Shown here in pieces: positions 1 through 64,000 of a DNA stretch of 64,000 nucleotides (positions within the stretch are counted from its first letter, which is position 1; every line of letters begins with the position of its first letter). The notes under the pieces were generated by a model that searched no databases, was not told the origin of the DNA, and saw only the letters and a list, made by a program, of their open reading frames with translations. The translations under genes and the position numbers were made by a program. This stretch comes from Okamejei kenojei (taxonomy: Eukaryota): assembly GCA_035221665.1 (NCBI GenBank), contig CM069159.1, positions 19,530,001 through 19,594,000 on the forward strand, written 5' to 3'.

Positions 1-132
1 ATTTATTTGTTTCTCTTACATCTGGACTGGGTGAGTTTTTCCAACATTTTGGTTCATGTTTCAGGTTTTAACATCTGTAGTTTTATGCATTAACTTCCTT
101 AACTTTCTTCATTCAACTTAGTAAAATTCCAC

Positions 133-163
133 CTTCTTCAATCTTTCTGCAAGAACTGCATTC
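133..163 (-). CDS. Candidate cytoplasmic mini-exon of VJ-C1 gene (ECSSCRKIEE)
   Basis: tgttttag acceptor and AAG|gtggaa donor; 31 nt; phase 0 start fits the TM exon if that exon is corrected for a 1-nt indel. Confidence 0.35.
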
Positions 164-203
164 CTAAAACACTGTAATTATTCAAACAAATGTTTTTTCT
201 CGC

Positions 204-332
204 CTCTAGATCCTTGCTGAAATGGATAGCTAGAAATGTCCACCATGTTCCAGCTAACTCAATAATTGAGATTGAGAAAAGCATTGTTGAAATTTGTTAC
301 CAGATAGAAGTATTTGCTATGTGGTCCATGGA
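204..332 (-). pseudogene. Candidate transmembrane exon of VJ-C1 gene with 1-nt frameshift
   Basis: gatttatag acceptor, phase 1 after C1. Reads FHGPHSKYFYLVT, then after a 1-nt shift ISTMLFSISIIELAGTWWTFLAIHFSKDLE. Donor is GAG|gcgaga (GC). The uncorrected frame stops early. Confidence 0.45.
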
Positions 333-872
333 CTATAAATCTTTGCAGGAATCAATAGGAGTGACAACATGCCTCATTGGGTGATGTTCTATCCCATTGT
401 CACCAGCCATGCTGTTTCGCTACATTTACAACATTGCATAGCTATCAGCATGGATTACTCACCAGGTAGGTCCCATTCAAAAATAATTAATTACAAACTG
501 TTAACTCTCAATCATCAGCAATGTCCATGAAAAGTAATGTTGGCATTGTTATCCTATGGAACGTGCTCACTTGTAGCCTACACCCTAGTGCTTAGTTTGG
601 ATTTTGATAGAACCACTTCATTTCACACCACATCCTGGCCAAATTTTCTAAGACTACAAGATCCAGAAGACCTTCACTACAGTCAATGTGAAAAACAGTC
701 AAAGCTGCATTTCAGACTGAATAAATCAAGGTGGGAGGACAGTTTAATGATGTATCCATTTCTGACATTACCTAGTTATTTAAAAGGCTAGGTGAAATAC
801 TTAGAACTTAGCCCATGTCCATGGTATGTAATTGGAAATTGTAATGAAAGAGCATAAAATAAACATACTTAC

Positions 873-1199
873 AATTAACATTGAGTGTTATGTGTTGCAT
901 TGTCCACTCTTTGCTTGTTGCATGAAGGACCTGACAAGTACAAACTGTCCTGTGGTCTTGCAAGGTGGGAGTAAAACTAATTTGACTTGTTGCGTTAAAT
1001 GAGCCATCAGAGTTCCTGGAGGGGGAGAGTTTTGTGGTAATATTAACATCTGGTTTTGTAGCTTGAGTGTTGTGAAGAAGTTGCCATCGCATTGTGATGT
1101 TCTCAGGATAAAATCCCCATGCATGGCAGTACAAAACAGATGCTTTCTCTGCTATTAAATCTCCCTGAGTCATTAGAATTTTTGGTGTAGATTCTGGGA
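873..1199 (-). CDS. Ig C1-set domain exon (tapasin/SIRP/MHC/antigen-receptor-type C1)
   Basis: VPESTPKI..LYCHAWGFYPENITMRW..NSDGSFNATSQISFTP..CQVLHAT; ttgttacag acceptor and T|gtaagt donor; 327 nt, phase 1-1, open frame. Confidence 0.9.
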
Positions 1200-1320
1200 C
1201 TGTAACAAATAACATGAAACAAAGTTATATGCTGCGCTATATACTTACATACTTATCCTTTCGTGCTAAATTTAAAAAAAACAAAGCATGTTAATTAGCA
1301 TTTGTCCACTTAATGTATAT

Positions 1321-1415
1321 AGGTCTGAAGAAGGGTCTTGACCTGAAACATCACCCATTCCTTCTCTCCAGAGATGCTGCCTGTCCCCCTGTGTTACATC
1401 AGCTTGTGTGTCTAT
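1321..1415 (+). repeat. Penelope-derived short repeat with degenerate hammerhead core
   Basis: ggtctgaagaagggtcttgacctgaaacatcaccc followed by the family tail gatgctgcctgtccc. Confidence 0.65.
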
Positions 1416-2252
1416 CTTTAATGTAAAAAGCAATTCCACTTCAGTAAGTGTGAATCAGAAATATTATTTTTACCTGGTGATAACCAATGTCTTGTAGACC
1501 CACATAAAAGCCTTTCCATGAGTGTTATAAATTGTATTGTTAATTGTTAACTTGGACACAGAGCATGACCTACTCTGCTTTGGCCCCCTTTGGTTATGGC
1601 TGACTTTGGGTGTCTCCAGGATGTCATTCCCTCTATGGGGACGCCTGTGCATGACTTTGTTTAACGTGGGGAGACTGTTGCACAGACAGCCACCCCACAG
1701 TCCTTGACAGATCTGGGTCAGGATCCAGTGGCATGGAGTCCAAGACGACCGGAGACCCTTTGCTACTGCAGCCTTCATCCGCCTTCCCAGCTGTTGTGAC
1801 GCTCCCAAAATGTCAGCCATCATCCTCCGCCTGTTCCACTGTTGAGGACTTGGTTGGATTGCTCCTTGCCCACTATTGTTTTTGATATAATCTATATTAA
1901 GCCAAAGACCTCTCAGGGCATATGTTGGAAGGGACACAAAAAGCTGGAGTAACTCAGTGGGTCAGACAACATCTCTGGAGAAGGAACAGGTGACATTTCG
2001 GGTCTTGACCTCTCAGGACCTTATTCACCATTCAGTTGTGAGTACTGAGGGGAGAAGTAAACAGAGCCAAGATCCTTTATGTCATGGGTTGGTCAACTGT
2101 TCAGGAGAGGGGGAGTAGAGTTAGGGCCAAGGAAGGAATAATTGTCGAGATCTCTGTAGGAAGCAGAACAAATTGACAGTGATCCATTTTTCCAGAACAA
2201 ATAATAGAGAGTTGTTATGCAGGAATAGACAGAGTACAAGTTATATATTTAA

Positions 2253-2324
2253 CCTGTTTAGTGCCACCCCCGAGTATACTTGGGTCATTGGCCAAAAGTG
2301 AAAACAAACTTGGCAGTGAACAGG
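2253..2324. mobile_element. 72-bp piggyBac-like MITE
   Basis: TTAA on both sides (2249-2252, 2325-2328); imperfect TIRs cctgtttagtgcca / tggcagtgaacagg. Confidence 0.55.
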
Positions 2325-3312
2325 TTAAACAGAGATGCATTTTACATAAGAGATGGATTTAACAATTGTTGGTGACCTGAAACTGAACACCCAGGATTAG
2401 AATGTGACAAGGAAACCAGAGATATGTCCAAAAAGAAAGTGCAACATTCTTGGATGAAGATACTGCAGAAGGATGAGGAAGGGATGTGGCAGTCTTGATG
2501 AAGGGGGTCAGTACATTGCAGGAGAGAGAGAATAATCTGCCAAGGAGAAGAGAAAAATGTAAAGACCATGGTAAGAATCTTTCAGACTTTGTAGATTAAG
2601 CAGTGATGAATGAGAATTTTGGAGGCGGTTATAGAGTTATAGTGCTGTATAGAATGGAAATAAGCCCTTTGGCCCACCATACCCATTCCCGACAAGGTTA
2701 GGATTTGGATCTAGTCCCATTTGCTTGCAGCTTACAACCTAAGTGTATGTGCACATAGGTATCTAACCTGCAAACTACTAAATTATTCAGTAGATTACTG
2801 AATATAAATAGTAAGATTAAACGAGACCTTACCAGTTTGAAGTTTGATCTTTATTTTATAAGGAGTTACGTTGGTGATTACGTGAAGAAGTCCCGCCAGT
2901 TCGCATGCGCATCAATCTTCAAAGCAGCGGTGTGAAAACACAAATAACAGTTATCAAAGTAACATAGTAAGATGAGCAACTTGAGAACTACCAGATGACC
3001 TTTGTGAGAGAGGGTTGGACGTGGAGGGCACGTAATCACCAACGTTACGTCTTATAAAATAAAGATCAAACTTCAAACTGGTAGGTTCTCGTTTAATCTT
3101 ACTATTTTACTTTGGAGTCACACGAGTGATTCCATGAAGGGTTCAAAGCTTCGTGATTTCATGCCGCAGATTCAAATCCCGGCTTCTCACTGCATTGATT
3201 GACTCGGAATGAGAAATAATCAATAATGCATTAATGTTGACATTGCATTAAATGCAGTAACAAATTTATTTGAATAACAAAAGAACAGTAACCCCTCTAA
3301 CACAGGGGGAAC

Positions 3313-4286
3313 TTAAACAGAACATAATACGGTATTAGCAAACAGCCCCGGATCGGCAATCGGACGATAGTAGAAATGTTGAAAAGCCAACTCATTTGAC
3401 CACCCGGCGGCTGCGAGAATATGGTCGATGGGCACGTCTATCGCCCTTGCCACCGACGTTGCTGCTGCCCTAGTGAAATAAGATGTAAAAACATCAGTGT
3501 TAATACCTGCATCAACCAATACTTATTTCAACCACCTCGAGATAGTCTGTACTGACACTCTTTGTGTGGCTTCCTGTAACTGATAAACAATCCTGTTTCC
3601 ATATTTCGTAAGGCCCTCGTAGCTTCAATGTATTGCAGCAAATGTGTCTTTACACATAGACATGGATCCATGGGATATGCCGAAAAAACAATCTTGAACC
3701 CTGTCACACCTGGCCTGCTCTGTTTGAGTAGGTCATAAATGTAGAACGTAACATTATCTGCAGCCACTTCCATTCTGTCTAGCTGCAGCTTTTGCAATGT
3801 CTGCACTCGTTGTGCTGATACCCGAGCCATGAGCATGACCACCTTCATGGTGACTTTGGCCAAAGTCAGAGTTGTGTCAGGGGTCCACTGACGAAGCAGC
3901 TTGAGGACCAAGCTTACATCCCAGATTGCCATATACCTGGGTTTAGGAGGTCTGGAGTTAAAAATTCCTTTCACCAATCGAGAAACGAGAGGATGAGACC
4001 CAATAGGATGTTCTTCTGACCCCATCAATAAGTACGAAGACAATGCACTTCTAGCTGAATTGATCGCACTATAACTCAACCCCTCATCGTAATGGAGTGT
4101 TGACAGAAACTCTAGAATATGCAAAATACCTGCCGTACAATATTCAATATTATTTTGTACACAGAAAACTTCCCATTTTTTAACATCAGAAATATACTGC
4201 TTTTGAGTACCCATCCTCCAGGCTGCAGTGATCATGTCCACAGTTCGCCCAGACAGTCCTCGTCCCAGATATGGCCTTCTTAAAAC
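3313..4286 (-). pseudogene. DIRS copy 1 tyrosine recombinase (frameshifted near 3530)
   Basis: SAINSARSALS, QRVQTL (catalytic R), KQSRPG, (H)STRAAATS-like, AAGWSNE..F..FY motifs; ORF begins at a cag splice acceptor with no ATG at its start. Confidence 0.9.
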
Positions 4287-7026
4287 CTGCAAATTAACAA
4301 ATCAATACGGTCATATAACGGATGCCATTCGCCAGTTACCAGGTGCACCAGTAAATCCCTTCGTTTGGGAACAGCCATCAGGGGTTGTATCATCAACTCC
4401 AATATCAAAGGGAACCATGGCTGAGTAGGCCAGTCACCCCTGAAGTGGCATCCTGCTTGATTTTAAGCAGACACCGACTTATGAGACAGAATGGTGGAAA
4501 TGCATATATAAACATACCACCCCAATGTAGCGAGAAAGCGTCAGTTGCTACTGCCCCAGGATCTGGTTCCCATTACACATATTTAGGTAGCTGGTGGTTG
4601 AGTCTGGATGCGAACAAGTCGATATCTGGCCTTCCATATTTGACAACTATATCATTGAATACGTTCTGATTCAACATCCATTCTGTGTTGTCATGGAGTT
4701 TTCGTGACCTGGTGTCTGCTACTATATTGAATCTACCTGGTAGATAAATAGCTGAAAGCCAAATATTGTTGTCAATACTCCAGGTCCAGAATTGATTAGC
4801 CAGTTTGTCACAAGATGCCGACTTGATTCCACTCATGTGATTAACATACACCACTGCCGTAGTGTTGTCAATTTGAAGCCTAACATGCAGGTTAGTTGTG
4901 TTAGAACAATAAGCCTTGAGTCCATAAAAAACTGCCAAAAGCTCTAAGTAGTTAATTCCCCATGTCTGCAGAAGCAATGGCTCTTCCGCATTCCATCTGC
5001 CTCCACAGCTGGAGCTCGTATCAGTGGCACCCCACCCTAGTGCAATGACATCAGTCTGTAAGACCATGGAAGGCTGTTCAATCACTACTTTGCGGAACTA
5101 CTGGAGACATGCTGAATCCACCACTGCAGGTCAGTAACAGCATCTGCTGATAACTGCATGGGCCTATTATAATGGCCCGAATGTATCCTGAGTGCCTGTT
5201 CCTTTGCCCTCTGTAACTACTTGTAGTGCAAAGGCCCATACTGAACTTCCGGAAAAGCTGCCACCAGTTTTCTGAGCAGGCTGGCCACCTGTCTATTTGA
5301 AGGTTGTTGCTCCTTCAAAAGCTTAATGCAACCATCAATTAGTTCCACTATTTTCTCCCTGGGCCACTAACATGTGAATTGAATCAATTGTGAAACCCAA
5401 ATAGTCAATTGTTGTAAGTGGTGTTAATTTGGATTTCTCTGGATGAATGATAAACCCCAATTTTTCAAAAGTGAATGTAACAACTGCCACAGATGCTTCA
5501 GCTAATTCATTTGTTTGTCCTATAATTAAGATATCATCCAGATAAGCCATAACCACATGACCCTGGGCTCTAAGTAGCCCCTATACTGGCTTTAACAATT
5601 TAGTAAATATTCTCGGAGCTGAAGTTAACCCATTAGGCAGTGCCTTGAATTGGCATAATTGATTAATCCAGGTAAATTTCAAATGCTTTCTATCTACCAA
5701 ATGAATAGACACTGAGTAATATGCATCTTTCAGATCTATAGTTGCCATATAACATCATCTGGAAAGCAGTTGCTTGGCAGGAACAAATGTTTCCATTTTG
5801 AAGTGTCTATACTGTACAAAAGGGTTAAGACTTGTCAGATGCAAAATAATTCTACATCCTCCGTCCTTATTTGGTCGGGGAAAAATATTTGACTTGGTGA
5901 ACCGACCTCTCAATTACTACTTTATTACACAAATGTTCAAGTTCAGCCTGAACCTCCATTACTTCCATTTGTGAAAAATTGAGTGTTCTGCTAGGAACAT
6001 GCTGGAGGGGCAAATCACCATTTGGATCGAACTCAATTCGAAACCCTTGAATAATACTCATGATAAATGGATCTGAGGTAATTTGCTTCCTTTCCTCATG
6101 GAACAGATGTAATCTAACCCCAACTTTCGGCTGTGTTGTACTTAATATGTTCCCATGAGAACCAGGCCCACCTAACTCCTTGGTAACTGGTGTGACCTGC
6201 TGTCCCCAGTTCCTGGCGGGAAGCCACACGTTTATCCGTGTTCCCGCTGTAGAGTACCAACTGCGCATCTGCGGCGACGGCCGACCTGTTCCTGGTGTAG
6301 ACCCGGAATCTGCACCTCTTCTGTAGGGATACCTTCTCCTCACAGATTTGCCGACGATCGGTGTCTTAATCAAGCCCACCGTTTTTGCTTCGTCATCCAA
6401 CTCCTTCACGCGATTCGCGAGGTCCTCCCCAAAGAGTAGGTTGGGTGGCTGCACATTGGTGGGCTTGCAGAGCGCTGCAAACTTAGGGTTGATGCACTCT
6501 TCCTGAGACAATTGATCTCAAAGTGGGCGCTGCACAGCAACTCTAGTGCCTCTTGATGCGTCTCCGACAGATGCCCTCCATCCATTGTTCTAGCGAATGC
6601 CGTGATTCCTGAACCCAGCAGCTCCAGGATTCTCTGCAGCTTTATTTCCTGGGCACGCATGCGCACGCCCATCTGACCCCATATCACCTGGTTTACTGCT
6701 GGTACCTTTAGCAACACGCAGTTCCTTGGGGTCTCGTGCGTATGCAACAGGTGCTCCATTTGGGATAACCGTTCAAAAACAGTGTCCAGCTCCGGAGGGG
6801 AATCTTCCCGGCCCGACTCCCCCGATTCCGTGGGCCTGACAGACTTGTGCATTGCCTTACTCCTGACTGGCGCAGGCTCCGTGCTTTGCAGCACAAAGTC
6901 TGCAGTCGCCCCGCTCCCAGCCGGCGACTGTGCACGGGTATGAGGCAGCCGTTCACAGACCGCACTCCCTCAGCTGTCTACGGATTTTGCTCCGGCTCGC
7001 CTCTTCCCCTTGCCCGTCTTGTCCAT
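4280..7026 (-). pseudogene. DIRS copy 1 gag-pol (gag, RT, RNase H, N6-adenine MTase-like), several frameshifts
   Basis: caccATGG start at 7026; ORFs 6406-6894, 5867-6511, 5335-5556, 4573-5085; gag reads into the RT N-terminus in one frame. Confidence 0.9.
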
Positions 7027-7984
7027 GGTGCTACCTAAAGAGAAACAACACGGCACCACAGCAAAACGGACTCGAACTCTAGCTAAGTTTTTCCCACTTA
7101 CCTGGAGTCTAAATACTTACCGCTGGAGGAGCTCTGTTCCTTCCAGCCTCCGTGCGCCAATGCGGCTGACGTAATGACGTGCATGCGCACTGGCGGGACT
7201 TCTTCACGGAATCACTCACGTGATTCTGAAGTAAAATTTAACCTAAACAAGTATTGAAATATAGGCAATCCAAATATTTGGAAGAGTTGTATTTTAAGAA
7301 TTGTGAAGCCAGCTAATAGAGTCACACAGCGTGGAAACAGGCCCTTCGGCCCAACTTGCCCACGCTGACCTATATGCCCCATCTACACTGGTACCACCTG
7401 CCCGCACTTGGCCATTAACCCTCTAAACCCATCCTATCCATCCTGCCAATACCTGGAGCAGGTAATAATAATTAAAGAGGCACAAAATTAATTTCAGTGA
7501 TAGTCTTCATACCTAACCTATGATTCTTTGCATTAAAACTGCAGATGCTGGAGATCTGAGTTGAAAATAAAATTATTGTAAACGCTGAGCTAATCAGGCA
7601 GAATCTGTGGAAAAATAAACTTTAATTGTTTCTCTTAACACAGTTGTAACCTATGCTGCTCAGTGTTTCTACCTTGGAGAAGAACTTTATTTTATGATCC
7701 CTTTACCTTGGCTACATAACTGCACAGACTTCATTTGACAGAAACATTCAACATGGGTAAATTACTTATTCTTCTTCTTGGTTGGAATGAATTACAATTA
7801 ATTAGCCCGACTTCCCATGGAACGTGATTAATCTATATCAGTGTATCTAAATGTGGTATGATATGTAACTATAATCAATACACATATTATAGGAGCTGCA
7901 TTTCTGCAGAATTATATAAATACTTTATCATAAACCTGTATAGTGTAGAGACTGGAGATCATCATAGTATTGCAAATACTTTAC

Positions 7985-8322
7985 CATAAACCCATATTCG
8001 TGTTCCTTGGCCCTTTTCATGAATTGGAGGGAAGACATTTAGTACATTCACCTCACAAGTATATGTGTAAACAGAGTGACCAAACGATACATTTTCAATC
8101 TTCAGTGATACCGTACAGTGTTTGAAACCATCCCAGAGGGGGTGAGGATTGCAGAGCTTTTGTAAGTAGCATCAGCCCCTTTCGGCGATGTCCGATACCA
8201 GGAAACACGGAGCCAGGCATCCACACTTGCATTATAAGTAAATGTACAGTTTAACGTGACGGATTGGTTGCTCCATACACTGACCAGGCGTGGCTGGGTC
8301 AACTCTGTGATCAACGGAACTC
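7985..8322 (-). pseudogene. Ig V-set exon with germline-joined J-like G strand (NKp30/CD28/TMIGD2-like); 1-nt frameshift
   Basis: GVPLITELTQPRLVSVWSNQSVTLNCTF..LRVSWYR..[shift near 8130]..GFKHCTVSLKIENVSFGHSVYTYTCEVNVLNVFPPIHEKGQGTRIWVY; ttccatcag acceptor and G|gtaaag donor; 338 nt, one short of a symmetric phase-1 exon. Confidence 0.85.
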
Positions 8323-9036
8323 CTGATGGAACATAAATAAATTTGTTATTTTTACTTCCATTAATAATCCCGCAGAAGCTCACTTTAAACAACACCAGTG
8401 TGCGGGGATCATTGATCAGCGCGAACCTGGTGGGCCAAAGGGCCTGTTTCCAAACTGTATCTCTAAATTAAACTAAACTAAACTAAACTAAACTTAACTA
8501 AAAGCAATGCTGAACTGGAGACAAAAACAGAATGCTGGCAGAACTCAGTGGGTCAAGCAGCATCTCGGGAGGCTGAAGGTATAATATGTTTTGGGTGAGT
8601 CCCTGTAGGGGGGGATTAGAAAAGATGACCAATATGTAGCAGGATGTGGGAGAATGGGATGGGGATTAGTTGGCAACAGTTAGAACCAGATGGGGAGCAG
8701 GGAATGTGCAAATGGATCAATGGGTGGGGTGGATGAGATGAAAGCAGATGGGGGAAGAGGGCCTAAATTTAACATTGGCTTTCCATTGCATCAATTATTT
8801 TTTAAATATATAATTGTGCATTTTTTTTAATTTATCGTACATTTTTATTTTATTGGATTATTAATTTTTGATGTCCATTTATTGAAATGAAGCCATTTTT
8901 AATTATTTGGTATATTGAATGGAGATGCATGAATTGGGGTATAAAGTATTCATTAGATAACTGATTATAAAAGTAACCTAAACAAGTATTGAACTATAAG
9001 GCAATCTGAATATTTGAGAGAGTTGTATTTTAATAA

Positions 9037-10678
9037 CTAGACTAAGCGGGACCTGTTGGGTCCCAGTTACACGGGAGGCCTGGTCTCCCAATGCAACCTG
9101 TTCCCCAATGCAATATTCCACCACTCATCCGTTCCCACAATGCAGCCCGTCCCCCCAACGCAATATTGCACCACTCATGCATAGCCCCCAACTGCTCAGG
9201 CATGGCTCATTTCCCCTCATCACTAGGCAGTCCCTCCCCCTCCTCTTCACCCTCCCTCTTCTTTCCACTCTCCTCCTCCCCTCTCCAATCCCTGCCTCAC
9301 CTCTCCTTCCCTCTCCTTTCCCCTACCCTCAGTCATTCCCTCCCTCCATAACCCCCTCTCCAATCCTCTCTACCCCTCAATCCCCTACTCCTCACATCCC
9401 CTATCCCCCCCCCACCTGACCTCCCCACTGCCCTCCACTACCTCTATTCCCCACTCCCTATCTTCTCCACTCCTCTCCATCTATTCCCCCTCCTCCCCCA
9501 TTCTCCTCACTTTCCCCCTCTCCCTCCCTACCCTTCCTCTCCCACAATCCACCCACTCTCCCCCCTCACCTCCGCAGGATCTTTCCCCTCTCCTCCTCCC
9601 CTCCCCCAATCCCTCCCTCACCTCTCCCTCCCTCTCCTTTCCCCCACCCTCAGTCACTCCCTGCCTCCATCCATAAAAAGCAGAATCTGCAGTTCCTTCC
9701 TCCACAGGTCATTCATTGTCAGCTGTGGTTTAGATCCTGTTGACTCGACGATTGGACCAGTTTGCATCGTTTGTGTGTGTTACTCAAACTCCACGTGAAC
9801 TGCTCGGCCACCCTGCAACCTGACTTTCCAACCCTCCCTCTGCCCACTCCGGCTCAGCCGCCGCTCGGCACATTCCCATCCTGTCCGACCACCCGCTGCT
9901 GCCGCTCGGCCCATCCCGTCCCGTCCCCGCCCTGCCCTCCCACTACTGTCCCTGCCCACCCACTATTTTTTTTCTCACCAATATGTAATTACTGATTCTG
10001 TTCTATTCTGTTTTGTAGTTTTTGCACAATCCGCAAGCATTGTCACCTTCATTTCACTGCACATCACGTATGCGTATGTGACAAATAAACTTGACTTGAC
10101 CACCTGCCTGCCTGCTCGCTGCCGCCGCTGGGCCTCTGGGTCACAGGTCGGGGAGAGAATGGAGTTGCTGTTCGTCAAAGTAGGCACAACGAGTTTTTGA
10201 TCAGCTGGTGGGGAAGATCTCCTCTGAGAAAGCCGTGAGGGTGAGTTACAGGAGGTGACGGACCCTGGGGGGGGGGACCGCCATTGCCACAGAGGGTGGG
10301 CGGGGGAGAGGTGTGAGTGATGAGGGAGAGAGAGACGGGGCCAGGGCCTTCCACTGGGTCTCCACTGCCACCACCGGTGGTGGGGGAGACGATAGACAAG
10401 TTACTGTGTGGAGGGGAGAGAGGAGTTTGTGAATGAGGTGGGACAGGCCGCCGCTGGTGGGGCAGGTGTGGTTTTAAAGATTTTTCAACCCCGATAACTT
10501 TTACAATATACTACCGATCGGAACGAAACTTGTGGCAATCGCAGCACAGGAGAACAGTGAGTAACCTGGCGTAAACTATCGTGTGCTGTTTTTGTGCAAA
10601 TATAACACCCGCGCAAACCGGAAGAACACAAGATCAGAGTTTTAGTTATGCATAGATAGAAAATAGATAGAAGATAGA
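9037..10678 (-). mobile_element. Non-autonomous Helitron with C/T-rich low-complexity interior
   Basis: Minus strand begins TC and ends with hairpin gggacccaacaggtccc then CTAG; A|T insertion; flanks rejoin to match the paralogous empty site near 7300. Confidence 0.7.
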
Positions 10679-10976
10679 TTGTAAAACAAACAAATACTTG
10701 ACACAAATGGAGTAGATACAAATAATGGAAGAAGGGTGTAGATGAATGGTACATAGAATGGGGACTGGGTAGCTGATGTGGCAAATAAAGTGGTTTACAG
10801 GAGGATCATTTTAGGATAAGATCCTTATTATTGGGGTGGACGCGTTGAATTAAAGGGTTTGTTTCCATGTTGTTTCACTCAACAGTATAACAAGTAAAAC
10901 TCACATTGCATCATCACCTATGATTCAGGTCAATTTTCTGAAACCTCTGTCTTCAGGAAAAGCCAATTTCTTCTTC

Positions 10977-11039
10977 CTTGTGGCAGACGGCACACAGCTC
11001 TGTGGAGAACTGAACAATCAGAAATGAACCTGTAGCCAT
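10977..11039 (-). pseudogene. Candidate signal-peptide exon of VJ-C1 gene (decayed donor)
   Basis: caaATGG start, MATGSFLIVQF..; ends CCACAAG|gaaga (gtaaga lacking T); homologous to a plus-strand copy at 46152-46204 that retains AG|gt. Confidence 0.35.
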
Positions 11040-11214
11040 TTGTATTGGGTAGAAGGCAAACGAAATGGACCTTAAGAGTGTCGGAAAGAACTGCAGATGC
11101 TGGTTTAAATCGAAGGTAAATACAAAATGCTGGGGTAACTCAGCGAGACAGATCTCTGGAGAGAAAAAATGTGTGACTGTTTCGGGTCGAGTCCCTTCTT
11201 CAGATATCAATTAG

Positions 11215-11785
11215 ACATTTCCTGCGCTGGTTTTTGAGGCAGTCAGTTATTTACCATTATTGGCATAAGTTCACTTTTATTTCAATTAATACTATATCCT
11301 GAAAATAATCCAAATTCAGATATTAATTTTAGTAAATTTGGGATACTAATTTCCGGCTTTGTAATATAAAGTATTACATCATCCGCATATAAAGAAATTT
11401 TAATTTCAGTATCTCTGGTGTCATATCCATATATTTCAGGATGTAATCTCACCCATTCAGCTAATGGTTCTATAGCAAGTGCAAACAGTAGCGGGGATAA
11501 AGGACAACCTTGTCGGCAGCCTCGAAATAGATTAAATTTAGTTGATAGCATTTGATTTGTTATTATTCTGGCTGTTGGATTAGTGCATAATAATTTAACC
11601 CAAGTAATAAACTTCTCTCCCAACTTAAAAGTTTCCATAACCGAAAACAAGTAAGACCATTTCACCTGGTCAAAGGCTTTCTCCGCATCTAACGAAATAA
11701 TTACTAGGTCTTTATTAATACCTCTTTTTGAATATATAATATTGTATAATCGTCTCAGGTTGTATGAGGAATATCGTTTTGGTAT
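11215..11785 (-). mobile_element. L1-clade LINE RT fragment
   Basis: DAEKAFDQV, GCRQGCPLSPLLF, LYADD; same family as 43455-45782. Confidence 0.9.
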
Positions 11786-12690
11786 TTTCTAAAGGAACAA
11801 CTGATTGCCAACACTTTTTATCACAAACTACCCTTTTATTGATCACTTTATTTCAATCTAGATTTTTTAATCTTCCCTCAATTTCCTAGGTTTTTAATAC
11901 TGCACCACAACTGGTGGCAAGCTATTTTCTCAGTCATTTGTGCCATCTATTTATACACTTGCCTTGCTTCAGTGCCTCTCCGAAACAGTTATCCTCATAA
12001 TTTGGTGACACACGGAACTACAGACGCAGGAATCCTCAGCAAAAAATAAAATGAGCAAGAGTCCCAACCCAACACATGATCTATCCATTCCCTCCACAGA
12101 TGCTGCCTGATCCACTAAGTTCCTCCAGCACTTTGTATATTGTCCCTTTACTTTTTGGGGCATCTTGTACAAATTGGGCCAAAGGGCCTGTATCTTTGCT
12201 GTGTGACTAAGTATTAACAGAAATGATTATCTTCTCCTTTCCCAAAGCATCTCACTTAAGCAACCTTCTGACTTGATCAGGTAGCCTGCGCTCTTTGCAG
12301 AAAAACTGTATCTTGTTTGTATTACTGGCTACTCCCTCCATAAATCCTGCTAAATTTGTCTCACTGTCTCTAATTGTGACCATCCAGTGGGGAAGCATGG
12401 TGACACAGTGGTAGAGTTGCTGCCATACACCGTCAGAGACCTGTGTTTGAACCTGACTGTGCTGTCTGTATGGAGTTTGTACATTTTCCCTGTAACTGCC
12501 TGAGTTTTCTCCAGGAGCTCCAGTTTCCCCACACACTCCAAAGACATTCAGGTTGACCGGTTAATTGGCTTAAGTAAAAAATGTTAAATTGACCACAATG
12601 CATAGGATTGTACTAGCGTATGGGAATCGCTGGATCTGGGAAGGCTAATCAGTTGTATTGCCCTCAGCTTAGTTTACAACTAATGGTTTA

Positions 12691-13241
12691 AGGGGCTGTC
12701 ACACTTGGGCGACCTAATTGGCGAGTTTAGAAGAGTTTGAAAAAATTACATGTAGAAGACCTCCTTCGACTATGTAGAAGACCTCCTTCGAACTCCTTCG
12801 ACTATGTTGAAGACCATCTTCGACTAGCTGCGACTAACTTTGGGAAAATTGGACACCGAATAGTGGAAAGTGAAGACGACCTCCTTCAATCTCCTTCGAC
12901 CTCCCTTCGATCTCCCTTCGACTATGATGAAGACTGTCTATGACTAGCTTCGACTTCCCTCAATTACCTATGACTAACATGCTGACCTACTACGACTAAA
13001 CCTACAAGTAAAAAAAGTATAGATTTTTTCCATGGCGACTTTTTTTATTCGCGGGCATTTTTAACATTTTTGAAAAAAACGCCGCGACCTAGCTGAGGCC
13101 TCGAGTACGCGGAGACCACTCTCGAGCATGAAGGAGAGTTACAAAGACCTCCTACGACCTCATGTCGACCATGCTGCGAGTATGAGTCGAGGGCAAACTC
13201 GCCAGAACTCGCGGATTAGGTTGCCCAAGTGGGATAGGCCC
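12691..13241. mobile_element. PIF/Harbinger-type MITE
   Basis: TIRs ggggctgtcacacttgggcgacctaa / ttaggttgcccaagtgggataggccct; TAA/TTA flanks. Confidence 0.7.
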
Positions 13242-14379
13242 TTTAGTTTATTTTAACTCAGCTAGCAATGCTGTGGAATCTAAATACCATTATAACTATA
13301 TTTATTGCCTCTCCTAACATCCTTGAGTTCCTTCCACTATGTTGGTCTCTCTTCCCATCATGCTTCAGTTTCAGTTTAGTCTACTGTCACGTGTATCAAG
13401 ATATAGTGAAAATCTTTTGTGTGCTCTCCATTCAGCGGAAAGACAACATGAATACATAGTGATGACACTCGAGCCATTTACAGTGTATAAATAGTGGATG
13501 TTCCCATTACATCAGGTCTTGGGGTAAACATATTACAAACTACTTGTCTTCCTTATAATTTTCAGAATTTCCTGCATCACTTCCTGACATGGCCCAATTT
13601 TAACCTGGTTGGCACCAACTGCGCCAACATTCAGTTCTTCCATCCAGTGACTCTGTGGTGTTAGATTGCTTGTCTGAGATGGATTGATTCTACCTTTCTC
13701 CAGTGGTGTGTAAACATGTGTAGTGGTGCCATGGATATGCAGTGATTGTATTACTGTGCCTGAAACTGGAGTTCTGCACTATTTGTAGTGGCAGATTTTT
13801 ATATCGTTCAAGAGATTATTCCCTCTAGCCGCTAAATGGACTACGTGGTTAAGGGGAAAGTCATTGTACGCATGCAAGCTCTCTGTTGGGGACCTTCAGA
13901 GCTTCTTCAAAGATAAATCTTCAAAACACAGTCTTTTGATTAATAAATTCTTTATTGTTGATGAAAATCAATAAGGTACATCAAAACGTCTTCCGACTCG
14001 TATACCATAATCTTCATCGAACTCCAGCTTATCGCATTAAACATTAGAAAACTCCTCATGTCTCCGTTACACTTCGCATGGTCAAAGGCTAAACTTTCCC
14101 CATGCTTGTCCAAAATTACACTAAAAACTAAGCTTCTGCACAAGAATCTTAGCTTCATTCACGCCCTAAAATGCGTCATAAATCCCACCCACAATATAAT
14201 AGGCAGTTATAGACACATGCCATCATTAATGACATACCAAACAAGCCAAATGGCCACTACATACCGGCCCCTAAATGTTCCAAGTATATAATGAGGCAAT
14301 TATTAATAAACATCAAAAAAGTAGCCATGAAGGCTTAACACATATCGAAAGTAAAAAGTCAGGGAATTGAACCCTGTGG

Positions 14380-14449
14380 CTCCCCGTCGGTCATTGAACC
14401 CGGGTCTCCCGCGTGACAGGTGGGGATACTAATCACTATACTAAAAGGA
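14380..14449 (-). pseudogene. tRNA-Asp(GTC) pseudogene
   Basis: Reverse complement tccttttagtatagtgattagtatccccacctgtcacgcgggagacccgggttcaatgaccgacggggag closely follows vertebrate tRNA-Asp-GTC, with acceptor-stem and T-arm lesions. Confidence 0.8.
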
Positions 14450-14644
14450 AAAAATAGCATGCACTGTGTATCTGCAATCAGAATTCTTCATCGACTCTTC
14501 CATCTTCACTTTCGCCTTCTAGAAGCAAGCAAAACTTGATTATTAATCTTATTAAAACACTGATTTTAGTTTAGTCATACCGCGTGCACCAAATCCTTAA
14601 AATCAGGCATGATACCCAGTATATAGTCCAAAAACAGAACAGGC

Positions 14645-14757
14645 CAAAGCTTTGATAGCATGAAAGGTCTTCCTCCACGTCCGATCAACTCATGAATGTG
14701 TTGTAACAACAATGTTGAAATGTAAATATCCTTTGAGAGAATAACAGGTTTTAGCAA
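14645..14757 (-). mobile_element. BEL/Pao LTR retrotransposon integrase Zn-binding fragment
   Basis: KPVILSKDIYISTLLLQHIHELIGRGGRPFMLSKLW resembles the BEL HPxILPKxHxxxxLIIxHxHxxxGHxGxxxxLSxL motif. Confidence 0.6.
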
Positions 14758-15539
14758 TATACTTCACCGTTACGTTTGATTTAATTTTCGGATCATTAAC
14801 AGAGATTTCAAATCCCAGCTCAAGCTATGTCCAGTCTAAAATTTAAAGACACATGCCATCATTAATGACACACAAAACAAGCCAAATGGCAACTACACTA
14901 TTGATTTAGAGGAGTGAGTTCATGTACAATAATGTCAGCTGAGGAATTTAATTTCAAGTAATTGAATGAATTGAATAATAAACAAAACTAACCATGTTAC
15001 TTAAGGGATCTATAGGAGGTGCTGTCTCAAAACGGCAACCAGCATCTTCAAATACCCACACCACCCTGGCCATGCTCTCATTTCATTCTTACCAGGTATA
15101 AGTCTCTGAAAACCATGACCACCAGGTTTAAGAATAGCTTCACCCAACAAACATCAGGCTGTTAAATATGACACAACACTAACTAAACTATAAACTATTA
15201 ATTGTCTTTGGTTGCACTAAGGACTTTGGTCTCTTTTGCACTAGTATTGTGGTTAATTTTTTTGATTTGATTTTATTCATTATATGTTATGAGTATTGGG
15301 TTTATAGCCCTGTAATGCTGTTGCAAATGAGAATAGTACATATGACAATTTAAAAACTCTTGACTCTCAACTACTGAAACTGTTGTGATTATTGCAATGA
15401 TCATCTGATGCTAATGTCCTTCAGAGAAGGAAGATTCCTCTCCATGCCTGATCTGGCCTTAATGTGACTGCAGACCCACAAATATGGTTGATGCTTACCT
15501 GCTTTCTCACCTTGGCTCAGGGCAATTAGGAATGGATAT

Positions 15540-15685
15540 TCCTATTTCCTTCCACTTCACAATTATGCGCCATTTTGCGTTGGTCTATCACGTAAAATCC
15601 CAATAAAATACATTTACGTTTGTGGTTGTAACGTGACAAAATGTGGAAAAGTTCAAGGGGTATGAATACTTTTGCAAGCCACTGT
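15540..15685 (-). mobile_element. Tc1/mariner terminal fragment
   Basis: Ends tgaatacttttgcaagccactg-TA, a Tc1-type TIR. Confidence 0.6.
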
Positions 15686-15825
15686 ATATGGGCATTGCCA
15701 ATGATATCCAGATCCTACAAGTGAAATAAGACTGAACCTCTTTCTATCAATCGGAGGGTATGGATGGCAAAAGGTTTCTGTTCAACGTGATATTAGAGCT
15801 CTATGGACAGCAAAGTTGTTTTGAG

Positions 15826-16023
15826 GATACACAGAAGGCTGGAGAAACTCAGCGGGTACAGCAGCATCTAAGGAGTGAAGGAGATAGGCGACGTTTCGGG
15901 TTGAGACGTCTCAAACCGAAACGTCGCCTATCTCCTTCGCTCCTTAGATGCTGCTGCACCCGCTGAGTTTCTCCAGCCTTCTGTGTACCCTTGATTCTCC
16001 AGCATCTGCAGTTCCTTCTTTAA
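15826..16023. repeat. Inverted pair of Penelope pLTR pieces (~80-bp-arm palindrome)
   Basis: 15828-15987 is self-complementary; 15-bp TSD caaagttgttttgag at 15811 and 16024. Confidence 0.8.
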
Positions 16024-16666
16024 CAAAGTTGTTTTGAGCATTATCACTGTTGAGACAACACAATCGCCAATTTGTGTTCACCAAGGTCCCAATAGGGCAG
16101 AAAGTTTGATTCTCTATTTTAGTATTTTTATAGCTTATTCCAATGAAGTAAATATTGGCAATTAGTATAGTCCTAATAAAAATAAGCTGGACGGAAGTAA
16201 GATCAACAATAAATATATTATTCATTTTAAATTGTCAATGCACTTGGAGGATGTACCAAATTAAGTTGACAGCTGTTCAGTCACTTAGCCGCCCTATCAT
16301 TCTGTAACAATAAGGAACTGCAGATACTGGTTTATACCAATGTTTAATCCTATTATTTTCATGCTTTCGGGCTTTTAACACATTTGCAATATTCTAGGAA
16401 TGTACTTTCAGTTTAATCTATTGTTGGAGAGGCTTGTACTGGAGAGATGTCTGTGGCTGCTGAAGGGTGTGAATGGAAGTAATGAGAAAGCTTTTTCCAA
16501 GCCCGCACCTATAAAGTAAACACAGCTGTGTAGCATGATTTTGTATAAACATTAACCGAAATGCAAGAAGCACCCGGCTCCATGGACAACGTCTGTGGAA
16601 AAAGCAACCAGTTGAAGTAAAACACCAAAAAAAAGACACAAAGTTCTTGAACATGGATAGGTGTTG

Positions 16667-16772
16667 ACAAAAGTGCTGGAGAAACTCAGCGGGTGCAGCA
16701 GCATCTATGGAGCGAAGGAAATAGGCAACGTTTCGGGCCGAAACCCTTTTTCAAACTGATGGAGGGTAAGGT

Positions 16773-16812
<40 letters not shown>

Positions 16813-19020
16813 GGAGAAGAAAGGAAACAGGAAGAGGAGGAGCCCAAGGGCTGAGGGAGAGCTGAGAAGGGGACGAAGCAGCAAGGGCTACCGGTAATTG
16901 GATAATTCAATGTTTATGACACTAGGGTGCAGACTGCCTAAGCGGAATGTGAGGTGCTGTTCCTCCAATTTCCGGTGGTGCTCACTCTGGCCATGGAGGA
17001 GGCCCAGAACAGAGAGGTCGGATTCGGAATGGCAGGGGGTGTTGAAGTGCTAAGCCACCGGGAGGTCAGGTTGGTTAATGCGGACCGAGCGGAGGTGTTC
17101 GGCGAAACAATCGGCAAGCCTACGCTTGGTCTCACCGATGTAGATCAGCTGACATCTAGAGCAGCGGATGCAATAGATGAGGTTGAAGGAGATGCAGGTG
17201 AACCCCCGTCGCACCTGGAATGACTGCTTTGGTCCTTGAATGGAGTGAAGGGGGGAGGTAAAGCGACAAGTGTAGCATCTCTTGTGGTTGCAAGGGAAAG
17301 TGCCTGGGGAGGGGGTGGTGCAGGAGGGAAGGGAAGAAACTGACAAGGGAGTTACGGAGGGAGTGGTCTTTGCGTAAATCAGACAGGGGGGAGATGGGAA
17401 GATGAGGCGAGTGGTGGGGTCACATTGGAGGTGGCGAAAATGATGGAGGAATATTTGTTGTATGTGGCGGCTAGTGGGGTGAAAGGTGAAGTCTAGGGTG
17501 ACTCTGCCCTTGTTACGAGTGGGGGGATGGGGAGAGAGAGCAGTGTTACGGGGTATGGAAGAGACCCTGGTGCGAGCCTCATCTATAGTATGGGAGGGGA
17601 ACCCCTGTTCCCTAAAGAATGAGGACATTTCCAATGCCCTGGTGCGGAACACCTCATCCTGGGAGCAGATGCTGCGTAGACGGAGGAATTGGGAGTAGGG
17701 GATGGTCCTTACAGGAAGCAGGGTGGGAAGAAGAGTAATCTAGATAGCCATGGGAGTCAGTGGGTTTATAGTGGATGTCGGTTAGAAGTCTATCACCTGT
17801 GATGGAGATAGTGAGGGCAGGAAATGGTCCAAGTGTATTTGAGTGCCGGATGGAAGTTGGTGGTGAAATGGATGAAGTCAGTCGGTTGTGTGTGGGTGCA
17901 GGAGGTGACACCAAAGCAGTCGTCGATGTAACGGAGGTAGAGGTCTGGGATGGGGCCCTAGTACGCCTCGAACAAGGATTGTTCGACATACCCGACAAAG
18001 AGGCAGGCATAGCTGGGGCCCATGCGCGTGCCCATAGCTACGCCTTGTATTTGGAGGAAATGGGAGGAGTCAAACGAGAAGTTATTGAGGGTAAGGACCA
18101 ACTCCGCTAAGCGGAGGAGAGTATCAGTGGATGGGTATAGGTTGATTCTCCGGTCGAGGAAGAACCGGAGGGGTTTGAGACCATCCTGGTGGGAGATGGA
18201 GGTGTAGAGTGACTGGACGTCCATGGTGAAGATGAGGGGATGGGGGCCTAGAGAATGAAATGCCCAGAGACGACAGAGAGTGTCTGAGTTGTCTTGAACA
18301 TAGGTAGGGAGGGATTTAACCAGGGGGGATAGGATGGAGTCAAGGTATGTGGAAATGTGTTTGGTAGGGCATGAACAGGCAGAGACAATGGGTCTACCAG
18401 GACAGTCAGGTTTGTCGATTTTGGGGAGAAGGTAAAATCGGGCCGTGCGGGGCTGGGGTACAATGAACTTGGAGGCTCGGGGGGGCAGGGAGCCGGAGTG
18501 GATGAAGTCGGACCTGGTGCTCGTCAGTGGGGTCATGGTCCAGGGGTAAGTAGGAGGAGGTGTCCGAGAGTTGGCGCATGGCCTCAGCTTTGTAGAGATC
18601 GACACGCCAGACTACCACAGCACCTCCCTTGTCGGCGGGTTAGGTAACCCTGTCTGGGTTGTTACAGAGTGAGTCGATGGCTGTACATTCAGGGGGGGGA
18701 GAGATTGGAGTGAGACAGGGGAGTGGAGAAGTTGAGGCATTTGATGTCCCGACGGCAGTTTTAAATAAAAAGTTTTAAAGCCAGAAGGCCATGAGAGGGG
18801 GGGGTTTGTTGGAGACGGGAAAAAGGATCATCAGTAGGGGGTGAGGACTCCTTCCCATGGAAGAACGCTGTGAGGCGGAGGTGACGGTAGAAGCACTCCA
18901 AGTCGTGGTGGGCGTGGAACTCATTGAGGTGGGAACGGAGGGGGACAAAGGTAAGACCTCTGCTGAGGACTGACCGTTCCGTATCGGAGAGGGGGAGGTC
19001 AAGGGGGATGGTGAACACAT
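16667..19020 (-). mobile_element. Penelope-like element (RT + GIY-YIG endonuclease), 5'-truncated, frameshifted
   Basis: FYLLPKIDKPDCPGRPIVS, QIQGVAMGTRMGPSYA, LIYCIRCSRCQLIYIGETKRRL; poly-G in 3' region; 13-bp TSD tggataggtgttg (16654, 19021); absent from duplication copy B. Confidence 0.92.
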
Positions 19021-19289
19021 TGGATAGGTGTTGTTTCAGGAAGAAGAGTCCAAACGCAAATAGTCACTTAACCATGTCCTCCAGTAATGCTGCCTGACCC
19101 AGTGAGTTGCTCCAGCACTTTTTGTCTTTCTTTTTGTATAAACCAGCATCTGCAGTTCCTCGTATCTCTACGCAAAACAAAATGTGCTAGAGAAACTCTA
19201 CGTCTCAGGGAGCACCTTGACAGGGAATGGACAGGCAACTTTTCAGGTCAGGAACGTGGTGGAATGGTCCTGAACTGAAAGTCACCAGT

Positions 19290-19795
19290 CCATTCCCATA
19301 CCAGACCTGCTAAGTTCCTCCAGTTCTTTGCTCAATATTTCTGTATCTACAGTCTCTTGTATATTCAGACAAGTTAGCGTTTCATGTTGCAGACTCTTCA
19401 TCAGGATTATCCCTATAAACATTAGCCTATTTCCATCAAAAGCAAAATAATTGGGTTCTGGAAATCAGAACTACAAGCAGAAATCTTTTGAAGAAGGGTT
19501 TCGGCCCGAAACATTGCCTATCGCCTTCACTCCATAGATGCTGCTGCACCCACTGAGTTTCTCCAGCATTTGTGTACCCCAGCAGAAATCAGACCTGTTA
19601 AGGTCCTCCTGTACTTTTTCAATATTTCTGTATCTACAGTCTCTTGTATATTCAGACAAGTTAGCGTTTCAGGTTGCAAACACTTCATCAGGACTATCCC
19701 TATAAACAGCCTATTTCTAGAAATACCGCATATTTTCCATCAAAAACAAAATAATTGGGTTCAGGAAGTCAGAAATACCAGCAGAAATCTTTTGC
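19290..19795 (+). repeat. Local ~190-bp tandem duplication
   Basis: 19300-19487 repeated at ~19590-19795; single in copy B (54560-54745). Confidence 0.7.
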
Positions 19796-20673
19796 TGTGT
19801 TTTCTACCTACTGCATATCCTTGCACACTTAGCAGACAACTTTTATCATCCAGAAATCACAATTCCATATCAGCAATTACCAAACCAATATTCTCTGTTA
19901 TCAGGTTTCTGTATCATCCAGGAATACTGCCCATTCCCCTCTACCCAATTTCAGGCACTGGACTTTGTCTCTAGAACTGATGCACTACAACGCTGGGAAC
20001 TATATTCACTCTCACTATCTTCCAATTTGCTCGACCTATTGCTTCTGAATTAGGCTTGATTGTATTTATGAATACTATTATCTGATCTGATGGGATAGCA
20101 TGCACAACAAATCTTTTCACTGTACCTCAGTTCACGTGACAATAATAAACCTAAATCTAAACCTAAATGCTGTGTGCATTGAGATATATCTTTAATTTTA
20201 TCTTTTGAATGTAGTATTGCTTTGAACCAATTTGCTGATTGTCTTTGCTTCAATACCTGTTTATTTCACTTACTATTTGTTTAACTTACAAATCCTGTTT
20301 TGTTTCTTTCCATTCAGAATTCTCTCCAAGGTTCCCAACCCCCTGCCAAGCACATTCAAATCCATCCCAACATAAATCTCCCCATCAAGGGTAATGATCG
20401 TTATTGTGATGCATTGCCACTTCAAGTCAAGAGAGTTTATTGTCATGTGTCCCAGATAGGACAATGATATTCATCCTCCTTGCTTCAGAAATGGTTCCCA
20501 ATTTATAAATGTAAAGCCCATCCTCCTGCACCATTACTCCATCCATATCGTCAGCTGCTTTGTCCCCTTATGTCTGAGCTCATCAGCACTTTACATAGTG
20601 AGCCATTCACAGATTACTGCCTTTGAGATTCTGCAATCAAACCTCGTTTCTGCCTTCAAAAATCTGCTTGCAG

Positions 20674-22795
20674 GATAGAAACATAGAAAATAGGTGCAGG
20701 AGGAGGCCATTTGGCCCTTTAAGCCAGCACTGCCATTCAATATGATCATGGCTGATCGTGTACTATCAATAACCCGTGCCTGCCTTCTCCCCATATCCCT
20801 TGACTACACTAGCCCCAAGAGCTCTATCCAACTCTAGTCTTTTCAATCTTTCCACATATGACAGTCCCGCCATCCAGGGATCAATATCGTGAACCTGCGC
20901 TGCACTGCCTCAATCACAAGGATGTCCTTCCTCATATTAGGAGACCAAAACTGTACACAATGCTCCAGATGTGGTCTCACCAGAGCCCTATACAACTGCA
21001 GAAGAACCTCTTTACTCCTGTACTGAAATAAACTTGTTATGAAGGCCAACATTCCATTACCTTTCTTCACTGCCTGCTGTACCTGCACACCAACTTTCAG
21101 TGACTGGTGTACAAGGACACCCAGGTCTCGCTGAACCCCCCCACTTACCTAACCTAACCCCATTGAGATAATAATCTGCCCCTTGATTTTGCCGCCAAAG
21201 TGGATAACCTCACATTTATCTATATTATACTGCATCTGCCACGCATCTGCCCACTCACTCAACCTGTCCAGGTGCCCCTGCAACCTCTTAACATCCTCAT
21301 CACAGTTCACACTGCCACCCAGCTTTGTGTCATCCGCAAACTTGCTAGCGTTGCTCCTAATTTCCCTCTTCCAAATCATTTATATATATGGTAAATAATT
21401 GCGGCCCCAACACTGAGCCTTGTGGCACTCCACTCGCCAATGCCTGCCATTCTGAAAAGGACCCATTCACTCCTACTCTTTGCTTCCGGTTTGCCAACCA
21501 ATTTTTCTATCCATGTCAACACCCTACCCCCAATACCATGTGCTCTAATTTTAGTCACCAGTCTCCCGTGCGGGGCCTTATCAAAGGCTTTCTGAAAGTC
21601 TAGATACACTACATCCACTGGCACCCCTTCATCCTTTTACTTGTCACATCCTCAAAAAATTCCAGAAGATTAGTCAAGCATGATTTCCCTTTCATAAATC
21701 CATGTTGACTTGGACTAATCCTTTTACTGCTATCCAAATGCTCCATTATTACCTCTTTAATAATTGACCCGCATCTTTCCCACCACCGAAGTCAGGCTAA
21801 CTGGTCTGTAATTCCCCGTTTTCTCTCTCACTCCTTTCTTGAAAAGTGGGATAACATTAGCTATCCTCTAATCCATAGGAACTGATCCTGAATCTATTGA
21901 ACATTGGAAAATGATCACCAATGCGTCCACTATTTCTAGAGCCACCTCCCTGTGGACCCTGGGATGCAGACCATCAGGCCCAGGGGATTTATAATCCTTC
22001 AGTCCCATTAGCCTACCCAATACTATTTCTCGCCTAATGAAAATTTATTTCAGTTCCTCTACCCCCTTAGATCCTCTGTCCTCCAGTACATCTGGGAGAT
22101 TGTGTTCTCCTTAGTGAAGACGGATCCAAAGTACCTATTCAACTCTTCTGCCATTTCCTTGTTGCCCATAATTATTTCACCCGTGTCTGCCTTCAAGGGA
22201 CCCACATTTGACTTTGCTACTCTTTTTCCCTTAACATATCTAAAGAAGCTTTTACTGTCCTTCTTTATATTTCTGGCCAGCTTCCCCTCGTACTTCATCT
22301 TTTCAGCCCGTATTGCCCGTTTTGTTTCCTTCTGTTGTCCTATGAAAGTTTCCCAATCCTCCAACTTCTGGCTACTCTTTGCTGTGTTATACATCTTTTC
22401 TTTTAGTTTTATTCTATCCCGAACTTCTCATCAGCCACGATTGCCTCATACTCCCCTTAGAATCTTTTTTTCCTTTTTTGAATGAAATGATCCTGCGTCC
22501 TCCAGATTATGCCCAGAAATTCCTGCCATTGCTGTTCCACCGTCATTCCTGATAGGAACCCTTTCCAGTCTACTTTGGTCAGCTCTCCTCTCATGCCTTC
22601 ATAGTCCCCTTTGTTCAACTGCATGACTGCCACTTCCGATTTAACCTTCTCCTTCTCAAATTGCAGATTAAAACTAATCATATTATGATCACTACCTCCA
22701 AGCGGTTCCTTTACCTCGAGTTCTATTATCATATCTGGTTCATTGGACAACACTAAATCCAGAATTGCCTTTTCTCTGGTCGGCTCCATTACAAA
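20674..22795 (-). mobile_element. CR1 LINE, truncated and decayed
   Basis: LGGSDHNMI, VYLDFQKAFDK, FADDTKLG, RPHLEHCVQFWSP; (ctatgttt) tail. Confidence 0.92.
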
Positions 22796-23104
22796 GATCT
22801 CATCTCTTTCGCTGCCATTTGTGAAGACCACACTTTTGATTGCTCAACCTCCTCCAAATGCCTGCCTCGGACAGTTGAATCCCTGATTACTATCAGTCCC
22901 TCACAGTGTCTGACTAAGAAGCTAAACCACATGGGATGGCATGATTCTGTTTCTGGCCACCCTTCTCTGCAGAACCATCATCTCACCAACATACAAAAGG
23001 GTAACATTTTTTTGGTGAGGACAAGGAGAACTCTGTCCATGTTTGAGGGAGGACACAGCATGGGAACAACAGTGTCGTAAATGTAGCCAGTGTGTATGAG
23101 AGCC

Positions 23105-23930
23105 TTCAAAGGTTCAAAGGTTCTTTATTAGTCACATACACCAATAGCTGTAGTGCCAATGCAGCACATAAAAAAGAATACAGACATAACAATAATAAAT
23201 AAATTTAAACATAAAAAATAAAAAAACATCCCCCCACAATGGTTCCCATTATGAGGGAAGGCACAAAGTCCAGTCCCCATCCCATGTCCACCCATAGTCG
23301 GCCTATTTTGGCCTCCGCCGTCGCCTTTACAGAGGCCCGATGATCCAGGCCGTTCTCGCCGGATGATGGTGCTCCAGCTTAGGGAGAATCCCGTCAGCGG
23401 CATGGGAAACCTGGAATGGCCGCCCCCTTACTGGAGACTGCGCTTCCGAAGCCGGCAGGCCGCGCGGGATGGAGCGCCACCACTGGTGATCTCGGCGAGA
23501 GATCCCGGGCTCCCGATGTAAAGTTCAGCGCCCGCCGCCCGCTGCTGGCCGCTCCACAGTCCCGCAGCTCCGCGATGTTTCATCGGCGGTCTCAGCTAAC
23601 CGGAGTTTCAGCGTGGCGACCCAGGCAAGGCATCGCCCGCTCCGCGATAGCGCTCCAGCGCTGTGACGCCGCCGAAGCCAAGGTTCCGGCCGGTCCCCTC
23701 TGAGAGACGCCGCTCCAGGCCCGCTGGTAGGCCGCGAGGATGGGTCGAAGGTGCTGCCCGGAGAAAAGCCGCCTCTCTGACCAGGTAGGGACCCTGAAAA
23801 TAAGTTTCTCCCCCCCCCCCCCCCCCCCCCACATAAAAAAGACCCGAGCTCCAGAAACAAAACACTATAACTCACTAAAAATAAAATGAAGGTGCAAAAA
23901 CAGACAGCTGCAGGCTGGGCAGCCATACCA
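23105..23930 (-). mobile_element. Non-autonomous Rex1/Babar-like retroelement (GC-rich body, tgaacctt tail)
   Basis: aataaagaacctttgaacctttga tail; GC-rich interior without a credible ORF. Confidence 0.45.
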
Positions 23931-25637
23931 TGCAAGACGTCATCTACAGTGAAGAAGCTAACACTGCTGATGATGATTGAAGACTCCACAAAAGCAATTT
24001 CTTGCTGATTTGTGAAGTGCTTTCAAATGGCTTTCTCAGAATGCAATTGGAGCGGAAGTTGCTTTGTTCCTACGATAGCATGTTAACAAAAGTATGAACT
24101 ATTTTAATTATTTTGTTTAATGAGGTGGAACAACTGGAGGAAGCCCTTGAAGCGCTAGATTGCAGTGTTGTCAAATTAATAATGACTTGAAACAAATTCA
24201 ACTCGAGATGTTTAGATATCAGCTCAAATCTGTGGCTTCCTGTCCACACCAACAACAACCATGCCAGCAGAACAGTAAGTCATGAAAAGTATTTCTCAAA
24301 ATTGGCAGGAAATTACTGAGGTCAGATTCTATTTGTTTTGTGGGTCCCTTACAGAACAGGGATGGAAAAACAAAGATTGCTCTGAGATTAATTGCGCTGG
24401 TTTGTTCAAAGCGCAATGTTTGCCCACTTCCTCATTGCAAGTTTCTGCATCGCATCCTTTGATGGTACTGCCGAACTTAATATGTTTTGCCTTTGATCCC
24501 GTTGTTGTGCTTACAAAAAGATTCTGGTACCCACCTGCCAATACAAAAGAAATTATGTTGGAAGGAGCTGCAGATGCTGGTTTAAACCGAAGATGGACAC
24601 AAAGTGCCGGAGTAACTCAGCGGGACAGGCAGCCTCCCTGGAAAGAAGGAATGGAAGAAACGTCACCCTTTCTTTCTCTCCAGAGATGCTGCCTGTCCCG
24701 CTGAGTTTATCTAGCGTTTTGTGTGTATCTTCTTAAAATAAATGATGTCAGTAGAGGACACAGTTTTCACAGTATTGTTATTTTGGGGTTTCTTGGTGTC
24801 ATTCCTATTGCTTTTGAAAGTCTTTCATTGTTAATTTAAGTCTTTAATTTAAGAAGGAGATTTGCAGAATCTCCTTAAGAAGAAGTCCAACAATATTGCC
24901 CTGGAGTCAACATACATTAAAAATTAACCGTACACATTGCTTTATTGGACGTTGAGGAAATATATATGACTGAAAAAAATTATTCTTTTAGCTTACCTCG
25001 CTGCTTATGAAAACAATTGGGAAGTGGGGAATTACTTGAAAAGACCTCTGAGGAAATGTCCTGCTAATATCAGCAACACTATAGTAGTGTCTCTCCTTCA
25101 CCCACAATAAACAGTACACTTGAAACAAACCTTAGTGTCAGAGTTTGAATCTGCAATGATGAGGAAAATGATTGGATTTCAGGGACTCCAACAATCCTTA
25201 TTCCAGGAGTTATACATGAACCCATGCATGTTTGCCTGAAATTGAGACGACTGCAGGTTACAAGCTTGAACTACAATGATGATGAACCCCATGCTATATC
25301 AGTTATGCACCCCTTTACAAATTGCATCATGTGACTAATGGCTGTCTTCACAAATGTTTCAGTGCTGGATGTAGAATGCACAAGAAGATTCCTGTCCATA
25401 CGTAAACTTTTCTTTTCTCTAATAAAGTAGCCTTGTTTACTTGAATCACTAGCCATTTTACAGTGTTTCAGAGCGGGTATCTGAGCTGCCAAGGCGCTTC
25501 TGTTGTGGGTTTTAGAAGTGATATTTGAAGTCAATAACCTGATAGTCTCCCAGTTTAGCGAGTTGAGACGATAGTTGGTTTCCAAACAAGCTTTATTGTT
25601 AAAGCGGTGGAAACAACGGAGATCATGCAACAGCTAA

Positions 25638-26118
25638 ACCAGACAGATTCCTGGGATGTCAGGACTTTCATATGAGGAAAGACTGGATAGACTTGGCTTG
25701 TACTCGCTAGAATTTAAAGGACTGAGGGGGGATCTTATAGAAACACAAAATTCTTAAGGGGTTGGATAGGCTAGATGCAGGAAGATTGTTCCCGATGTTG
25801 GGGAGGTCCAGAACAAGGGGTCACAGTCTAAGGATAAGGGGGAATTCCTTTAGGACTGAGATGGGGAAAACATTTTTCACACAGAGAGTGGTGAGTCTCT
25901 GGCATTCTCTGCCACAGAAGGTAGTTGAGGTCAGTTCATTGGTTGTATTTAAGAGGGAGTCAGATGTGGCCCTTGTGGCTAAAGGGATCAGGGGGTATGG
26001 AGAGAAAGGCAGGTACAGGATACTGAGTTGGATGATCAGCCATGATCATGTTGAATGGCGGTGCGGGCTCGAAGGGCCGAATGGCCTACTCCTGCACCTA
26101 TTTTCTATGTTTCTATGT
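25638..26118 (+). mobile_element. CR1 3' fragment inserted in the Gypsy LTR
   Basis: RTRGHSLRIRG..FFTQRVVSLW; ctatgtttctatgtt tail. Confidence 0.85.
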
Positions 26119-28046
26119 TAAACACAAAAGCTCTTACCACAACGGTGGTTGAAAGAATGAACTTGCCCAGAAAACGCGCAAAAACAAAACCCCTCCCCAC
26201 AGTCACGACAGAGGTAGCCAACCGCAGGGTTCGACTACCCACAGGCACCAGAAGGTGCCGCTATAGGAACCCCCCCTCCCCAGAACCCAAGGTACGGATC
26301 CAAGCGGGGACCCATATGGAACGACCAGAACATGTGGTCCACGAAGGTGGGGCGGGCTTAACATGAGGGACCGGCGGAACAGGGCTGGGTGGATGCGGGG
26401 ACAGCGAAGGCGGGGCGGGCGTAACATTGGGGGCCGGCAAAACAAGGCCGGGGGAAGGCAAAGGAGCATAAATAACAGGGGTGGAGGAAACGGGCGTTCT
26501 CAGTACGGGCAGGATGGCCGATGGACAACCTCTACATCGCGGTGCAGCAACAACCCTCGGGCTGTCCACATCTAGGTGGGTGGGTTTGAGACGAACTCCT
26601 GCCGGCCTCCCATGTCCACCGTGAATGTGGCGACTCCGGCTCGCAGCACCCGGAATGACCCTTCACAGACCCGGCGTAGTGGCGAGCGGTGAGCGTCCCT
26701 GTGGATGACAACATAGGCACACTGCTGTGACACCGCGGGCACATGCACCATGGACGAACCGTGCCTGGAAGTGGGAACAGGTGCCAACGTGCTCAACGCC
26801 GGCCAGCAGCGCCGGGACTGATGCGACCTGACCACGGGCGGCAAGCAGAAAATCTCCAACTGACGGGGACACTGGGGCGGGCGGGAGCTGTGGAGACGTC
26901 GCACAGGACCATGGTGCCTACCGCTCCGTAAGATAGTGCCTGCCGCTCCGCAACATGCCGCTGATGGCCAGAAACTGCGGCGCGGTAGGCTTCCATACCT
27001 GCGTCTGCCCGCTGCGCTGTTGCCTGTTCGCTGGAGTCTATGCCGTGGTCAAGGGCCGAAATGGAGGGGATGACGGGGCGGGACAGGTGTCGGTAAGGAT
27101 GTTAAGTATCCCCGCAACGTGGCGGATATCGGTCGTAAATTCCTGACGGGCGGACCACGGATCAGCGATCTTACCCAGGGCGTAAGTAAGGGGCTTGTGG
27201 TCCCTGAATGACCGGCCCTCGAGGAAATACCTGAAATGCCTGACGGCCAGGTACAGCGCCAGAAGCTCGCGGTTGAAAGCGCTGCAGTTGCATCCTGGAG
27301 CCCGCAGCCAACGGCCGTCAACGAGCTGCTCCATGACACCACCTACAGCAGCATCCGAGGCGTCTACAGTGAGCACGGTGGGGGCGGAAGCACGCTGGGT
27401 GCACCAACAAGGTAGCCTTGTCCAGGGCTGCCTTTGCACCCTCGAAAGCCGCGTCCGCCTCCTCAGACCACACGAGGTCCCACAATGTCAGCAGCTGCCA
27501 GCACAAAACAGTGATAAAAATTCACCATGCCGACAAACTCCTGAAGCCCTTCACGGTGAGCAGCCGGGGGAACTGCCGGATGGCCTCGACCTTCGCGGTG
27601 AGTGGGGCAGCGCCTTGCGGGGTAATGCTATGCCCCAGGAAGGAGATGGAGCAGAGGCCAAACTGGCATTTTGCGGGGTTAATAAGGAGGCCGTGTTCGC
27701 GGAGGCGCTGAAACAAAGACCGGAGGTGGGTGACATGCTCCATTTGCGAGGCGCTGGTGACCAGAATGTCGTCCAAATAAATAAACACGAAAGGCAGACC
27801 TGGACCATCAGCCGCTGGAATGCCAGCGCGGCGTTCTTTAACCCGAAAGGTATTCAAAACCATTCGAACAGGCCGAATGGGGTGATCGTGGCATTTTTTG
27901 GAACATTGTCGGGGTGTAAGGGGATTTTTGTTGTAACCCTGGACGAGGTCAACCTTGGAAAAGAAAGTAGCGCCCTCAAGGTGCGTGGAGAAGTCCTGAA
28001 TATGAGGCACCGAATAGTGGTCCGCTGCGGTCATTGTGTTCAGCGG

Positions 28047-28313
28047 TCGGCTGCCTGCCATTTTTCCGGGGTTATGTCTGTGCCCGCGTGTTCCTGGAGA
28101 GGGAACACGCGGTGTCCAAGGGGACTCTGGAGGCCTTCCGTGAACGCTGGTCACCGCGGGAGGTCGACTGTATTGTTGATAAAAATGTTAATATTTTAAT
28201 AATGATAACTTTGTTTGTAAAATGCCAATATGCAAACAATAGTCATTCTTTGATCGTGTTGCTACTTTGTATTTTGTTTGTTCTGAATAAAAGCATTATG
28301 TATGAAAAAAAAA
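28047..28313 (+). mobile_element. Tx1/L1-type LINE 3' end inserted in Gypsy RT
   Basis: FRGYVCARVFLEREHAVSKGTLEAFRERW, AATAAA, poly(A); agcgg repeated at both junctions. Confidence 0.65.
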
Positions 28314-30673
28314 GAGCGGCTAAGCGACGTCCGCCACAATGAACGTCCACTCGTACGGGCGGGAGTTGAAGGTAAGTGCGAAGGTCCGCGTACCGTATGT
28401 TCGGATGGGCACGGAGCCCCGCTTACCAGCACGGGTGTCACGCCCGGTCGGAGGGAGGTTGCTGATGATTCCACCGGAGTTCTCTGGGAAAACGGCGGCT
28501 GGAAACGTACTGGAGGTGATAGTAACACCAACGGTGCCTACCGCGAGTCCCGGATCACTGATGTGGCTCCATGCTAGAATTCGTGGGCGGGGCCTCATGC
28601 GGTCCTGCTGAGACGAAGTGCGCGCTGCTGCAGACACACGGTTAATGGCGCCGCCATCTAAATGTTTCGTTAGCCAGAGTTCGTCGGCCCATTTGGCTAG
28701 CTGCAGACGATTGGCGAAATCCACACCTGCGAACATGAGGTGGACATCGTCTGGCATTTGTTCTAGGAATGCCTGCTCGAATAGCAGTCACGGGCGGTGG
28801 CCGTACATTAACGCGAGCATCTCGGATATGAGGACTGATGGCTTGCGATCTCCCAAATCGTCCATGTGTAGAAGGCGGGCAGCGCGATCCCGGCGGCTGA
28901 GCCTGAAGTTGTGCAGTAGGAGGACCCTGAGGCTGTCGTACTTGGTGGCCGATATGCAAACTGCGCTGGAACTACACTTCCACATGTGCAAACCATACCT
29001 GTGGCTGCTCAGGCCAAAACACTGGCAGATTGAGGCTGACGCCACTCTGATGGGCGTCGGAACAGCGACGGGAACTGAATCGTCCTGCATATCGGCGTCC
29101 AATATCAATTGGGCGCGTCAGATCATTTAGCAGCATCCAAGAAACACTTTATTTTAAAACTGGAGATAGAAAGGAGCGGTCTTTGTACACCGTTGCAGGT
29201 GAGAGCTTTGAAGGAGGCAGATATTCACAGGGAACAGGCATGAAAATAAAGCTTGGATTCATGACATACTTAAGTCGATATATCATAGCAGCCATTAACT
29301 CATTGAGTTGAGAAACAGGAATGGAGGCCCAAATGGCTCTACTTCTGAAATAAAACCAGTTAATGCTGGGAATACTCAGCAAGTCAAGCAAGAGCTTATA
29401 GCTCTATCATGGTTACCACTTCATAGACCTCTCAATCTCTTATAGATGAACTGTAGGTCACATTATTCCATGGACAGTTGACTATTGCATCATGATATAT
29501 TCCTCATTTTGTTGTGTATTCTTTACAAAGATTGTAAGTTATAACTAGAAATGACTTCACGAGTGAGATACATGATGGATGCATTGAAGTAAATCATGAC
29601 AGAATGTGCTAATGGAACGATCCTCAAGGAAATGAGAGCAATCTAAAAGAGGCACAACATGTTTCAAGTGGATTTTGTTTGTTGAAAAGAAAGGCAAAAG
29701 GGTTGAATTCTCAGGAACATGTGTTGGATAGTTAGTGGAATGTGATTTTTGTGGGTGGGGGTGTGTGTGGGGTGGCAAAATAAATGATACATTGAAAATA
29801 GCCACAACATTTTTTCCATTGTGATGGTTGCCTTGAAGGCAAAGTCCTCAACTTTCTCAGAAAATAATTACAGATGCTCCCCTGCAATGAGTATGTTATT
29901 CCCTTCTCATATCCCATGGTAGGAAGGGTTTGAAATGTCTCTTCTGCTCAAATTATGACTACATTATCAATAATTTTCTTGAAAGAATGTGGTTTTGATT
30001 TTGACACACAGACAATTGGAGGAAATCTCATGAGTTCTGTATCCCTGTTCATCTGAATGAATTCATCTGTGCAGTTTCAACTTTGTCATTGAATTGAATG
30101 ACTGGTGACATCTTATAACATCTTGTGAATAAGTCTAAACTTCCAGCACTCCAACAAATGAAGAAATGTGCTTTATTTATACCAAACAATTATAACACGC
30201 AGAGCAACATTTCTTACAGTGGCGTTCTCCGAAGAGGTAAACTCTCCTGTAAGCTGTACACTAAAACAATACATCAGCAGAGTTAGTCATATGCGTTAAT
30301 TGCAAAAAAGGTACACGCTGAATATTACATGTTACAGGTGATTTGATGTAGATGTTGGTAAGTTCACCTGAAGTCTAACATTGTTTTCAGTGAGTTTAAT
30401 GGTTTCTAAAACAATGCACATTTATTATAAGATGGAAAAAATGCTGGAGAAACTCAGCGGGTGAGGCAGCATCTATGGAGCGAAGGAAATAGGCAACGTT
30501 TTGGGTTGAGAACCTTCAGAAGGGTCTCGACCCAAAACTTTCACCCGCAACATTCTCCATTATGAGATATGACCACAGCCACAAAAGGATTCTCCTGATC
30601 ATTTTGATGGAAGCCAAACTGAACATAAGTGAGTAAATTATTGGTGAGTACTAGGCATTTAACAATGCTTTAA

Positions 30674-33015
30674 CATAGAAACATAGAAATTAGGTGCAGG
30701 AGTAGGCCATTCGGCCCTTCGAGCCTGCACCGCCATTCAATATGATCATGGCTGATCATCCAACTCAGTATCCCGTACCTGCCTTCTCTCCATAACCTCT
30801 GATCCCCTTAGCCACAAGGGCCACATCTAACTCCCTCTTAAATATAGCCAATGAACTGGCCTCAACTACCATCTGTGGCAGAGAGTTCCAGAGACTCACC
30901 ACTCTCTGTGTGAAAAAAATATTTTTCATCTCGGTCTTAAAGGATTTCTCCCTTATCTTTAAGCTGACTCCTTGTCCTGGACTTCCCCAACATCGGGAAC
31001 AATCTTCCTGCATCTAGCCTGTCCAACCCCTTAGGAATTCTGTAAGTTTCTATAAGATCCACTCTCAATCTCCTAAATTCTAGAGAGTATAAACCGAGTC
31101 TATCCAGTCTTTCTTCATAAGACAGTCCTGACATCCCAGGAATCAGTCTGGCGAACCTTCTCTGCACTCTCTCTATGGCAATAATGTCCTTCCTCAGATT
31201 TGGAGAACAAAACTGTACGCAATACTCCAGGTGTGGTCTCACCAAAGACCCTGTACAACTGAAGTAAGAACCCCCTGCTCCTATACTCAAACATCCATTT
31301 GCTATGAAAGCTAACATACCATTCCGCTTTCTTCACTGCCTGCTGCACCTGCATGCTTACTTTCAATGACTGGTGTACCATGACACCCAGGTCTCGCTGC
31401 ATCTCCCCTTTTCCTAATCGGCCACCATTTTAGATAATAGTCTGCTTTCCTGTTTTTGCCACCAAAGTGGATAACCTCACATTTATCCACATTATACTGC
31501 ATCTGCCAAACATTTGCCCACTCACCCAGCCTATCCAGTCATCATTGCAGTCTCCTAGCATCCTCCTCACAGCGAAACACTGCCCCCAGCTTAGTGTCAT
31601 CCGCAAACTTGGAGATATTGCCTTCAATTCCCTCATCCAGATCATTAATATATATTGTAAAATAGCTGGGGTCCCAGCACTGAGCCTTGCGGTACCCACT
31701 AGTCACTGCCTGCCATTTGTGAAAAGGACCGTTTACTTCCTACTCTTTGCTTCCTGTTTGCCAGCCAGTTCTCTATCCACATCGATACTGAACCTCCAAT
31801 GCCGTATGCTTTAAGTTTATATACTAATCTCTTATGTGGGACCTTGTCGAAAGCCTTCTGGAAGTCCAGATACACCACATCCACTGGTTCTCCCTCATCC
31901 ACGCTACTAGTTACATCCTCAAAAAATTCCACAAGATTCGTCAGACATGATTTGCCTTTCGTAAATCCATGCTGACTTTGTCCAATGATTTCACCACTTT
32001 CCAAATGTGCAGGAATGACTTTGCTCCATGTTGTGGAGATACTCCCAAATGTGCTGCTATCCCATCTTTAATAATGTGCTGCTATCCCATCTTTAATAAC
32101 TGACTCAAGCATTTCCCCCACTACAGATGTTAAACTGACTGGTCTGTAATTCCCCGTTTTCTCTCTTCCTCCCTTCTTAAAAAGAGGGGTTACGTTTGCT
32201 ACCAGCCAATCCTCAGGAACTACTCCAGAATCTAAAGAGTTTTAGAAAGATTATCGCTAATGCATCCACTATTTCCGGAGCTACTTCCTTAAGTACTCTG
32301 GGATTCAGCCTATCTGGCCCTGGGGATTTATTGGCCTTTAATCCACTCAATTTACCCAACACCACTTCCCAACTAACCTGGATTTCACTCAATTCCTCCT
32401 TTGACCCGCGGTCCCCTGCTATTTCCAGCAGATTATGTCTTCCTTAGTGAAGACGGAACCAAAGTAGTTATTCAATTGGTCCGCCATATCCTTGTTCCCC
32501 ATGATCAACTCACCTGTTTCTGACTGCAAGGGACCTACATTTGTTTTAACTAGTCTCTTTCTCATCACATATCTATAAAAATGTTTGCAGTCAGTTTTTA
32601 TATTCCCTGCCAGTTTTCTTTCATAATCTATTTTTCCTTTCCTAATTAAGCCCTTTGTCCTCCTCTGCTGGTCTCTGAATTTCTCCCAGTCCTCTGGTAT
32701 GCTGCTTTTTCTGGCTACTTTGTACGCATCATCCTTTGCTTTGACACTATCCTTGATTTCCCTTGTTATCCACGGATGCACTACCTTCCCCGATTTATTC
32801 TTCTGCCAAACTGGGATGAACAATTTTTGTAGTTCATCCATGCAGTCTTTAAATGTCTTCCATTGCATATCCACCGTCAACCCTTTTAGAATTAATTGCC
32901 AGTCAATCTTGGCCAATTCACGTCTCATACCCTCAAAGTTACCTTTCTTTAAGTTCAGAACCATTGTTTCTGAATTAACAATGTCACTCTCCATCCTAAT
33001 GAAGAACTCAACCAT
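30674..33015 (-). mobile_element. CR1 LINE, truncated and decayed
   Basis: SQHGFTKGKSCLTNLVEFFE, VYLDFQKAFDKVPH, RPHLEYCVQF; CR1 tail. Confidence 0.92.
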
Positions 33016-34034
33016 TTTCCTGATCTCTCCCACCCCCTGATCCTTCTCAATAAGACGGTTCCATAAGGTCTATCTTGCATTGGCTGGATGTGTTTACAAA
33101 GGCTAACAAGCTTCCTCTGCATTCAACAGCCTGTGTCTGTTTCCTGCAATTAAGAGAAACCATAACATTTACCACATTTTCTTTGTTTCCAGGTTAATTT
33201 CTTTGTTTCCAAATTAATCCTTTACTTCCTTATCGTTACTTGTACCAGGACAAGTATACCAAATATCAATTTCAGATATCAACATCTGAATGTTTGTTGC
33301 AAGTACTTTTTAGCCAATCTGTGGTAATAACTTCAAACACACTTCAGCTCATTTAGATCCATCACCTATTGTGACTTTATTGGCTCTTGATATAAAGTCT
33401 TAAAAAAATGAAGTAAAGCTATCCATGAAGAATAAGCCATCTTTTATTACCTTTCAGCTGAGAGCACAAGCACATCTGAAATTATTTATTTGTAGGGGAC
33501 CAAAAGATTGGGGTGAATGGAAAAGTTACATTTAGCAAAGAAAATTAAATCCATTTGTTAAAAAAAAAACAAAGTGCTGGAGCACCCAAACAGGTCAGGC
33601 ATCATCACTGGAGAACATGGATAGGCAACATTTTGGGTGAGGACAATTCTCAGATTGCCGAGAAGGAGTTGGGGTGCTAGAGAACAAAGACTGTTTGATG
33701 TAACCAACAAAAGGGCAGGCATTGGTGGAGCACATGCGAATGCCCATGGTGACAAATTTAACTTGAAGAAAGTGCAAAGAGTCAAAGAAGAAGTAATTGA
33801 GAGTGGAAAGATTCTACCAGGTGGAGAGGAATGTTAGTGGAGGGAAACTGAATTGGGCTCTGTTCAGGGAAAAAGTGGAGGGCCATGAGACCTGGTGGGG
33901 GATGGAAGTGTAAAGAGAAATCCTCTTGTTCCTCAAGAAAGACAGACTTTTTTCAGGGATACATCAGGAAATTGGGTCTCTACAAGAGAGCTTAGCAGGA
34001 AGATCTAACTGGCCTCTGTAAAACTATCATGTGC

Positions 34035-34134
34035 TCAGAATTCAGAAGTAATTATGTTGTCTTCTTGGCTATTAACATTTTTCGGAGAGTCACTTTTGGC
34101 CAATCTGCTTTGGTTCCTGTGTTGCTTTGAATTC
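34035..34134 (-). CDS. Terminal cytoplasmic exon of receptor gene 2 (RNSKQHRNQSRLAKSDSPKNVNSQEDNIITSEF*)
   Basis: Strong acceptor ttttctttctcattag; phase 2 matches the upstream 25-nt exon; open to TGA. Confidence 0.55.
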
Positions 34135-34798
34135 CTAATGAGAAAGAAAAATAGCAAAGTTGTGAGGAATAAGTTCTGAAATTATTTTGTGATGTTCAAT
34201 TAAGAACCACCCAGGAATATAAATCTAGAGTGATTATTCACAGCTTCTTCCTCAAACACACAACCAACTCTGTCACTCCACCCAATCCATTTACTTTTTT
34301 ACTAAAATGCCTTGGGTTATTTACCAATATGAACATCAGTACAAGCAAATTCTACTCAGAGTTTAATGAATGTTCAACTATAAAGAATGACAAAGACATA
34401 CCCGTATTCTATGATTTATCTTCTGAAACTTATTTCAAATGTTCCCTCAGGATCAATTTTGGACACCCTCTTTTCCACACTGTGAAGATATCCAGTTAAC
34501 TTTCCAAGATGTAGAGATGACACAAATCTCTAACTGCCTCCATTTTGTTATTCTATTTATCTGCTATGCACCTCTGGCCAAGTTACTCCCAGTTTACCTC
34601 CAGTTTTACTTTGGAGTCACGTGAATGATTCCGTGAAGAAGACCCGCCAGGCCGCACCAGTACGTCAGTCGCATTGACGCACGGAGGCTGCGAGGAACAT
34701 AGCTCCTCAAGCGGTAAGTATGCAGACTCCAGGTAAGTTAAAAACTTTTGACTGGAGTTTGAATCTGTGCTGGCCGGTACGCTATACCGAGTGCTAGC

Positions 34799-37700
34799 GT
34801 GGACAAAACAGGGAAGGGAAAGCGGCGCGTTTCAAACGGCCGCGGCAGTCTAGGCTTGGAAGCCCTGCCTCATACCCCTGTTCAGTCGCTAAGTACAGAA
34901 ACAGCGACTGCAGACTTAGTGCCACATAGCACAGAGCCATTGCCATTAGGGCACAAGGCAACCGATAAGTCTGCTAGGCCCACGGAGTCGGGAGATGATT
35001 CCTCACCGGGGCTGGATAGAGTGTGTACTTGCCTATCCGAAGTGGAGGAACTGTTGCATACAGTCCTCCAAAGAACTTCACTCCAAGAGAAGGAGTGTCA
35101 GCGCTTAGAGAAAGAAGCGCCAGCAGCAACAATGCTGCCAGAGATTCCTTTTCCATTTGAAGAGAGTGCAATGGGCCAGATTAGTCCTGAGCCCGATTCT
35201 GATGGGGAAGTTCAACTTGGAGAAACAGAACTACCAAATGTTCCACCACTGGCACTTCCATTTGCTGTCCCATCAGGAGCAGGTGAGCCACTAGGTGACG
35301 AGCTGGCTATCACAATTAATTACATGGTATCTCATCAGTTTCAGGAGCTTACTATGGATGAGACAGCCAAAAAACTTGAGTCTCCAAGTAACTGTGAAGT
35401 GTTAAGAGTTCCAACGGTGAATCAAGTCATTTGGGGTCAGATGGGACGCAGCATGTGAAGCCAAGAGATAAAAATGCAAAGAATGTTAAAGTTATTGGCT
35501 GCTGGTATTACAGCATTTGCAAGAACAATGGATGGTGGTTTTGTGACCAGAACACACCAAGAGGCTCTAGGGTTGTTATGCAACACCTATTTTGAGATCA
35601 ATGGTCTCAGGAAAAGGGCTATAAGGCCCACCATTAATCCTAGACGGTACACAAAAGGCTGGAGAAACTCAGCGGGTGCAGCAGCATCTAAGGAGCGAAG
35701 GAGATGGGCGATGTTTCGGGTCGAGACCCTTCTTCAGACTGGTCCTAGATATGCTGCGCTTTGTAAGCCAGCAAGTATACAACTACCTGATCTGCTGTTT
35801 GGCGCAGATCTAACCAAGCAGGTCAAAGAAATAAATGAAGACGCTAAAACAATGAGTCTGAGAAGACCAATGATGCCCGGCAGACAGCTGAAGAGAATGT
35901 ATCCCTACAGAACCACCTCAGCATCCGGGGCTACTCCAGGGACAAGGCGGTCCTCAGCACAGGGACGAGGATGGTATCCCTCGGTGGGAGCACGAGCAAC
36001 TATGGAGGCCACTGCCAGAGGCTGGAGTCAGCAGGGTGCACCAGTCACCAGAGAGGTAAGTGGACCTGGTTCTCATAAAAACATATTAAATGTAACTCAA
36101 GGAAAAATTGGTGGTAGATTACGGCTTTTTTATAACGAATGGAAGCAGTTTACTTCAGATCTATTTATCAGGAGTGTAATTCGAGGGTTTCGGATTGAAT
36201 TTATTCCAAATGGTGCTTTACCTTTCCAACATGTTTCTGTTAGAGCACTTTATTTTTCACAAACAGAGGTAATAGAGGTTCAAGCTGAACTCACAAAATG
36301 ATATAACAAAGGTGTAATTGAAAAAGACGGATCATCAAGTCCATCAATTTGTGTCAAATATTTTTCCCCGCCCCAAAAAGGACGGAGGATGTAGAATCAT
36401 TTTGAATCTAACAAAATTAAATCCATTTGTACTCTACAGACACTTTAAAATGGAAACATTGGTTACGGCCAAGCAACTCATTTCCAAAGATTGTTATATG
36501 GCTACAATAGATCTGAAGGACGCTTATTCTTCAGTGCCTGTTCATTGCGAGCATAGAAGGTATTTTAAATTCATTTGGATGAATCAATTATGGCAGTATA
36601 AGGCACTGCCGAATGGATTGACCTCAGCTCCTAGAGTATTCACTAAATTGTTAAAACCAATGTTGGGGTTGCTTAGAGGTCAGGGCCATGTAATTATGGC
36701 CTATCTGGATGATATTTTAATAATTGGACAAACAAAAGCTTTAGCCGAAATATCAGTGGCAGTTGTCAAATCCACATTTGAAAAGCTGGGGTTTGTCATT
36801 CATTTGGAAAAATCCAAACTTACGCCAAGTACCACAATTGATTATTTGGGGTTTTCAATTAACTCAATCAAAATGGTAATTACTTTGCCAAGTGAAAAAA
36901 GTACAGAGCTAATTGAAGATTGTGTAACGCTTTTAAACAAGCATAAACCTTCAATTAGGCAAGTGGCAAGGCTTCTTGGAAAATGGTAGCAGCCTTTCCA
37001 GCAGTCCAATTTGGGCCTTTGCATTATCAGCAGTTACAAAGAGCAAAAGAACAGGCACTTAAGGTACAATTTGGGCAGTATGATAGGCCCATTCAATTAT
37101 CAGCAGAAGTAATTACTGATATTTTATGGTGGATTCAACATGTCTCCAGTAGTTTTAGCACAATAGAGCTGGAATAACCTTCCTTGGTCTTGCAGACTGA
37201 TGTAAGTGCACTTGGATGGGGTGCCACAGACACAAATTCAAGTTGTGGAGGAAGATGGAGTTTGGAAGAAGCTTTGCTTCTGCAGACATGGGGAATTAAC
37301 CATTTAGAACTTTTAGGAGCATTTTATGGGCTCAAAGCTTATTGTTCTAACAAGAGAGTCTGCATGTTCAGCTCCAAATTGATAACACCACGGCAGTCGC
37401 ATATGTCAATCACATGGGTGGTATCAAGTCGGTACCTTGTGACAGACTGGTAAACCAAATCTGGATATGGTGCATTGATAAACACATTTGGCTCTCAGCT
37501 ATTTATCTGCCAGGAAAATTTCATACAGTGGCAGACACCAGGTCACGACAATTCCATGACAACATAGAATGGATGTTGAATCACGATGTGTTCAAAGACA
37601 TCATTGCCAAATATGAAACACCAGATGTCGACTTGTTTGCATCTAGACTAAACCACCAGCTTCCTAAATATGTGTCATTGTAACCAGATCCTGGGGCAGT

Positions 37701-37983
37701 AGCGATTGACACTTTCTCGCTGAATTCGGGGGGTATGTATATTTATGCATTTCCACCTTTTTGTCTCATGAATCGATGTCTGCTTAAAATCAAGCAGGAC
37801 AATGCTTCAGGGGTACTGGTGATACCCAACTGGCCTACTCAGCCATGGTATCCTTTGATCCGACAGCTGATGACACAACCTTTGAAGGCTGTTCTTAAAC
37901 AAAGGAATTTATTGGTGCATCCAGTGACTGGCGAATGCCATCCGTTGTATGACCGTATTGATTTGTTAATTTGCAGATTCTAA
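34799..37983 (+). pseudogene. DIRS copy 2 gag-pol (gag, RT, RNase H, MTase-like)
   Basis: gag continuous with RT apart from nonsense codons and indels; IDLKDAY, LPNGL, YLDD, DNTTAV, DLFASRLN..YAFPPF..WPTQPWYP. Confidence 0.92.
35645..35742 (-). repeat. Penelope-derived hammerhead repeat inserted in-frame in DIRS gag
   Basis: 7-bp TSD tcctaga (35638, 35743); net +105 nt; absent from copy 1 (INPKFAALCKP). Confidence 0.85.
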
Positions 37984-38965
37984 GAAGGCCATATCTGGGG
38001 CATGGATTGTCGGGTCGAACTGTCGACATGCTTACTGCATCTTAAAGATCGAGTACTCAAAAGCAGTATTTTTATTATGTAAAGAAATGGGAAGTTTACT
38101 GTGTACAAAATGATATTGATTATTGTACAGCACGTATTTCACACGTTTTGGATTTTTTGTCAACTCTCTACTATGATGAAGGACTAAGTTATAGTGCAAT
38201 CAATACAGCAAGAAGTGCTTTGTCATCATATTTAGTGATGAAGTCAGACAATCATTCAATTGGATCTCATCCTCTTGTGGTTCGATTAATGAAGGGCATG
38301 TTTAATTCCAGACCTCCCAAACCTAGATATATGGCTATTTGGGATGCAAGTATAGTCCTTAGGAAACTATGTGAGTGGTTTCCTATATCATCTTTGTCTT
38401 TGGCCAAAATTACCATAAAAGTGGCCATGCTTATGGCGTTGGTTTCAGCACATTACAAAAATTACAAAAGTTTCAGACGTTACAAAAATTACAGTTAGAC
38501 AGAATGGAAACTGCTGCGGACAATGTTACATTTTACATTTATGACCTCCTCAAACAGAGCAGGCCAGGTGTCACAGGGTTTAAAATAGTATTTGCAGCAT
38601 ATCCTACGGATCCATCTTTATGCGTAAAAACACATTTGATGCAATACATTGCAGTTACAGAGAGTTTACGTAACATGGAGACAGGATTGTTTATCAGTTA
38701 TAAAAAAACACATAAAAGAGTGTCAGTTAACACTATCTCCAGGTGGCTGAAACAAGTTTTGATTGATGCAGGTATTAACACAGATGTGTTTACATCTCAT
38801 TCCACTAGGGCAGCAGCTACTTCGGCGGCCAAAGCGAAGGATGTGCCCGTCGACCATATTATGGTGGCCGCCGGATGGGCAAATGAGCTGATGTTTCAGA
38901 ATTTTTGTCATCGCCCGATTGTTGATCCAGGATTGTTTGCTAATGCCATTTTAAGTTCTATTTAA
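37977..38965 (+). pseudogene. DIRS copy 2 tyrosine recombinase
   Basis: SAINTARSALS, KQSRPG, SHSTRAAATS, AAGWANE; one nonsense codon and a small duplication/frameshift; starts at a ttaatttgcag acceptor. Confidence 0.92.
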
Positions 38966-39519
38966 CTGCCCTGCTATTAAAGAATACTGTTGTTTGTTTA
39001 TGTTATTAAATAAACCCTATTACTACATTGAATGCAATGTTACTACTAATGCATTATTTCTCATTCGAGTCAATCAATGCAGTGGGATGCCGAGTTTGTA
39101 ATCTGCGGCATGAAATCACAAAGCTTTGAACTCTTCATGGAATCACTCACGTGACTCCGAAGTAAAATAGTAAGATTAAACGAGAACTTACCAGTTTGAA
39201 GTTTGATCTTGATTTTATGAGGAGTTACGTTGGTGATTACGTGCCCGCCACGCCCAACCCTCTCTCATAAAAGATCACATGGTAGTTCTCGAGTCACTGA
39301 TCTTACTATGTACTTCGGGGTTGTTTTTGTGATTTCTTACCGCTGCTTTGAAGATTGGTGCGCATGCGGCCTGGCGGGTCTTCTTCACGTAATCACCAAC
39401 GTAACTCGTCGTAAAATCAAGATCAAACTTCAAACTGGTAAGTGCTCGTTTAATCTTACGATTGTCTCAGTGTGACCCGGATATGTATATAAATGAAACA
39501 TCAGAAGTTAAATGCAATT

Positions 39520-40075
39520 ACAAAATGCCTTAATTGCAACGGAATCTGAGTACAAAGATAGACACATTTGGTTCCAATTCCGTATGAGTCTGGTGGGACT
39601 GCATCTGAAATATTATGGCTTCCCAATCCAAGAAAGGAATTTACATGATGAAGAGAGAGTAGTTGATTCCTGGAATGGTGACATTGTCATGAGGAGACAT
39701 TAGGCAGACTGGGCCTATACCAATTATATTATATGTGGTACATTGTGATTGCATTGAGGCATTAAAAGTTATTGTCATGGGAAAGTGAGGATGATGTTTC
39801 CCAAGACGAGCATGTTCGGAACCAGCATTTACAGTCTCACAATAAGGAGGTCACCATTCTGGACAGGAAGGAGAAAAAGGACCTTCACCTTGAGGATAAA
39901 GGTGTTTGGAATTCTTACCTGGGTGGGAAGCTTAGTCAGTTGAGAGAGAGATGGGGAGATTTTTTGGATAATAAGGGATATGCAGGAAAGTTGTATTGAG
40001 ATAAAAATATCAAGGCAATGATCTTATTGAAGAGTTGAACAGGTGCAAGGGACCAATGGCCTGCATGTGTTCTTG
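39520..40075 (+). mobile_element. Old CR1 3' fragment
   Basis: Degenerate match to the CR1 RT C-terminus and 3' UTR seen elsewhere in the window. Confidence 0.55.
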
Positions 40076-40572
40076 TGTGATGTGCAGATTGAATGTGAAT
40101 GTTTGCAACTTCTGGTACATTTTCTGTCCATCACCAAGGCCGTAAAAAAATTCCTCGCTGTCTGCACCTGCCGCAGCTGACCTTAGCCCGTGATCTGACA
40201 AATCTCTCATCTGAGTCATTTTTACTTTCAGATGGGGCTGTTGCAATGCTCTCTGACCAGCCCCATGGGCTTCTCTCACCTGTGGTTGAGCCAAACCATG
40301 GTGTTAAGCATTTGGTCTTACACTAAACCTTATTCCCCTTATCATGCACCTATACACTGTGAATGGCTTTGATAGTAATCATGTATTGTCTTTCTGCTCA
40401 CTAGTTAGCTTTTCACTGTACCCTGAGTCTGAGTTTCAATATTCCTCAAATCCACACTGCAGCTTATCTCCTTGCTGTTGTAAACTTGCTTACTACTTAA
40501 TGCATATTATTGGAGAAAACATTTTCATCCATCATTTATATAAAAAGTATAAACGGCTATTTTAAGGCTTAC

Positions 40573-40597
40573 CTCCATTTGCACAAGCAGTCCCGAT
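40573..40597 (-). CDS. 25-nt cytoplasmic exon of receptor gene 2 (DRDCLCKWR)
   Basis: ttttattgtatag acceptor and GAG|gtaagc donor; phase 1 to 2, bridging the TM and terminal exons. Confidence 0.55.
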
Positions 40598-41717
40598 CTA
40601 TACAATAAAAACAAGGACACATTATTAGAGAAATTCTCCCATACGTGTCATTTTTTTCATCTGAAATCTGATTTTCATAATATAGAAAATGTGTTTTTAT
40701 TCAATGCTCTAACACATTTATTGATAGTCGTAAAACATGGATACAGGCTCTTCAGCCCAACCTATCAATGCTGACCGAGATGTCCCATCAAGGTAGTCCC
40801 AATTGCCTGGCCCAGATTCCTCTAAACGTTTCCAACCTATGTACATGTTCAAATGTTTTTGAAGTGTTGCTATAAAATGCGTTTGGACAATGACATGTGT
40901 GGTGCTTTTTGTTTACATTGATGCAATAACACCCCAGAATCCTTCACCTCCACAATCCTGCCGACTGCTGCTATTTGTATAACCTTGCTGATTATTCCAA
41001 ATTTTCAACAGGGAAATTCCATTTAAGAATCTTTCCTCTTAGCGATTTTTCAATGTCAAAAAGGAAAATATTAACTAAATGTGAGAAAGTTAGGCATGAT
41101 TTCACATGGGATATTTTGTAACTCTTTGTGACTGGAGTGGCCTGTTTAGAACTGGACGTAACTTTACAACAGACATTGATATTAACTATTGTGAGCACCG
41201 TGACTACACTGTAAGATTCCTATGTTACCTTGCCTTTCGAAATCATTCCTTAGTCCCATGCAAGATCAGCTTGTTGATAATATTTCAATTTCCTTTTTTC
41301 TAGTTTAAAACTCTGCATTTCAAAAATCAGCCCATTATCTGCAACTTTCTGGATGATTAATATTTAAGTTTACCATCAACCTTTCAAATGATCACTTAAT
41401 TTGACTCAACTGTTCTACACTGAGTAGAATGCTCATCCATCATTTTTGTAGGACCATCTCTCTGATTATTGCATGTTGCCACACTCTATTCAACTTAATA
41501 ATGGAGCTGACTATCGTAGAAATACTTATTCCATAGGTATCATACCTTGAATTATTTTGTCATTCAAATTCTTTTACTTAAATAAATAATCACATCAAGT
41601 GGGGAATGTTTAGGAAAGAACTGCTGATACTGGTTCAATTTGAAGGTGGGCACAGATTGCTGGTGTAACACAGCGGGACAGGCAGCATCTCTGGAGGCAA
41701 AAAAATGCTGATGAACA

Positions 41718-41752
41718 GTCTGAAGAAGGGTCTCGACCCGAAACGTCACCCA
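41718..41752 (+). ncRNA. Minimal type I hammerhead ribozyme core in a Penelope-derived repeat
   Basis: gtCTGAAGAa-GGGTctcgACCC-GAAA-cGTC-ac: intact CUGANGA and GAAA boxes, stem II and GUC site; stem I only 2 bp in this copy. Confidence 0.65.
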
Positions 41753-41871
41753 TTCATTCCTTCTCTCCAGAGATGCTGCCTGTCCCGCCGAGTTACTCCA
41801 ACATTTTGTGTCTACCTAAGTGGTGAATATTAATAGCTATTAAAACTTCTGCTTCACATTTGTTTGTTTAC

Positions 41872-41961
41872 CAGTTAATTTGCCTTTCCTGCAGCAGAGC
41901 AGTAACAAAATCACAGTCGTCACGAAGATTGGCACCGTTACAAATCGGACGGGGAAATGAT
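41872..41961 (-). CDS. Transmembrane exon of receptor gene 2 (HFPVRFVTVPIFVTTVILLLLCCRKGKLT)
   Basis: ttttttgttgtcttacag acceptor and G|gtaaac donor; 90 nt, phase 1-1; 18-residue hydrophobic run followed by RKGK. Confidence 0.75.
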
Positions 41962-41992
41962 CTGTAAGACAACAAAAAATTGGGTTTCATAT

Positions 41993-42200
41993 GGACTGTC
42001 CCACTTACGCGATTTTTTGTACGACTGCCAGCACCTGTCATAGTCGCATCAGGTCACCGAAAATGTTCAAAATGTTGAAAATCCAGCAGCGACCAGAAAA
42101 AGATACGACTCTTCGGGTGACTACTCACGACCATACAGGCGTCACCCTGCGACATGTGATGCCGGCAGTCGCCGAAAAAATCGTGTAAGTGGGACAGGCC
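41993..42200. mobile_element. Harbinger-type MITE
   Basis: TIRs ggactgtcccacttacgcgattttt / aaaaatcgtgtaagtgggacaggcc. Confidence 0.7.
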
Positions 42201-42639
42201 TATTATGGTTTGCTTCAGTATAAAAGAACGCTGGCAAATATCAGTTAAATTGCCTTCCTTGTGTATTGATTCAGTGCAGTATTAATATCACGAATTGTAA
42301 ATTCATTTCTCATTAATGCTGCTGTAGGTTCTCCATGCCATTATTTGAAAAATAGGATTGTATCAGCCCATCTAGGTTTAGATTTCTTATTGCCATGTTT
42401 ACTGAGGTACACTGAAAAGCTTTGTTTTGCTGACACAACACAGATCAGATATGCTGCACATAAATACAATCACATCAAACTCAAGCACAATAAATAAAGC
42501 AAGGGAGAAGATGCAAAGTGCAGAATATAGTTCTCAGCATTGTAGCACATCAGTTTCATACAAAGCCCATGATAGTAAGTTTGCAGATGATATCAAGATT
42601 ACTGGGTAAATGGACTGTGAAGAAGGATGCCAAAGTTTA

Positions 42640-43290
42640 CATTATTTTGGCAGTTTTTCTGAGACAAAGTGAAGTGTAGATGGAATCAATAGTGCGAAGT
42701 CTGGTCTGTATGATGGTCTGGGTACATCTACTATTCTCTGCCATTTCTTGCGGCCTGGGCAGAACTTCTCCCAAACCATGCAGTGTTGCAACCCAACAGT
42801 AGGCTTTCTATGGTGCTTTTGTGGACGTTTGTAAGAGTCATTGAATAATATTATATTATAAGTCATTGAACTAATAATATTAAAGGCAAGAAAATTGAAG
42901 ATCTCAACCATTTTCACTTGATTGATGGTGATTTGGGCATGTTTTGCACCACACTTTCAGACATTGATAACGAACTCACTCATCTTACGAACATTGAGGG
43001 AGAGGTTATTGTCAATATGTATAGACTTCTGTCCATATTGTCCTAATGCCATTTTACTAAGTACTCTATCTCCTTCCATTCTTGTCATTGTTCATGTTCC
43101 AGCCCATCACAGTGGTGTCATCATCAAATCTGTGGATGGACTTCGATCCGAATTTGGCCGTACAGTCGTTAGTGCATCGGGAGTACAGTAAGGGACTGAG
43201 AAAGCATCCTTGCAGGGTGCTGATATTGACAATTATTGTGGAAGAGGTGTTGTCAGATTGTAGTCTAGACATCAGAAAATCAAGACTCAT
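42640..43290 (-). mobile_element. Rex1/Babar LINE RT fragment
   Basis: QGCFLSPLLYS..DC..F(A)DDTTVMG. Confidence 0.7.
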
Positions 43291-43454
43291 TGAGGAATTT
43301 TTGCGCTGTAAATAATTGTGGAAATCGGGCTAGCCGTGAGAGACATTTATCCTACTTCAGGATTCCAAAAGTGAAGAGAAATTATGGTAGAGAGAAGCGA
43401 CACAGCTGATGGGACAACAACAGCTAAAGTGGTTGGCGAACATTGGCAATGTAG

Positions 43455-45782
43455 ATATCAAGATTGAAAATATTGAGGGGTATTAATCTCCTCTCAGGCT
43501 TTTCTTAACAAAGAGAATAGAGCTAAACAACAGACATTGGAATTGGAAATAAGACAATTAGACATAGATAATGCAAGAGCACCTTCATAATAAACATAAT
43601 AAAATAGCTGCAGTGAAATATAAGTTAAATAAAATATACTCTGACCAAATAATAAAACTTTATCAACATAGAAAACAATTAAATTTTGAATTTGGTGATA
43701 AACCACATAAATTATTGGCATGCCAGCTTCGAAAACTGGATGGAGAAAAAATGATTCATAAGATTAGATCAGAAAAGGGAAAAATACTAACACTCCCCAA
43801 AGATATTAATGACAGATTTTTACAATACTATCAAGATCTTTATTCAACTAAAGTGACACAACAATCAATAGGAATGGAAGCATTTTTTCAGAAATGCAAC
43901 CTTAAAGGCTTAGATCTGCAAGAACAAGAATTATTAGGAGCTGAAATAACGACCAAAGATATTGAAGAGTCAATTAGATCTTTAAAAAATGGAAAGGCCG
44001 CCGGCCCTGATGGCCTAAGTTCTGAATTCTATAAAAAAATTTATGATCTGATTTCTCCACGCTTACAAATACTGTATAAACATGTTTATACTCAACAGCA
44101 ACTCCCGGAAACCTTAAATGAATCTACAATAATACTTATACCTAAAATTGATAAGGATCTAGAAGACCCGGCCTCATATAGAGCAATAGCTCTATTAAAT
44201 ACTGATCAGAAGATATTAACTAAAATCCTTTCTAATAGATTGAGCTTAGCAATTAACAAATTAATACACCCTGATCAAACAGGTTTTATCCCAAAACGTC
44301 ATTCATTTTATAATCTTAGACGATTGTTTAATATATATTCAAACAGAATTGCTAATGTAGATCTAGCAATTATATCGCTAGATGCTGAAAAAACCTTTGA
44401 TCAAGTAGATGGCCATATTTATTTTCAGTGATGGAAAAATTTCAATTGGGAGAGAAGTACTGCGCATGGGTTAAATTGTTATATTCTAACCCAACAGCTA
44501 GAATACTAACAAATCAAATGTTATCAACTAAATTTAATCTTTCCAGAGGTTGTAGACAAGGATGTTCATTATCTACATTATTATTCGCTTTAGCAATTGA
44601 ACCATTTGCAGAAAATGTCAGATCTAATCCAGAAATACATGGGTACAATACTAAAGATACAATGAATAAAATTTCTCTATATGCAGATGATGTACTAATA
44701 TATATTACAAAGCCGGAAATTAGTATTCCAAATTTATTAAATCTAATAACTCAATTCGGTCATTTCTCAGGATATAGAATTAATTGGAATAAAAGCGAAA
44801 TCATGTCAATAACGGATCATAATATACATATCCTACAACAATCACCTTTTAAAACAGTTGACGAAAAATTTAAATATCTAGGTATTTATGTAACTAAGGG
44901 GTATAGTTCTTTATTTAAATCAAATTTTCCACCTTTAATGAATAAACTAAATAAGAATATTCAATACTGGAAAACACTTCCTATTTCAATGTTCGGTAGA
45001 ATTAATGCTATAAAAATGATTTTTCTACTGCAATTATTGTACTTATTTCAATCAATCCCGATATATATTCCAAAATCGTTTTTTTTTTAAAAGTAGACTC
45101 TACTGTTACAAGTTTCATCTGGGACTACAAGAATCATAGAATAAATAAAAAACATTTATGTAAAGCAAAGATTAATGGAGGTTTAGCTCTACCAAACTTT
45201 TTGTTTTATTTCTGGGCAGTTTATATTAAAAACATGAATTTTTGGCTGGAAGAAATGGATCAACAACCAGAATGGTTAAGGATGGAAAAGGAGGATTGTC
45301 TACCTTTTGAAATCGGTTCGATTATATTTGCACCGACAAAATTGCACAAAAAAACTTATGGGGAAAACCCTATAATATATAGTGGTATACGAATCTGGAA
45401 ACAACTTAAAAAGGCTCTAAAACTGGATAATATACCACTCTATCTCCCTATTGTAAACAATCCCTTATTCAAACCCTCCATGCTAGATAAAGGCTTTATA
45501 CAATGGAAAAAACTATGGAATCAAAAAGGGTGGAACACCTTTACAAGAAAGGCACTTATCTCTCATTTCAGGAACTGCAACAGATTTATGGGTTACACTC
45601 AAATATTTTTTTTCGATATCTACAACTCAGAGATTATGTTAGGTCAAATACACAAGATTATAGGAATAGGGAACCAGAAAATCTTAGATGAATGTCTGAA
45701 TAAGCATCCTAACACAGAAAAATTAATAACTTATATTTACAACACCCTTTTAGATAGTGAGATATCATCAACGGAATCACGT
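43455..45782 (+). mobile_element. L1-clade LINE ORF2 fragment
   Basis: KAAGPDG, SYRAIALLNTDQKIL, DAEKTFD, GCRQGC, LYADD, KYLGI; frameshifts. Confidence 0.92.
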
Positions 45783-46151
45783 AAACACCTATTTTTGCTT
45801 CTTCATTCCTGGTTATTGTGTGTAGATTGATGATTTAAAAAAAAATCAATTTTAAAATATAGCTGTAACGTAAAGAAATGTTTATAAAGTGCAGGGGTTT
45901 AAATGCACTGTAAATGCTGGTATTTAAGCATGTTCCTTGGTGTGGTGGCAACGCTTAAAGATTTTAACACAGAAAAGATTGATGTGAATGCCAATTGTTT
46001 TGTTCATTAAATTAGTGAGCTTTTATCATGCATTTCTATGATATGAAATTTTAAACAAAATAAACATATTTTGAAAATTTTCCGTTAAAATGTGACGTGT
46101 CTAGTAAGAATAGCCTAAGGTCCATTTAAGTTTGCCTTCTCCCCAATACAA

Positions 46152-46204
46152 ATGGCTACATGTTCATTTTTGATTCTTCAGTTCTCGATGGAGCTTTCCA
46201 CAAG
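46152..46204 (+). pseudogene. Inverted paralog of the candidate leader exon (MATCSFLILQF..)
   Basis: 46115-46204 (+) is homologous to 10977-11075 (-); AG|gtcaga donor. Confidence 0.35.
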
Positions 46205-47419
46205 GTCAGAAGGAAGATAATTATGACTGCATGCAATGGAGGAATGTATTCCTTCAATAGCTAAATAATGCTTTTTGCAACAGACTGCAAGGGAAAGACA
46301 TTACGTTACACCAGCAAAGTCTCAACCCGCAGTGTCAACCATCCTTTTGCTTCCACAGATGCTGCCTGACCCATTGAATTCCTCCAGCAGTTTGTTTATT
46401 GCTCCAGCTGCCAGCATCCACAGTCTCTCGTGTCTCCATTTTACATTACCTGAGGATGGATGTGAGCATCAGTGGTGGGTGGGCATATGGTGACACAAAA
46501 ATCTGAGGCCAATTATTATTTATTGTGTGTAATGTGCCTGTAATGCAGCCGCAAGTAAGATTTTCATTGTTCCAGTTCATAAGTGGTTGAGATGATAAAG
46601 TTATGGGATTATCACAACATGGTAAGTAGGTAGGTAACACACCCAGCATCTGATTTATTTTCCAGACTGCCACAGAGCGAGTTTGCTTCTGCTGCTTGCT
46701 TGATTGCTTCTGCTCATTGTCATATCAGGAACCTGAGATTAATTTTATTTACCATTCACATTGCAGCAATGTCTTTGGGCAGAGTGTGCTTTCATTATTA
46801 AAGACGGTCAACTGCAAAAAAAAAATTGACCAAAATAATAGCTTAGCAACACATTATGCTCTGTGAAAAACCAAGGCTTTGCTTTTGCACATGAAGATGA
46901 GTGATAAGAGAGGAAGAGATGTGTCTTGCATCTTGTCATTCTGCTTGTCTACAGAGCTACTGCATTCACAATATTGTTGTAAAATCATACTTGAACAGAC
47001 CGCTCATTTGCTAAGGATGATTTCTACTCATTGCAGCTCTTACAAATATTTTTTAGCTGCATTTTCTTGGCAGCTATAACACTATAGCTGCACTCTGTTT
47101 ATTTTCTCTTGCACTACCTAATGCACTTGTATAGTATGAATTGTGTGGATGAAACACAAAACAACATTTTTGACTATCTTATACATATGACAATAGTAAC
47201 TAAACTAAATTCTAAAAAGCTTTTAGAAATATGGACTTGAAGCAGTATTTTGTTTATACTCGGCATGTAGTTAACTTAGTTCGATAACAGAGAGCACACA
47301 CTAATAAGTTATTGATGTTTACAGTTCTCCTAACATTATAGATGTATAATTCCCCTGAACTGACTTCACAATGATGACCTCCTGAATTAAAATCCACATA
47401 CATTGCAGCTTTAACGTCG

Positions 47420-48020
47420 TGGAGCTGGCGGTCCCTTTGTTAGGGATTGATTGCGAGAACTCCAACTGCAGGAGCTTCGACTGCCCCAATCGCAGGAGCT
47501 GCGATCACCCCGATGTGGATGCTTTGATTACCGACTGCGGGAGCTTCGATCGCCCCAACTGCGAAGGTGTCGATTGCCCCCACCGCGGGAGAAAAGGAGT
47601 GGGGAATGTGAGGTTGCCGAAAAAACAAGATGGACGTGCTACCAACACTGGTGAGGACTCTGTGGGAGTGCCGTGAATGCAGTGATCTCAGTTTTTTTGC
47701 GGGGACATGGCTCCATGAGGACATCCCGGAGTCTAGTGCGAATGTGATCGGCTTTCTGACTGTTCGGGCGGACAAAGACTGTAGAGAGAGTGACAGCAGT
47801 CAGTGCAACTCTGGTCACATCACGGTGAAGGAGCGTGCGTGTGTGGCTCAAACATTGAACTGAAGGCTGTGGGTCTCCACTTATGCTGTGTGCCCTGAGG
47901 ATTCTCACATGCTATTGTGGTGGCTGTTTATGTTTAATTTTTATGTGGTTATATGTATCTTGTGGTTTTTTTTGTATGACTATTGGCAAATCAAATTCCT
48001 TGTTTGCTTACTTACTTGGC
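47420..48020 (+). mobile_element. Rex1/L2-type LINE fragment (APE endonuclease remnant)
   Basis: FAGTWLHEDIPES..GFLTVRADKD..HITVKER. Confidence 0.6.
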
Positions 48021-48790
48021 TAATAAATTAATTGCAATTATAATTACAATTATTTTAATGACAGAAAAAGTGTTTAACCACCAGGAAAGTAGGTCAACAT
48101 TATGGCATCGAGGGACCAAATCTTTTATCATATAGGTGACCTGGAAACAGACAGGAATTAAGAAGAGAGTTGAAGTGCCATCAATGAGGAAGAGCTGTGC
48201 AAAACCTACTTTCATATTTAAGTGCAAACTGCACATTCTATTGTAAATTTAATCTGCTACTTGCTTGTCCAAGTCCTGTGTTTATATATCCTCCGCAGTA
48301 AGACTGAAAAAAGCATAATTCTATTTCAGGACTCTCCGATGTGCTGCACACTTTTGAAGTGGAGTCGTATTGTGATGCAGAAATTGTGGAAATCCAAGTT
48401 GCATGGAGTGGGATCCCACAGTGAGTAAAGAGTGAAAACTCAATCTGTTGTTTAAAGATTAGTGTGCGGCAGCGTTAAGAGGTTGTTAATGGGGGTACTG
48501 ATTTTGGATGATCAACCATCATCATATTGAATGACAGAGTTGGCTCAAAGGGTCGAACGGCCTACTCCTGCACCTATTTTATATGTTTCCAATATTGCCT
48601 CATTTATCAAACAGAGTATCTGATTTTAACTGAAATATGTCATCTCAATCTGCTTTTCATTTTCTAAAGGAACAACTGATTGCCAACACCTTTCCTTCAC
48701 AAATTACCCTTTTATTGATCACTTTATTTTGATCTACATTTTTTTAATCTTCCCTTCAATTCAATTTTATAATACTGCACCACAAGTCCA

Positions 48791-51700
48791 ATTTTACTTC
48801 GGAGTCACGTGAGTGACTACGTGAAGAACCCGCCTGGCGCTGGCAAACGGCATTACGTCGACGCTGACAGCAGAAGCAGGAGCTGCACAGACAGCTCCTC
48901 GACAGCGGTAGGTTCGGAACCGGCAGGTAAGTGCTGTTGAAAAAATTTTTTAGGACTAGAAAACTCCGTGCCTGGTGGAAACCAGGATTTTAAAGGTTTT
49001 AAAAACTAACTAAAAGTTTAATTTGAACAGATATACTCTGTTAAAATAACGGAGTTTTAAAAAGAACGTCCCAGGGGAATACCCAGCGATCGGGACGAGA
49101 GATTAATTACGGGGCCGGTTCCGATACTGGTACCGTTTAAAATACGGTAGAAAGGTTTAAATGCTCCACAATTTTGGCAGGATATTTTAAAAGTCAGAAA
49201 GACTGTATTTTTAAAAAAAAGTTAATAAAATTCGCGATATGGAGAAAGTACTCCATAATATAAAAAGAGACTAGGGTCACAGTACCCAAACAGTTCCCCA
49301 AAAAAGACCCTGAGGGGCTTGAATGTACTAAAGACCAGGTCACAGTACCCAAACAGTTCCCCAAAAAAGACCCTGAGGGGCTTGAATATACAAAATATGG
49401 CTATGTGCCAAATTGAGAAATAAAAACTCTGACCCTGGATAGGGTGGAGGAAGTCTCTTTGGATATAATCCCAACTGGATCAGGGCTGCAAAAGACAGAC
49501 CCTGCAAGTGGTGATGTGAATTATGAATGCACACCACAAATAAAATAAAAATAAAAGTGAGGCCAGGTGTGCCTGAGATAGCAAAAGTTTTTGCTATATC
49601 TAAAGGAAGTGGTGAGGCTATGGAAAAACCTAGCTGCCTACATTAATTATATGGTATCTCACCAACTTCAAGAATACGATAAAACTTCATGTTTTATTTA
49701 AATATCAATGGTTAATCCATTTATAAATATCCATGTCTCAAATATATGAGATATAAGAAATACAATTTCAAAGTTTCAAAATGGTGCAAATATGTAATAC
49801 TTGCAATATAAAATAAATTGCCATTAGTTGTGGAGCTTAATAGGAAGAAATATATATATAATTTACCGAATCTGCATCATAGGGTTGCAGATTAATACAA
49901 ATCAGGATATATTAAACTCCTGATTATTATAGAATACCTGCCTTATGATAAATCAAAGATATTAATTACAAAAGAACAGACCACTGATCTTTAAACTTTG
50001 GGAAGGAAAACTATGATCCAATAAAAATTTTGATTATGGATCAAAACAAAGACAAAGATCTTTTATCTTACGGTGAAAAAACTATGATCCAATGAAAAAT
50101 TTGATGATGGATCAAAATAAAGGCAGAAGTGGTATTATCCAAACATAGCCTTATCTTAACCTATAAAATTGGGGAAAAGAAGGCTTGATGTACGTTGAAG
50201 AGGTGCAAAACATCTGGTTACAAAATAAGTAATGAAATCTCCAATTATGGGGGATTACAGGTGTATTATGATGGTTAAAACTTAATATAACTAAGGAGGA
50301 TTGGTTCACCTGTATAAGGGGAAAACTGATTTCAGGTTTGCACTCAAAAGTAAATTTTAAAAGAAGGGGAACGTACATGTATATTATAAAATTACCTTAG
50401 TGTAAAGATTCATGGTATAAACCATACAATAATATCATTATTTACACTTTCACAGTGTAAGAAAATAGAAACATCTAGAACATAGAAAACTGTTGTGATT
50501 AACAAAGTGTTAATCAATATTACAGGTGCTTGAAATTAATTAAAGTGGGTCAAGCTGTGCAAGTTAAAACTTGTCCAAACAATCAATCAGTTCAAGTTGT
50601 TAAACTGAACACTGAAGGAACAATATACTGATAAAAGATCAGCACTTGCACTAATGAGGTACATGGTATGGGTTATCTCGATTACATTTAAATTAGAAGA
50701 GATAAAGAGCAGCTGCAAATTAGTGCCTACCATGACAAACCTGGTGGAAGGTAGGACTTGACCCACTACATAAAGCATATGCTCAGGCATTAATAAAATA
50801 TTTTTAAATTACTATTCTGAATTCAGAAGTAATTTAAGCACCATAAGAGTGGGGAAAATTGTTCCATGATACAAATATGTATTATTGTTGTTGACATACT
50901 TTGTCCTTCCATTAGGTTAGGGGAAAATATAAATAAAGTTCCAAAAGAAGGAATACAGAAGCTTATAGAATATGTATGCCTTGTGAAGAGGCTTATGCAA
51001 TATATCAAATGATACGTTATCATTATTAGTAATGTAAAAAAGGTTCATAAGCTGCTTCAACTATAAAATTACAACTGAAGCAAGTGTTACAGATGATGTA
51101 CAGCTTCTGTGAATGTTTGGGTAAAGATAAGAATATTATCTATTCTTATAACAATAATTGATATGTTTTTTGTTAAGCGGACTGCAGACAATTATACCAG
51201 GCAAACATAAATGGTTTGTCCTAAGATTTTTCCAAACATTCGTATTAATTGTTGAAGTATAAGGAGTTATGGATAAAAAAGATCGATTGTTTTATTATGG
51301 AACTGTCCATGTCGTATCAAGATGAACAATACCACGGCTGTGGCATATGTTAACTATGGTCAAATTTGGGAGGAAAGTATATTGTCATTATTTTGCATAC
51401 TTACGATTAATCTGGTTGTATACAGATTAAATCACTGATTTTAAATATTTCTTGTGGGTCACAAGATAAGTCAAACAACAATTATGGGATTATCTAAGTA
51501 AACAGATGTGGTATGTTTTAAAATTTAGTCCACCTGTTTATCTCTAAGGAAGAGACAATGGTATCGGAAGATAACAAATTTGGGAAGAAAAACATATTGT
51601 CATTAATATGGATTACTTACGATTAATCTGATTGCATACAGATTAAATCACTGATCTTTCGAATATTCTTGTGGGTAATCTAAGAACAGTGAAGGTGGAT

Positions 51701-53701
51701 GCTTTTCTCCAAATTACATGAGGAAAAGATTCTTTGTGTTCCTCATTTTTGTTTTAATAGGGCAGTGTCTGATGAATATGTAGCAGGACACTGCCAGAGG
51801 CATTTTGGTGGCCCAATATGGGTCCTTTATGGTTCATTTATATTGTGTGATTTTGAACTGCTAGTGATGATTCATAATGGCAGTAATTTATTGAAGTCAA
51901 AAAGGGGTCTCGACCTAGGTCGTTGCCTGTCTCCCTTTGTTTCTTTGGATGCTGCTGCATCCACTGGGATCTCCAGGTTGAGAAACCCTGCAGTAATTTA
52001 TTGTTGTACAAAACCTCCATAAGTGAAAATATGAATTTGACTATCTACAGGTTGACTAGACCATCTCAACAGCTGATGGTCAAAGAAGTCTATGAATGTA
52101 AACCAATATTACGATATATCAATAAAATAATTATGTATAAAGAAGTGTTATACCTGCAATTTGCGGAAATAAGTCTAAATAAACTATATTTTGTTATAAG
52201 AAATTGGAGGTCTGTATATACAGTAAAGTTATTTTTTCATTTAGATATATGTGAATTCCTTGTGGATTGCATTTTCTAAGTATCTAATTGATAGAGCCAA
52301 TTATAGGGCTCAGAGTGTTATCGTCTTATAAACGGACAATATATTAACCAAGAAGTTATCAGATGCATTCATAATATCCCAATATGGAAAGGGATATATA
52401 TATAAATGTTAATAAAATATATATATGTGTGTGTGTATATATATAGATATAGATATAGATATAGATATAGATATAGATATAGATATGGGTATATGTATAT
52501 ATAATCTGTCCAAAATTGTAAAAAATATAAAGGCAGGAGATAAAAATCTTGAAATGCCTTAAGAAATGGACTTTAACTCTATCTATGATTCAAAAAACTT
52601 AAACATTGAAAATAATAATTCTGATAACTTTAGTATCAATATAAGAGTGCAAACATTGCAAATGTTACGTTATAATGGCATGTGGATACAAATTGCATTA
52701 TCATATATGTTTATGAATCTACCAAACAAAGCACGCCAAGAAGACCTGAAAACAAAACCAAGGTAAACCTATAAGCACATCCTGCTGGCTTTAAGTTGTG
52801 TATGTGTGAACATTGATGAAAATGTTGCAGTAGGTAAGAGTCTGTGGCAATGAGACTGCTTATTACACACAAAAACCACATTGGGTTCAGTAAAACTGAT
52901 GGTTATAGAGGAATGTATTTCTAGATGGTTAATAATTGGATACATTCAGTAGGAACTAGACACTGAAAGGTGGAAAATCACTCTGTTAATGAGGAAAATA
53001 CATTCACAGGAATGGCACAGGATGAGCCACTCGAGCAAAGATGCAAGGCCGCAGGAGGCTGTAGATTACTGTTAAAATAAAGGAACCAGTCATGGTGACA
53101 GATTTAGACACGCAATGTTCGGTTCGCTATAATTGTTGCTTTGTCATGCCATAAATATATATCAATTGGTATTTGTGATCAATTTGCTTTTCAATAGAAA
53201 GGGCATTATATTCATTTTTTATAATGTGAAAATTATTTATCACATAACTTGAGGCAATGTTTGGGGAAAATGTGTTATTCGCTCGTTATTGTGTTAATGA
53301 GCCGTACTGTCGTATGGAATAAATTCTACGACACGAAAAACACAGAAAACTTTAAACTCTTCACGTAGTCACTCACGTGACTCCGAAGTAAAATAGTAAG
53401 ATTAAACGAGAACTTACCAGTTCGAAGTTTGATCGTTATTTTATGAGGAGTTACGATGAGGGATTACGTGCCCTCCACTCCCCACCCTCATAAAATAAAT
53501 GATCATCTGGTAGTTCTAAGTCTATTATGAGCCTTACTATGTTACTTCGGCTATTTTTGTGTTCTGTGTTTTTCATGCCGCTGCTTTGAAGTATGCCGTT
53601 TGCCAGCGCCAGGCGGGTTCTTCACGTAATCCCTCATCGTAACTCCTCATAAAATAACGATCAAACTTCGAACTGGTAAGTTCTCGTTTAATCTTACTAT
53701 T
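48791..53701 (+). mobile_element. Non-autonomous DIRS derivative (copy 3)
   Basis: Perfect 34-bp ITR (48820-48853 / 53593-53626); ICR 53359-53470 exactly complementary to both ends; AT-rich interior with only vestiges of gag, RNase H and YR. Confidence 0.9.
52440..52486. repeat. (ATATAG)n microsatellite inside DIRS copy 3
   Basis: Direct reading. Confidence 0.9.
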
Positions 53702-55313
53702 CTCTACTTTAGTATTTTGCTAGCTTTTTCCAATGAAATAAACATTGCCTATTAGTATAGTCCTAATAAAAACAAGCTGGACGGAAGTAAGATCAACAAT
53801 AAAGATATTATTCATTTTAATTTGTCAATGCAATTGGAGGGTGTTCCAAATTAAGTTGACAGCTGTTCACTCACCCGCCCTGTCATTCTGTAACAATAAG
53901 GAACTGCAGATACTCGTTTATACCAATGTTTAACCCTATTATTTTCATGCTTACAGGCTATTAACACATTAGTAATTTGCTAGGGACATACTTTCAGTTT
54001 AATCTATTGTGGGAGAGGCTTGTACTGGAGAGATGTCTGTGGCTGCTGAAGGGAGTGAATGGCAGTAATGAGAAAGCTTTTTCCAAGCCGGCACCTATAA
54101 AGTAAACACAGCTGTGTAGCATGATTTTGTATAAACATTAACAGAAATGCACGAATCACGTGGCTTTAAGGACAACGTATGTGGAAAAAGCAACCAGTTA
54201 AAGTAAAACACCAAAAAAAGACACAAAGTGCTTGAGTAACTCAGCAGGTCAGACTGCATCTCTGGAGAACATGGATAGGTGTTGTTTCGGGAAGAAGAGT
54301 CCCAACGCAATTGTCACCTATTCATGTCCTCCAGTGATGCTGCCTGACCCATTGAGTCACTGCAGCACTTTTTGTCTTTCTTTTTGTATAAACCAGCATC
54401 TGCAGTTCCTCGTATCTCCACACAAAACAAAATGTGCTGGAGGAACTCAGTGTCTGAGGCAGCACATTGAGAGAGAATGGACAGGCAACTTTTCAGGTCA
54501 GGATACCTTCCTTGGTGGAATGGTCCTGAACTGAAAGTCACCAGTCCATTCCCATACCAGACCTGCTAAGTTCCTCCAGTACTTTGCCCAATATTTCTGT
54601 ACCTTCAGTCACTTGTATATTCAGACAAGTTAGCGTTTCAGGTTGCAGACTCTTCATCAGGACTATCCCTATAAACATTAGCCTATTTCCATCAAAAGCA
54701 AAATAATTGGGTTCTGGAAATCAGAAATACAAGCAGAAATCTTTTGAAGAAGGGTTTCGGCCCGAAACGTTGCCTATCTCCTTCGCTCCATAGATGCTGC
54801 TGCACCCACTGAGTTTCTCCAGCATTTGTGAACCCCAGCAGAAATCTTTTGCTGTCTCTTCTACCTACCGGATATCCTTGCACACTTAGCTGGCAACATT
54901 TATCATCCAGAAATCACAATTCCATATCAACATTAACCAAACCAATATTCGGTTCATCTACTTCTCATATTCCCGACTCCACACGGCAGCTTTCCCGATT
55001 CCACACGGCGGCTTATATTTCACTGATCGGAACAAAACTTGGTGGCTTGGAGCAGAGGAGAATGGTGAGTAATGTGGCGAAAAAATCCTAGCAATATAGG
55101 GTAGCACTTTTGTGCAACTTTAATTACAATGGTCAAGATGAGAGTTTTAGTAATAGTATAGAGAACGACATGAAACAATTTCAACTCGAGATGTTTAGAT
55201 ATCAGCACAAATCAGTGGTTTCCTGTCCTCACCACCAATAACCATGCTAACAAAACAGTAAGTCATGAGTAGTATTTCTCGAAATTGGCAGGAAATTACT
55301 GATGTCAGATTCT

Positions 55314-57143
55314 GAGCAAGCTATGAGGGCTGATTCCATGGCTAAGAAGCTGCTAAGTAACAATGCTACAGATTTTTGGAAGGAAGTGAGAGCTCTTAGC
55401 AGTTGCAAAACATCTCTACCATGTATTGTAGATGGAATATTCAGAACAGCTAATATCGCGGAGTTATGGCGACAACATAATAGCACTTTATTCAACTGTG
55501 TCCAAGGTGACTTGTATAGGGTGGACAATATTGAGAGTAATGACTCGATGGTGATTATGTCACATGAGGTGTATCATGCCATGAACAAGCTGTCCAACAG
55601 CAAAGCAAGTGGCTTGGATCATATCTCTGCTGAACATCTTAAGTATGCGAGTATGAGGATAGCTCCTCTCCTAGCTATTTGTTTTACTGGCTTTATGATT
55701 CATGGCTTGTTACCAGACTCAATGTTGTCTGTCCTGTTAGTGCCGGTTATTAAGGACAAAGCTGGTAAAGTAGGCGGTCTAAATAATTACAGGCCCATAG
55801 CTTTAGCCAGCATATTGTCAAAAGTCTTAGAAAGAGTTCTGCTGGATAGAATAAATGAGTTTGTTAACTCCACAGATAACCAGTTTGGCTTTAAAGCTAA
55901 ACATGGCACTGACTTATGCATATATGCCCTAAAGGAGATTGTAAACAAATATAGAGGCAAAAACTCTTCAATCCTTATGTGCTTTATTGATGCTTCCAAA
56001 GCCTTTGACCGTGTTAATCACAGAAAGCTGTTTGGTAAAATGAGTCAAAGAGGGGTGCCTAAATACATTGTTAGAATTCTGGCCTACTGGTATGCCCACC
56101 AGCAAATAAAATGGGGCAATAGGGTCTCAGCCCCATTTGGGGTTAGCAATGGTGTTAGACAAGGGGGAATTTTGTCCCCAGTCCTTTTTAATCTATATAT
56201 TGATGATCTGTCTACACATTTGAAAGTCTCTAACACTGGGTGAGTGATTGGTAATATTTTAGTGAACCATATTATGTATGCAGATGATCTTGTGGTCTTT
56301 AGTCCATCTAGCGCTGGTCTCCAGCAGCTCCTTACTACATGTTCTGTGTATGGTGTGGAACATGACATTAAAACATAATGCTAGTAAGAGTGCTGTTATG
56401 GTCTGTAGAACCAAAGAGGATAAAAGCCTAAAATATCCTGATTTAAAATTCACTGACCACATTCTTAGTGTCTGTAATAAGATAAAATATATCTAGGGCA
56501 TATTATTACAGAACAAATGACAGATGATGAGGATATTTATAGGCAACGACGCATGCTGTATATACAGGTGAATATCCTCTTGCGCAAATTTGTTGCGTGT
56601 GCAGATGTGGTGAAGATGTCGCTATTTAGAGCATACTGCACATCCCTCTACACTGCGCACCTATGGTTAAACTATTTAAAGACAAGTATGCAGAGACTAA
56701 AGGTGGCATATAACGATGCCATGAGAAACTGCTAAGGCAACCAAGATGGTGTAGTGCCAGTAATATGTTGTTGGCTGCAGGAGTCAGTACTTTAGAAGCT
56801 ATTCTAAGACACCACATGTATAAATTCATTTGCAGGATAAATGACTCTAAGAATGTGCTTATTGTGGCCTTGACAAACATAAGGGTTAGCACTACACGCT
56901 ACGAATCCCAGTTGTGGTGACACTGGTATCGTTGTCTTGTTGTACATTGATCAGTTTTTACTCTAGATTTTTAACTTAAGTATTGTGGGGTTTTTTTAAA
57001 TATATAAATTATGATTTTTTTATGTGATTTACCATGATTTTATATATATTTATGATATTTGATATGCAATGCATTTTTAATGTAATGTTGCCCCTTGTCT
57101 GGACCTTGAGTCCGTAATAAAGTTATTATTATTATTATTATTT
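55314..57143 (+). mobile_element. RTE-X-like LINE, 5'-truncated
   Basis: GLDHISAEHLKYA, NYRPIALASILSKVLE, DASKAFDRV, GVRQGGILSP, MYADD; aataaag(tta)n tail; interrupts sequence that is contiguous at 24329 in copy A. Confidence 0.8.
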
Positions 57144-60100
57144 TATAACAGCTAGTACGGGCTAACCCTGAGGATCCTTCAGTAAAATGGGATTATTTTC
57201 AATTGGTCAAGAGTCATATGTACCCACTACAGGACAATGGAATTCTTACTTGCTGCAGTTTTACTTAAGCAATAATGCATGGGTCCATATATCATAATCC
57301 AGGAGACTCCAATACAAGATGCTGCACAATAATAAAGTTATTATTTATTATTTGTTTTATGGGTCCCTTACAGAACAGGGATGGAGAAACAAAGATTGCT
57401 CTGATTATTTGGGCTGGCTTGTTCAAGTGGAACGTTTTCCCACTTCCTCGTGGCAAGTTTCTGCATCGCATCCTTTGATGAGTACTGCTGAATTAATGTT
57501 TTGCCTTTGATCTCGTTGTTGTGCTTACAAAAATATTCTGATATCCACCTGCCAATACAAAATAAATGATGTTGGAAGGAACTACAGATGCTAGTTTAAA
57601 TCGAAAATGGACACAAAATTCTGGAGTAACTCAGTGGGACAGGCAGCATCTCTGGAAAGAAGGAATGGAAGGTATGTTACACATTCCTTCTCTCCAGAGA
57701 TGCTGCTAGTCCCGCTGAGTTTCACCAGCATTTTGTGTGCATTTTCAAAAAATAAATGAAAGAAAATCAGTAGAGAACACAGTTTTCATAGTATTGTTAT
57801 TTTGGGTCATCTTGGTGTCATTCAATTGCTTTTGAAAGTCTTTAATTGTTCTTTAACTTAAAGAAGGAGATTTGAAGGATCTTCTTAAGAAGGACAATGC
57901 GTGGAGACTCACCAGTCAACAATATTGCGCTGGAGTCAACTCATACATTAAAAAAATGACATTATACACATGCTGTATTGGAACTAGAGGAAATATATAT
58001 GAATGAAAAAAAACAATCTACTTTTAGCTTATCTCACTGGTTATGAAAAACAATTGGGAAATGGGGAATTACTTGGAAAAGACCCGACTCTGAGGGAAAT
58101 GACCTGCTAATATCAGCAACACTGTACAGTAGTGTCTCTCCTTCACCCACAATAAACAGTACACTTGAAAAAAAAACCTTAGTGTAAGAGTTGGAATTTG
58201 TATGATGAGGAAATGATTGGATTTCAGGGACTCTGTCATTACCTCCAACAATCCTTATTCCAGGGGTTATACCTGAACCCATGCATGTTTGCCTGAACCT
58301 TGACACCACTGCAGGCTACAAGCTTGAACAGCAATGATGATGAACCCCATGCTATATCGGGTACGCACCCCTTTACAAATTGCATCATGTGACTAATTGG
58401 CCGTGTCTTCACAAATGTTTCAGTGCTGGACGCAGATAGAATTCCTGTCCCTACGGTAAACTTTTCTTTTCTCTAAAAGTAGCCTTGTTTACTTGAATCA
58501 CTAGCCATTTTACAGTGTTTCAGAGCGGGAACCTGCCAAGGCGCTTCCTGTTGTGGGGTTTTAGAAGTGATATTTTGAAGTCAGTAACCTGATAGCCTCC
58601 CAGGTTGGAATGCAGTTGAAATGTTCTTTGGGGAATTGTTCAAGCATGGGATTGTTTTTGTTATATTTAAATGTCAACCGGAAAAGTCTGTTCTGAGAAG
58701 CGAGCAGTTTCAATTATACAGAACAGTCAGTGAAATGTACTTTCTGTCACTTCAAAATCATTCAAAGGTACACTGCATTCTGTGTTTTCCAAACTACTTC
58801 CATAATTCTCATTTCTGGAACTACTAAATATTGAGAGATATTGCAACTTACCAAGACTGGGCTGGGGCCTCCAGCAATGAAAGATTTGCGCCTTGGATTC
58901 AGCTAAATGATCTGAAGGAAATTTCATAATGACTTCCCATTAAAACGATGTCCATTTTATGGGAAGTCAATGTGAATTTCCTTCAGATCATTTAGCAGCT
59001 TCCAAGAAATACTTTCTTTGAAAATCTGTGTTTGTTATTTCAAAAACTAGAGATACAACGGAGATGTATTTGTACACCATTGCAGGTGAGAGCTTTGAAG
59101 GAGGCAGATATTCACAGGGAACAGGCATGAAAATAAAGCTTGAATCCATGATATATCCTTAGGTCGATATCTCATAGCAGCCATGAACTCATGGAGTTGT
59201 GAAACAGGAAAGAAGGGCCAAATGGCTCTACGTCTGCTCCTGTCCTCTCTATCTGAAGTCTTCCAACTGGAATTGACAACAACCCCACCAGCACCAACCA
59301 GAATAGCATGAATGTACAAAATATTGGCCTGTGAATGACTCTAAAATAATTACCCTGCCACTTATTTTGTAACCTGAAATAAAACAAGTTCATGCTGGGA
59401 ATACTCAGCAAGTCATGCAATATCTGCGGAGAAAAGCTAAGTTGGCCTTTCAGGTTGAGTAAGTGTCCTCAGCATTTTGCTTGCACTGGAAATCTCACGA
59501 CAGCTGGATAATAAAGCAGGGGATTGACGTCTACATAGGAATATGTGATATACAATGCATTTATTGATTGCTGCTCTTAAGCAGATTAAAAATGGAGCAT
59601 TGACTTTTTTTGCACCATGCCGAATTGTGGAAATCAGTGATCAGCAATATTAAATGTCATGTTAACAATCTCAATAAACCCTGGGTAAATTGCACATGTC
59701 AGTAGGAGTCGGCTGGTCAAGGTTAGACTTTCCACATTGTACAAACTGGGACTTCTTTGGTAGGAACTAATTCATTTGTATAGCCTTTGTTGCTTCTGTC
59801 TCCAATGTGCACGAGTCAGTTTCTCTGCTGAAAATTACATCTAATCTGTTACTTACCTGAGATCATAAATAGTTTTGAGACATGATTGAATGCTCCTAAC
59901 CCAAAAGATTGTTAGTCCATTCCCTCCAGAGCTGCTGTCTGAACCGTCGAATTACTCCTGCACTTTGTGCTTTACTTAAGAGGTGTTTGTTTTCTAAAGA
60001 TTAAAAAGGTGTAACAGATGGTTCATTGAGCTGGTGTCAGGTGTGTGATTTCAAGGTTTGCTCATTGACTCATCCTTGATGTGTTGATTTAAAAATTGAG

Positions 60101-60194
60101 TAGGAAAATGTACAGCCAGCCATTGTACAGAAATTGAGGCATACTGCTTTGATGATACACATTTTTTAATATTCCATCTGAATTGCCTCATTAG

Positions 60195-61465
60195 AAAACA
60201 TAGAAACATTAAAAATAGGTGCAGGATGAGGCCCTTTGAGCCTGCACCGCCATTCATTATGATCATGGCTGATCATCCACAATCAGTAACTCGTGCTTGG
60301 CCTTCTCCCCATTACCTTGATTCCGCTATCCTCCTTAGAGCTCTATCTAACTCTCTTTTAAATTCATCCAGTGAATTGGCCTCTACTGCCTTCTGTGGCA
60401 GACAATTCCACAAATTGATCATAAGGGGAGTTGAGTATAAGGAGCAAAGAGGTCCTTCTGCAGCTGTACAGGACCCTAGTTGATGACCACACCTGAAGTA
60501 ATGTGTGCAGTTTTGGTCTCCAAATTTGAGGAAGGAGATTCTTGCTATTGAAGGAGTGCAGCGTAGGTTCACAAGGTTAATTCCCGGGATGGCGGGACTG
60601 TCATATGCTGAGAAAATGGAGCAGCTGGGGTTGTATACTCTGGAATTTAGAAAGATGAGAGAGGAATCTTATTGAAACATAAGATTATTAAGGGTTTCGA
60701 CATGTTAGAGCAGTGGTTCTTAACCTGGGGGTCGTGACCCCCTTGTGGGGTCGTTTGGGGCTTTGCCAGGGGACATGAAGGCGACACAAATAACATATCA
60801 ATTTTTTGAGCCCATGTTTAGGAACCTAACAAAGGGTACATACCACATACAGTGTTTTGTTGGGGTACTGATGCCAAAAAGGTTAAGAACCACTGTGCTA
60901 GAGGCAGGAAACATGTTCCTGATGTTGGGGGAGTCCAGAACCAAGGGGCCACAGTTTTAAGAATAAAGGGTAAGCCAATTTAGAACGGAGATGAGAAAAC
61001 ACATTTTCACACAGAGAGTTGTGAGTCTGTGCAATTCTCTGTCTCAGAGGGCGGTGGAGGCCGGTTCGCTGGATATTTTCAAGAGAGAGCTAGATAGGGC
61101 TCTTAAAGATGGTGGAGTCAGGGGGTATGGAGGCAGGAACAGGGTACTAATTTGTGGATAATCAGCCATGATCACATTGAATGGCGGTGCTGCTGGCTCG
61201 AAGTGACGAATTACCATACTCTTGTCTATTGTCTAAATTCACAACTCTCTGGGTTAAAAAAGTTTTTTTTCTCATCACAGTTTTAAACTCCCCTTTATTC
61301 TTAGACTGTGGCCCCTGGTTCTGGACTCCCCCAACATTGGGAACATTTTTCCTGCATCTAGCTTGTCCAGTCCTTTTATAATTTTCTGTATCTATAAGAT
61401 CCCTTCTCATCCTTCTAAATTCTAGTGAATACAAGCCCAGTCTTCCCAATCTTTCCTCATATGAC
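60195..61465. mobile_element. Cluster of CR1 3' fragments in both orientations
   Basis: CR1 RT C-terminus and 3' UTR motifs. Confidence 0.8.
60711..60895. mobile_element. hAT (Charlie-like) MITE
   Basis: TIR cagtggttcttaacct / aggttaagaaccactg; 8-bp TSD tgttagag / tgctagag. Confidence 0.85.
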
Positions 61466-61548
61466 ACATTATGTCACTTCCTCATTAATTGATTATTATA
61501 GGTTTATGCATATTATTTGAATATAATGGTTTGAGAGCAGGATGTCTT

Positions 61549-61662
61549 AAGGGCCTGCCCACTTGGGTGATCTCTCAGCGGGCTGCAGTCGTCTTTCAAG
61601 TTTGCGACTCGCTGAGAAACGGGAACTGGAACGGCGGCTGTCAGAGTGGAACACACAACACG

Positions 61663-61732
<70 letters not shown>

Positions 61733-62227
61733 GTCTGAAATTCACACGGTGCAAAGCCAAGGTGATACAGCCACACACACTGATGAACAGGAAGGTTAAG
61801 GCAGCTAGCACAGTGTACGGGTAAGTCCTTTAAAAGTGGGGGAAGAAGGGGGAGGGGGGAAGGAGTGGAGACACTTTAAAGAAGCCAGACAACTTTTAAT
61901 AAGCTAGAGATACACAGCTGTGAAGTTTGGCGGGCATTTAACATTACCAGTTGGTTCTCCTTGGTTCTGAAAACACATGAAAATTTTTACCCTGGTCAGC
62001 AAAGGCGATTAACTAAAGCTACATACGACTAGCTCGACTACCTATAACTGCATGGCGGACCATACTGAGGCCGCGGGGTGGGGGGAACTAATTCCCCAGA
62101 ATGCGGGAACTCCTCGCAACTATGAAAGAACTCACCAGACACACCAGCGAACATTGTGGCGACCATGTGGCGAGCGCAGAGTCTCCTGCACTCACCTAAA
62201 AAGTCGCCTAAGTGGGACAGGCCCCCT
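61549..62227. mobile_element. Harbinger-type MITE containing (CA)n at 61667-61731
   Basis: TIRs gggcctgcccacttgggtga / tcgcctaagtgggacaggccc. Confidence 0.7.
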
Positions 62228-62424
62228 TTAGAGAGAGAATTTCCATAATTTTGTTGAAGGCAGTATTTGAACCATTCGTCCATCCTTTAACTTAAATTCA
62301 TGGTGTCATCAGATCCAATACATGCACTGTGTCAATAAGTTAACACATTTCATCTACAGAGAACCAATCCCAATTAAGTAAAGCACAAAGTGATGGAATT
62401 TAATTAACGGGTCGGGCAGCAACT

Positions 62425-62781
62425 CTGGGGTAATGGACAAGCGACGTTTCCGGTTGCGAGCTTTCACTAACTTGGCCTCTGTGAACATTACATCCCTGAA
62501 TCCTTGGCCCCAATTGTAACCATGTAAGGCTGAGATGCTTCTCATCAGGCACACACCCTGCCTGAAATCATCCACACCACCAACTCTGGAACTGTCCGAA
62601 GCGACTCAAGGTGACCCAAAATCAAACCTATTTCCATTATTGGCACTGGATGTAGGAATCATCACTGCTGCATTTGTTAGGGTCTGATTTAGGTATAAGT
62701 ATTTCCAATGATAGCTCTTACACGGAGAGCAATGTCTTCTTCTGCTTGTGCGTATGTCCAGTTGATTTCAATACCAATTTT
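62425..62781 (-). pseudogene. Decayed Ig V-like exon (receptor gene 3)
   Basis: tttaatgcctcag acceptor; across several frameshifts: WTYAQAEEDIAL(P)C and HLSL..VTIGAKDSGM*C (DSGxYxC motif). Confidence 0.45.
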
Positions 62782-63679
62782 CTGAGGCATTAAATAAAGA
62801 CAAATGAGGAATTTATTTATTCACGCTTTGGACAACCTTCTCAAATCCAACATTCTTAAGAAATTTTGCCATTACAAACCATCCCAGACCTATATAAGGA
62901 GGGTTTTGGCTATTTGTTTCTCAACTTAAACTCAATACATGAGTTTACTAAATTGGCATCATTTCTAGAGTCGTGGAGTAATACAGCACGGAAAACAGGC
63001 CCTTCGCCTAAAATAGCCCATGCAGACCAAGATGCCCCATCTATACTGGTCCCTCCTTCCCATGTTAGGCCCATATCCCTCTATCTTTTAAACCATGTAC
63101 CTGTCCAAAAAAGTGTATTTCAAATACTGTTGTCCGTACCTGCTTCATACTACCTCCTCTGGCAGCTTCTTCCAGAAACTCATGTAACACTGCTTGACCC
63201 TTTGTGTTAATTAAGTTGCCTCTCGGTTTCCTATTAAAATCTCTTCTCTCTCATCTTGTACAGATATTCAGCTCTGGTTCCCCTTGATTCCCCTGCATGA
63301 GGTAAAATACCCTGTCCATTCACCCTATCTATTCCTTCATGATCGTATATACCTCGATCAGATCATGCCATCATCCTCATACGCCTCCTAAGGAATGACA
63401 TTTCCAGCCTGTTCAGCCCTCTCCCTCTAGCTGAGGACTCAAGTCCCAGCAAATTCTCGTAAATCTTCTCTGAACTCCTTCTAGTTTTTATATTTGACCA
63501 GCAGATGGTGCAAGAATACACTAGGATGCAGTATAATCAAAGTGCAGATAACTGAAGCAACTGTAGCAATTTATTTTCTGAAAGCAAGAAAACTACAAAT
63601 ATGGAGCCAAGGATAAAAGTCTGATTATCCGACACACTGGGGAATTGAAAGTCGGTTTGTTGTCAATTTTCCAGATTAT

Positions 63680-64000
63680 GAGATTGATCCCTGGGGTTGG
63701 CGCCACTGTCATATGAGGAAAGATTGAAAGGACTAGGCTTGTATTCAATGGAGTTTAGAAGGATGAGGAGGGATCTTATTGAAACATATAAAATTATATG
63801 CTAGATGCAAGGAAAAATGTTCCAATGTGGGGCGAGTCCAGAACAGGGGGCCACAGTTCTTAGAATATAAAGGGGAGGTCATTTAAAACTGAGATGAGAA
63901 AAAACCTTTTCACCCAGAGTTGTGAATTTATGGAATTCCCTGCACACAGAGGGCAGTGGAGGCCAAGTCACTGGATGGATTTAAGAGAGAGTTAGATAGA
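63680..64000 (+). mobile_element. CR1 3' fragment running off the window
   Basis: SYEERLKGLGLYSMEFRRMR.. Confidence 0.8.

Follow-up and report, generated by a model that had tools for sequence, protein, structure and literature searches.

The left part of this window, a stretch of 64,000 nucleotides from the skate Okamejei kenojei, raises the question of what kind of receptor gene carries a joined V(J) exon and a C1-set exon without any sign of rearrangement. The first-pass annotation took it for the two-domain VJ–C1–TM form of a pre-RAG antigen-receptor ancestor; we found instead a third, I-set domain and an arrangement that sets an Arg-bearing TM segment against an ITIM-tailed partner. At a probability of about 0.72, we read the gene as a frameshifted, likely dead copy of a likely activating member of an old head-to-head VJ–C1–I–TM receptor pair, its V exon likely overwritten by gene conversion to match an ITIM-tailed, likely inhibitory partner.

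The window gene is organized as VJ–C1–I–TM(Arg)–short tail, not as V–C1–TM. It and two elements near or within it map as follows:

7985..8322, minus strand: VJ exon of 338 nt, a single exon with a GxGT G strand and an extra Cys pair
873..1199, minus strand: C1-set exon of 327 nt, open, phase 1-1
1..872, minus strand: intron between the C1 and I-set exons, containing the stretch first read as TM
C29:19528532-19528219, minus strand: I-set exon, left of the window, 314 nt, 7 nt short
about C29:19504896, 19503312 and 19501765: TM, mini and tail exons of the window gene, cleanly readable in the overlapping assembly copy
2807..7240 (ends approximate), minus strand: broken retrotransposon in the V–C1 intron, which we take to be DIRS-like, with reverse transcriptase, RNase H-like and tyrosine-recombinase frames
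10733..11077, no strand assigned: low-copy element containing the proposed leader, likely non-coding

The V exon (8322-7985, minus strand) is bounded by AG and GT in phase 1-1, contains both the CDR3-like loop and a GQGT strand, and matches Pfam V-set in its 5' half (E 1.5e-5). A scan of 7700-8600 on both strands gave 0 RSS hits, and the proposal of a single-exon VJ without RSS is thus borne out. The C1 exon, likewise intact and spliceable from V as proposed, matches Pfam C1-set (E 4.5e-12), carries GFYP and NxDGSF motifs, and is 67% identical to the stingray orthologue P0061. TM and cytoplasmic parts had been placed directly after it, but the candidate TM at about 290 is intron, because the third Ig exon sits just left of the window, with the TM and tail beyond it. 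None of nine AG acceptors at 250-420 leads in frame into a TM resembling that of the orthologues, and the second copy in the assembly is identical in letters around this region. The leader proposed at 11039 did not hold up either: a second minus-strand copy stops at the same place, and it is unlike the family leader MQLLLKLL. The surrounding element recurs on the opposite strand at 46116-46195, and beyond the window near 133.8-134.3 kb and 137.0 kb if the window numbering is continued. Read depth at 10733..11077 is low. Leader searches found no leader exon for the window gene, and a scan of 8330-34000 for a hydrophobic phase-1 ATG exon returned one weak, unsupported candidate at 29584.

The V-set/C1-set/I-set layout recurs in intact homologues of sawshark, skate, whale shark, paddlefish, coelacanth and eel, and uninterrupted orthologue models are available from sawshark, stingray, catshark and paddlefish. 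Two signalling types run through the family. Among the 20 proteins scanned, motifs of the form [SIVLT]xYxx[ILV] occur in 12 of 13 long-tailed members and in none of the five with a TM Arg; two more are short-tailed and lack the Arg. The TM motif R-x-[VI]-[ST]-x-P-[IL]-F is common to skate, stingray, two sharks and paddlefish. The window gene lies head-to-head with ITIM-tailed paralogues that RefSeq automatically names 'Siglec-13-like', and sets its Arg-TM and short tail against three ITIM/ITSM-like motifs in the partner. Linked genes with like V domains (77-80% identity), opposite signalling parts and a head-to-head layout together form a paired-receptor arrangement. Parts of a second activating-type copy are also present:

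41884..41961, minus strand: TM exon, HFPVRFVTVPIFVTTVILLLL, with Arg in the TM and a GC donor
40573..40597, minus strand: mini exon of 25 nt
34035..34134, minus strand: last coding exon, a short tail with no tyrosine motif, ending ITSEF

No C1 or I exon was found upstream of its TM in this assembly, and this partial copy may be a V-only receptor. The locus is flanked by a PALP gene, a BSX-like homeobox gene, JHY and a GH35 gene. A Pfam scan of 150 flank ORFs gave one match, the GH35 exon on the right, and no name for the left neighbours; the family profile saw no Ig exon within 200 kb beyond JHY, which is a weak test.

The V exon and the rest of the gene have different closest relatives. The window V is 77-80% identical to skate ITIM-type V domains and 53% to the sawshark activating V, whereas C1 and I are 30-35% identical to the skate ITIM-type genes, 56 and 54% to the sawshark orthologue, and 66 and 62% to the stingray orthologue. 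V trees accordingly cluster by lineage, and C1 and I trees by signalling type. In the V tree, which includes just one non-skate activating V and, like the others, carries long-branch warnings, skate activating and inhibitory V domains form one clade (96/94). The AU test rejects a clade of three chondrichthyan activating V domains (p-AU 7.6e-5), and rejects a skate-only clade for C1 (1.5e-72) and I (1.5e-76). At the DNA level, likeness to the ITIM-tailed partner is limited to the V exon and short flanks (about 8400-7950):

7950..8400 (approximate), minus strand: tract of high DNA identity to ITIM-type paralogues, spanning the V exon with short flanks; within the exon, identity per 60 columns is about 77-92%

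The discordant trees and V-limited DNA likeness match the gene-conversion pattern of paired receptors such as SIGLEC11/16, and we infer from the alignments that the tract is probably a conversion tract. Between V131k and V158k dN exceeds dS (0.152 vs 0.072) but not significantly (Fisher p 0.17), and no significant positive selection on V was detected.

It seems unlikely that this family is already described under another name, such as an orthologue of PRARP or of Xenopus VJC1 with three domains, or a SIRP or Siglec-like lineage of fishes, even though its next profile matches outside the family are SIRP-beta1-like proteins and RefSeq names its members Siglec-, MAG- and SIRP-like. At least five different automatic names are in use for this one family, which suggests that there is no curated orthology. 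PRARP and Xenopus VJC1 resemble it as non-rearranging VJ–C1 genes with an inhibitory motif, but PRARP is not known to have an I-set domain. They are described as non-rearranging VJ(-C1) genes, and PRARP as MHC-linked, in PMC10751288. Compared by description only, both are said to be MHC-associated and two-domain; the single-exon VJ without RSS is shared, but in the window gene and its orthologues an I-set domain follows C1 where a TM would be expected directly.

SIRP-alpha and SIRP-beta1 share the single-exon VJ followed by C1 and the ITIM and charged-TM partners, and are the nearest named profile matches outside the family. However, identity is only about 25-30%, the family V has an extra Cys pair, and the third domain scores as I-set/Ig_3, not as C1-set, in place of the VJ-C1-C1 ectodomain of SIRP. 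The TM charge of SIRP-beta1 is Lys, against Arg here. Likeness to Siglecs is seen in the D2-D3 part, where MAG 120-306 and Siglec-8 159-332 match family profile positions 131-339; the whole ectodomain matches MAG, CD22, nectin/Necl and SIRP best, and MAG and CD22 are the top fold matches. Nevertheless, the family V combines a J-type GxGT strand with a YxC F strand; all 23 V domains have the F-strand Cys and, after it, GxGT. The chromosomal context of the family differs as well. Siglec V domains bear the sialic-acid-binding Arg on an F strand that lacks the canonical Cys, features absent from the family V domains, and DAP12-linked Siglecs have a TM Lys where this family has Arg. A close parallel in arrangement is SIGLEC11/SIGLEC16 (and SIGLEC5/14), an inhibitory/activating pair placed head-to-head in which the V exon has undergone conversion and a null allele is common at the activating gene (PMC5701461).

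The joined VJ, with a proline-rich CDR3-like loop followed by GxG, also recalls NKp30 (NCR3) and the CD28 family (CD28H, CD28HL1-3, CD28X). NKp30, like the family here, has an Arg near the outer TM end. PMC11599192 gives NKp30 and the CD28 family a single V domain, against three Ig domains here, and none of their EIP/PPP motifs or synteny markers were seen at this locus. Orthology to CD28H/TMIGD2 was rejected, as there are three domains and no EIP motif. The elasmobranch UrIg and UrIg2 share a non-rearranging VJ with C1, and UrIg2 is the top whole-chain PDB sequence match of the C1 exon, although each single domain is weak. According to PMC12227049, these genes are MHC- or AgRC-linked, their products dimerize, and from 3 to 11 C1 domains are present, so at least three follow the VJ; the present family has one C1 and one I-set, and UrIg/UrIg2 have neither an I-set nor paired signalling. 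With CADM/Necl, nectins and CRTAM it shares the V-C1/C2-I layout and similar folds, but the tails differ: CADM3 (P0068) lacks the GxGT strand, has a conserved adhesion-type tail, and shows no ITIM/Arg pair. Relatives lie on the same ancestral chromosome as human 11q23-25. Atlas matches fell in generic V-set, Siglec and CADM clusters, and a word-index protein search with the C1 exon alone as query gave no match (16 candidates). No V–C1–I paired family is described for these fishes in the literature searched, a set outside which lie the PRARP, VJC1 and UrIg papers (Ohta 2019, Fu 2019, Flajnik 2023) and supplements; genes at this locus may appear in the supplements of PMC10751288 and PMC11599192. 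The suggestion of an uncharacterised chondrichthyan member thus stands, and the cartilaginous-fish family is apparently undescribed.

One-nucleotide lesions had been reported for this gene, leaving a choice between a pseudogene and consensus errors. The damage is confirmed but not its size: the V lesion is a frameshifting 10-nt deletion near 8160 (338 nt vs 348 nt in intact paralogues), not 1 nt at 8130, and the I exon has a frameshifting 7-nt deletion. These two frameshifts most likely make the window gene a genuine pseudogene or a null allele, and 1-nt consensus slips are set aside. We strongly doubt the alternative of an intact gene whose reading frame was broken only by faulty assembly and bad polishing. 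Assembly quality here is poor: there are two N gaps, and the contig ends that overlap are rich in errors; the window's contig begins about 11.5 kb left of the window, and indels abound at the contig end. Both deletions, however, lie outside homopolymers, and the 7-nt deletion is present in both assembly copies, in the zone where they agree best (differing at 1 of 351 columns), although the copies may share one haplotype, so that read errors could underlie their agreement. In the noisy second V copy, too, most of the 10 nt are missing. A contig from another organism (run X6, record 18) equals 8090-8259 letter for letter, plus 10 extra letters.

A germline-joined VJ–C1 gene of the pre-RAG antigen-receptor-ancestor type is very improbable, despite GxGT in all 23 V domains, the GFYP and NxDGSF motifs of C1, a V+C1 profile that matches Ig light chains and UrIg2, and a predicted V model whose best Foldseek matches are Ig light-chain and TCR V domains. 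That ranking arises because antibodies abound in the PDB; when the fold search was widened, I-set and other Ig domains equalled or outscored the TCR matches (best Z 13.0, against 11.9 for TCR), antigen-receptor V was not separated from other Ig folds, and NKp30 and CD28H were not among the matches listed, an absence that carries no weight against either. The third domain is I-set, D2-D3 is Siglec/CADM-like, and the locus lies on another contig than the HSP70 cluster that likely marks the MHC. According to PMC11599192, joined VJ is common to CD79, NITR, SIRP, CD8, NKp30 and PRARP and is therefore not diagnostic of such an ancestor, and PMC12227049 offers UrIg2 as a better-linked candidate. The window gene is probably not an ancestor of antibodies. 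Similarly remote is the idea of an ancient jawed-vertebrate pair, kept in lineages from sharks through paddlefish, eel and coelacanth, with none seen in tetrapods here, in which an antigen-receptor-type VJ–C1 head is joined to a Siglec/CADM-type stalk and which would be a living sister of the gene that the RAG transposon split; if true, it would place the pre-RAG ancestor among paired innate receptors on an 11q23-25-type chromosome, not in the MHC.

Returning to the paired-receptor reading, we hypothesize that wherever a species keeps the gene intact, its Arg near the outer TM end would pair with an acidic residue in an ITAM adaptor of the zeta family (FcR-gamma or CD3-zeta), and that SHP-type phosphatases would bind to the three ITIM/ITSM-like motifs of the partner; both functions are predicted from motifs. 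The skate genome assembly has two zeta-family adaptor loci. FcR-gamma is reported absent from cartilaginous fish (PMC4016189), which counts against the adaptor pairing. Through the V domain that they share, both partners would bind the same putative ligand, probably a surface molecule of self that is imitated by microbes, and the activating copy would therefore act as a counter-decoy that is often lost.

The window copy itself is likely dead and adds little beyond showing the loss of an activating partner. For the family, several RefSeq models named 'Siglec-13/MAG/sialoadhesin/hemicentin/SIRP-like' represent one mislabelled family. To our knowledge, cartilaginous fish have so far yielded few innate on/off receptor pairs. 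With a compact single locus, a TM motif kept from skates to paddlefish and a V domain re-matched within the skate lineage, this pair would be a tractable model for the age of Siglec/SIRP-type decoy logic, and for which adaptor sharks use.

The window was placed at G000:C29:19530001-19594000 (contig C29 of the Okamejei kenojei assembly, G000), and 864 kb around it were examined; positions outside the window are given as window numbers extended to the left (negative) or right, or as C29 positions.

Features of the receptor locus, in window numbers unless stated
8322-7985, minus, V exon of the window gene; AG/GT ends, phase 1-1
1199-873, minus, C1 exon of the window gene; AG/GT ends, phase 1-1
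C29:19528532-19528219, minus, I-set exon of the window gene; 314 nt, frameshifted
V at 8322-7985 to tail off the left end, minus, window gene; first in locus order
41961-34035 (41.9-34 kb), minus, TM and tail of a second, partial activating-type copy; V beyond a gap at about 131167-130820 (C29:19661167-19660820)
158-175 kb, plus, first ITIM-type copy; its TM exon ends in a stop, C29:19704738-19704836 (about 174.7 kb)
220-249 kb, plus, complete ITIM gene

The closest named proteins to the window gene are skate proteins. The first-pass annotation had described a single V exon with its own CDR3-like loop and J-like strand, spliced in phase 1-1 to a C1-set exon; both exons and their compatible phases hold. 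Both the loop and a GQGT strand lie inside the V exon, no RSS-like site was found around it at 7700-8600, and the C1 exon matches Pfam C1-set (E 4.5e-12). The remainder of the model changed. The sequence near ~290, taken for a TM exon, is intron, and the exon that follows C1 is an I-set exon, 314 nt long against the 321 expected from the stingray orthologue. TM, mini and tail exons come after it. The window's contig shows them in noisy form, whereas they are clean in a copy that overlaps it; there the TM reads FPVRFVTVPIFMTTVILLLL and resembles sawshark, stingray, catshark and paddlefish proteins. Judged by its sequence, the window gene is a member of the Arg type, which is short-tailed and likely activating. 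What had been called a 1-nt lesion in V is a loss of 10 nt relative to three intact paralogous V exons nearby. The leader proposed at ~11039 belongs to a low-copy element (four copies), and the two minus-strand copies share the position of its stop. It does not resemble the family leader, found about 780 nt before V in the ITIM-type genes (long-tailed, likely inhibitory paralogues on the opposite strand); a search for a leader exon of the window gene found none.

The window gene is likely a genuine, though damaged, activating member of a VJ-C1-I family of paired receptors that is old and apparently unnamed. Searching 1.84 billion representatives with the intact V (phmmer) gave 46 matches, the best being proteins with three Ig domains from skates, electric ray, sharks, paddlefish, conger, bonefish and coelacanth. 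Automatic names for the best matches included Siglec-5/12/13/14-like, MAG-like, sialoadhesin-like, hemicentin-2-like and SIRP-like, 10 of the 46 having been named through cluster look-ups that cover mainly the stronger matches. A profile search also recovered partial models, one set from stingray and two sharks. Pfam orders the domains of family proteins as V-set, C1-set and I-set, and GxGT and four invariant Cys occur in all 23 V domains. ITIM/ITSM-like motifs were present in 12 of 13 long-tailed proteins; among the 20 proteins scanned, five have a TM Arg and no such motif, and two have a short tail and no TM Arg. A literature search, with some key papers beyond its reach, found no description of a VJ-C1-I paired family in these fishes.

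In the second activating-type copy, V, TM, mini exon and tail are all intact, and a search for its C1 or I exon found neither. Should the two sides of the N gap be joined correctly, this copy would encode a receptor with one VJ domain and an Arg-TM, similar in shape to NKp30. Its V is wholly absent from the window's contig, where about 10.7 kb are missing beside a LINE at 43.5-45.8 kb. A stop follows the TM of the first ITIM-type copy, and the RefSeq skate models P0004 and P0002 likewise have short tails; a decoy form lacking the tail may therefore have been conserved. GC donor sites occur at 41884 (TM exon of the second copy) and C29:19749991 (leader exon of the ITIM gene). Broken DIRS-like tyrosine-recombinase retrotransposons lie at 2807-7240 and 34763-39463, on opposite strands; the two are about 79% alike.

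To the right of the cluster are a PALP (CBS-like) gene, a presumed BSX homeobox gene, JHY (by Pfam) and a GH35 gene; the CBS-like gene (L056-L057, C29 about 19.81 Mb) sits between the receptors and the BSX-like gene. Human 11q24 carries JHY and BSX, and human CBS is on 21q22, a paralogue of 11q23-25. An HSP70 cluster on another contig, C30, likely marks the MHC. About 20-25 kb past the 3' end of the locus, two tandem V-set exons (L019, C29:19471380-19471880 and 19477408-19477773) have an extra Cys pair, no F-strand Cys and weak Pfam V-set matches; a PDB sequence search with them returned no match, and they are reminiscent of CD200R-type domains. Other clusters of tapasin/B7-H6/SIRP-like C1 exons (L004-L013; C18:49.8-50.3 Mb, C12:0.12-0.49 Mb and C26:36.06 Mb) share 30-39% identity with the C1 of the window gene.

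In the assembly, N gaps lie at -12051..-11552 and 123865..124364; -32.5k..-12.3k repeats -11.5k..9k, and 46k-124k repeats 137k-200k. Differences within the first pair climb towards each contig end, which fits overlapping, poorly polished ends. The stretches -32.5k..9k and 46k..200k probably each hold a false duplication beside an assembly gap, and their contig ends are rich in errors; gene counts at the locus are unreliable. Agreement between the copies is highest around the I exon, with a single mismatch in 351 columns, 7 nt are absent from both copies, and the 10-nt and 7-nt deletions are both outside homopolymers. A contig of another organism (run X6) matches 8090-8259 letter for letter plus 10 extra letters; a relative therefore has an intact form. 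We put at about 0.9 the probability that the window gene is a true pseudogene or null allele. A search of G000 with the stingray orthologue turned up no further close copy, and the V family is restricted to this locus. One contig in run X6, from a relative, holds a V copy that lacks 4 nt at window 8059, a deletion distinct from the 10-nt one, and broken V copies may therefore recur in the group.

The V exon has probably undergone gene conversion: comparisons run in opposite directions by domain. The window V shares 77-80% identity with skate ITIM-type V and 53% with sawshark activating V, whereas its C1 and I are 56 and 54% identical to sawshark and 30-35% to the skate ITIM-type genes; DNA identity to the latter is high only at about 8400 to 7950. 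Trees were built from 23 V, 22 C1 and 22 I rows, with breaks written as X and rows lacking a domain omitted from that domain's tree. All eight skate V form one clade (support 96/94). By the AU test, monophyly of the three chondrichthyan activating V is rejected (p 7.6e-5, with a long-branch warning and one non-skate activating V among them), and so is a skate clade for C1 and for I (p < 1e-70, in trees with a long-branch warning). An excess of dN over dS between two V copies was not significant. The coelacanth pair is near-identical across all three domains; a separate origin or a separate homogenisation of this pair is therefore likely.

The sawshark protein, modelled with AlphaFold (pLDDT 79), has its best fold matches in MAG, CD22, nectin/Necl and SIRP. 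Foldseek matched the V model (pLDDT 90) to Ig light-chain and TCR V, and a wide fold search did not set it apart from other Ig folds. The window gene differs from the defining architectures of SIRP, Siglecs and two-domain VJ-C1 genes, and from those of UrIg and the CD28 family as set out in the accessible parts of PMC12227049 and PMC11599192. The accessible parts of PMC10751288 and of PMC3031540, on skate MDIR (CD300-like), contain nothing resembling its family. The proposal that a VJ-C1-TM gene here preserves the form of the pre-RAG antigen-receptor ancestor is unlikely, as an I-set exon follows C1 and the two-domain VJ-C1 architecture is lacking.

The TM Arg of the activating type would associate with an ITAM adaptor of the zeta family, in the manner of NKp30, NKp46 and LILRA. 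G000 holds two zeta-family adaptor loci (L095, C12:5921049, and L096, C24:20998417), presumably one CD3-zeta-like and one FcR-gamma-like; the accessible part of a 2014 survey reports no FcR-gamma in cartilaginous fish (PMC4016189). The ITIM-type partner would brake through SHP phosphatases. SIGLEC11/16, as described in the accessible part of PMC5701461, are head-to-head, undergo V-exon conversion and include an activating gene whose null allele is common. In the present family, conversion would keep the ligand of both partners identical.

Follow-up and report, generated by a model that had tools for sequence, protein, structure and literature searches.

Conserved splice sites around pol and matching pol-less genomic copies point to a spliced Gag fusion as the recombinase of DIRS1-like retrotransposons in a skate

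DIRS1-like retrotransposons, in the cited passages of PMC3266345, PMC7192593 and 10.1101/2021.08.05.455354, have inverted termini, a two-part internal complementary region (ICR), gag, a pol of the reverse transcriptase (RT), RNase H and methyltransferase type and a tyrosine recombinase (YR), and their deleted members are mobilised in trans. The elements of the skate Okamejei kenojei analysed here share the inverted termini, ICR, gag, RT and YR, may share the RNase H and methyltransferase part of pol, and have deleted members that were probably mobilised in trans. The same passages describe three separate or overlapping ORFs and do not mention splicing of the element's own RNA, whereas the elements analysed here have pol in frame with gag in most scored copies and flanked by conserved splice sites; without the three-ORF layout, they count as variant DIRS1-like elements rather than typical members. 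Ngaro-like elements, for which PMC13003380 quotes a frameshift model from Poulter and Butler 2015 (the only printed mechanism for YR expression that we found), resemble them in having a YR frame, without a start of its own, that is shifted by -1 from pol and overlaps its end. However, Ngaro-like elements have other termini, and the signal for the frameshifting that their model invokes is absent here (a slippery heptamer in 1/37 genomic copies). Translation of the third DIRS gene has thus far been left open or attributed to frameshifting. Spliced subgenomic mRNAs are used for env in simple retroviruses and gypsy and for foamy-virus pol. In plant Ty1/copia elements, splicing yields a short GAG RNA (PMC5580714, in the part cited). 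The scheme proposed here resembles these retroviral and LTR cases in its choice between full-length and spliced RNA for one product, and differs in that the intron would be the whole of pol and the product an integration enzyme predicted to be fused to the whole of Gag. Our literature search, with the Goodwin and Poulter papers outside its reach, found no report of DIRS RNA splicing for YR expression; that pol splicing in DIRS is new to print is not certain.

The window, by which we mean the whole 64,000-nucleotide stretch analysed (contig CM069159.1, 19,530,001 to 19,594,000), contains three decayed DIRS copies (Table 1). Copies 1 and 2 are both dead, with stops and frameshifts; the gag of copy 2 has GTG in place of ATG at 34799 and a stop at 35456-35458. 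Copy 3 shares only its ends and leader with the other two and is kin to a different DIRS family, not a third copy of theirs. The paired leader donors that the initial annotation listed for all three copies are confirmed, in copy 2 as GCG^GTAAGT (34714) and CAG^GTAAGT (34733), the caret marking the splice boundary. In copy 2 the inverted termini (34614-34656 and 39365-39407) are 88% complementary, and the ICR halves match the 5' end (39132-39167) and the 3' end (39166-39243); element termini start with ATT/TTT. Ngaro and PAT-like elements carry split direct repeats instead of such inverted termini and ICR. The RT of copy 2 matches Pfam RVT_1 (E 8e-23, window 36318-36986), and the region after it, without a Pfam match at 1e-3 for RNase H or methyltransferase, aligns at 33-46% to database proteins, one of them with PF05869, and has an invariant D-x-F-A-x-x-x-N. 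For the recombinase, PF00589 scored above cut-off in the relative L125, with 43% to P0004; the window's own recombinase fragment (3528-4301) had no Pfam match. The best gag homologues include a little-skate protein, and a search of viral contigs yielded no relative.

Table 1. Features of the three DIRS copies in the window
Feature	Position	Strand	Remark
Copy 2, full-length decayed DIRS1-like retrotransposon	34604..39466	+	39 genomic relatives ~90-95% identical
Copy 2 left terminus / inverted terminal repeat	34604..34656	+	pairs with 39365-39407 (88%) and ICR 39132-39167 (92%)
Copy 2 leader, two splice-donor motifs (GT 34714, 34733)	34714..34738	+	candidate donors
Copy 2 gag, first coding exon common to Gag-Pol and predicted Gag-YR	34799..36055	+	
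96-bp dispersed repeat inside copy 2 gag, private to copy 2	35646..35741	+	
Copy 2 phase-0 donor GAG^GTAAGT, gag/pol boundary	36053..36061	+	
Copy 2 pol (RT, RNase H, methyltransferase-like region), predicted 1921-nt intron	36056..37976	+	precisely missing in pol-less family
Copy 2 pyrimidine tract and acceptor TTTGCAG over last pol codons (LLICRF-stop)	37957..37976	+	
Copy 2 tyrosine recombinase, broken	37977..38965	+	
Copy 2 ICR, two abutting halves	39132..39243	+	
Copy 2 right inverted terminal repeat and extension	39365..39463	+	
Copy 1, decayed DIRS1-like element, ~79% identical to copy 2	2807..7236	-	pol-less copies derive from copy-1 family
Copy 1 leader donors (7120, 7101), acceptor (AG 7036-7035), gag ATG (7026)	7024..7120	-	
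Copy 1 pol / predicted 1889-nt intron	4287..6175	-	donor degenerate
Copy 1 tyrosine recombinase, frameshift near 3530	3313..4286	-	
Copy 3, decayed AT-rich DIRS element, another family	48787..53705	+	intact ends; leader donors 48908/48927

In both coding copies gag runs into pol in one frame, as first annotated. The consensus donor reported at the gag/pol boundary of copy 2 is confirmed (GAG^GTAAGT, 36056) and faces an acceptor, TTTGCAG^ATT, whose exon starts at 37977; the enclosed segment is 1921 nt, phase 0. Copy 1 reads GAG^TTAGGT at the donor position (6175), as stated, with its acceptor at 4286 and 1889 nt between, again in phase 0. The recombinase frame does begin at these acceptors without an ATG, with the qualification that both copies 1 and 2 have an ATG in that frame 17 codons 3' of the acceptor. 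The coordinates of the in-frame, phase-0 Gag-YR joins checked out, and the genome contains pol-less copies with exactly that junction, predicted to the base. The proposed splice choice between Gag-Pol and Gag-YR is thus supported: given matched splice sites and exact pol-less copies, the recombinase is likely a spliced Gag fusion. We consider it highly probable, from genomic DNA, that these elements express Gag-YR by splicing, with pol as a retained intron. Unspliced RNA would encode Gag-Pol and act as template, and spliced RNA, from which pol is removed as one intron, would encode a Gag-recombinase fusion; splicing would be the normal route to the recombinase, and the fusion protein would be made. 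Contigs from runs X1-X4, X5 and X10, which look like DNA, showed no junction at the sites when aligned to copy 2 (15 of 24 joints displayed) and to L125.

DIRS elements of the copy-1 kind include at least 25 dispersed genomic copies that lack pol and are cut exactly at the splice sites. A two-motif pattern (gag end and YR start with 4-8 free bases between) had 11 genome matches, ten of them the exact junction, and its reversed control had none. These ten junctions read CCAAGGA(G/A)^GTTTTAAG, as predicted for the copy-1 family, and the junction translates in frame (PVTKE^VLRRPYLG). Of 40 matches scored in a DNA search across the junction, 23 are full-length; L141 and L145 bring the pol-less loci to 26, two of them near-duplicates. 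No pol bases are left at the junction in any of the 20 loci displayed (nine are letter-perfect over 14 nt), and the 5' flanks differ among the 12 displayed. Exact patterns turned up neither a pol-less member of the copy-2 family nor a gag-YR copy of the young family F3 at its two candidate donors (0 each). Other internally deleted DIRS families are present in the genome (L149-L157).

The pol-less copies comprise, in order, a 5' terminus, leader donors, a 1.95-kb insert, gag, the junction, YR, ICR and a 3' terminus; the insert contains a U6 match and resembles, at ~80%, the 5' portion of a further deleted DIRS family. Their nearest full-length relatives, L147 and L148, have kept pol and have a short leader; the pol-less copies diverge by 8.4% among themselves and by 8.6% from L147/L148. 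Because the 1.95-kb leader is common to them, the copies probably share one origin and hence a single event, which their tree neither shows nor excludes. L106, considered as an independent pol-less origin, was rejected; its leader is interrupted by another insertion. The copies also retain the end of the putative leader intron, so this intron was still present in the founding RNA. We propose that reverse transcription of a spliced RNA founded the family, which then acquired 2 kb from the 5' end of another non-autonomous DIRS element by recombination and spread in trans. DIRS RT has been shown to act in trans (PMC7192593, in the passage cited). Like processed retrocopies, the pol-less family consists of dispersed copies from which a GT-AG segment is precisely missing; unlike them, it keeps DIRS termini, spreads as a non-autonomous family and has a 2-kb leader from another DIRS family. 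Removal of the GT-AG segment is seen here in DNA only.

Alternatively, the pol-less family could have arisen by DNA or template-switch deletion at a 4-nt microhomology, splicing being rare or absent and the recombinase starting on another RNA at a codon of its own, either the downstream ATG or a TTG/CTG before the acceptor. Both ends of the junction do share AG^GT, one origin would fit such an accident, 37/37 copies have a TTG or CTG ahead of the acceptor codon, and copies 1 and 2 have their ATG 17 codons in. Yet around the two sites there are 35, 310 and 1212 position pairs with at least 4 nt of microhomology at distances up to 50, 150 and 300 nt, and the junction is nonetheless the predicted one. 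Moreover, the first 32 codons of the YR frame contain no Met in 19/37 copies, and a pyrimidine tract ahead of CAG accounts for TTG/CTG. We therefore regard this alternative as very unlikely and retain splicing of pol as the preferred reading.

The donor is conserved well beyond the window. Among the relatives fetched (39 of copy 2, 10 of copy 1, 20 of F3), AG^GTA(A/G)GT is found in 36/39 of the copy-2 family, so that the GT at the gag/pol boundary, whose absence from the family was to count against splicing, is present; GAG^GTAGGT is found in 8/9 full-length copy-1 relatives where the site was located, the TTAGGT of copy 1 being private to it. F3, whose copies are ~99% identical, has a weak donor (GAG^GTATTA). 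A pol-start motif had 9,278 genome matches (control, 50), and from the first 100 of these we picked 60 loci for motif diversity, which formed 23 clusters. A phase-0 AG^GT stands 48, 51 or 54 nt (16-18 codons) before GGRL in 43/60 copies and 20/23 clusters, as against 45/3360 control windows; allowing any phase, all 23 clusters have a donor there, although cluster counts are not independent because the families are related. The residue before the donor GT is E, Q or K, with a codon ending in AG in 44/44, whereas G-ending codons make up 232/727 of the background; E/Q/K codons before V are 9 G to 9 A in the background, above the overall 32%. Donor +3 A and +5 G are favoured in the genome's DIRS loci. 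In an invertebrate-type set of 80 metagenome loci, a phase-0 donor lies upstream of pol in 30/37 clusters versus 3/37 downstream. For these invertebrate counts and the leader counts, the donor score was a plain count of matches to the splice-donor consensus MAG^GTRAGT.

At the other end of pol, CAG is kept in 32/35 copy-2 relatives covering the site, and YAG ends the pol frame in 32/37 copies and 14/15 clusters of the genome's DIRS (20 of the 60 loci, lacking a YR start, and L314, L319 and L325, with misplaced YR starts, were left out). A stop lies within 10 codons upstream of the acceptor in the YR frame of 27/37 copies. That the acceptor might merely reflect the C-terminal codons of pol had been raised at the outset. 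The residue after the conserved Cys varies in invertebrate relatives (H, L, K, P, or R by CGN), and the acceptor itself moves: of 47 invertebrate clusters, 12 have AG at this site alone, 27 at the FPPF-S site alone, which lies 71 codons upstream, 2 at both and 6 at neither (Fisher p 2e-5, kinship ignored). Elements with the upstream acceptor have a phase-0 TTYAG at FPPF-S, where the YR frame opens, and those with the downstream AG read FPPF-C rather than FPPF-S. In 36/47 clusters, versus 229/1699 controls, no more than 12 codons separate the acceptor from the stop at which the YR frame opens. As the acceptor sits in one of two sites, almost never both, and the YR frame opens there, constraint on the pol protein is not the explanation. 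A single evolutionary step may account for the switch, given that the query's best matches are the elements of the downstream type.

These data also bear on whether a -1 ribosomal frameshift in the pol overlap instead yields Gag-Pol-YR, with incidental splice-like motifs. The YR frame is indeed -1 to pol and overlaps its end, and for Ngaro PMC13003380 quotes Poulter and Butler 2015 as calling such a frameshift probable. However, the median overlap is 28 nt, a canonical slippery heptamer occurs in one of 37 copies, and the donor, the acceptor switch and the exact pol-less junction would go unexplained, making this account extremely improbable beside pol splicing.

A further possibility is that the acceptor is real and used mainly by the leader donors, giving leader-YR as the initial annotation had also suggested, or that the gag-end donor has another purpose (U1 binding, or a short Gag mRNA). 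A strong leader donor near +130 is found in 34/40 termini and 18/18 clusters, and a tandem +4 donor (AG^GTAG^GT) in 13/23 clusters. Against this, pattern searches of the genome gave 0 matches for leader-to-YR DNA and 0 for leader-to-gag DNA, by the Met count above a start codon would be missing from most leader-YR RNAs, and the donor joined to YR in the pol-less copies is the gag-end one, which is also in phase with it. We judge it exceedingly unlikely that this possibility accounts for the acceptor or the gag-end donor, and the leader-YR proposal gained no support from these searches. The pyrimidine acceptor described 8 nt before the gag ATG holds for copy 1, but the copy-2 family has no good pyrimidine tract there; such an acceptor exists in some families only.

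Gag and pol share one frame in 22/30 scorable copies of the copy-2 family, 4/6 of the copy-1 family and 16/18 of F3, with single ORFs of 668-989 aa spanning the boundary. Invertebrate relatives retain a gag stop and a -1 slip site: gag and pol are separate in 26/33 invertebrate loci, 25/33 have pol in the -1 frame, and many have T TTT TTA at PFLG, a site that clusters 9 and 21 of this genome also keep. Database Gag homologues are stand-alone proteins, 139/141 of those with the LFG motif ending within 160 residues. On this comparison of invertebrate frames and stand-alone Gag proteins, the gag-pol fusion is a derived state. The initial annotation, which spoke of this lineage, was thus right in scope for the fusion and too narrow for the splice sites, which invertebrate DIRS elements have too. 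In those relatives and in clusters 9 and 21 the donor lies behind the slip site in gag, where we infer frameshifting; most families here have gag fused in frame without a slip, so splicing alone would choose between Gag-Pol and Gag-YR. The +4 tandem donor may be a source of free Gag in fused families. No natural Gag-YR protein was found among 150 + 23 gag homologues, and a single-sequence gag protein search gave no matches. P0175, considered as a Gag-YR fusion, was rejected as a mixed gene model, and long YR homologues considered likewise proved to be gene models that fuse RNase H to YR, or long overlapping frames. The one hint at transcript level comes from two RefSeq isoforms of the little skate (XP_055504905.1, XP_055504906.1), which exit DIRS gag right after the same E and diverge there.

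More broadly, we lean towards the view that animal DIRS1-like elements, from marine invertebrates to cartilaginous fish, generally splice out pol as one intron for their recombinase. An HIV-like combination of -1 slip and splice would be ancestral, and most families here would have lost the slip, leaving integrase only as a Gag fusion and no free Gag from unspliced RNA. Because the splice coordinates are fixed, expression of the third gene becomes testable by RT-PCR or by re-mapping RNA data. The pol-less family would be a fossil of the spliced RNA. If the proposal is true, the integration enzyme would be redefined as a Gag fusion, which is relevant to its biochemistry and annotation, and hosts would gain a splicing-level handle on DIRS elements, of which this genome has more than 9,000 pol-bearing copies.

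The CAGCGGTAA motif at the first leader donor of copy 2, a forward-strand DIRS1-like element of the window, recurs in the right inverted terminal repeat when this is read on the minus strand, so the motif may in part be a terminal-repeat signal. Copy 1, a decayed DIRS1-like element, seems to lie within an immune-type gene of the host, in one of its introns; immunoglobulin-like exons are found on either side of the copy. The window also holds a decayed AT-rich DIRS element (copy 3) with near-perfect ends and a 98% match at its internal complementary region.

Features and loci.
Feature	Position	Strand
Immunoglobulin-like exons	window 808-1224 and 8102-8467	-
Leader donor motif in right ITR	window 39320-39350	-
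AT-rich DIRS element	window 48787-53705	
U6 snRNA match	L102:2703-2807	
Pol-less loci on C3	L074-L078, L108, L110, L112, L115, L116	

A young DIRS family (loci L121-L140; about 99% identity, 1866 candidates in the search) has a weak donor, GAG/GTATTA, at the end of gag and a GC-type donor motif, CAG/GCAAGT, 54 nt upstream of it. In invertebrate DIRS (L188-L267), T TTT TTA occurs where gag encodes the PFLG motif, and pol is read in the -1 frame; this predicted slip site resembles that of HIV.

Among the dispersed loci that lack pol and join gag in frame to the recombinase at predicted splice sites, 10 of 26 lie on a single contig (C3 of G000) that makes up about 5% of the genome. The 1.95-kb leader insert of this pol-less family, which contains a full-length U6 snRNA match (57 bits), comes close in length to the pol gene that is missing (1.87 kb), and element length is thereby restored. 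In a further non-autonomous DIRS family (L149-L157), a non-coding stretch of about 2 kb stands in place of gag and part of pol; we infer that the leader of the pol-less family derives from these elements.
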